Counted from the first letter of the stretch, positions 1 through 30,611 are shown. The stretch: 30,611 bases of DNA from Craspedostauros australis (GCA_030167865.1 JALAGF010001187.1:62001-92611), one strand, 5' to 3'. Made by a program: numbers and translations. Notes: generated from the sequence alone by a model not told the origin.

Positions 1-7
1 GATGCAT

Positions 8-47
8 TGATGGCTGATGGCTGATGGCTGATGGCTGATGGCTGATG
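8..47. repeat. 7-bp tandem repeat (TGATGGC) x5.7
   Basis: Five perfect TGATGGC units at 8-42 plus a partial TGATG at 43-47. Confidence 0.95.
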
Positions 48-1193
48 TTGGCTGTTGTTGATTGGTGCCATCGCCGCCGTTGCCTCCAAAGAAGATCTGC
101 GTTGCGGAAGGTCCTCTGCCATCACATTCTCAAAGAAGAGCGTGGCGCATGCCGATGCGTTGTCGGAGTCAATCGAGTCGTTCTGTATCCGTGACTGGAG
201 ACTCAGTGCAAGATACCAATCGCCAAATGGTGCCACCAACTTCGCGCCCAAAATTGCAGCTGCTCCATCATTCTTGGTCGTCTGTCATGTTCCTTGAAGC
301 TCTAGATCTTCTTGCATGACACAACATCATTCAGCATCGTCGTCCTTCTTCGATCAGCAGATCAGCAACGTCAGAGTCATCGGTCATCCTGTTCCCGTCC
401 ACCGCTCGACGAAGATCAAGAACCGACATCTCGTGCTATCGCACGATACATGTAGGTCATCATTCACTCTCAACCAGCAACAGAAGATGACAGTCAAATA
501 ATCATAGTTAGCCTTTCACACGATCACAAGATGGACATGCCGATAAGGTGCGTCATGTGTTCAGATGCAAATTCCGGCATTTCCTTGTTGACTCCAAGAA
601 ATGGATAAATCGAATCGACGTGCTCCACGATGATGCTCTGCACGCAAATCGAGTGCAACCTGGAAGTGCTCTATTCGTGGTTTGGTCATAATAGTAGTTG
701 TTAGATTTATCGACAGATTCAAACACGGAATGTCGTCGGTCACGATTCTTGGCGATTTGCCGTGTTGTATTGGTTGACGCTTGATGATGTCACTGACCTC
801 TCGAAACACGCAAGGAAATTTCTCTAGTTGGTGATCTGTCCAAAGCTGTCACATTTTTCCAAACACTTCCCTGCTGGTCCGCCCTTCCGTCACGGCATCA
901 CGCTTCTGTTTGCGAATACTGACAATTCGCAGACTTCTGTCTCCCAAGGTGTGCGATCAAAATGGCGACCATCACACAAGAGGGAGGATCGACACCTCGC
1001 CAGCAGAGGCGGAGTGGAGGGAGAAACAACTGGAAGGAGATTCGAAATGCAGGAAGGAACGGTGCGACGAAGCCTTGGGACAGCGCAGCATCTGCTGCAT
1101 GTACCTGTGCGAGTATGAGTGGTTCGTGTGTAACATCAATCCGATAGCGACCCGATAACGCTTGGCCGTACTCGTGCGAGGACGATCTTTGGT

Positions 1194-2741
1194 ATGCAAC
1201 CTCCTCCGATGATGTGCTCATTATCCGACAAGGCATCGCTGTGCTCCGATCAACCAACAGACTCATCAAACACATCGTGGGAGGGCATTCTCAGGCATTT
1301 GGAGGTACTCTCATACAGTCAACCAATCCAACCAGCTGGAGCGATGGATCGCCGGCCCCAAAATCATTTGGCTTTTGGATTAACTTCAACTTCCGCTTGG
1401 GCTCAGGATGGAGGCTGCATCGATAGCACCACCCGCAGCAGCAGCAGCGTCGGCGTCAGCGTCGGCGGAAGGACCAACTGGAGCTGCATACCGGTAAGCA
1501 ATCGCAACATTCCGTCGAGGCGTTTGGAACATGTGACGACACCGGGAAGACAACTCTTGAACAACCCCACACGGATCTCGCCAGAACCATCGCTTCACTC
1601 ACCGCTGCGTGTCCACGGCCAAGGGCTTGCAATGTCGAAGACTATCCATCGTGACGACAAGCATGACGACAACAATGGCAGAACCAACCACATGAACAAG
1701 CATGGCAATTGTGACACGGGGGCGAGCGATGATTTGGTCACGACACTCGATTCGTTGGACATGGATCAAATCCCGAACGTTGCGTGGACCGTGCATGATG
1801 ATGCATTCGAAGCAGCAGTCGAAGCAATTCAGCTCTCGGACTTGTCACATTCGAAACAACATCCAAAGCAAGTGCTCAAGACGCACCTTGACGACTCAGC
1901 GCTCTGCGCGCCGTTCATCATTCCACCCTTGGATCCGATGGAAGAGCTAGCCCAAAGGTCATCGTCAGCAAGCGCTGGCGACGCGGTGGCGATACCGTCG
2001 CTGTCACCGCGTCGGTCATTGTCTCCGATTCCATTCATTTCCGTGGATGGATCACCACGAGCATTGGCACTGCCGGGATGTTGGACAGTTCCAGAAGCAG
2101 CCGCTCGTATTCGCCATGCCATCTTTTGGAAGTCCGAAGAGCAAGTGCCACCTCTGCAGCCTCCTTCCAACGTACCGGAATGGGAGAGTGCGCCTACCCA
2201 ACATGCTACAATCAGCACAGCAATCAACAGCGCGAGGGGAGAGATCGCGACTCGCATTGCGCGGAACAGCTTGGTTGGGAAAGAAACCACGTCGGGGACA
2301 GAAGATGCCCAACCGCATGGTCCAGAGGCCATCGTGGAACAAGAGCTCGATCTCACCGATACCATGCTCCAGGATGACATCTTCATCAAGCAGCCAAACC
2401 CCAATGATGTGGTGTGCGAGAGGGGTAGCAGGAGCAACTCTCACCCCGGCAATCGTAGATACCTGGACCGCCTGCTCGAACTTCAGCCTGCATACAAGGC
2501 ATCGAAACGAGGTCCCAAGAGCAGCATTTGCATGGAGCTCATCCGCTGGGTCCAAGACACTCAGCACGGGCGATTTCTGAGGCAGGACAAGGTCACGCGG
2601 CATTGGTACGTGGCAGACGAGAAGTTCGTTCGCAACAAGGTCGGGCAATCATTGCGCGCCGACCACACCGCTGAAGGCAGAGAGGCAAAGCGCCAACGAT
2701 ACAGCGCAATTGCAAACCCACACGACAGGAGCACTTGCTGA
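1194..2741 (+). CDS. DUF6824 domain-containing protein (diatom-expanded family), 515 aa
   Basis: Long intronless ORF with a low-complexity N-terminus. The C-terminal region (~2400-2660) has the DUF6824 pattern NDVVCERGSRSNSHPGNRRY...YKASKRGPKSSICMELIRWVQDTQHGRFLRQDKVTRHWYVADEKFVRNKVGQSLR. Start codon uncertain. Confidence 0.85.
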   Translation: MQPPPMMCSLSDKASLCSDQPTDSSNTSWEGILRHLEVLSYSQPIQPAGAMDRRPQNHLAFGLTSTSAWAQDGGCIDSTTRSSSSVGVSVGGRTNWSCIPVSNRNIPSRRLEHVTTPGRQLLNNPTRISPEPSLHSPLRVHGQGLAMSKTIHRDDKHDDNNGRTNHMNKHGNCDTGASDDLVTTLDSLDMDQIPNVAWTVHDDAFEAAVEAIQLSDLSHSKQHPKQVLKTHLDDSALCAPFIIPPLDPMEELAQRSSSASAGDAVAIPSLSPRRSLSPIPFISVDGSPRALALPGCWTVPEAAARIRHAIFWKSEEQVPPLQPPSNVPEWESAPTQHATISTAINSARGEIATRIARNSLVGKETTSGTEDAQPHGPEAIVEQELDLTDTMLQDDIFIKQPNPNDVVCERGSRSNSHPGNRRYLDRLLELQPAYKASKRGPKSSICMELIRWVQDTQHGRFLRQDKVTRHWYVADEKFVRNKVGQSLRADHTAEGREAKRQRYSAIANPHDRSTC

Positions 2742-4240
2742 TTGATGTGCGAATGCATATTCCTGCGAATGGCAATGTCCAGTATTGGAGTAAATGTATG
2801 TGCACCGGACATTGTATTCCTACTCTCAATTAATCGTACGCTGATGACGAGTGCCCCACCATGATACGAACCTTTTAGGCAGAGGACCAGTTGGCCGCAC
2901 TCAATTCACAATACTGCTTTGCTGCGATCACAAGGCGCGACACTCGCACTCGTGCGTCACTAACGCGCACCTTGACGGGAACAGTATCCCCACTCGCAGT
3001 TCGTAGCTCGTACAATGACTTGTTTGTATCATAGTTTGCAAATCATAGTTCGCCGCTTGTTGTCAACGAAAGCACAAACATCGCAAGTAGATCAGCGTTG
3101 GAGACAGATGAGATGGTGAGCTCCCTCTACCCATGAGTCCTCACCCGGGTATTGCTACTTTGGTTGGCGTAGCTGCAAACGCAGTGTTCGTGAATCGATG
3201 CATTGAGTCACGAATTGGAGCCTACTCGTGACTTATCCACAAATTCGTTCGCGCAATTCAGTCACAACAGCCAATCGAGAGTACTCATGTGACGCGGCAC
3301 AGAAAGACACACAAACGTGTGTGTTGTGTCACACCTAAATTCGAACCGGATAATTCTTGCAGTCGTGCATAAAGTGAAACAATGCCAAAGCATCGCGACA
3401 CATGCATTCGTCAGATGACTGGAGAAACGTGATGTGTTGTGATGAAGAAGCGCCGCAGAGAGAGAACAAATACGACCTGCTCTCCCTCGTACGACCAACT
3501 GCACGCGTTCTTGCACGATGGGGAAAGGACGGTCGCCGTGGTCATGACCAGCTGCGCAGGCGCTGTGGGAGCTGACCGTATCTTACTTGTGACCATGCGT
3601 CGGCATGCTCCCCAACTCGGAGGCACTTGATGACGAGATGAACTCACGAATGCTCCTGCCTCTCCCCTGGAAGGGTGGCCATGGCCGATCAGCCTCCCTC
3701 TCCAGAGATTGGAGGAGGCGCCTGCACAGAGGAGGGCCATCAAACCAACAGCCCAAAGAATTGATTGACTGTGGGAACCTCAACAACCGTACAAAGGAAC
3801 AAACCGAGAGGGGAGAAAGTCACAAAGTTGCTGCCACAATTTGAAAAGAGGATTGGCACGCGGGCTCGTGGAGTTTGCAAATTCAAAAACTGTCTTCGTT
3901 CAGCAACATCCTCATGCCAATCATCATCAACCACAACACATCAGAAGAAGGATTAAGCAGCAGTCAAGAAGACAGCAACAGTCGCATTGCAGTCATCGCA
4001 CCCCAGTCATCACAGTGCATCCAAACAAGCAAAGACTGCCACCACCACCGCCAAGGCCGAAGCCAATCTAGCATCACACAAGCACAGTGCTGATACCTCC
4101 GATCTAAAATACAATACCATACGCAGAGCTTTGGATCACAAACTCTCTCATCAAGAAGCCTTGGAGATATCGGCCATCGACCAACACAACGACACACCAT
4201 TCAACACCCTTCAACCGACACCCAACAAACATCCACAAGA

Positions 4241-7156
4241 ATGGCACGCCACGAGTTCCGAACGATGCCATCATCGTTGTTCACCAGATCCACGGCGAAA
4301 GTGATGTTGGTGGCATTCCTGGCGCAGAAGAGCATCGACGTTCTGCACGACCAGTCAGGAATCACCAGCCCAACCTCATTTTTCGACTTCGCGCCGAGCC
4401 AATCCACCATCTTTGCGCATGCCTGGGTGCCATACCAGGAAGATTACAACGATGATGGCGACGATGAGAGCACAAGCACAGACAGAAACGGCAGCCCGCC
4501 ATCCTACAGTGGCGCAGTGCCTATGTCTGCGGCGGGTGCCAATGCCGATGCAGACCAACGCGAAGACGGCCCCCTTCGATACGAGAGCGTGTACGAATAC
4601 CGTGCTCGCAATCACATCGAATACGGATACAGCGCCCAGCATATCTCCGATGAGTTGTGCAAGTCCGTCGATGAGCTGGACTGTGCTGTGATGGACGCTC
4701 GCTTCTTTTCCAACGCCCTCCACACACGCAGCATCGCCAGAGGCAACAACGGGAAGATCAAGGTGCTGTGCGTCATGGTGCGCTGGGAGGACGAGCTCAA
4801 GACCCTGCCTCCCAAGGCCGACTACGAGGAGCTGTGGAGCGGGGATGGATTCTCAGCGCAGGGCAGCGGCCCGATCCCCAGCGGCAGCATCAAGCGGTAC
4901 ATCAACCTCAATTCGTACGGCAACATCCTCCCTGAAGTCGTCATCACCGATTGGATCACGACGAACGGAACGGATGACTACTACGGATCGTTGCCCGCGA
5001 TCCACTTCTCAAAGCCCGACCAAAGAGGCGCATGGCATTACGTGCTGGAGCAGCTGGATGACTCCGGATTCGACTTCTCGCCCTTCGACACTGACAACGA
5101 TGGCTTTCTGGATTCGGTCATGTTCCTGCACTCTGGATACAGCGGGGAGTACGGCCTCGGTTACTGCAGCGACGAGATACCTGCAGGTGAAGCTCTGCCG
5201 ACGGGAACCAGAGATCGAGTGAGCAGCCACGCCACACCTGGAGCGTCCCACAAGATATGGAAGAGCAAGGATGGCAAGTACAGCATGGGCAACTACGCCG
5301 TCACCAGCGGTTTTCGGGGAAGGTGCACAGGCAACCTGGCCCGCCTCAACATCATCACCCATGAGTTCCTGCATACCTTCGGCCTACCCGACATGAATGG
5401 CTTCTGCGGCATCTGGGGAGGACTTGGTGCATTCGACATCATGGCGAAGAGCAACGGAGTACTTGGCAAGCCAGCATGGCCACCAATGATGTCGCCGTGG
5501 ACCAAGTACGAGCTGGGCTGGAGCAATCCCATCGAGATCACCGAAGATGGCACCTACACGGCCAGGCCCTCCGCCTACCACGATGACAATTTCATCATCA
5601 AGAAGGGATACAAATCAAAGGAGTATCTACGTAAGTGTGAATTGGTTCGACCGTTTGTTCGTCCGAGAGAGAGAGTGTGCATGTGCATGTGTCTGTGTCC
5701 GTGCCTATCAAGAATCACCATCACAATCACAATCGCGTATCACACACATTGGCGTAGGTACATGTTTGAGGCATTCTGTCACTTGACTTCACTTCAGAGT
5801 TCATCTGTGATGGATGGGCTGATTTCATCACACCCAGAGTATGGTGCTACCAATATGCTTGAATGCACACAATAATCATACTCGAAGTGCGCATCTCACA
5901 TTCTCTTTCATCTCTCTCTACTGTTTGCGACATCTTACGCAGTGATCGAAAACCGTATGCCAGTGGAATGGGACAAGGACCTGTGGGATCATGGTATGAT
6001 GATTTACCACGTCGACGAGAACCGACGCAAGGATGGTGGCCTGATTGGTTGGGGTGCGACAGATAGCGGGTATCCCAACCTCCGTGACGCGCAGTGGCCG
6101 GGATCTGGTCAGCATTTCAAGGTGGCGGTTCTCGCCCCGGACGGCAGGTACGATCTGGAAAAGTGCAATGGTCATGGCGACGCAGGTGACTTCTTCTCTT
6201 CCAGCGATCAAGTTTTGGGTCCAGGCAACGGCGAGTACGAAGCCACCGAAGCTGGCACGTACCCTAACACGGACTCGTATGCGTTCGGGGACATTCAGGT
6301 CACGGGGATCGTCATCAGCAACTTCCGTCAGGTTCCCGGATCCGACGACTTCCAATTCGACATAACAGGGCTGAGCGATCCGACGGAGGTCCCAACTCTC
6401 ACTCCAACAAGCCAACCAACTTCGGCACCGACAGCGCGACCGACGGCAAATCCCACAGACCAACCCACATCATCTCCATCGCACAGCCCAACGCGGAAAC
6501 CAACGAGCGCGCCGACGAGTGCACCAACCAGCACACCAACAGCTTGGCCAACAGCGAGACCAACATCTGAGCCAACAGCCGGGCCCACGGCCAGCCCCGT
6601 CACAAGCCCTCCCACAGGCAGTCCCACCCAGAAGCCGTCCCGTATGCCAACGGCGATTCCTACTGAGGCGCCAACAGCGATTCCTACTGAGGCACCAGCT
6701 TCGACGCCAACTTTGACACCGACGCATCTTCCCACACAAATGCTATCAACAAACCCGACGAGCATGACGAGCATGCCAAGCACGCCACAGCCCACAGGCG
6801 TCACGATCTCCCCGACGTCCTCGCCGACACAGAAGCCCACTGTTGTGATGGATGATGTCATGTCGAGCATGCCAACGAATGCGACTCTCCCAGATCAGGA
6901 AGCATCCAGCATGCCATCCAGTTCTCCCTCCGAAGGTAGCACCAGCACTGTCGATAGTCGGGACACCAGCAGTGATGGGAATGGAGGCGTCCAGCAGCCC
7001 GGGGGAGACAGCGAAGCTCCATCAATATCTGTTCAGGCCACGCCGACTGAGCAACCCACTTCGCAGCCAACAGCATCATCCTCAGCAGTTGCGTCGCGAG
7101 TCACTATGCATTCCGTGCTTGCGATTGTGTTCGCAACTCTGGGCGCCCTTGTGTAA
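4241..7156 (+). CDS. M6 family (immune inhibitor A-like) zinc metalloprotease with Pro/Thr stalk and C-terminal GPI-like signal; 2 exons (4241..5630, 5943..7156), ~867 aa
   Basis: Zinc motif HEFLHTFGLPD at 5360..5392. M6 hallmarks include GSIKRYINLNSYG, DFSPFDTDNDGFLDSVMFLHSGYSGE, GLGAFDIMA and PPMMSPWTKYELGW. A phase-1 GT-AG intron restores KEYL-L-IENR followed by GMMIYHVDE. PT repeats and a hydrophobic tail VLAIVFATLGALV* follow. Start could be 4241 or a slightly downstream ATG. Confidence 0.9.
5631..5942 (+). other. spliceosomal intron of M6 protease gene (312 bp)
   Basis: Donor GTAAGT at 5631; pyrimidine-rich tract then CAG ending at 5942. Removal keeps the frame and joins the conserved EYLLIENR motif. 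Confidence 0.9.
6380..6842 (+). repeat. coding PT(x)x tetrapeptide repeat (mucin-like stalk)
   Basis: PTSQ/PTSA/PTAR/PTAN... units; near-identical 24-bp direct repeat at 6647..6670 / 6671..6694 (PTAIPTEA x2). Confidence 0.9.
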
Positions 7157-7780
7157 AGGAACTGTGGGGCACTGGAGACTCGAAGTAAGCTTACGTAGAG
7201 ATATGGAGAGTGCTGCAATGTATTGTAGAATATTCAGGGATGTCGTACATGCTGGTCCTTCCCGGGTGGTATGGAAATCATGCTTGTTGCGACGCCGTTT
7301 GCTTCTGCGAAAGGATGGTTAAGTAAGTCTGGTGGTATGAACATGACATTCGTCAACGCATGGCATGATACCGTCCAGAAGAAGATGATGTGGTGAAGGA
7401 GCACTCCGAGGAAAAGGCGACCTGCAGTCTCATGGGTTGAATCGATACCTTCACTTCCCCTCAATGCCCGGCCGAATTGGATGTTTTCAACTTGCGAAGG
7501 AAGGGAAGCATCCGAGGAGAGGAACCGTGGTTGCCGATAGAGTACTCTGTTGGATTGTGTAATGTATTGGGTACATGTAATGTATTATATTACAAGTGTT
7601 ATTGTATCTCGTTTGTGCACGTACTCGTACTTGTATGGGAAGGTACGTTTCATAGCACACTCTATCTAACTTCAAAATTGCGCAATGGCACCATTGCCTT
7701 GCCCGCGGTATGTATGTCCCGTGCGCGTCGCTCGCATGTAAGCAAGCGAGGACATTTGGTGCCAGCATCGATGGTGATAC

Positions 7781-8761
7781 TCAGTTGATGTATCGATCAC
7801 CACGATGGATCTTCTGGCGGTTGCGAAGCAGTGAGGTGACGAAGAGGGTTTTGTGGCTCTTGTCGCAGAAGAGACCAAATTCGTCGGCCAGAGAATTGCC
7901 CTCCTCTCGCTGCTTGACCACCAGCTTGTTGGCAAGCTTCTGGTGGTAGTGTCGTTCGTGGAGAAGGCCGTGAACGTTGTCGTTTCGCAGGAGCCCATCC
8001 ACGCAGATGGGTTCGTTCTGTGCTTCGACCTTGTCACTGTTGGTGGTGTTTGTGCAGTCGGAGTTGTCATCAACAACAGTAGCAGCAGCAGCAGCAGTCG
8101 GAGTCGTAACAGCCGAAACAGCACGATCCTGCTGCTTGTACTGATGCAACAAGGCAAGGCCTTCCTGCTTGATGCGCTTGTACTCCTTTGGTCGGTACCA
8201 GAGCTTGCGCTTTTGCTTCTCGTTGATGCTCTTCCTGCTGAAGGTGTGGTGGGTGATCACGTCATCGGAGAAGCGAAGGAACTTGCCTGGCTGGTTGCGC
8301 TTGAGGCAGGCGGAGTCCGAAGGCGAGTGCAGGCTGCTGCCCCAGCTGGAGGACAAGGTGTGGAGGCTGTTGCCGGCCGCGAGGGACGACCGCTCGCTGA
8401 GGCTGGCGCTGAGCTGCGTGGAGACGGTGGCTGCGGTGTGGGTGCTGCTGTTGGCGTCGCTCCATTGGCGCGATGCCTGCAGATGGGAGGCGAGGCTCTT
8501 GCTGGTTGGCGGCTTCGTGGGGTAGATGGCGGCGTCGCTGTCGCTTGGAGCAGCGGGAGCATCCAGAGCGGACCACTCGATGCACATCGTCCTCAGCCTC
8601 GGGAAGGCGCTCTGCTGCTTCTCTGTCAGGGTTGGCGACGAGATGTCCTCAGGCTGGTGGCTGTCGCACAATGATGGGGAGACTATCCTTCCATCGAACT
8701 TGTAAACGCTGCGTTCTTGCGTTGGAGATTGCATGTTCATGCTGCTTGTTGACGTTGTCAT
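7781..8761 (-). CDS. hypothetical protein (326 aa), Ser-rich, with a diatom-type 'LRFS...LWY...EYKRIK' motif
   Basis: ATG-started 326-aa ORF with an A/C-rich 5' leader. The motif LRFSDDVITHHTFSRKSINEKQKRKLWYRPKEYKRIKQE...CVDGL resembles, from memory, a common uncharacterised diatom family. Confidence 0.75.
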   Translation of the reverse strand: MTTSTSSMNMQSPTQERSVYKFDGRIVSPSLCDSHQPEDISSPTLTEKQQSAFPRLRTMCIEWSALDAPAAPSDSDAAIYPTKPPTSKSLASHLQASRQWSDANSSTHTAATVSTQLSASLSERSSLAAGNSLHTLSSSWGSSLHSPSDSACLKRNQPGKFLRFSDDVITHHTFSRKSINEKQKRKLWYRPKEYKRIKQEGLALLHQYKQQDRAVSAVTTPTAAAAATVVDDNSDCTNTTNSDKVEAQNEPICVDGLLRNDNVHGLLHERHYHQKLANKLVVKQREEGNSLADEFGLFCDKSHKTLFVTSLLRNRQKIHRGDRYIN

Positions 8762-11007
8762 GGTTGTTGTATTATACTTGTATTGTGATTGTATTCGTAC
8801 TTGTACTTGTATGCAAGTATGTATGGTATAATGGATATGCAGTGGTGATGCAGTTGCTGGTGTTGTCCCTGTTTATGAGCACTCTGCTGAAGTTTATGGT
8901 CTCTTTTTGTGCTGTTTGTATTTTGTTCGTAGATTGTGGGTTGTTCTCGTGCAACCCCTGTGATTGTTGTTGTGTGACGAACAAAGTGGAGTCTGACACT
9001 TGTCACCAGATGAAGCGCTCTTTCGCGTATACGCGCGTCCTTCATGCAGAATGCTGAAGCGAATCATGCACAGAGATTGATTGGAAGGAAACCGAAAGCG
9101 CGTTGTGGTTGCCGGCTACTTCACCCACGACGATCTTCGAGCCGCTGCCGTCCGTCGTGGTTTCTTGATTCTTCACGCGCGGCACACGTACTATGCGCGA
9201 AAGTGCTTGACACAAGGAGCTTCTTTCCCTCTTCTTCAACCGTTTGGTTCTGTCTTCTCGCTGCCACGATCGCACACAAACACCCTCGCGATGGCGTGTT
9301 ACAACGCGCGGGTAGCCGCACTCGAGCACGGAGTACACACCATTCTCGTACTCGAGCGACGCGATAACATCACGACGAGGGATGGATTGGTATGTCGGAG
9401 TGCGTTTCTGGGGCGTGAACCGGCTTTCTTTTCGTGCAGTTTGGAGTTTCGGGTGTGTGATGCTGCGGTGTCGTGTTGGAGCGCATGACTGGTCGGAGTG
9501 TGGCCCCTTGGTCGTCGTGTGCGTTGGAGCCACTTTGAGGCACAAGGCGTGGAACGGCGGTCGCACGGGTACTGTGCAAGACAGGATCAAGGCGTTTGGG
9601 CGTGTTCATGCTTCTTCTCTTGTGCGACGGTGCGAACCATGCCTTCTGATTTGTATAGCCCTTTGTATTTCCACACCAACCATGCGCAGCGTCAACCACA
9701 CCGATCAGACATCTTATTGATTCTCATGGAATGGGCTAGCGGACTGTCCAATTTAAGGGTGACATGAAGACGCAATCAATCATCAATGACCACACAAGCG
9801 CATGGTTGGCACGAACGACTCGTGTTCCGTCGTGTTTCCATGTTCGTAGCTTAAGACATGTAGCACAAGGAACACGAAACAAACAACGACATGTCAATCA
9901 ATGAATCAATGAATGCCACTTCCATCACGGACTGTCGCAGCATACCCCTCGATAGTCACACAATTAACCAAGAGAAAACTGATTTCTGTTTGGAACTATT
10001 CTTCTGCCTCAACCTGTTCTCAATTTCAATCTTGCCCCATAAGCCCTCACCCCCACGCTCAACCCTGTCCTGCGAGCACACCACAGCACACAGCAACACA
10101 CAGGATGGAGCTGAGAGAACTGGAAAAGAACGCACCAACAACAAGAAGTCCACACGAACGCAAAGTGGTGCACGTCCCGTTGCCGACCATGGCGGTGACA
10201 CTCCCGACGCTGCACCCAGAAGGGACGTCCCGCCAATGCGCCAACACCATTGTCATCGCTCTTCCTTTCAACACTTTCTCACAGACAACACCATTGTCAC
10301 TGCGGCTGTCGCTCTTCTTCTGTCTTGCACCATGGCACGAGTCACATGGCACACAAAGTGATCGTTGCGGCAACACATATGACATAGACTGCCATGGGTA
10401 GGAGGTACTACGAACGCTCTTCCACGAGGCATGGAGGACTCTTCCGTCGCAACCATGGCGTCAAGCGACATCAACCAAGATCGGCCAAGGCAAAGACGGT
10501 CGACCAAGAACGGTGACAGCCAACATCGGAGCGATCCATCACACCATCACATCGTTCGGCAAGTATCTTCCCATTTACAACAAGCACGGCATTGCGATGA
10601 GAAGGGGAATGCGAGCTCGGTGGCATCACGCGAAGATGGTGTGGTGATGGCGTTGCGCAACTCCACAAATCACCACAAACGGTACTGTTCTGCGCCATCG
10701 GACAGCATGCTCACAACACAGCTGCGAGTACGGGATGGATGGAGACTGTTGGATTTGGTAAGACTGCTCTGTTTTATTTGTATGCGCTGACTGTGTGGTT
10801 CAGTACGAGTAGCTTGTACGCTCATCTCATCACCTTCCTTTGGGCCTGACAGTGGTGGCTCCACACGATTGCAACCGAGCCTTGCCTCGCGTTGGCTTCC
10901 ATGTGATCCTACGAAAAACGATGTACCTGTTGACTCACCACCCATTTGCTCTTGCTGTTTCACTTGCTCCTACTTTTGCACTTCGATCGCTGCGGAGGGC
11001 ATCATTA

Positions 11008-11475
11008 TTACATGAAAGTGTCAGGATTGGCATCCAACAGCGCACCAAAGGCTTCATCCAAGATTGCCGCGTTGTTCGCTGGCTCCGCATCCGTTCCGGT
11101 AGATAACCGCTGCCAGAGGCTCCACTTTTGTATAATGTGACGCGTTTTTTCGCTCTCGCTGTGAAAGGCCAACTCAAGGGCCACTTGCTCCTTTGGTGCC
11201 ACCCCTCCAAGCAGGAGCTTGGCCATGCCGAGCCTATCAGGCATGAAGCGGCACGTTTCGATGTGCCTTCCTTCAGCGCCAAACAAATCTACAAAGATCC
11301 ACCGTCCTCCGGATTTAGCATCTGGGGCAACGTATGCACGTGCGAATGGATTTGGCGCCAAGGACCTGTATAACGAGGGAACGATGGTCCTTGCTTCGAG
11401 GAACATCTCGCACTCAGTGTTCAAGCGCTTGTGATGCTTGGCGTACACAAGAGCCATCTCTAGTGGGATTGTCAT
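11008..11475 (-). CDS. small orphan protein (155 aa), unknown function
   Basis: ATG at 11475 in ACAATG context after an A-rich leader. Globular-looking composition (MTIPLEMALVYAKHH...LLDANPDTFM). Ends in three consecutive in-frame stops TAA TAA TGA (11010..11002). No family recognised. Confidence 0.45.
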   Translation of the reverse strand: MTIPLEMALVYAKHHKRLNTECEMFLEARTIVPSLYRSLAPNPFARAYVAPDAKSGGRWIFVDLFGAEGRHIETCRFMPDRLGMAKLLLGGVAPKEQVALELAFHSESEKTRHIIQKWSLWQRLSTGTDAEPANNAAILDEAFGALLDANPDTFM

Positions 11476-12933
11476 TGTGGAGATCGAGCTGGTTTTCTTT
11501 TGATGACTTGTGGGCTTCGACAAGCGTGCTGATCTTGGCGGAAAGTTGACGTGCAGGGGTTTGAATATATGCCGACACGCATGCTTGAATTGGCATCTCA
11601 TCACTCGTGCGTGCAATGCATCGCGTCGCACACTCACCATCTTCTGTGCGGTTGTTGCTCCTGCAGCCTACCGCTGCTGCTGCTGATGATGATGATGTGA
11701 AAAGATCTCACCAACTCCATCTCAGGTTTTTGCGTGAAGTTCCGAAGCATATCTTTTGCCATCATCCATGTACGTACAATGCCAAAGATATCGGCAGAAC
11801 ACTACCGGTGTGAGTAGAGTACGACCTAGGCCACAATGACTTCAACATGCTTCTCTCAATCAACACCAACCAATCGATTTGATCTTGACTGCTCGTCCCT
11901 CAACGCAACACCGCAGGTATGTCTTCCCACTCTCCTCCCATCATTCATTTGGTATAGCAAATGGTAACTATTCTATTATAGAATATGACAATGGAGTAGT
12001 TGCATTCCTGCAATCCAATCCATTCCAGTATCATCGTCATCCAGGCTTGCCTGTTGCCCCATACTTCGATGTATTCTATGAGGATACCTATGCGCAATGA
12101 ACTAAACTCGATCGTATGGTAGATTGTGTTGCTGGAGCTTGTGACCTGTTTGAAGACCATCAACCACGCAGCTCATTGCGCAAACCGGAAATGCGGCGAT
12201 CGAGTTTGTGAGCACAAAATTGGAGTTTCTTGGACAGTCGTCTGGTCGTCAGCGATGTGCATCGACCTATTGGACCAACAACCAAGGAGATTGGTTTGAC
12301 AACCCGGAGACACGCGAAGAAGGAAGAACTTTCCGATCAAGACATGAACCAACCAACCAACCGACGAAGGACAGACACATATCGCACCACGCACGCACTG
12401 AGAAGAACAACGATGCCAAAAAAACACCTGTTTTTCTGACAACAGGCGACACTGCGCACACACGAGGTACAAGCTGCGTGGACTCGGACGAGTGGTTCGA
12501 CGCACCTCATGGATCCATGAAGCACACGAAAAGCACTTCAACAACAACTCACTCCCCCACTCATTCACTCACCTTCGGATTTGAGATCAGACATCCAACC
12601 CAAGTGACAAGCAGCATTCCTGGTCATCCTTCGTTGTGCATTGGACAGAGGCAAAGATCAAGATCGAGACAAACAACGATGTGACGCAAGAGGGAGAGCG
12701 ACAAACAAGATCACAAGTCATTGCAGAGAGTTGCATTGCATAGCATTGCGTTGCAACATCCTCTCCAGAAGTAAACTGGCACCTGAAGCTCCTGGAGCTT
12801 CTCCAACAGCGTCAACGTCTCCAGAGTCAATTGGCTGCCATTGTACGAGTACTCGTATCAGCCCGAGCCGATCGTCAACCAGCACCTAACCCAACTTTCA
12901 CCAGTCTGTTGTTCTCAGTCATCCCGACGAGTG

Positions 12934-15900
12934 ATGGTCGCAATGGACAGCCATGTGCTCGCAGCGCACATCAACATGAACGTGAACGTGCCTCTCCACC
13001 AAGGCAACAGCAACGACAACGACAACGACAAGCCCAGTGCAAACCAAGCTCACAAGCGGATACGAAGACGGAGACGGCATGTGCTTTCGTCAAAGCCACA
13101 ACTTTCCCAATCGCTGTTGCAGCCCATCTCGCTCCTGTTGCTCATGGTGGCGTCACAGATCATCCCCACCTCTGCGTTGCAAGGTTGGCCAAGTAATCAT
13201 CGCACACAGTCGCCTCAGTTCGTCGATTTGGCTTCGGGCACATCGTCCATCATGACATCGATCAAGTGCTTCCGCCATCCATCACCATCAACACCGAGGG
13301 ATTCATCTCCGTTGATAGCATCGTTGCGGCATATCAATCCAAAGGCGCAGTCAACACTGCTCTTCTTCCGCTACTCGTCGGCATCATCCTCGAGATCATC
13401 AAGCGCCAAATTCACATCAACCAGTCTGCGATCGAGCAGCCACAACTCTGCAAGCCAGAGACGAATCACCCAATTGTCAGCACAGGAAAACAACCAGCAT
13501 GATTCATTTGTCGCCACCGCGAGCCATAGCAACGCTGGTGTCGGTTGTGAAGGAAGGAATGAGCGTGAAAATGAGCATAGCAAGGACAATAACAACGACA
13601 GCAACAGCAGCAGCAGCAGCAGTGACGGGCACAAATCAATACAGCCGCCTTCGTTTGATGCGACGGATAATGTCAGCGTCCTGCCAAGCCCAGATGAGGA
13701 AACGAAAATGGATGGAGAGCCTCATTCCGAAATTCAAAACGCATACTCTCATGACGCCGCGATGATTGAGGAATTGGACGAACTGGAAAACTACAACACG
13801 ATGACGACAGATACACTATCGTCATCACCCTCGTCGTCATCGTCGTCGTCCACTGCTGAGCACACCAATCAAGTACATTCCACGGATTACTGGACGAAGG
13901 TCTACCTTTTGGTGTCACACGCTGAAGATGCCAGAAAGGCCGAAGCCCTGCTGAGGGAGAAGGTCGAGGAGTTGTTGGCGCACAACATCACAACAGCCAC
14001 AGCCACAGCAGCAACCAGCGCGAACGCCATCGTCATCCAGAATGGCGACGGCAGCGATGTCAACCAACACCAAAAGAGTGCCGCCATGTCGAACCGCACA
14101 ATAATGCAACCGGTCAACCTCGATGTCTGCGAGGCAGTGCTCAAATCACTGATTCAAAAGAATTCGCCCGACCATGCAGAAGCCTTCCTCGTGCAGATGA
14201 TAGAATGGAACGACAAGTACGGCCTTGACATCCAACCAACAACACAAACCTTCTTTCATGTCATCGAGGCGTGGGAATTTTCCAAAGACCGTACCGGGGC
14301 CCACAGAGCTTTGGCGTTGCTCACCTACATGAGATCTTGCCGTGAATCGGCGTGGAACGCAAGGCTCGAGGCAACGGAAAATCAACCATCCGAAAAGCTT
14401 CACAACGACGCTCGTGCCGACCACACAGAGGGCGCCACCATGCACCAGCATTCGCGGTTTCCATTCGCGCCCGACCTGGCCTGCTTCAAGGCGGTCATGT
14501 ACGCCTTCACAACGCGCAACATGCTGGAGGAAGCCGATGCCGTGCATATGGAGCTCTGCAACGATTACTTCAAGTATGGCAAGGACCCGCACCTCGAGCC
14601 TGACAAGTCATCCTGGGGAGTCCTGCTGCAGGCATGGGCCCATTCGGCGCACTTGAATGATGCACCACTTCGAGCCGAGCAACTCGTTTCGCGGATGTGC
14701 GACATGCACCACAAGAACCCCTCCGTGGATTGCAAACCAGACATCTTCACCTACAACGCCGTTCTCAACGCATGGGCCAAATCGACGAATGCACTCGCGC
14801 CGGACCGTGTGCACTCCATACTGAGTCATTTGAAACAGCGGGCAGACGAGCACCCTGGCGAGGAGTACCCCGACATGTACACGTACAACCACGTTCTGGG
14901 CACATTCGCGAGGGCAGGTCTTGTGAAGCGATCGGAGCAGCTAATTGAAGAGATGCAGGAACAGTACGACAAGGGAGTTCTCAGCTCTGGACCGAATATG
15001 CGCTGTTACAACACCCTCCTCAAGGCCGTCTCACGATCGTGCGGTGGCAATATCGTCAGACGTGCAGAGGCGATCCTCAATAGGGCACGCGAGGCGGGTC
15101 TGCAACCGGATGTCATCATGTACACCACCATCGTTGACTGCTACATCCGGTCCAAGCACCCCCGGTCGGCAGATCGGGCTGTGTACTACCTCGACCAGAT
15201 GAAGGAGGAAGGTGTCCGGCCTGACTATGTGACGTACTGCATCGTCCTCGAGGCGATGGCCAAGGACGGGCCTGCTGAGCGCGTCGTGAACATGTTGGAG
15301 TATCTGTACATGCAGTACCAGCAGGGCAACAAGGAGGTGGAAGTGAATTCTCGCTTCTTCCGCATCGTGTTGTACGCATGGAGCAAATCGGAAATCCGTA
15401 ACGCCGCCAATGAGGCCGTTGGGGTTTTGAGATGGATGACCCGCCTCGCCGAAGAGGAGGGCATGGACACGATCCCCACGACCGTCTCGTACAATTGTGC
15501 CATCACCTGCTGGACCAAATCCAAGCAGAAGGATGCGGCGGCACAGGCCGAGGCCATTTACGAGGAGATGGTGAAGCAGTACGAAGCTGGGCACGAGGAG
15601 TCACGTCCAGACATCATCACCTACACGTTGCTGATGAGGGTGCACCGCGATCCTCGCAAGGCGGAATCGGCCTGGCAACGCATGTGGGACGATTACTGTT
15701 CTGGCAACCAAAGCGCCGCGCCCGACCGACTCACATTCATCGGATTGATGCAAACGTGGTTGGGTTCATCTCACGAGAACGCAATCGACAAGGCTGATAG
15801 CATCCTGCAGCGCATGCATGCCTGTCACGAAAGCCACGGAGTGGGCACAAGGCCTGATCGGGGAGCGTACAACGTGGTGATTGCGGGCTGGGCCAAGTCA

Positions 15901-16725
15901 TCGCGTCCTGATGCCGCGCACAGAGCGGAGGCTCTGATGCTGGACATGCGCGACCGATACGAGCAAGGTGATAGGCACGCGCGACCGGATTACATCACGT
16001 ACAGGCATGTACTCGCCGCCATGGCCAACGCCAACGATGCTGCAATGGCTGATAGATTCGTTCGTGACATGTACCACCGTTTCGATGCCGGCGACCGATA
16101 CGCCGTGCCCACCTTCCAGCACTGCCAGCAGGTGCTGGAGCTGTGGTCCATGAACCGCGAACCAGAATCCTACCGGCATGCGTACAGCATGCTCATGTTC
16201 ATGAAGCAAGTGTACAGCGGCAAGCACAAGCTGATCGTTGCCCCCAACAACAAGAGCTACAACATCATCCTGAGGGTCCTGCGCAACGTGAACCCCTCCA
16301 ACCCGAAGGCCATCAAGGTCGCGGAGCTGCTGTTCGAGGAGATGAAGGAGGGCGCGCGTCACAACAACGCGCATGTGACGCCCACCTTCCGGACGTATCA
16401 ATTCATGATCCAGATGTACGCCCACCGCCCTTCCGCCTACAGCGTGATGCGCGCCGAGGATCTGCTGTACGAGTTGCTCGGTGGCAGCGTTCGGTCGAGA
16501 TCGGGCAAGCAAGAGAATCCCGACTCCGGCAGCTACAACGCCTTGATCCGGATGATGCTGCGCGTCAAGTCTTTGCCACATCGGGAGGATCGGTTGGCCC
16601 GCGTACTCCAAGCGATGAAGAAGCAGCACGTTAGGCTGGAGAAGACCTCGGAACGAGCCATTCAGAAAATCATGCGACAGTCGAACTGGGCACCACCGAA
16701 ACGGGCGCGACGCAGCGAACACTAA
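12934..16725 (+). CDS. pentatricopeptide repeat (PPR) protein, ~1260 aa, probably organelle-targeted
   Basis: Intronless ORF; first in-frame ATG at 12934. Many PPR motifs, e.g. PDIFTYNAVLNAWAKS, PDMYTYNHVLGTFARAG, PNMRCYNTLLKAVSRS, PDVIMYTTIVDCYIRS, PTTVSYNCAITCWTKS, PDRGAYNVVIAGWAKS. The N-terminal hydrophobic stretch is followed by a Ser/Arg-rich segment. Confidence 0.95.
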   Translation: MVAMDSHVLAAHINMNVNVPLHQGNSNDNDNDKPSANQAHKRIRRRRRHVLSSKPQLSQSLLQPISLLLLMVASQIIPTSALQGWPSNHRTQSPQFVDLASGTSSIMTSIKCFRHPSPSTPRDSSPLIASLRHINPKAQSTLLFFRYSSASSSRSSSAKFTSTSLRSSSHNSASQRRITQLSAQENNQHDSFVATASHSNAGVGCEGRNERENEHSKDNNNDSNSSSSSSDGHKSIQPPSFDATDNVSVLPSPDEETKMDGEPHSEIQNAYSHDAAMIEELDELENYNTMTTDTLSSSPSSSSSSSTAEHTNQVHSTDYWTKVYLLVSHAEDARKAEALLREKVEELLAHNITTATATAATSANAIVIQNGDGSDVNQHQKSAAMSNRTIMQPVNLDVCEAVLKSLIQKNSPDHAEAFLVQMIEWNDKYGLDIQPTTQTFFHVIEAWEFSKDRTGAHRALALLTYMRSCRESAWNARLEATENQPSEKLHNDARADHTEGATMHQHSRFPFAPDLACFKAVMYAFTTRNMLEEADAVHMELCNDYFKYGKDPHLEPDKSSWGVLLQAWAHSAHLNDAPLRAEQLVSRMCDMHHKNPSVDCKPDIFTYNAVLNAWAKSTNALAPDRVHSILSHLKQRADEHPGEEYPDMYTYNHVLGTFARAGLVKRSEQLIEEMQEQYDKGVLSSGPNMRCYNTLLKAVSRSCGGNIVRRAEAILNRAREAGLQPDVIMYTTIVDCYIRSKHPRSADRAVYYLDQMKEEGVRPDYVTYCIVLEAMAKDGPAERVVNMLEYLYMQYQQGNKEVEVNSRFFRIVLYAWSKSEIRNAANEAVGVLRWMTRLAEEEGMDTIPTTVSYNCAITCWTKSKQKDAAAQAEAIYEEMVKQYEAGHEESRPDIITYTLLMRVHRDPRKAESAWQRMWDDYCSGNQSAAPDRLTFIGLMQTWLGSSHENAIDKADSILQRMHACHESHGVGTRPDRGAYNVVIAGWAKSSRPDAAHRAEALMLDMRDRYEQGDRHARPDYITYRHVLAAMANANDAAMADRFVRDMYHRFDAGDRYAVPTFQHCQQVLELWSMNREPESYRHAYSMLMFMKQVYSGKHKLIVAPNNKSYNIILRVLRNVNPSNPKAIKVAELLFEEMKEGARHNNAHVTPTFRTYQFMIQMYAHRPSAYSVMRAEDLLYELLGGSVRSRSGKQENPDSGSYNALIRMMLRVKSLPHREDRLARVLQAMKKQHVRLEKTSERAIQKIMRQSNWAPPKRARRSEH

Positions 16726-16771
16726 TTCGCTTTCCCGGCACAACTGGAAGTACTCGTACGTATTCTATGTA

Positions 16772-16802
16772 TGGTGTGGTGTGGTATGGTGTGGTGTGGT
16801 GT
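16772..16802. repeat. pentanucleotide microsatellite (TGGTG/TGGTA)n
   Basis: tggtgtggtgtggtatggtgtggtgtggtgt, about 50 bp downstream of the PPR stop. Confidence 0.85.
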
Positions 16803-17140
16803 GAGCATGGGGATGGGCTGATGCACGCGCATCTGCATCTACGCGTTTGCGGGGGAGAATTGATTGCGGGAAATAGTATTGACGAGATCGGTTCAGGCTC
16901 CACTACGCGTATTATTCTTGCTTTGAATGGTTTCATTCGAAGCTTCACCGCATACTACGACTATGCCTCAAAAGAGCGAAGCTCCCGTGAGCAACAGTGA
17001 ACAAATACGACCTATTATAGGAGAGGAAGGCAGCACGATAACACTAGAGAGCAGATTGGAAAGCTACCAATGCAAGTAGTACGAGTACAATGGACTAGGA
17101 GTGCTACAGCACGAGGAAGTGATCCACCATACACGTATTT

Positions 17141-17176
17141 TACTCTACTTTACTCTACTCTACTCTACTCTACTCT
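17141..17176. repeat. pentanucleotide microsatellite (TACTC)n
   Basis: tactctactttactctactctactctactctactct. Confidence 0.9.
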
Positions 17177-17402
17177 CCCCTGCTCTGCTTTGCTTGCATG
17201 CACCATCCACGTCGATGAGGCCTTGACGTTGCAAACTGGGAAACTGTGTTGGTCTTCTGTCCGATCGCCATCGTCGTCATCGTCGTCATCGTTGACATCT
17301 ATGACAAGCTAAAGTCTATGTTGAGCATCCACTCTGACACTTCCACCGCCGTTGCTTGCGAAGGCCCACAAAATTCCATCCGACAACAGACTAAGATCCA
17401 CC

Positions 17403-18137
17403 ATGGTCCGAACGCGTTCATCAAAGCGCAAGGCAGCGCCGCTCAATGATGCAACGGGCACAGCAGGCTGCACTGAGGCACGGCCTTGCGCTTCTTCACC
17501 TACACCTACACCCCCACCAATGGCAGCAGCCGCAGCAGCAGATGCTCCGCCCACCACCGATCTCAGCGGCATCTTCCCGAGCAAGAAGATCAAGAACCAA
17601 CTGTGCCGAGAGGAAAAGAAGCTGCCGCGGCTGCGAACGGACGCGCTGGAGCTCATCACGACGGCATCCGCCATGTTCGTTCAGAAGATCGTCGCTGCTT
17701 CGAGCACCCCGTTGGACGATGCAGGACCGCGGACGGTCACGTTGGAACGCATACAGCAGACGGTGCAGACGGATGCGTTCTTGGCCAAGTTCTTTCAGCA
17801 GCGGCTCAAGGATGTGGCTCGCACGAGGGACACAGGCAAGCTGTACCGACCGCCCAAGCCGAAGACGAAGGCTGCTGCGAAAGGTGGGGGTGGCACTGTC
17901 AATTCAAACGATTCAAACAATTCAGACAGAAGCACATTGTCTCAGCAACCACACAAAGGCAAGCAGAAGAGAGAGCTGACTGGAATGCAAAACCAGCTAA
18001 AGAGCGCGGTGGGGGAAACCGCGGCCAACGACTTGTTGGCGTCAAACGGCAACAGCGATGGCAACGCGGAGGGTACGCACTGGAATCAAGATGAGATCGT
18101 GGAGGATGAAGACGACTATGATAGCGATTCCGATTGA
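17403..18137 (+). CDS. histone-fold protein of H2A-like/NF-YC-NC2alpha-CHRAC/POLE4 class (244 aa)
   Basis: ATG at 17403 (CACCATGG context). Histone-fold pattern IFPSKKIKNQLCREEKKLPRLRTDALELITTASAMFVQKIV...RTVTLERIQQTVQTDAFLAKFF (~17570-17800). Basic N-terminus RTRSSKRK (NLS-like) and acidic tail EIVEDEDDYDSDSD. Subfamily not resolvable by eye. Confidence 0.75.
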   Translation: MVRTRSSKRKAAPLNDATGTAGCTEARPCASSPTPTPPPMAAAAAADAPPTTDLSGIFPSKKIKNQLCREEKKLPRLRTDALELITTASAMFVQKIVAASSTPLDDAGPRTVTLERIQQTVQTDAFLAKFFQQRLKDVARTRDTGKLYRPPKPKTKAAAKGGGGTVNSNDSNNSDRSTLSQQPHKGKQKRELTGMQNQLKSAVGETAANDLLASNGNSDGNAEGTHWNQDEIVEDEDDYDSDSD

Positions 18138-18564
18138 ACTGGACGTTAACTCTTGTGCCTCTGTATGTGATGTGCTGGTGTATGCGTAGTAGTACCATAA
18201 TCGGAGCATAGAGTGTTGTATCCCAACAGCAGTTCACCAAGCCCACAACCTTGTGGGAGCACACCAGCGGACGCGTATCACATTTTCAATTCTTTTCCAC
18301 ATTTGATAACATTCGTTACTTGGTGCTCTGCAAGATGACATGCTGCGCCAAAGATACGAGCTGCGGGCTATTCTCGCAAGCATCTGCCATTTCTCGCATC
18401 CAATCAGAGAGCCGGGCTTGTGCTTGTGCTTGTGCATGGTCTTCTTGCATGTTCGTCGAGTCGTCGTGTCACCATGCTCAGTTTCATGCTCACTTCCATG
18501 ATCCAGCTCAACTGTTTGGCTTCCTTGTGCAACTTTCACCACCGCTACTGTTGCCGCTGGTGTG

Positions 18565-20892
18565 CTATTGGAAGTCGTTTGGATAAATCTCCCTCCAGGT
18601 ATCGCGCATCTTCTGAGACAGCTCCGGGTGGTTGCTTTGGAACTCATTTGGACAGTCCGCGAACAGGACGATGATGGCGTTGACCCCGGATGCAAAGGTG
18701 CTGTTGAGGATGGCGGAGATGACGAAACCCGCGAGGAAACCGATGAAGAAGGCGAGCAGCGTCGTGTTGTCTCCCGCATCCTTCAGGATGTCTGAGATCT
18801 CGTCGATCAGGATCGCCACACCGCCCATGATGAGACCGACGACAAGGCTGCCAAGGAAGAGGGCGTTCTCCACCAAATCGTCTGCGATGATCGCCTCCCA
18901 ACCTCTGTTCTTGAACAGCTCGAAGACGGACTTGCCTGCCTTGATGTATGGGAATCCATAAATGCCTGTGTGATACATACATGCAAGTTGTGTGGTTGGA
19001 CGAAGACGGAAGGTGCCGTGATGAGTTAGTACGAGATCGTGATACACAGCAAGTGGGTCGCAACAGAGTGGCAAGACAAAGACTCGTTCACCAATCACAT
19101 TACAGCAATCACCGAACAGTAATCACCAAACAACAACCGCCAATGACACATCGCAGCATTGGCAGATAGCAGGAAGCAACGACAGGAGACTTACCGACGT
19201 AAATGAATGCCCACTTGTTGAAGTACTGTAGGATGGCCTCGAGACAACCGAGGATGCATTCGGCGATGCAGGCACCGATGCCACCATTCTCTCTTGCGCT
19301 CCTCGCCAAGGTCTTGAGGGTCTGGAGGATGGCGACGAGAAGGGAACCGAAGCAGATGCTGCCGAAGGAGGTCGTCATTGTCCGGATGAAGGAGTTGGTG
19401 ACAGCGGAGCCGCAGCAGCCGTTCTCCTCTGGAGAAATCCACCATGTCGCAGTCACGCCCGCGACTTGGACGTGGATAGAGTTCTGCAGGAGCATTGTTC
19501 GTAGTTGCATTCAATTGGGTACCAATGCGATTAGATGACGGCAATGGATGAGATCGAAGGTACATTGTGTGAAGGCACAGTAGAAAGCACGAAAGAAGTG
19601 GGGGACGGCGCCGTGGGCATGTGAGCGAGCGGATGCAATGGTGGATGTGATATGTCTGCCAATGACGGCGCAGATACGATTCCTGATCCAGATGAACCCT
19701 GCAATCGCGAGGCGCAAGCGGGTCGATGGAACTGTGCAAACTGTCTCACCTTCAAGATCTCCTGACCGAAGAAGAAGGAAAGCAGCAGCATAATGATGGC
19801 GAATGGGTTCGGCTCCTCGTCGCAATTGCCAAATTCATCGCATTCGACGTTGTTCTCGTAGGTTCCGATGAAGGCGACCACCCAAATGAAGGCCCACACA
19901 AACGCCATGATGGCAAAGCCGTACGCGAAGAAGATGATGCCAAAATTGGCGCGGATGGCGGTGATGGACGTGACGAGGTTGACTGTTGCAAACGGGATGC
20001 GGGCCCACACGGCTCGTGCGTAACAGAGGCTGTTTGATTTGCAGCCGTGTGCGTGCGGGGTGCGGTTGTTGAGAAGTCGTGCATGCATGCATTGCATGCA
20101 TTGGAGGGTGTGCATGGGTGGCCAGAAGGTCCATGAAGTGGAGTTGCGCAACAGATCATCGCGAATGTCGTATATATCATATAATATTGTATAATGTGAT
20201 ATCGTAGCATAGTTTCCAACCCAGTTGATTTCAGTTGAGATGTGTTGACGATGAAGAGGAAGTAGCGAATGTGTGAGTTGCAGTGTGCGATCAAAGAACA
20301 TGGAGTAGAGCAAATGAAGGGCCGAGCATCTCCCCAGACTCAATCCAGACAACACACTGCACAGCATGGTGCACATGACACGAGGATGTCGTGCACAATG
20401 CTCATATGTATAATATTCTACCAAAGCACGGTGCACTCGCACAAGCTGAACTTACACAAGCGCAAGATAGATCAACGAAAAGATGACCCCGAAGTAGTTC
20501 TGGAGGATGACGTTGATGACCACCATGATGGCGCTCATGACGACAGAAAAGATGAGGGCCACCTTGATGATGAGGGTCGGGAAGGACATCATGAAGAGCA
20601 TGCCGAGCAGGCTGAGCACGCCGGACAGAGCGCTGGTGGCAATGAAGGCGTAGATGTAGCCATCGTACTCGCGCACGTTGCCGCTGTCCTCGTTGCTGGT
20701 GAAGACCTTGTCGCTGAAGGCTCCGGCCACCACAGCGATGGCGATGAGGTTGATGTAGCCGAGAGCGGCGAAGATGGGATCGTTGCAGCTGGTCTTGCTG
20801 CCATTCTCCTCTCCGCCAAGGTGGTTGGGCGACTGGTTGGCATTGCCAGCCTCAACGGCCGTTCCTTGGACGACGACGGGGGTGTCTGCCAT
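18565..20892 (-). CDS. choline transporter-like (CTL/SLC44/Pns1 family) membrane protein; 4 exons (20892..20456, 20029..19750, 19483..19195, 18965..18565), 468 aa
   Basis: CTL motifs CNDPIFAAL, WARIPFA, HVQVAGVTATWW, TTSFGSICFGSLLVAILQ, YFNKWAFIYVGIYG and ELFKNRGWEAIIADDLV. Three GT-AG introns (20455..20030, 19749..19484, 19194..18966) have consistent phases (2, 0, 1) and give one continuous 1407-nt ORF. Confidence 0.93.
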
Positions 20893-20975
20893 GATTCGCT
20901 TCCTCTTCTTCTCTATTATGATGTATGTGTGCGATATGTGATGCCAGTGAGGTTGCTTATGGTTGTCGCTGCCAC

Positions 20976-21026
20976 GATGCAATGTGGTGCAATGTGATGT
21001 GATGCAATGTGATGCAATGTGATGTG
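20976..21026. repeat. imperfect (GATGCAATGT/GATGT)n repeat upstream of CTL gene
   Basis: gatgcaatgtggtgcaatgtgatgtgatgcaatgtgatgcaatgtgatgt. Confidence 0.75.
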
Positions 21027-21605
21027 GTGACACCCTTCCGTGTTTCGGTGGCGCTTCCCACCTGCAAAGATCTCTCCATCTGCCTCCAACAAAAAAAGCG
21101 CTCCCAAATCTTCGTTATGCTTCGTTCATGTGCGTGTTTTCCCCATAGTCGCACCCTGGTTCGTGTTCGGGCGACCTGTCGTTGTTGCACACAACACGTG
21201 CTCATTGGGTCGTGGAACCACACGATGCAAAGTTCGAAGTTGATTTCGCGCGCCACTTGAGTCGTGAGGATCTTGCACGAGAATGTGCCTGATCAAGTAC
21301 CCCTTCCGCCTCCAACTTCGTTGGGCTGGGTACTTGCGCGAATTCTCCCATGGATGCTCTGCGCCCACAATCCTTCCCATGTGTCCAGCTACCGCAGCTC
21401 ATAGTATCATGGGTAGTACAATGTTCTAGCGTTATCTACAGGCACTCGCGGTACCATAGCGCATAGCGAGTCCAGATACGAATGAGGAGAGGAATTCGGC
21501 AGAAGACGAGGGCCCTCAGTCCCTGCGTGGCACCGCCACACAGCAACAGGAGAGATGAACCCAGGCCAACGCATTGCAACCCAATGCAACGCATTGCGCC
21601 GCCCG

Positions 21606-24600
21606 CTAGCAGTACTCGTCATCCATGCCGAGCTCATCGTTCTCGCGAGCGCGCTGATGCTCCGCCCAAACATCTTCATCCACGACGGTCCGCCGGATCT
21701 TTCGCTGGGTGCGATTGGGATGCGAGATGTTCACTTGGAACATCGTGCGGATGTCCACCTCGTACGTCCACTCCAGCGTCTGCAGGATCACCTTCTTGGG
21801 TGGCGTGGGGAGATTGAAAGCGTGCTCCAACGCCTCGCGGTGATACAGCGAGTACGGTAGCCAGTACTCGTCCTGCTTGTACTCCCACACGACCATCGTT
21901 GGAGGCGTTTCTGTCGAATCGGTCGCGGAGGTTGTGCTGCCGTGACCCGTCGCCGGTGAAGATGGGGTGCTGATCGGATGCTGCCTGCTGGCGGGAGGTG
22001 ATGGCAGGACGTTGGGTCCTGTCGAGGCTGTCTGCTTCTGTGCGGGTAGTCCATACTCGTCAGCCTCCTCCACTGGAGTGAGCGGCATGGACTCCAAGAT
22101 GGTATCATCCGTCTCACCTAGCTCCATCTGACTAACGTTGCAGTACTCATCCGATGGTGCATCCATCGGTTTCGTGATGACTTGATTGGTCGGTGAAGGC
22201 GGGGATATTGGCACTCTGTGTATTGCTTTCTGCGTTTTCTTCTGCGCTGCCTTGTCGCTACCCTTGTTGGTGAAAAATCCATGCTTCTCAGCTTCTTCCT
22301 GCGTTTCGAACGGTGTCCGCTGCGGGTCTCTTGTCGGACTTGTGTAGTATCGCACGAGACTGTTGGCAACGACAGTCGAGCACGAGTACGAGTACGACAC
22401 ATGACGACGAAATCGATCGGAATGAAGAAGCGCATTGACAAACGAATGGAAATGGTGTGTGAGTAATTGCGCGCCATACTCTTTCCGACGAACATGATGC
22501 TGCCACACACCTCGGTGCCACCTATGACGCGCCATGCAAGACACATGGCGTGAAACGCACAAGACGAATCACACACCGAGAAGGAATCGCGACGGGCGTT
22601 GGCATGCTGCTTGTCAAATGTTCGACCTCCAACATTGAACGTCGCACGCAATCCACAGCATAGCCATTTCATCCAATGTTCCCGACCCTGCCTCTTGCCT
22701 CTTGCCACCACGACATCCTGCAATCACACGAATGCACTTACAGTTCTGGGTACGCGCGTCCGTTCTCATACACCACCCAAATCTTGCTACCCCCTGATCG
22801 ACCCGTGACGGTGTTGTACTTCAGATTCGTTTGAGGGTCCACAGGTGGTGCCGTCAGGTTCGCGCACGTGTCCTCGAACTCCTCGCTCTTGAGGCGGTTC
22901 ATGAAGATGGCGTTGCCGACCAGCAGCTTCGCGAGGAAGAGTTCGCGTTCGTCCGCCTCGGCGTTCGATCGTTCGTTCGTGTGGAATGGGAATAATTTAT
23001 CCTCCTTGCTCTTCATCTCGTGCGGTTTGTAGGAGTAGCAGTCTGAGTACATACTTTGTTCTGCGAAGTAGATGCCTCGTCTGTGCAATGCAATGCAATG
23101 CAATGCAATGAAGTGCGATGCGTTTGTGCATGTCGGGATTGAAGTATGTCATTTTGGCCAATGGTAGAAGAATAGTACGGATGGAAAGCAAGATGTTGGT
23201 CAGAACATGCGCATGCACACGTTGGATAGTAAAAGCGTCCAAGCGTTCATTCGTTCAATCGCGCAATTGTCCAAGCGATCAATCGTTGGATGAGAGCAAT
23301 CCAGAAGCAATCCAATAGGACTCCACAGCAGAACATGAGCCAAAAACTCACCCCCAGAAGCCCTCCTTGGCGAACTGCATCATGAAGCCATCCTGCTGGT
23401 CGTTGTAGACGAGCTCCGGATCCAGGCTCGACGTGCCATGCCACGCCAGCCGTTCGTTGGGCTTGATATCGTGCATCTCTAACCGGTCCTTGTGGAAGCA
23501 GTAGTACGTCCACAGGGGCATGTTCTGCACCCTCCACAGCTTGCTTATGTAGGTGTCCGGCATGGTCTCTCTCATGCGATCGTGCACCATCCAGTAGGTC
23601 TCCTCGTCGGGACCGATCTCGTTGAGGACCTTGTTGGATTGCGCCCAATCCGACGGTCTGGTCTGCAAGAGCGCGCGCTTGCCAATGAGCTCGGCCTTTT
23701 TCAACCGTGCCTGATCCACCGTCTCATTCAAACCCTCTAGCGCCGAATCGATCGCCATCTTCTCCTTGAATGCGCGCTTCGCCTTGCGGCTGCGCCAGTA
23801 CTTGAAGGTGACGATCGTGAGGAGCAGGCAGACGACGCCCAGGAGGGAGAGCGACACGACCATCGCCGTGTTGAAAGACTTGGACGAGTACGGGAAGGTA
23901 TCCGGCGGGATGACGCCGCATTCCACCTCCGGGAAGCATGCCTCCTTGGGACGGAAGATGCTCTTGCTCAGCCCGGACGAATTGACCTGGACGAAGGCAA
24001 CGTCGGCCCAGACGAGGTTGTAGGGATAGAAGGACTCGCGGCGCAGGTTGAAGAGGGTGAATTGAGGGTCCTTGCGGTCGCCCTCTGCCGTGAAGCTGAC
24101 GGGGCCGCTGACACCATGCATCTCCGTTTGGCGGATCAAGGAGGAGACCAGCTTCCCATCCATGCGCTTCTCCTTGGGCAACGAGGAGAGGGCGGTGGCC
24201 ATGATGACGAGGACGTCTACCATGTGGTTAGCGGCGTAGTCCGGTAGCTCCGTGAGCGGGTTGTCGGGGTAGGGACGCGCCTTCTTGCGGAGGAAGTCGT
24301 TGTAGAGGGTGAGGAACTCATCGAAGACTTCGTTGTTCTCCTTGTAGGGGATGATGCTGAGGATGCCGGGCTTGTCGGGAACCCATGACATGTCGCCGGA
24401 TGCGAAACCGCGCATCTCGGGCGTGATGAAGATGAGCTCGGGGAAGATGCCGGGCGCATCGCAGGCTTCTTTGGCGTTTCTGTTGATGTCGCTGATGATG
24501 TTGTGGATCTGGAAGGAGTGCTCCTTGTGCGCGAAGAGGAGGACGATGCGCGTGTTGGTTTCTGAATTCTTGGACGGCAGGGTTGCCAGCGCTCGGCAGG

Positions 24601-25717
24601 CCGAGGCGGGATCGACGTTCTTTCGACTCGTGAGGGGGTCCGTCACCAAATCGATCGCCGGGGCCTGGTGAACCACCACGCCGCCGATATCAGGCTGCTT
24701 CCACAATAACCGGAACTGCTCCGCCATGCCGATGGGGAAGGCCGTGTTGGTCGTCATGATGGAGACGTGCTTCCACTTGTACTGCTCCAGCGCCACGATG
24801 AGCGCCCCCACTTGGCCCTTGTCGTTGTCGGGTGCGTTCATCCTGGAAAAGACCGGGAAGCGATAGTCGTCCGTGAGCTCCGCCGAACTCGCGGACGGTG
24901 ACATCTGAGGGATGAACTCCAAACCGGCAATGTTGGCGACGGCAATGGAAGAGCTGGAGCAACGGCAGCCGATAACTCCATGGACCTTGCCGTTGAGCTT
25001 GTTGTAGGCATCCCAGTAGCCGCGCATGGCCTGCGTGCCGTCACATCCCGATGCCACAATTTCATAGTGCATCATCTCACCGTCGGGAAAGAGGTCGTCA
25101 TGCCACCCGTCCGTGCGGTCGTTGATGAAGGAAAAGAGCGCCTCCGTGAGATCCTCCACCCAAACGAAGTTGTTGGTGTCCATCGCGACGATGATGTTGA
25201 TCTTGTCGTCATCATCGTCGTCTTCGGCATTGAGCGTGTTGTTGCTATGGTTCAGCCTCCTTCTCTTCTGCATGAACTCCATGTCGACGTCCACATCAAA
25301 GTCCACCCCGTGCACGCGCATAGCCTCCGTCCGGGTGGCCGATTTTCGCCGACCCAAGTCTATGAATGGGGTCTGATGCTGCGACTGTCGTGGCTGCTGA
25401 GGCTGCTGTGACGGTTGCCTTTGCGTCTGCGTCTGCGTCTGCTGGTGTTGCGGTTGCTGCTTCTGGCGGACTTCCGCCTGACGTTGATGCTGGTGCAATG
25501 TTGATGACGCACCACTCGTAACATGAGTCCGAGTATGAGTCTGAGTACGAGCAGCGTCTGCTCTGTTCGCTGCATCCTGTCGTTCAAGTGACTGCTCCAA
25601 TACACTGGCTGCGGCGCTGATCGTGCACAATAGACAGCAGAGGGCAACGGAACCCACCCACTTGATGCCTGCCTTGTGCATGGCAGCAGAGCCTATCTGG
25701 CTGGATTCGTCACGCAT
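21606..25717 (-). CDS. single-pass receptor: signal peptide - ANF/Venus-flytrap ligand-binding domain - TM - coiled coil - PARP catalytic domain (H-Y-I) - WWE domain; 3 exons (25717..23352, 23080..22742, 22359..21606), ~1152 aa (1140 if started at ATG 25681)
   Basis: Both introns are GT-AG and phase 2; splicing rebuilds the PARP motifs GFWG|RGIYFAE and AYPEL|LVRYY. VFT motifs: GVIGCRCSSSSIAVANIAGLEFIPQMSPSASSAELTDDYRFPVFSRM, YKWKHVSI, GVSGPVSFTAEGDR. TM AMVVSLSLLGVVCLLLTIVTF is followed by KYWRSRKAKR. PARP motifs: ISKLWRVQN, NERLAWHGT, LFLAKLLVG, KYNTV, KIWVVY. WWE: VVWEYKQDEYWLPYS...ALEHAF...YEVDIRTMFQVN...TQRKIRR. Confidence 0.9.
22360..22741 (-). other. intron 2 of receptor-PARP gene (382 bp)
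   Basis: Minus-strand donor GTAAGT at 22741; acceptor ...GCCAACAG ending at 22360. Joins AYPE-L-LVRYY, matching the PARP terminal strand YPEYLITY. Confidence 0.85.
23081..23351 (-). other. intron 1 of receptor-PARP gene (271 bp)
   Basis: Minus-strand donor GTGAGT at 23351; acceptor (CATTG)5-CACAG ending at 23081. Joins FWG-RGIYFA. Confidence 0.9.
23084..23110. repeat. pentanucleotide microsatellite (CAATG)5 abutting the splice acceptor
   Basis: tgcaatgcaatgcaatgcaatgcaatg. Confidence 0.9.
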
Positions 25718-26701
25718 TGCTTGTGCTTGTGCGCGTGCTTGTGCTCAGGAGTTGGACTTGGCACAAAGCGTGGCAAGTCACGGTGAGGTCTCTTGACCAA
25801 AGCTCCGCTTGTTGCCAGCTGCGTTATAGTCGATCGTATGGTATTCCACTCTGCTCTGCGGTCTACTCTATCCGTGGTCAACCTCTGCTACCGTATATTC
25901 TATTTCAATAGAATACTCTGCAGCTGATGACGTCCTCCACAATTGTTGATGACTGGGTTGTGGCTCTGATGCTCTATTGTGTATCTCTCCGGAGGGGGCA
26001 GAGAGCAGGAGCACCCACGAAGATGACTCAGGTACGACTGTGTTACTAATAGGTCATATAGTTCGATCTATCATACAATTGTGAGGGATAATACCACACC
26101 ACACACCCCCAACACGGCAGGTAGGCAGGTCAGAATGCGGATGTTGCTTGTTCTGATGTGATTCGCTTGTGGCTTTTCTTCCCTCCTTGTCTCTGTGCTG
26201 CCTCTTTCGCGTCGCTGTGTTTTGCTCTTGGTTTCCCAGTTTCTTTGTCGCACTTCGTTCCCTTCTCCCCCAAGACATCCGCCAAAACTTCACGACCACG
26301 ATCTGGAAGTCCATTGAGTCGTCCACACAGCGACATCCACGAGTGGGTCGGCGCGTCGTTGTCGCACACGAAATATTGGCTGCACACATGTCTCTGTGTC
26401 TGTATGGTGCAACATGATGTTTGGTGACCGATACAAATTGCAAATGAAACAGCTTTGCACAGACACAAATCGCAGCACAAATGCGGAAAAAGGGAGAATC
26501 ATGACAGCGTAAAATCAAATGGCGATGCAAACAGAAATGACAATCCATGACAGAATCTCCCACAACAAACTTGGGTCATCCAGACTCGTTTGGATGGACA
26601 GTCGGAGGCACCAGACCAACGACAACGACAACGACAACGACCAACGCCAACACCGATAGAAGTATTGTGCATACGAGCACATACAGCCACAGCGGAAGAT
26701 C

Positions 26702-28231
26702 ATGCCGTCGTCATTTTGGAGTTCGTTGCAAACGAGCAGCGGAGGCATCCCCGAAACCATCAATGAGGAGAGTCCCACCAACGCAGGCGATAACGTGGAT
26801 GCGCCTGTAGCCAACGAGTCTGTCGCAAGCAACGGTTACACGCACAACCATGCAGCTGGCAGCAACACCACGGGTGCCGATGACTACGAGGCCTTCCTGA
26901 AGTCGCTTCACGCAAACACGGACGACGACGGCGTCATGCATGGTGTTCAGGACGAAGCACAGGGGCCACAAGAGGGAGATCAAACCCATGTGGATGATCA
27001 AGACAAGCTGGTCGACGTCGGCTCTTCCGCGACCAATGACGCCTTGCAACCAACTGCTACTGCGATCGTCCCAAGGTTTGAGGGGAACGACGGCAGTCAT
27101 GTTCGTGCTAACAACGGTTCCAGCTTCCAGGAAGACGAAGAACCCGTTGACTACAGCGACTATTATGACGACGACGATGATCATGTTGATGCCAATTATC
27201 AGGACGGCTACGACGAGGCCTATGGTCAGGACTACGATCAGAACTATGACCAGCAGTATCATCAGCAGTCCAACGGCGGGGACGAGTACGGACAATATGA
27301 GAACATCACTCCGCCTGGGTCCCCGCGATCCAAGTCGGACGGCAGACTGGATGCGAGCCAGGATGATGGTTACGATCAGCAGTACGAACAGCATTACGAA
27401 CAGCAGTACGATCAGCAGTACGAACAGCAGTATGATGAGCAGTACGACGAGCCATCGACGCCGGTGCGCAGCATGATCCGGGCATCGTCAGAGACCAGCT
27501 TTACGTTCCTGGGTGACGAGCAGGCGATTCCGGACGAGCTCCGGAAATTGCAGGAGCAGACCCTGCGTCGACGCCGTCTCTTCAATGGTCGCTTGCACCA
27601 GCTGCAGTGCAAGGTGGCGGCTGTCAATGTCATCGTCGGGGAGGAGCAGATGGATTTGCTGCTTGCGACAAGGGACACGATCGGCCGCTCCGTGGCCAGA
27701 CCGCTTGAGAATACCATGGAGCATTTCTTGCTGCTGCGGGACTCCTCCAAGGAACGTTCCATGGCCATCCGAACCATCTCCCGGCGCCTCACGCGGCTGG
27801 AGTGCGATCATGTCAAGTTCATGAACGTCACGCTCTTCGACACCAGACGGGACGAACTGGAGGCCGTTCAGGACAGATTGGAGAATGACATTCTCCCAGC
27901 GGTAAAATCAGAATTCACAAAGTCCCTCAAGGTGGAAGGCAGCATCGTCAGACGCCACCTCGACATGGTGGGTTCCACGACGCGCCGTTTCAACGAGGAG
28001 GCGGCCAGCAGACGATCCACCGTGGAGCTCGTGCGGCAGCAGGTCCAATCCGTCAAGGACAGAGACCAGCAGCGTCTCAAGGATGCCCTGGAGCGCATCA
28101 AGGATCTGAGACAGCAGCTGGCACGCGAACGGGCGGAACGCCAAAGATCCGACGAGCTGCTCATCCAACAAATCGAGGCCAAGATGTCACGCATGAAGCG
28201 TGCGCTGCTGGCAGTCACTAGTGAGCAATGA
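26702..28231 (+). CDS. coiled-coil protein with SF-assemblin/beta-giardin-like C-terminal half and acidic, Tyr/Gln-rich disordered N-terminus (509 aa)
   Basis: Intronless ORF. The C-terminal ~240 aa is helical coiled coil ending ERIKDLRQQLARERAERQRSDELLIQQIEAKMSRMKRALLAV, which resembles the SF-assemblin C-terminal pattern (L..E..ER...D..I...I......LQ..L..V). The CDS call is confident; the family call is moderate. Confidence 0.7.
   Translation: MPSSFWSSLQTSSGGIPETINEESPTNAGDNVDAPVANESVASNGYTHNHAAGSNTTGADDYEAFLKSLHANTDDDGVMHGVQDEAQGPQEGDQTHVDDQDKLVDVGSSATNDALQPTATAIVPRFEGNDGSHVRANNGSSFQEDEEPVDYSDYYDDDDDHVDANYQDGYDEAYGQDYDQNYDQQYHQQSNGGDEYGQYENITPPGSPRSKSDGRLDASQDDGYDQQYEQHYEQQYDQQYEQQYDEQYDEPSTPVRSMIRASSETSFTFLGDEQAIPDELRKLQEQTLRRRRLFNGRLHQLQCKVAAVNVIVGEEQMDLLLATRDTIGRSVARPLENTMEHFLLLRDSSKERSMAIRTISRRLTRLECDHVKFMNVTLFDTRRDELEAVQDRLENDILPAVKSEFTKSLKVEGSIVRRHLDMVGSTTRRFNEEAASRRSTVELVRQQVQSVKDRDQQRLKDALERIKDLRQQLARERAERQRSDELLIQQIEAKMSRMKRALLAVTSEQ
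27371..27451 (+). repeat. 12-bp coding tandem repeat encoding Y(D/E)(Q/E)Q x~7
   Basis: tacgatcagcag tacgaacagcat tacgaacagcag tacgatcagcag tacgaacagcag tatgatgagcag tacgacgag. Confidence 0.9.
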
Positions 28232-29806
28232 GCGATGCGCAATGAGTAGCGCGCAATGAGCGATGAACAATGATTACGATTCGAATGACGCTGGCATGAT
28301 GCATTCAGAAGCGAACATGATGATAACAAACGATGTGGGCGTAGTTTATGAATGTGGAAGACCAGTCCAACGCATCCACGAATGTGGCACGTCAGAAATA
28401 ACGAGCATTGTACAACGCAGAGCAATCCTCTGCGATATGCCATCGATGAGATGCAAGCCTTGTGAAGGTGCTTCCTTGATCACCATTGTTGTGTATAGTA
28501 TTCTGGAGAGTTGCATGTCAGCCTTCAGCGTCGTCATCTTTCATATTGGCAGTCGACGGCTCGGTTCGTGCCCAAGAAACAAGCGAATGCAATTGTTGTT
28601 CGCTGGTCTGTCGTATGGTATCCACCCACAACACGAGTACGTATCAGATAATATCGCACTCGCAACTGCTCTGCTCTATTCGATTGGATTCCGCTTTTGT
28701 CCATGAAAGAAGTTGTATAGTATGGTCAGCCACGACCGATGCCGTGGCCATCACGATTGCTGTCAATACCGATATGGAGCGCACGTGCTTGTCGCGTAGC
28801 GTGGCCCATTGCCGACTTGAAGGTGCACATGGAGGACCTGTACCAGACATGTCAGATCATTTGTATTGAGGTCACTGCATCATTCTACCGCACATAATAC
28901 TTCGGAGCTCGTCCTGCACAAAGTCGCCCTCATCGTCCATTCGCCCAATTGTTCTTGACGCAGCGATGTCCCCTCCAGCCTTCATTGTTTGCGCGGGATC
29001 ATTGCGCCACCCACCTTGGATCAGAATTTCACTGGATGGTAGAGGATGCGAACGCTTGGACATGACCGACACCACCAACAAGGGACCGTTCGATGTGCCT
29101 TGTGGTGAACGAGTTCGTTGATCGTGCGAGAACGAAGATCGTGGAGTGCACGAAGTCGGGTTGCAAGATGTTTACGGCAGGGGTACGACCTTCGACCTAT
29201 TCGATGCCCGCTAACTTTCGAAGAATCATGTGTAAGCCGTGGTTCTACTGGATTCATCTCTATCCGCAGGTACGTACGTAGTATTCGTACTTTGCTAGTG
29301 CGAATGGTCACAGCCACAGACGAATATATCCCGCCCATCTCATGATCCAAGGGCGACTGTTTGACTCCGTTCCACCATGTTCAATTGTTCCCAAAGCCTC
29401 TGACGAGCTTTGCTGTCACACAAAATTTGTTGAGAAGCAACGACCACGAACCGCTTGCGCGAAGAGTGGAGGATGATCCACTTCCGTGGGTCATTCTCAC
29501 GCAACGTCAAGACAAGAGAGCGTAAATGTAGATGAAGGCGGCGAAAGCGCCTCAAAGACGCCTACGCCAATACTGGGTGCCGTCTATGGCCATCCCGGTC
29601 TTTGCTTCCCCTCCTTTCGGGACCTCTTCCTCTTGCGGCGTTGTGTCCTCAATGAAGCGAGGATCATGATATACCATCACAACAATCCAACCATGCCCAA
29701 GATAGTTCAGGACTCTAGCTCATACCCATACGAGTGTGCAGTTCCACCCTCCCATGTGTAGCACGCCACATTACACGCGCAAACGTCAAAGTAGGAGGCA
29801 CTCCTG

Positions 29807-29852
29807 CATCCATCCATCCATGCATTCCACTCATTCATCCATCCAACCATCC
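29807..29852. repeat. imperfect (CATC)n microsatellite
   Basis: catccatccatccatgcattccactcattcatccatccaaccatcc. Confidence 0.75.
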
Positions 29853-29965
29853 TTGGATTTATCCATCTGTCCGTCCACCTCTGGACGTATCCATGTGGAT
29901 TCATCTACTCAGCGAACACGGTTCTCAACACGAGTATTCATAGTACGAGCATCCTATTATGAATG

Positions 29966-30027
29966 GTATTATTCTATTCTATTATATTCTATTCTATAAC
30001 ATAATAGAATATATTGTATTACTATAA
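29966..30027. repeat. AT-rich (TATTC/TATTA)n low-complexity tract
   Basis: tattattctattctattatattctattctataacataatagaatatattgtattactataat. Confidence 0.75.
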
Positions 30028-30232
30028 TACGTCGTTGTTGTAAGATGGGTTGTGAGGCAAGCGGCCAAATGGTGGATGACGTTGATCTTGGCCGATTCTG
30101 CTACCACCACCTACACGGACACCAAAAACAGAGAGGTCACACTCGCACATATCCCTAATGACGTTTTGCTTGCGTCCGGACACTTTCTCTACGTAGCATG
30201 CGTCCGGACGCAAATTGAACGCTCAGTTTGCG

Positions 30233-30442
30233 NNNNNNNNNNNNNNNNNNNNNNNNNNNNNNNNNNNNNNNNNNNNNNNNNNNNNNNNNNNNNNNNNNNN
30301 NNNNNNNNNNNNNNNNNNNNNNNNNNNNNNNNNNNNNNNNNNNNNNNNNNNNNNNNNNNNNNNNNNNNNNNNNNNNNNNNNNNNNNNNNNNNNNNNNNNN
30401 NNNNNNNNNNNNNNNNNNNNNNNNNNNNNNNNNNNNNNNNNN
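30233..30442. other. assembly gap (210 N)
   Basis: Run of N characters. Confidence 1.
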
Positions 30443-30611
30443 TCGCGATGCAACACGGCGTCATTGGTCATGTCTCAGGGGTTCCTTTCCGTGCGCCTGT
30501 CTTGCTTTTCTGACGTCATGGGATCTGAGGTAATGATTTTTTACTTTTTGATTTCGATGTCATCCACCACGCTCCTGACAACAACACCAAAATCCTGGCA
30601 AGGGTGTAACA

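What the first reader, a model, noticed from the sequence alone, without database searches (positions are those of the whole stretch)
21606..25717. Candidate 'receptor ADP-ribosyltransferase': Venus-flytrap ectodomain fused through one TM helix to a cytoplasmic PARP domain and a WWE domain
Seen in sequence: exon 1 alone (ORF 23348..25717) runs uninterrupted from signal peptide through the ANF/VFT domain, TM and coiled coil into the first half of a PARP domain (RVQN...AWHGT), so the fusion does not depend on splice prediction. Two phase-compatible GT-AG introns complete the PARP domain and add a WWE domain. Established knowledge: type-1 periplasmic-binding (VFT) ectodomains normally sit on class C GPCRs, iGluRs and receptor guanylyl cyclases (NPR-A/B), and characterised PARP/ARTD enzymes are nuclear, cytosolic or tail-anchored (PARP16). 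Inference: this protein has the layout of a receptor guanylyl cyclase with the output swapped for an ADP-ribosyltransferase, i.e. an extracellular small-molecule signal converted directly into intracellular ADP-ribosylation. I know of no characterised receptor with this architecture, but cannot exclude automated annotations of homologs.
Basis: partly seen in the sequence, partly recalled or inferred. Interest (0 to 1): 0.93.

Follow-up and report, generated by a model that had tools for sequence, protein, structure and literature searches.

The report
Receptor-like membrane ADP-ribosyltransferase gene
A three-exon gene, probably from a diatom, encodes a single-pass membrane protein with a Venus-flytrap sensor outside and a PARP-type ADP-ribosyltransferase plus a WWE reader inside, an enzyme-linked receptor layout that seems undescribed in print.

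Summary
The minus strand 25717..21606 carries three exons joined by two GT..AG introns, giving 1152 codons and one terminal stop. The order is signal peptide, ANF/Venus-flytrap domain (Pfam E 7.7e-29), one TM helix, a heptad-patterned helix, a PARP catalytic domain, a disordered linker and a WWE domain (E 2e-12).

The PARP triad is H760-Y793-I889, the mono-ADP-ribosyltransferase type. Relatives, including transcript-derived ones, read straight across both junctions. His and Tyr are invariant in the 31-row family alignment.

The family is large: 155 clusters at E<=1e-30. It has a second arrangement (VFT-TM-WWE-PARP), a relative with a CUB/EGF ectodomain on the same output module, and a VFT-TM-TIR relative. 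Models of relatives match mGluR/GLR/LivK flytraps (Z about 35), PARP15/10 (Z 19-20) and WWE domains (Z about 11).

Eight full-text searches found no paper describing this fusion. One PARP survey reported none in two diatom genomes; a later one found at least two in a third diatom.

Ligand control, enzyme activity, dimerisation and location are inferred. The splice junctions lack RNA evidence from this organism.

Verdict: a real, conserved, probably active receptor-type mono-ADP-ribosyltransferase, and a new variant of enzyme-linked receptors.

The parts
21606..25717 (-). Whole coding region: 3 exons, 1152 codons plus a TAG stop at 21608-21606
23352..25717 (-). Exon 1 (aa 1-788 plus 2 nt): signal peptide, VFT, TM, helix and the first half of PARP including the catalytic His
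23081..23351 (-). Intron 1, 271 nt, GTGAGT..CAG, phase 2. It holds a (TGCAA)7.6 repeat at 23084-23121
   Evidence: Six of 19 relatives end at this point.
22742..23080 (-). Exon 2 (339 nt): second half of the PARP domain with Tyr793 and Ile889
22360..22741 (-). Intron 2, 382 nt, GTAAGT..CAG, phase 2. If retained, a TAA stop follows the exon at once
21606..22359 (-). Exon 3: last PARP strand, disordered linker, WWE domain and stop
25604..25717 (-). Signal-peptide-like N-terminus (aa 1-38). The hydrophobic core is followed by a small-residue A-A-A-S site. A second Met lies at aa 13
   Evidence: hydropathy, and the sequence read directly. The cleavage site is my reading; no predictor was run.
25298..25585 (-). 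Q/R/T-rich low-complexity stretch (aa 45-140), not conserved
   Evidence: Q 22, R 12, T 12 of 96. The matching part of relative P0001 has pLDDT <50.
23891..25207 (-). Venus-flytrap / ANF-receptor ectodomain (aa 171-609; Pfam core aa 216-559)
   Evidence: 101.3 bits. (mGluR8 E 1.7e-11). (family profile 1-415 matched in full). (model of relative, Z about 35).
23804..23866 (-). Single transmembrane helix (aa 618-638), followed by a K/R-rich stop-transfer stretch
23660..23803 (-). Juxtamembrane basic stretch and amphipathic helix with 3-4 hydrophobic spacing (aa 639-686); candidate coiled coil
   Evidence: It is helical in the models. WIN and P0001 lack 11 residues that most relatives have here.
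22344..23641 (-). PARP-type ADP-ribosyltransferase catalytic domain (aa 693-907, interrupted by both introns). His760 is at 23440-23438, Tyr793 at 23070-23068 and Ile889 at 22782-22780
   Evidence: models of relatives
21894..22343 (-). S/T/P-rich linker (aa 908-1057), poorly conserved
   Evidence: alignment. The matching part of P0001 has pLDDT <50.
21690..21893 (-). WWE domain (aa 1058-1125)
   Evidence: 47.8 bits, E 2e-12. (aligns to TRIP12, Deltex and RNF146 WWE). (relative's model Z 11.4 / 10.8).

Best explanation
The gene encodes a type I single-pass membrane protein that most likely works as an enzyme-linked receptor with ADP-ribosylation as its output.

SHOWN
- Gene structure: three exons, 1152 aa.
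- Domain order: signal peptide, Venus-flytrap (ANF / type-1 periplasmic-binding) domain, one TM helix, a basic stop-transfer stretch plus a heptad-patterned helix, a clade-3-like PARP catalytic domain, a disordered linker and a C-terminal WWE domain.
- Catalytic residues: His760-Tyr793-Ile889, with the surrounding NAD+-pocket motifs.
- Conservation of this architecture across a large family.

INFERRED
- The flytrap faces outward, or into a lumen, and the PARP and WWE domains face the cytosol.
- The flytrap binds a small, probably amino-acid-like ligand.
- As in other flytrap receptors, the protein acts as a dimer. Lobe closure would be passed through the TM helix and coiled coil to the paired catalytic domains.
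- The catalytic domains would then use NAD+ to mono-ADP-ribosylate each other or nearby substrates.
- The WWE domain would bind the ADP-ribose (or adenine-nucleotide) moiety, retaining or recruiting modified partners. That puts a writer and a reader in one chain.
For: Gene model. The spliced CDS is open for 1152 codons with canonical GT..AG introns. Eleven of 19 aligned relatives read through junction 1 and 9 also through junction 2. These include a transcript marked 'type:complete' (P0006) and the closest relative P0001, 1089 aa on a 3512-nt contig.

Domains. In the window, ANF scores 101.3 bits and WWE 47.8 bits. In P0001, PARP scores 38.6 bits against a cut-off of 26.7, and in P0006 it scores 52.3 bits. 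The window's PARP region is 72.5% identical to that of P0001.

Topology. There are only two hydrophobic segments, one N-terminal and one internal. The internal one is followed by K/R-rich sequence.

Catalytic competence. In the 31-row family alignment the H-G-T motif is kept in 31 of 31 rows, and the Tyr and Phe of the Y-F-A motif in 30 of 30. The third triad position is Val in 25 and Ile in 4 of 29 rows. The window's Ile889 aligns with the Leu in the 'KLFVVF' strand of PARP15. I recall, rather than tested, that this Leu is PARP15's third triad residue.

Selection pattern. The PARP region is the best conserved part. Against relatives P0002-P0018 it is 50-68% identical, compared with 28-37% for the flytrap. 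This is the pattern expected of a conserved enzyme behind a diversifying sensor.

Folds, from models of relatives.
- P0001 flytrap (pLDDT >90): Z 35.2 to AtGLR3.4, 34.9 to mGlu8, 34.7 to LivK and 33.3 to NPR-C.
- P0077 cytoplasmic part (mean pLDDT 89): PARP15 Z 20.3 (rmsd 2.6, 184 aligned), tankyrase-2 Z 19.5 and PARP10 Z 19.3.
- P0077 WWE: TRIP12 WWE with ADP, Z 11.4; RNF146 WWE with iso-ADP-ribose, Z 10.8.
- Foldseek on the same model: PARP15 and PARP12, E about 7e-14, TM about 0.8.

Ligand pocket. Aligned to mGluR8 (E 1.7e-11), the window keeps a Ser in the C-S-S-S-S stretch, has Ser where mGluR8 has the Thr of its 'AST' motif, keeps the Asp of 'PD', and has Phe where mGluR8 has the Tyr of 'NYGE'. 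In the family these columns read Ser 23/23; Thr 9 and Ser 9 of 22; Asp 17/22; Tyr 18 and Phe 4 of 22. I recall that these residues hold the alpha-amino-acid moiety in mGluRs.

Coiled coil. Conserved hydrophobic positions are spaced 4-3-4-3-3-4-3-4 after the TM helix.

Modularity.
- 13 of 20 first hits carry ANF+PARP.
- 18 of the 48 relatives I scanned carry ANF+PARP. Six of these have the other order, ANF-WWE-PARP.
- P0156 has a CUB/EGF ectodomain, and its TM-helix-PARP start repeats, residue for residue, the matching stretch of P0070, a TM-helix-PARP-WWE fragment.
- P0101 is ANF-TM-TIR_2.

Repeated, rearranged fusions of a sensor ectodomain to NAD+-using domains argue for a functional link rather than an assembly accident.
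Against: - No RNA evidence from this organism bridges either intron.
- The window's PARP pieces are each below Pfam's cut-off (17.1 and 13.7 bits against 26.7). The joined protein could only be scored with a profile built from its own family, which is not independent.
- The folds were predicted for relatives (P0001 and P0077), not for the window's own protein.
- Two of the four alignable pocket positions differ from mGluR (Thr to Ser, Tyr to Phe). The lobe-2 acidic residue could not be aligned. The ligand class is therefore a weak inference.
- From recall, the best-known WWE ligand is iso-ADP-ribose, which exists only inside poly(ADP-ribose). An H-Y-I enzyme should make only mono-ADP-ribose, so what this WWE reads is unclear.
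- The window-to-WWE structure matches by sequence are weak (E 0.04-0.5).
- Plasma-membrane location is assumed. A signal peptide plus a TM helix fits any secretory-pathway membrane.
- PARP-like domains with good folds can be inactive. RCD1 scores Z 15.3 and the TASOR pseudo-PARP also Z 15.3.
Confidence: 0.6

Rival explanations
1. Endomembrane sensor rather than cell-surface receptor. The protein would sit in the ER, Golgi or vacuolar membrane with the flytrap in the lumen, and would ADP-ribosylate cytosolic partners in response to luminal metabolites or stress. This is functionally nearer to tail-anchored PARP16 at the ER.
For: A signal peptide plus one TM helix fixes only the topology, not the destination. 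PARP16 shows, from recall, that a membrane-bound mono-ART can regulate ER stress sensors. No sorting signal was identified here.
Against: From recall, known ANF-type flytraps on single-pass or 7TM proteins are cell-surface sensors. The nearest structures are all surface receptors or periplasmic binding proteins. PARP16 is a far weaker structural match (Z 11.0) than PARP15 or PARP10 (Z 20.3 and 19.3).
Confidence: 0.15
2. NAD+-based danger or death receptor. The flytrap would recognise a microbe-, grazer- or damage-derived molecule. The PARP domain would act chiefly as an NAD+-consuming or stress/death-triggering effector, as one member of a set of receptors with NAD+-using outputs (PARP, TIR).
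For: A relative with a related flytrap carries a TIR_2 domain instead of PARP (P0101, 28.4 bits against a cut-off of 28). It falls on the flytrap tree with the family, near its base in the midpoint-rooted quick tree. The ectodomain diverges fast while the output stays conserved. The family is large and diverse, at 155 clusters with E<=1e-30. From recall, both patterns are typical of immune receptor families.
Against: No expression, infection or cell-death data exist. The pocket residues resemble amino-acid binders, which fits nutrient or metabolite sensing equally well. The TIR call is barely above its cut-off.
Confidence: 0.12
3. Pseudo-enzyme or scaffold. The PARP domain would bind NAD+ or partners without transferring ADP-ribose, as reported for plant RCD1/SRO, PARP13 and TASOR. 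The protein would then signal by recruitment only.
For: Inactive PARP folds score well against the model: PARP13 Z 16.7, TASOR Z 15.3 and RCD1 Z 15.3. Type A PARP domains score modestly against Pfam, at 28-65 bits, compared with 78-103 bits for the ANF-WWE-PARP forms.
Against: His, Gly and Thr are kept in 31 of 31 rows. The Tyr-Phe of the Y-F-A motif is kept in 30 of 30. The S-x-Y-S stretch and the final strand are nearly invariant. From recall, PARP13 and PARP9 have lost the His. The nearest solved relatives are the active mono-ARTs PARP15, PARP12, PARP14 and PARP10.
Confidence: 0.1
4. Artefact. The fusion would come from mis-assembly or from a wrong gene model that joins a flytrap gene to a separate PARP/WWE gene.
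For: No RNA read from this organism bridges the introns.
Against: Flytrap, TM, helix and the first half of the PARP domain lie in one uninterrupted ORF. Fourteen of the 150 listed relatives match P0001 in a single stretch from the flytrap to the end of PARP. Transcript-derived and roughly 3-kb-contig proteins carry the same order. Residues on both sides of each junction match the relatives.
Confidence: 0.02

Closest known systems
Receptor guanylyl cyclases (natriuretic peptide receptors NPR-A/B) and NPR-C
   Same: An ANF-type Venus-flytrap ectodomain, one TM helix, a helical or coiled-coil linker and a C-terminal enzyme domain. The NPR-C ectodomain matches the relative's model at Z 33.3. The protein-atlas feature search also pointed to NPR-C clusters, at a score of 0.80, which is a lead only.
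   Different: No kinase-homology or cyclase domain was found. The output is a PARP-type ADP-ribosyltransferase plus a WWE domain. By sequence the flytrap is nearer to mGluRs.
Clade-3 mono-ADP-ribosyltransferases with WWE domains (PARP11, PARP12, PARP7, PARP14) and PARP15/PARP10
   Same: They are the nearest solved catalytic domains: PARP15 E 3.7e-10, PARP14 E 9.9e-9 and PARP12 E 1.6e-8; Z 20.3 and 19.3, TM about 0.8. The triad is of the H-Y-hydrophobic type. A WWE domain sits in the same chain.
   Different: Here the WWE follows the catalytic domain, whereas it precedes it in those proteins (recalled). There are no zinc fingers or macrodomains. The whole module hangs from a TM helix behind an extracellular sensor.
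PARP16 (tail-anchored ER mono-ART)
   Same: A membrane-bound PARP with the catalytic domain in the cytosol.
   Different: PARP16 has a C-terminal tail anchor and no ligand-binding ectodomain (Perina 2014, PMC4245714, passages seen). It belongs to a different clade, and its structure is a weaker match at Z 11.0.
Class C GPCRs (mGluR, CaSR, GABA-B, T1R) and plant GLR / iGluR amino-terminal domains
   Same: The flytrap is closest to mGluR8/7/4 by sequence (E 1.7e-11). It ties with AtGLR3.4, mGluRs, GABA-B and LivK by fold (Z 33-35). The backbone-binding Ser and Asp are kept.
   Different: No cysteine-rich domain, no 7TM and no channel were found. There is a single TM helix and an enzyme output.
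Sister arrangement in the same protein collections: VFT-TM-WWE-PARP (for example P0019, P0068, P0081)
   Same: A related flytrap (35.5% identity to the window's), one TM helix, and WWE and PARP in the cytoplasmic tail.
   Different: The domain order is reversed. The PARP domain is at the C-terminus and is much closer to the Pfam model (78-103 bits). The window's own PARP subtype is nearer to soluble WWE-WWE-PARP proteins such as P0154 (41% identity, E 2.8e-39 to P0001).

Membership tests
PARP / ARTD catalytic domain (Pfam PF00644) | Match to the family profile above its curated cut-off | tested here: inconclusive
   The window's pieces score 17.1 and 13.7 bits against a cut-off of 26.7, because two introns split the domain. 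The joined protein could not be handed to the Pfam tool. The closest relative P0001, 72.5% identical in this region, scores 38.6 bits and P0006 scores 52.3 bits. A profile built from the family itself matches the joined protein at E 3e-109, which is not independent.
PARP / ARTD catalytic domain (Pfam PF00644) | H-Y-[E/I/L/V] triad and NAD+-pocket motifs (H-G-T, G-x-Y-F-A, S-x-Y-S) | tested here: met
   His760, Tyr793 and Ile889 were placed by alignment to relatives and to PARP15. The family columns read H 31/31, Y 30/30 and V/I 29/29. The meaning of the third position is recalled.
PARP / ARTD catalytic domain (Pfam PF00644) | ART fold | tested here: met
   Tested on a relative only. The model of P0077 (pLDDT 89) matches PARP15 at Z 20.3, rmsd 2.6, 184 aligned, and PARP10 at Z 19.3. 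Foldseek gives E 6.7e-14.
PARP / ARTD catalytic domain (Pfam PF00644) | NAD+-dependent ADP-ribosyl transfer | not testable with these tools
   Needs an enzyme assay.
ANF_receptor / type-1 periplasmic-binding Venus-flytrap (PF01094) | Profile match above the cut-off, and a bilobed fold | tested here: met
   101.3 bits against 25.4 on the window's exon 1. mGluR8 matches at E 1.7e-11. The model of relative P0001 reaches Z about 35 to GLR3.4, mGluR, LivK and GABA-B.
ANF_receptor / type-1 periplasmic-binding Venus-flytrap (PF01094) | Binding of a small ligand in the cleft | not testable with these tools
   Only pocket-residue conservation was seen. The residue roles are recalled.
WWE domain (PF02825) | Profile match above the cut-off | tested here: met
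   47.8 bits against 21.1, E 2e-12, at window 21690-21893.
WWE domain (PF02825) | ADP-ribose-contacting residues | tested here: inconclusive
   In the weak alignment to the RNF146 WWE domain (E 0.52), the window has Tyr, Trp, Tyr, Gln and Arg where RNF146 has them. Which of these touch iso-ADP-ribose is recalled, not tested.
Receptor guanylyl cyclase | Kinase-homology domain and class III cyclase domain after the TM helix | tested here: not met
   No such Pfam match at E<=0.1 in any exon translation. The tail is PARP plus WWE. It works like this family in layout but is not a member.
Class C GPCR | Cysteine-rich NCD3G domain and a 7TM domain after the flytrap | tested here: not met
   One hydrophobic segment follows the flytrap. 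No 7tm_3 or NCD3G match was found.
PARP16-type tail-anchored PARP | C-terminal TM anchor after the catalytic domain | tested here: not met
   The TM helix (aa 618-638) precedes the catalytic domain, and there is no C-terminal hydrophobic segment.

The most novel reading that the evidence does not exclude
Diatoms, and perhaps other marine protists, have a whole class of enzyme-linked surface receptors that signal through NAD+ chemistry. Interchangeable ectodomains (Venus-flytrap, CUB/EGF) would be coupled through one TM helix and a coiled coil to PARP-WWE, WWE-PARP or TIR modules. Ligand binding would directly switch on ADP-ribosylation, and a built-in WWE reader would capture the mark. That is the logic of a receptor tyrosine kinase with its SH2 partner, carried out with ADP-ribose. 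No transmembrane signalling mode of this kind has been described in any organism in the papers I could search.
Probability: 0.4. Interest if true: 0.92.

Novelty: new variant of a known kind. Interest (0 to 1): 0.8.

Why it matters
From recall, the known enzyme-linked receptors use kinases, phosphatases, guanylyl cyclases or histidine kinases as outputs. A receptor whose output is ADP-ribosylation would add a signalling chemistry. It would also give mono-ADP-ribosylation, whose upstream triggers are mostly unknown, a directly ligand-gated example.

The finding also changes the picture for diatoms. One broad PARP survey stated that diatoms appear to lack PARPs (PMC2964712, passages). A later survey found at least two in one Thalassiosira species (PMC4245714, passages and section 3.1.5).

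Here a family of at least 155 clusters at 50% identity places PARP domains behind extracellular sensors. Its named or labelled records are marine protists.

For diatom ecology, the flytrap's amino-acid-like pocket suggests a way to sense dissolved organic nitrogen or infochemicals. For protein engineers it offers a natural template for ligand-gated ADP-ribosyl writers.

Tried and rejected
RNA check of the junctions. The look-up of sequencing runs listed one run, X1, with its kind only guessed as RNA and a word share of 0.21. No RNA holder is listed. Laid on 21500-25800, it gave three contigs identical to the window, at 21500-22098, 22162-22346 and 22436-22656. None joins across an intron, and the third lies inside predicted intron 2. 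The rest of the gene has no cover. This neither confirms nor refutes the splicing, and it says nothing on expression.

Homodimer test. Complex prediction on residues 555-880 of P0001, two copies, gave 'no answer'. The scores were 0.38, 0.41 and 0.41, and one control scored 0.23. It counts neither for nor against dimerisation. The tool did not use my alignment.

Whole genome. None is held for this window. I could not look for paralogues or for ADP-ribose erasers.

Earlier notes of this scan. There was nothing by place, by words or by sequence.

Protein atlas. The best score was 0.80, to NPR-C clusters only, and no structure search was possible. This is a lead only.

Literature. Eight full-text searches ran, and one search failed on an argument error. 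No paper holds both PF01094 and PF00644. Only the two PARP surveys hold both 'WWE domain' and 'diatom'. The listed candidates I opened were irrelevant: PMC5756287 and bioRxiv 10.64898/2026.10.17.759577, passages only. The review by Aravind et al. 2015 (PMC6126934) is not held. Either could mention this architecture.

Tree. The careful tree of flytrap domains did not finish in three runs, so only the quick tree is used. It gives no direction of change.

Plastid targeting. I rejected this on recall alone. The residue after the likely cleavage site is Val, not the aromatic residue of the diatom plastid motif.

Full report
WHAT IS IN THE SEQUENCE

The minus strand holds a stop-to-stop ORF at 23348..25744 (798 aa), and its first ATG is at 25717. 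Reading the DNA shows a GTGAGT donor starting at 23351 and a CAG acceptor ending at 23081. It also shows a GTAAGT donor starting at 22741 and a CAG acceptor ending at 22360.

Joining 25717-23352, 23080-22742 and 22359-21606 in a script gives 3459 nt. That is 1152 codons with one stop, at the end. The introns are 271 and 382 nt, both phase 2. If intron 2 were retained, a TAA stop would follow the exon at once.

DOMAINS IN THE WINDOW ITSELF

Pfam on the separate exon translations gave:
- ANF_receptor at E 7.7e-29 (101.3 bits, cut-off 25.4, aa 216-559).
- WWE at E 2e-12 (47.8 bits, cut-off 21.1).
- Two sub-threshold PARP pieces that fit consecutive parts of the profile. Exon 1 scores 17.1 bits on profile positions 4-58, and exon 2 scores 13.7 bits on positions 85-134.

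Hydropathy finds only two hydrophobic segments. The first is N-terminal and ends in a small-residue A-A-A-S site, which I read as a signal peptide. The second is aa 618-638, followed by K/R-rich sequence. This fits a type I topology with the C-terminal part in the cytosol.

Between the signal peptide and the flytrap lies a Q/R/T-rich stretch. After the TM helix comes an amphipathic helix. In the family alignment its conserved hydrophobic positions are spaced 4-3-4-3-3-4-3-4, which is a coiled-coil pattern.

RELATIVES CONFIRM THE GENE MODEL

A search of the large protein collection with aa 150-789 of exon 1 gave 20 hits. Thirteen carry both PF01094 and PF00644, and 9 of those also carry WWE. 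Six carry only ANF. One is a fish class C GPCR at E 4.3e-5.

In an alignment of the joined window protein with 19 of them (the fish GPCR was left out), 11 continue in frame across junction 1. Nine of these also continue across junction 2, with near-identical residues on both sides. The six 'ANF only' proteins end exactly at the last residues of exon 1. That is what a gene caller blind to introns would produce at a conserved intron.

The closest relative, P0001, is 1089 aa and sits on contigs of 3512 and 3566 nt. P0006 is a transcript marked 'type:complete'. The fusion therefore exists in mRNA-sized molecules of relatives.

One hit is named as a hypothetical protein of the diatom Conticribra weissflogii. 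Another cluster holds a record labelled Picozoa. Most hits are unnamed, or carry the automatic label of a branched-chain amino acid binding protein.

The window protein is 50.6% identical to P0001 overall. The flytrap is 49.7% identical, PARP 72.5% and WWE 65.8%. Against P0002-P0018 the PARP part is 50-68% identical and the flytrap 28-37%.

SIZE AND VARIETY OF THE FAMILY

An exhaustive HMMER search with P0001 found 3028 representatives at E<=1e-3, 1020 at E<=1e-10 and 155 at E<=1e-30. Of the 150 listed:
- 14 match in one stretch from the flytrap to the end of PARP.
- 11 have a best stretch that stops at P0001 residue 737-740, the exon-1 end.
- 10 have a best stretch that starts at residue 735-738.

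The last two counts again fit a conserved intron.

I scanned 48 of the 150 against Pfam, mostly the long ones of my own choosing.

| Architecture | Count |
|---|---|
| ANF+PARP: window's order ANF-PARP-WWE | 9 |
| ANF+PARP: reverse order ANF-WWE-PARP | 6 |
| ANF+PARP: no WWE call | 3 |
| ANF+WWE only | 11 |
| ANF alone or with another domain | 8 |
| No ANF | 11 |

- The 8 'ANF alone or other' comprise 4 with ANF only, 2 giant multi-flytrap proteins with NCD3G, 1 ANF+TIR_2 at 28.4 bits (cut-off 28) and 1 ANF+WW.
- The 11 without ANF comprise 10 soluble PARP or WWE-PARP proteins and P0156.
- P0156 has CUB/EGF-like matches. Its TM-helix-PARP start repeats, residue for residue, the matching stretch of P0070, a TM-helix-PARP-WWE fragment.

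P0019 from the first search also has the reverse order.

Classifying all 194 stored sequences with profiles built from the family itself gave 73 with flytrap-TM-PARP in the window's order. Near-copies were included, and the test is not independent.

I built a quick, midpoint-rooted tree of 89 flytrap domains. These were the rows with one hit covering at least 330 of the 415 profile positions, so 105 rows were dropped. It places the window with P0001 and P0021 (SH-aLRT 100). It puts all 9 'flytrap+WWE' rows and 1 of the 4 reverse-order rows in one 12-row clade (support 99) among rows of the window's type. The careful search did not finish. I draw no direction of change from this tree.

IS THE ENZYME LIKELY ACTIVE?

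In the 31-row alignment A1 the H-G-T motif is invariant at 31/31. The Tyr and Phe of Y-F-A are kept in 30/30. The third triad column is Val in 25 and Ile in 4 of 29 rows.

In the window these residues are His760, Tyr793 and Ile889. The Ile aligns with the Leu of the 'KLFVVF' strand of PARP15 (that match alone is weak, E 0.44). From recall, H-Y-E enzymes can build polymers while H-Y-I/L/V enzymes transfer a single ADP-ribose. A mono-transferase is therefore expected.

By sequence the nearest solved proteins to P0001's catalytic part are PARP15 (E 3.7e-10), PARP14 (E 9.9e-9) and PARP12 (E 1.6e-8).

An AlphaFold model of P0077, a natural 375-aa helix-PARP-WWE fragment, has mean pLDDT 89.0. Its matches are:
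- PARP15 at Z 20.3 (rmsd 2.6, 184 aligned, 31% identity).
- Tankyrase-2 at Z 19.5.
- PARP10 at Z 19.3.
- PARP16 at only Z 11.0.
- For its WWE part, TRIP12 WWE with ADP at Z 11.4 and RNF146 WWE with iso-ADP-ribose at Z 10.8.
- By Foldseek, PARP15 and PARP12 at E about 7e-14 and TM about 0.8.

Inactive PARP folds also score well against this model: PARP13 at Z 16.7, and RCD1 and TASOR at Z 15.3 each. Fold alone therefore does not show activity. The invariant His and Tyr are the better argument.

THE SENSOR

The window's exon 1 matches mGluR8/7/4 ectodomains best (E 1.7e-11). The model of full-length P0001 has mean pLDDT 74.7. By region:
- The flytrap is above 90.
- PARP is 83-96, apart from one loop below 50.
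- WWE is about 85-91.
- The N-terminal stretch, the post-TM helix and the PARP-WWE linker are low.

Its flytrap superposes on AtGLR3.4, mGluRs, LivK, GABA-B and NPR-C at Z 33-35, all effectively tied.

In the mGluR8 alignment the window compares as follows at four pocket positions.

| mGluR8 residue | Window | Family column |
|---|---|---|
| Ser of the S-S-x-S stretch | Ser | Ser 23/23 |
| Thr of 'AST' | Ser | Thr 9, Ser 9 of 22 |
| Asp of 'PD' | Asp | Asp 17/22 |
| Tyr of 'NYGE' | Phe | Tyr 18, Phe 4 of 22 |

From recall, these four residues hold the alpha-amino-acid group in mGluRs. This hints at an amino-acid-like ligand but does not show it.

HOW IT MOST LIKELY WORKS

The layout is that of a natriuretic-peptide receptor guanylyl cyclase, with the cyclase replaced by a mono-ADP-ribosyltransferase and a WWE reader added. 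The proposed chain of events is:
1. Ligand closes the flytrap within a dimer.
2. The change passes through the TM helix and coiled coil.
3. The paired catalytic domains modify each other or nearby proteins.
4. The WWE domain binds the product.

Every step after the domain order is inference. The evidence does not exclude an endomembrane location, an NAD+-based danger or death role (suggested by the TIR-bearing relative), or a non-catalytic scaffold role.

One point no explanation covers: the best-known WWE ligand is an internal unit of poly(ADP-ribose), which an H-Y-I enzyme should not make.

WHAT IS KNOWN IN PRINT

- Citarelli et al. [quoted passage not shown]
- Perina et al. 2014 (PMC4245714, passages, and section 3.1.5 read in full) report at least two PARPs in Thalassiosira oceanica. 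They mention TM-linked clade-3 PARPs in a sponge and in Rhizaria, but no flytrap.
- Eight full-text searches found nothing on an ANF/flytrap-PARP fusion.

Three sources stayed out of reach and could bear on novelty: the review PMC6126934, all supplementary files and database architecture tables.

CHECKS THAT GAVE NO ANSWER

These are listed under Tried and rejected: RNA junction evidence, the homodimer prediction, the whole-genome search and earlier notes of this scan.

VERDICT

The gene is best described as a receptor-type mono-ADP-ribosyltransferase of a sizeable family. That family is unnamed in the open literature I could search, and its few named or labelled records are marine protists. 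It is a new variant of the enzyme-linked receptor, and its function awaits an enzyme assay and a ligand.

Noticed in passing
P0101 (842 aa): A relative with a related flytrap and one TM helix carries a TIR_2 domain (28.4 bits, cut-off 28) in place of PARP/WWE. That is a second NAD+-using output on the same kind of receptor.
   Followed up: partly
P0156 (1026 aa) and P0070 (516 aa): P0156 is a large CUB/EGF-like ectodomain followed by the same TM-helix-PARP start, residue for residue, as the TM-helix-PARP-WWE fragment P0070. The PARP-WWE output module is therefore used with a non-flytrap ectodomain too.
   Followed up: partly
P0019, P0068, P0081, P0146, P0152, P0158, P0161: This is a second receptor arrangement, flytrap-TM-WWE-PARP. 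Its C-terminal PARP domain is much closer to the Pfam model (78-103 bits). Eleven further proteins show flytrap+WWE only and may be truncated forms of it.
   Followed up: partly
P0063 (1154 aa), and the multi-TM rows: One protein has five PARP domain matches in tandem (260 bits in total). Two stored proteins have four or five hydrophobic segments before a PARP domain. The PARP subtype thus occurs in further odd architectures.
   Followed up: no
window 23084-23121, 20976-21026, 21558-21597: Short TGCAA / GATGCAATGT-type tandem repeats lie in intron 1 just before the acceptor, upstream of the neighbouring gene's ATG, and in the 3' flank of this gene. The read-laying tool skipped 23074-23124 as a repeat.
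   Followed up: no
window 22436-22656: A 221-nt contig of run X1, identical to the window, lies wholly inside predicted intron 2 at lower depth (4.5) than the 3' exon contig (22.6). It could be unspliced RNA or DNA. The kind of run is only guessed.
   Followed up: no
window 1134-2741 (+), 12787-16725 (+), 19531-21114 (-): The neighbouring ORFs are a DUF6824 protein (E 6.5e-19), a 1312-aa pentatricopeptide-repeat protein (PPR_2 E 3.4e-33) and a choline-transporter-like protein (E 2.3e-8). The last one's likely first exon lies just downstream of this gene. This is ordinary eukaryotic nuclear context.
   Followed up: partly
juxtamembrane helix, window 23660-23803: The window protein and P0001 lack 11 residues of the post-TM helix that most relatives have. 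Other members lack 10 or 14. Whether these length steps keep the helical register was not analysed.
   Followed up: no
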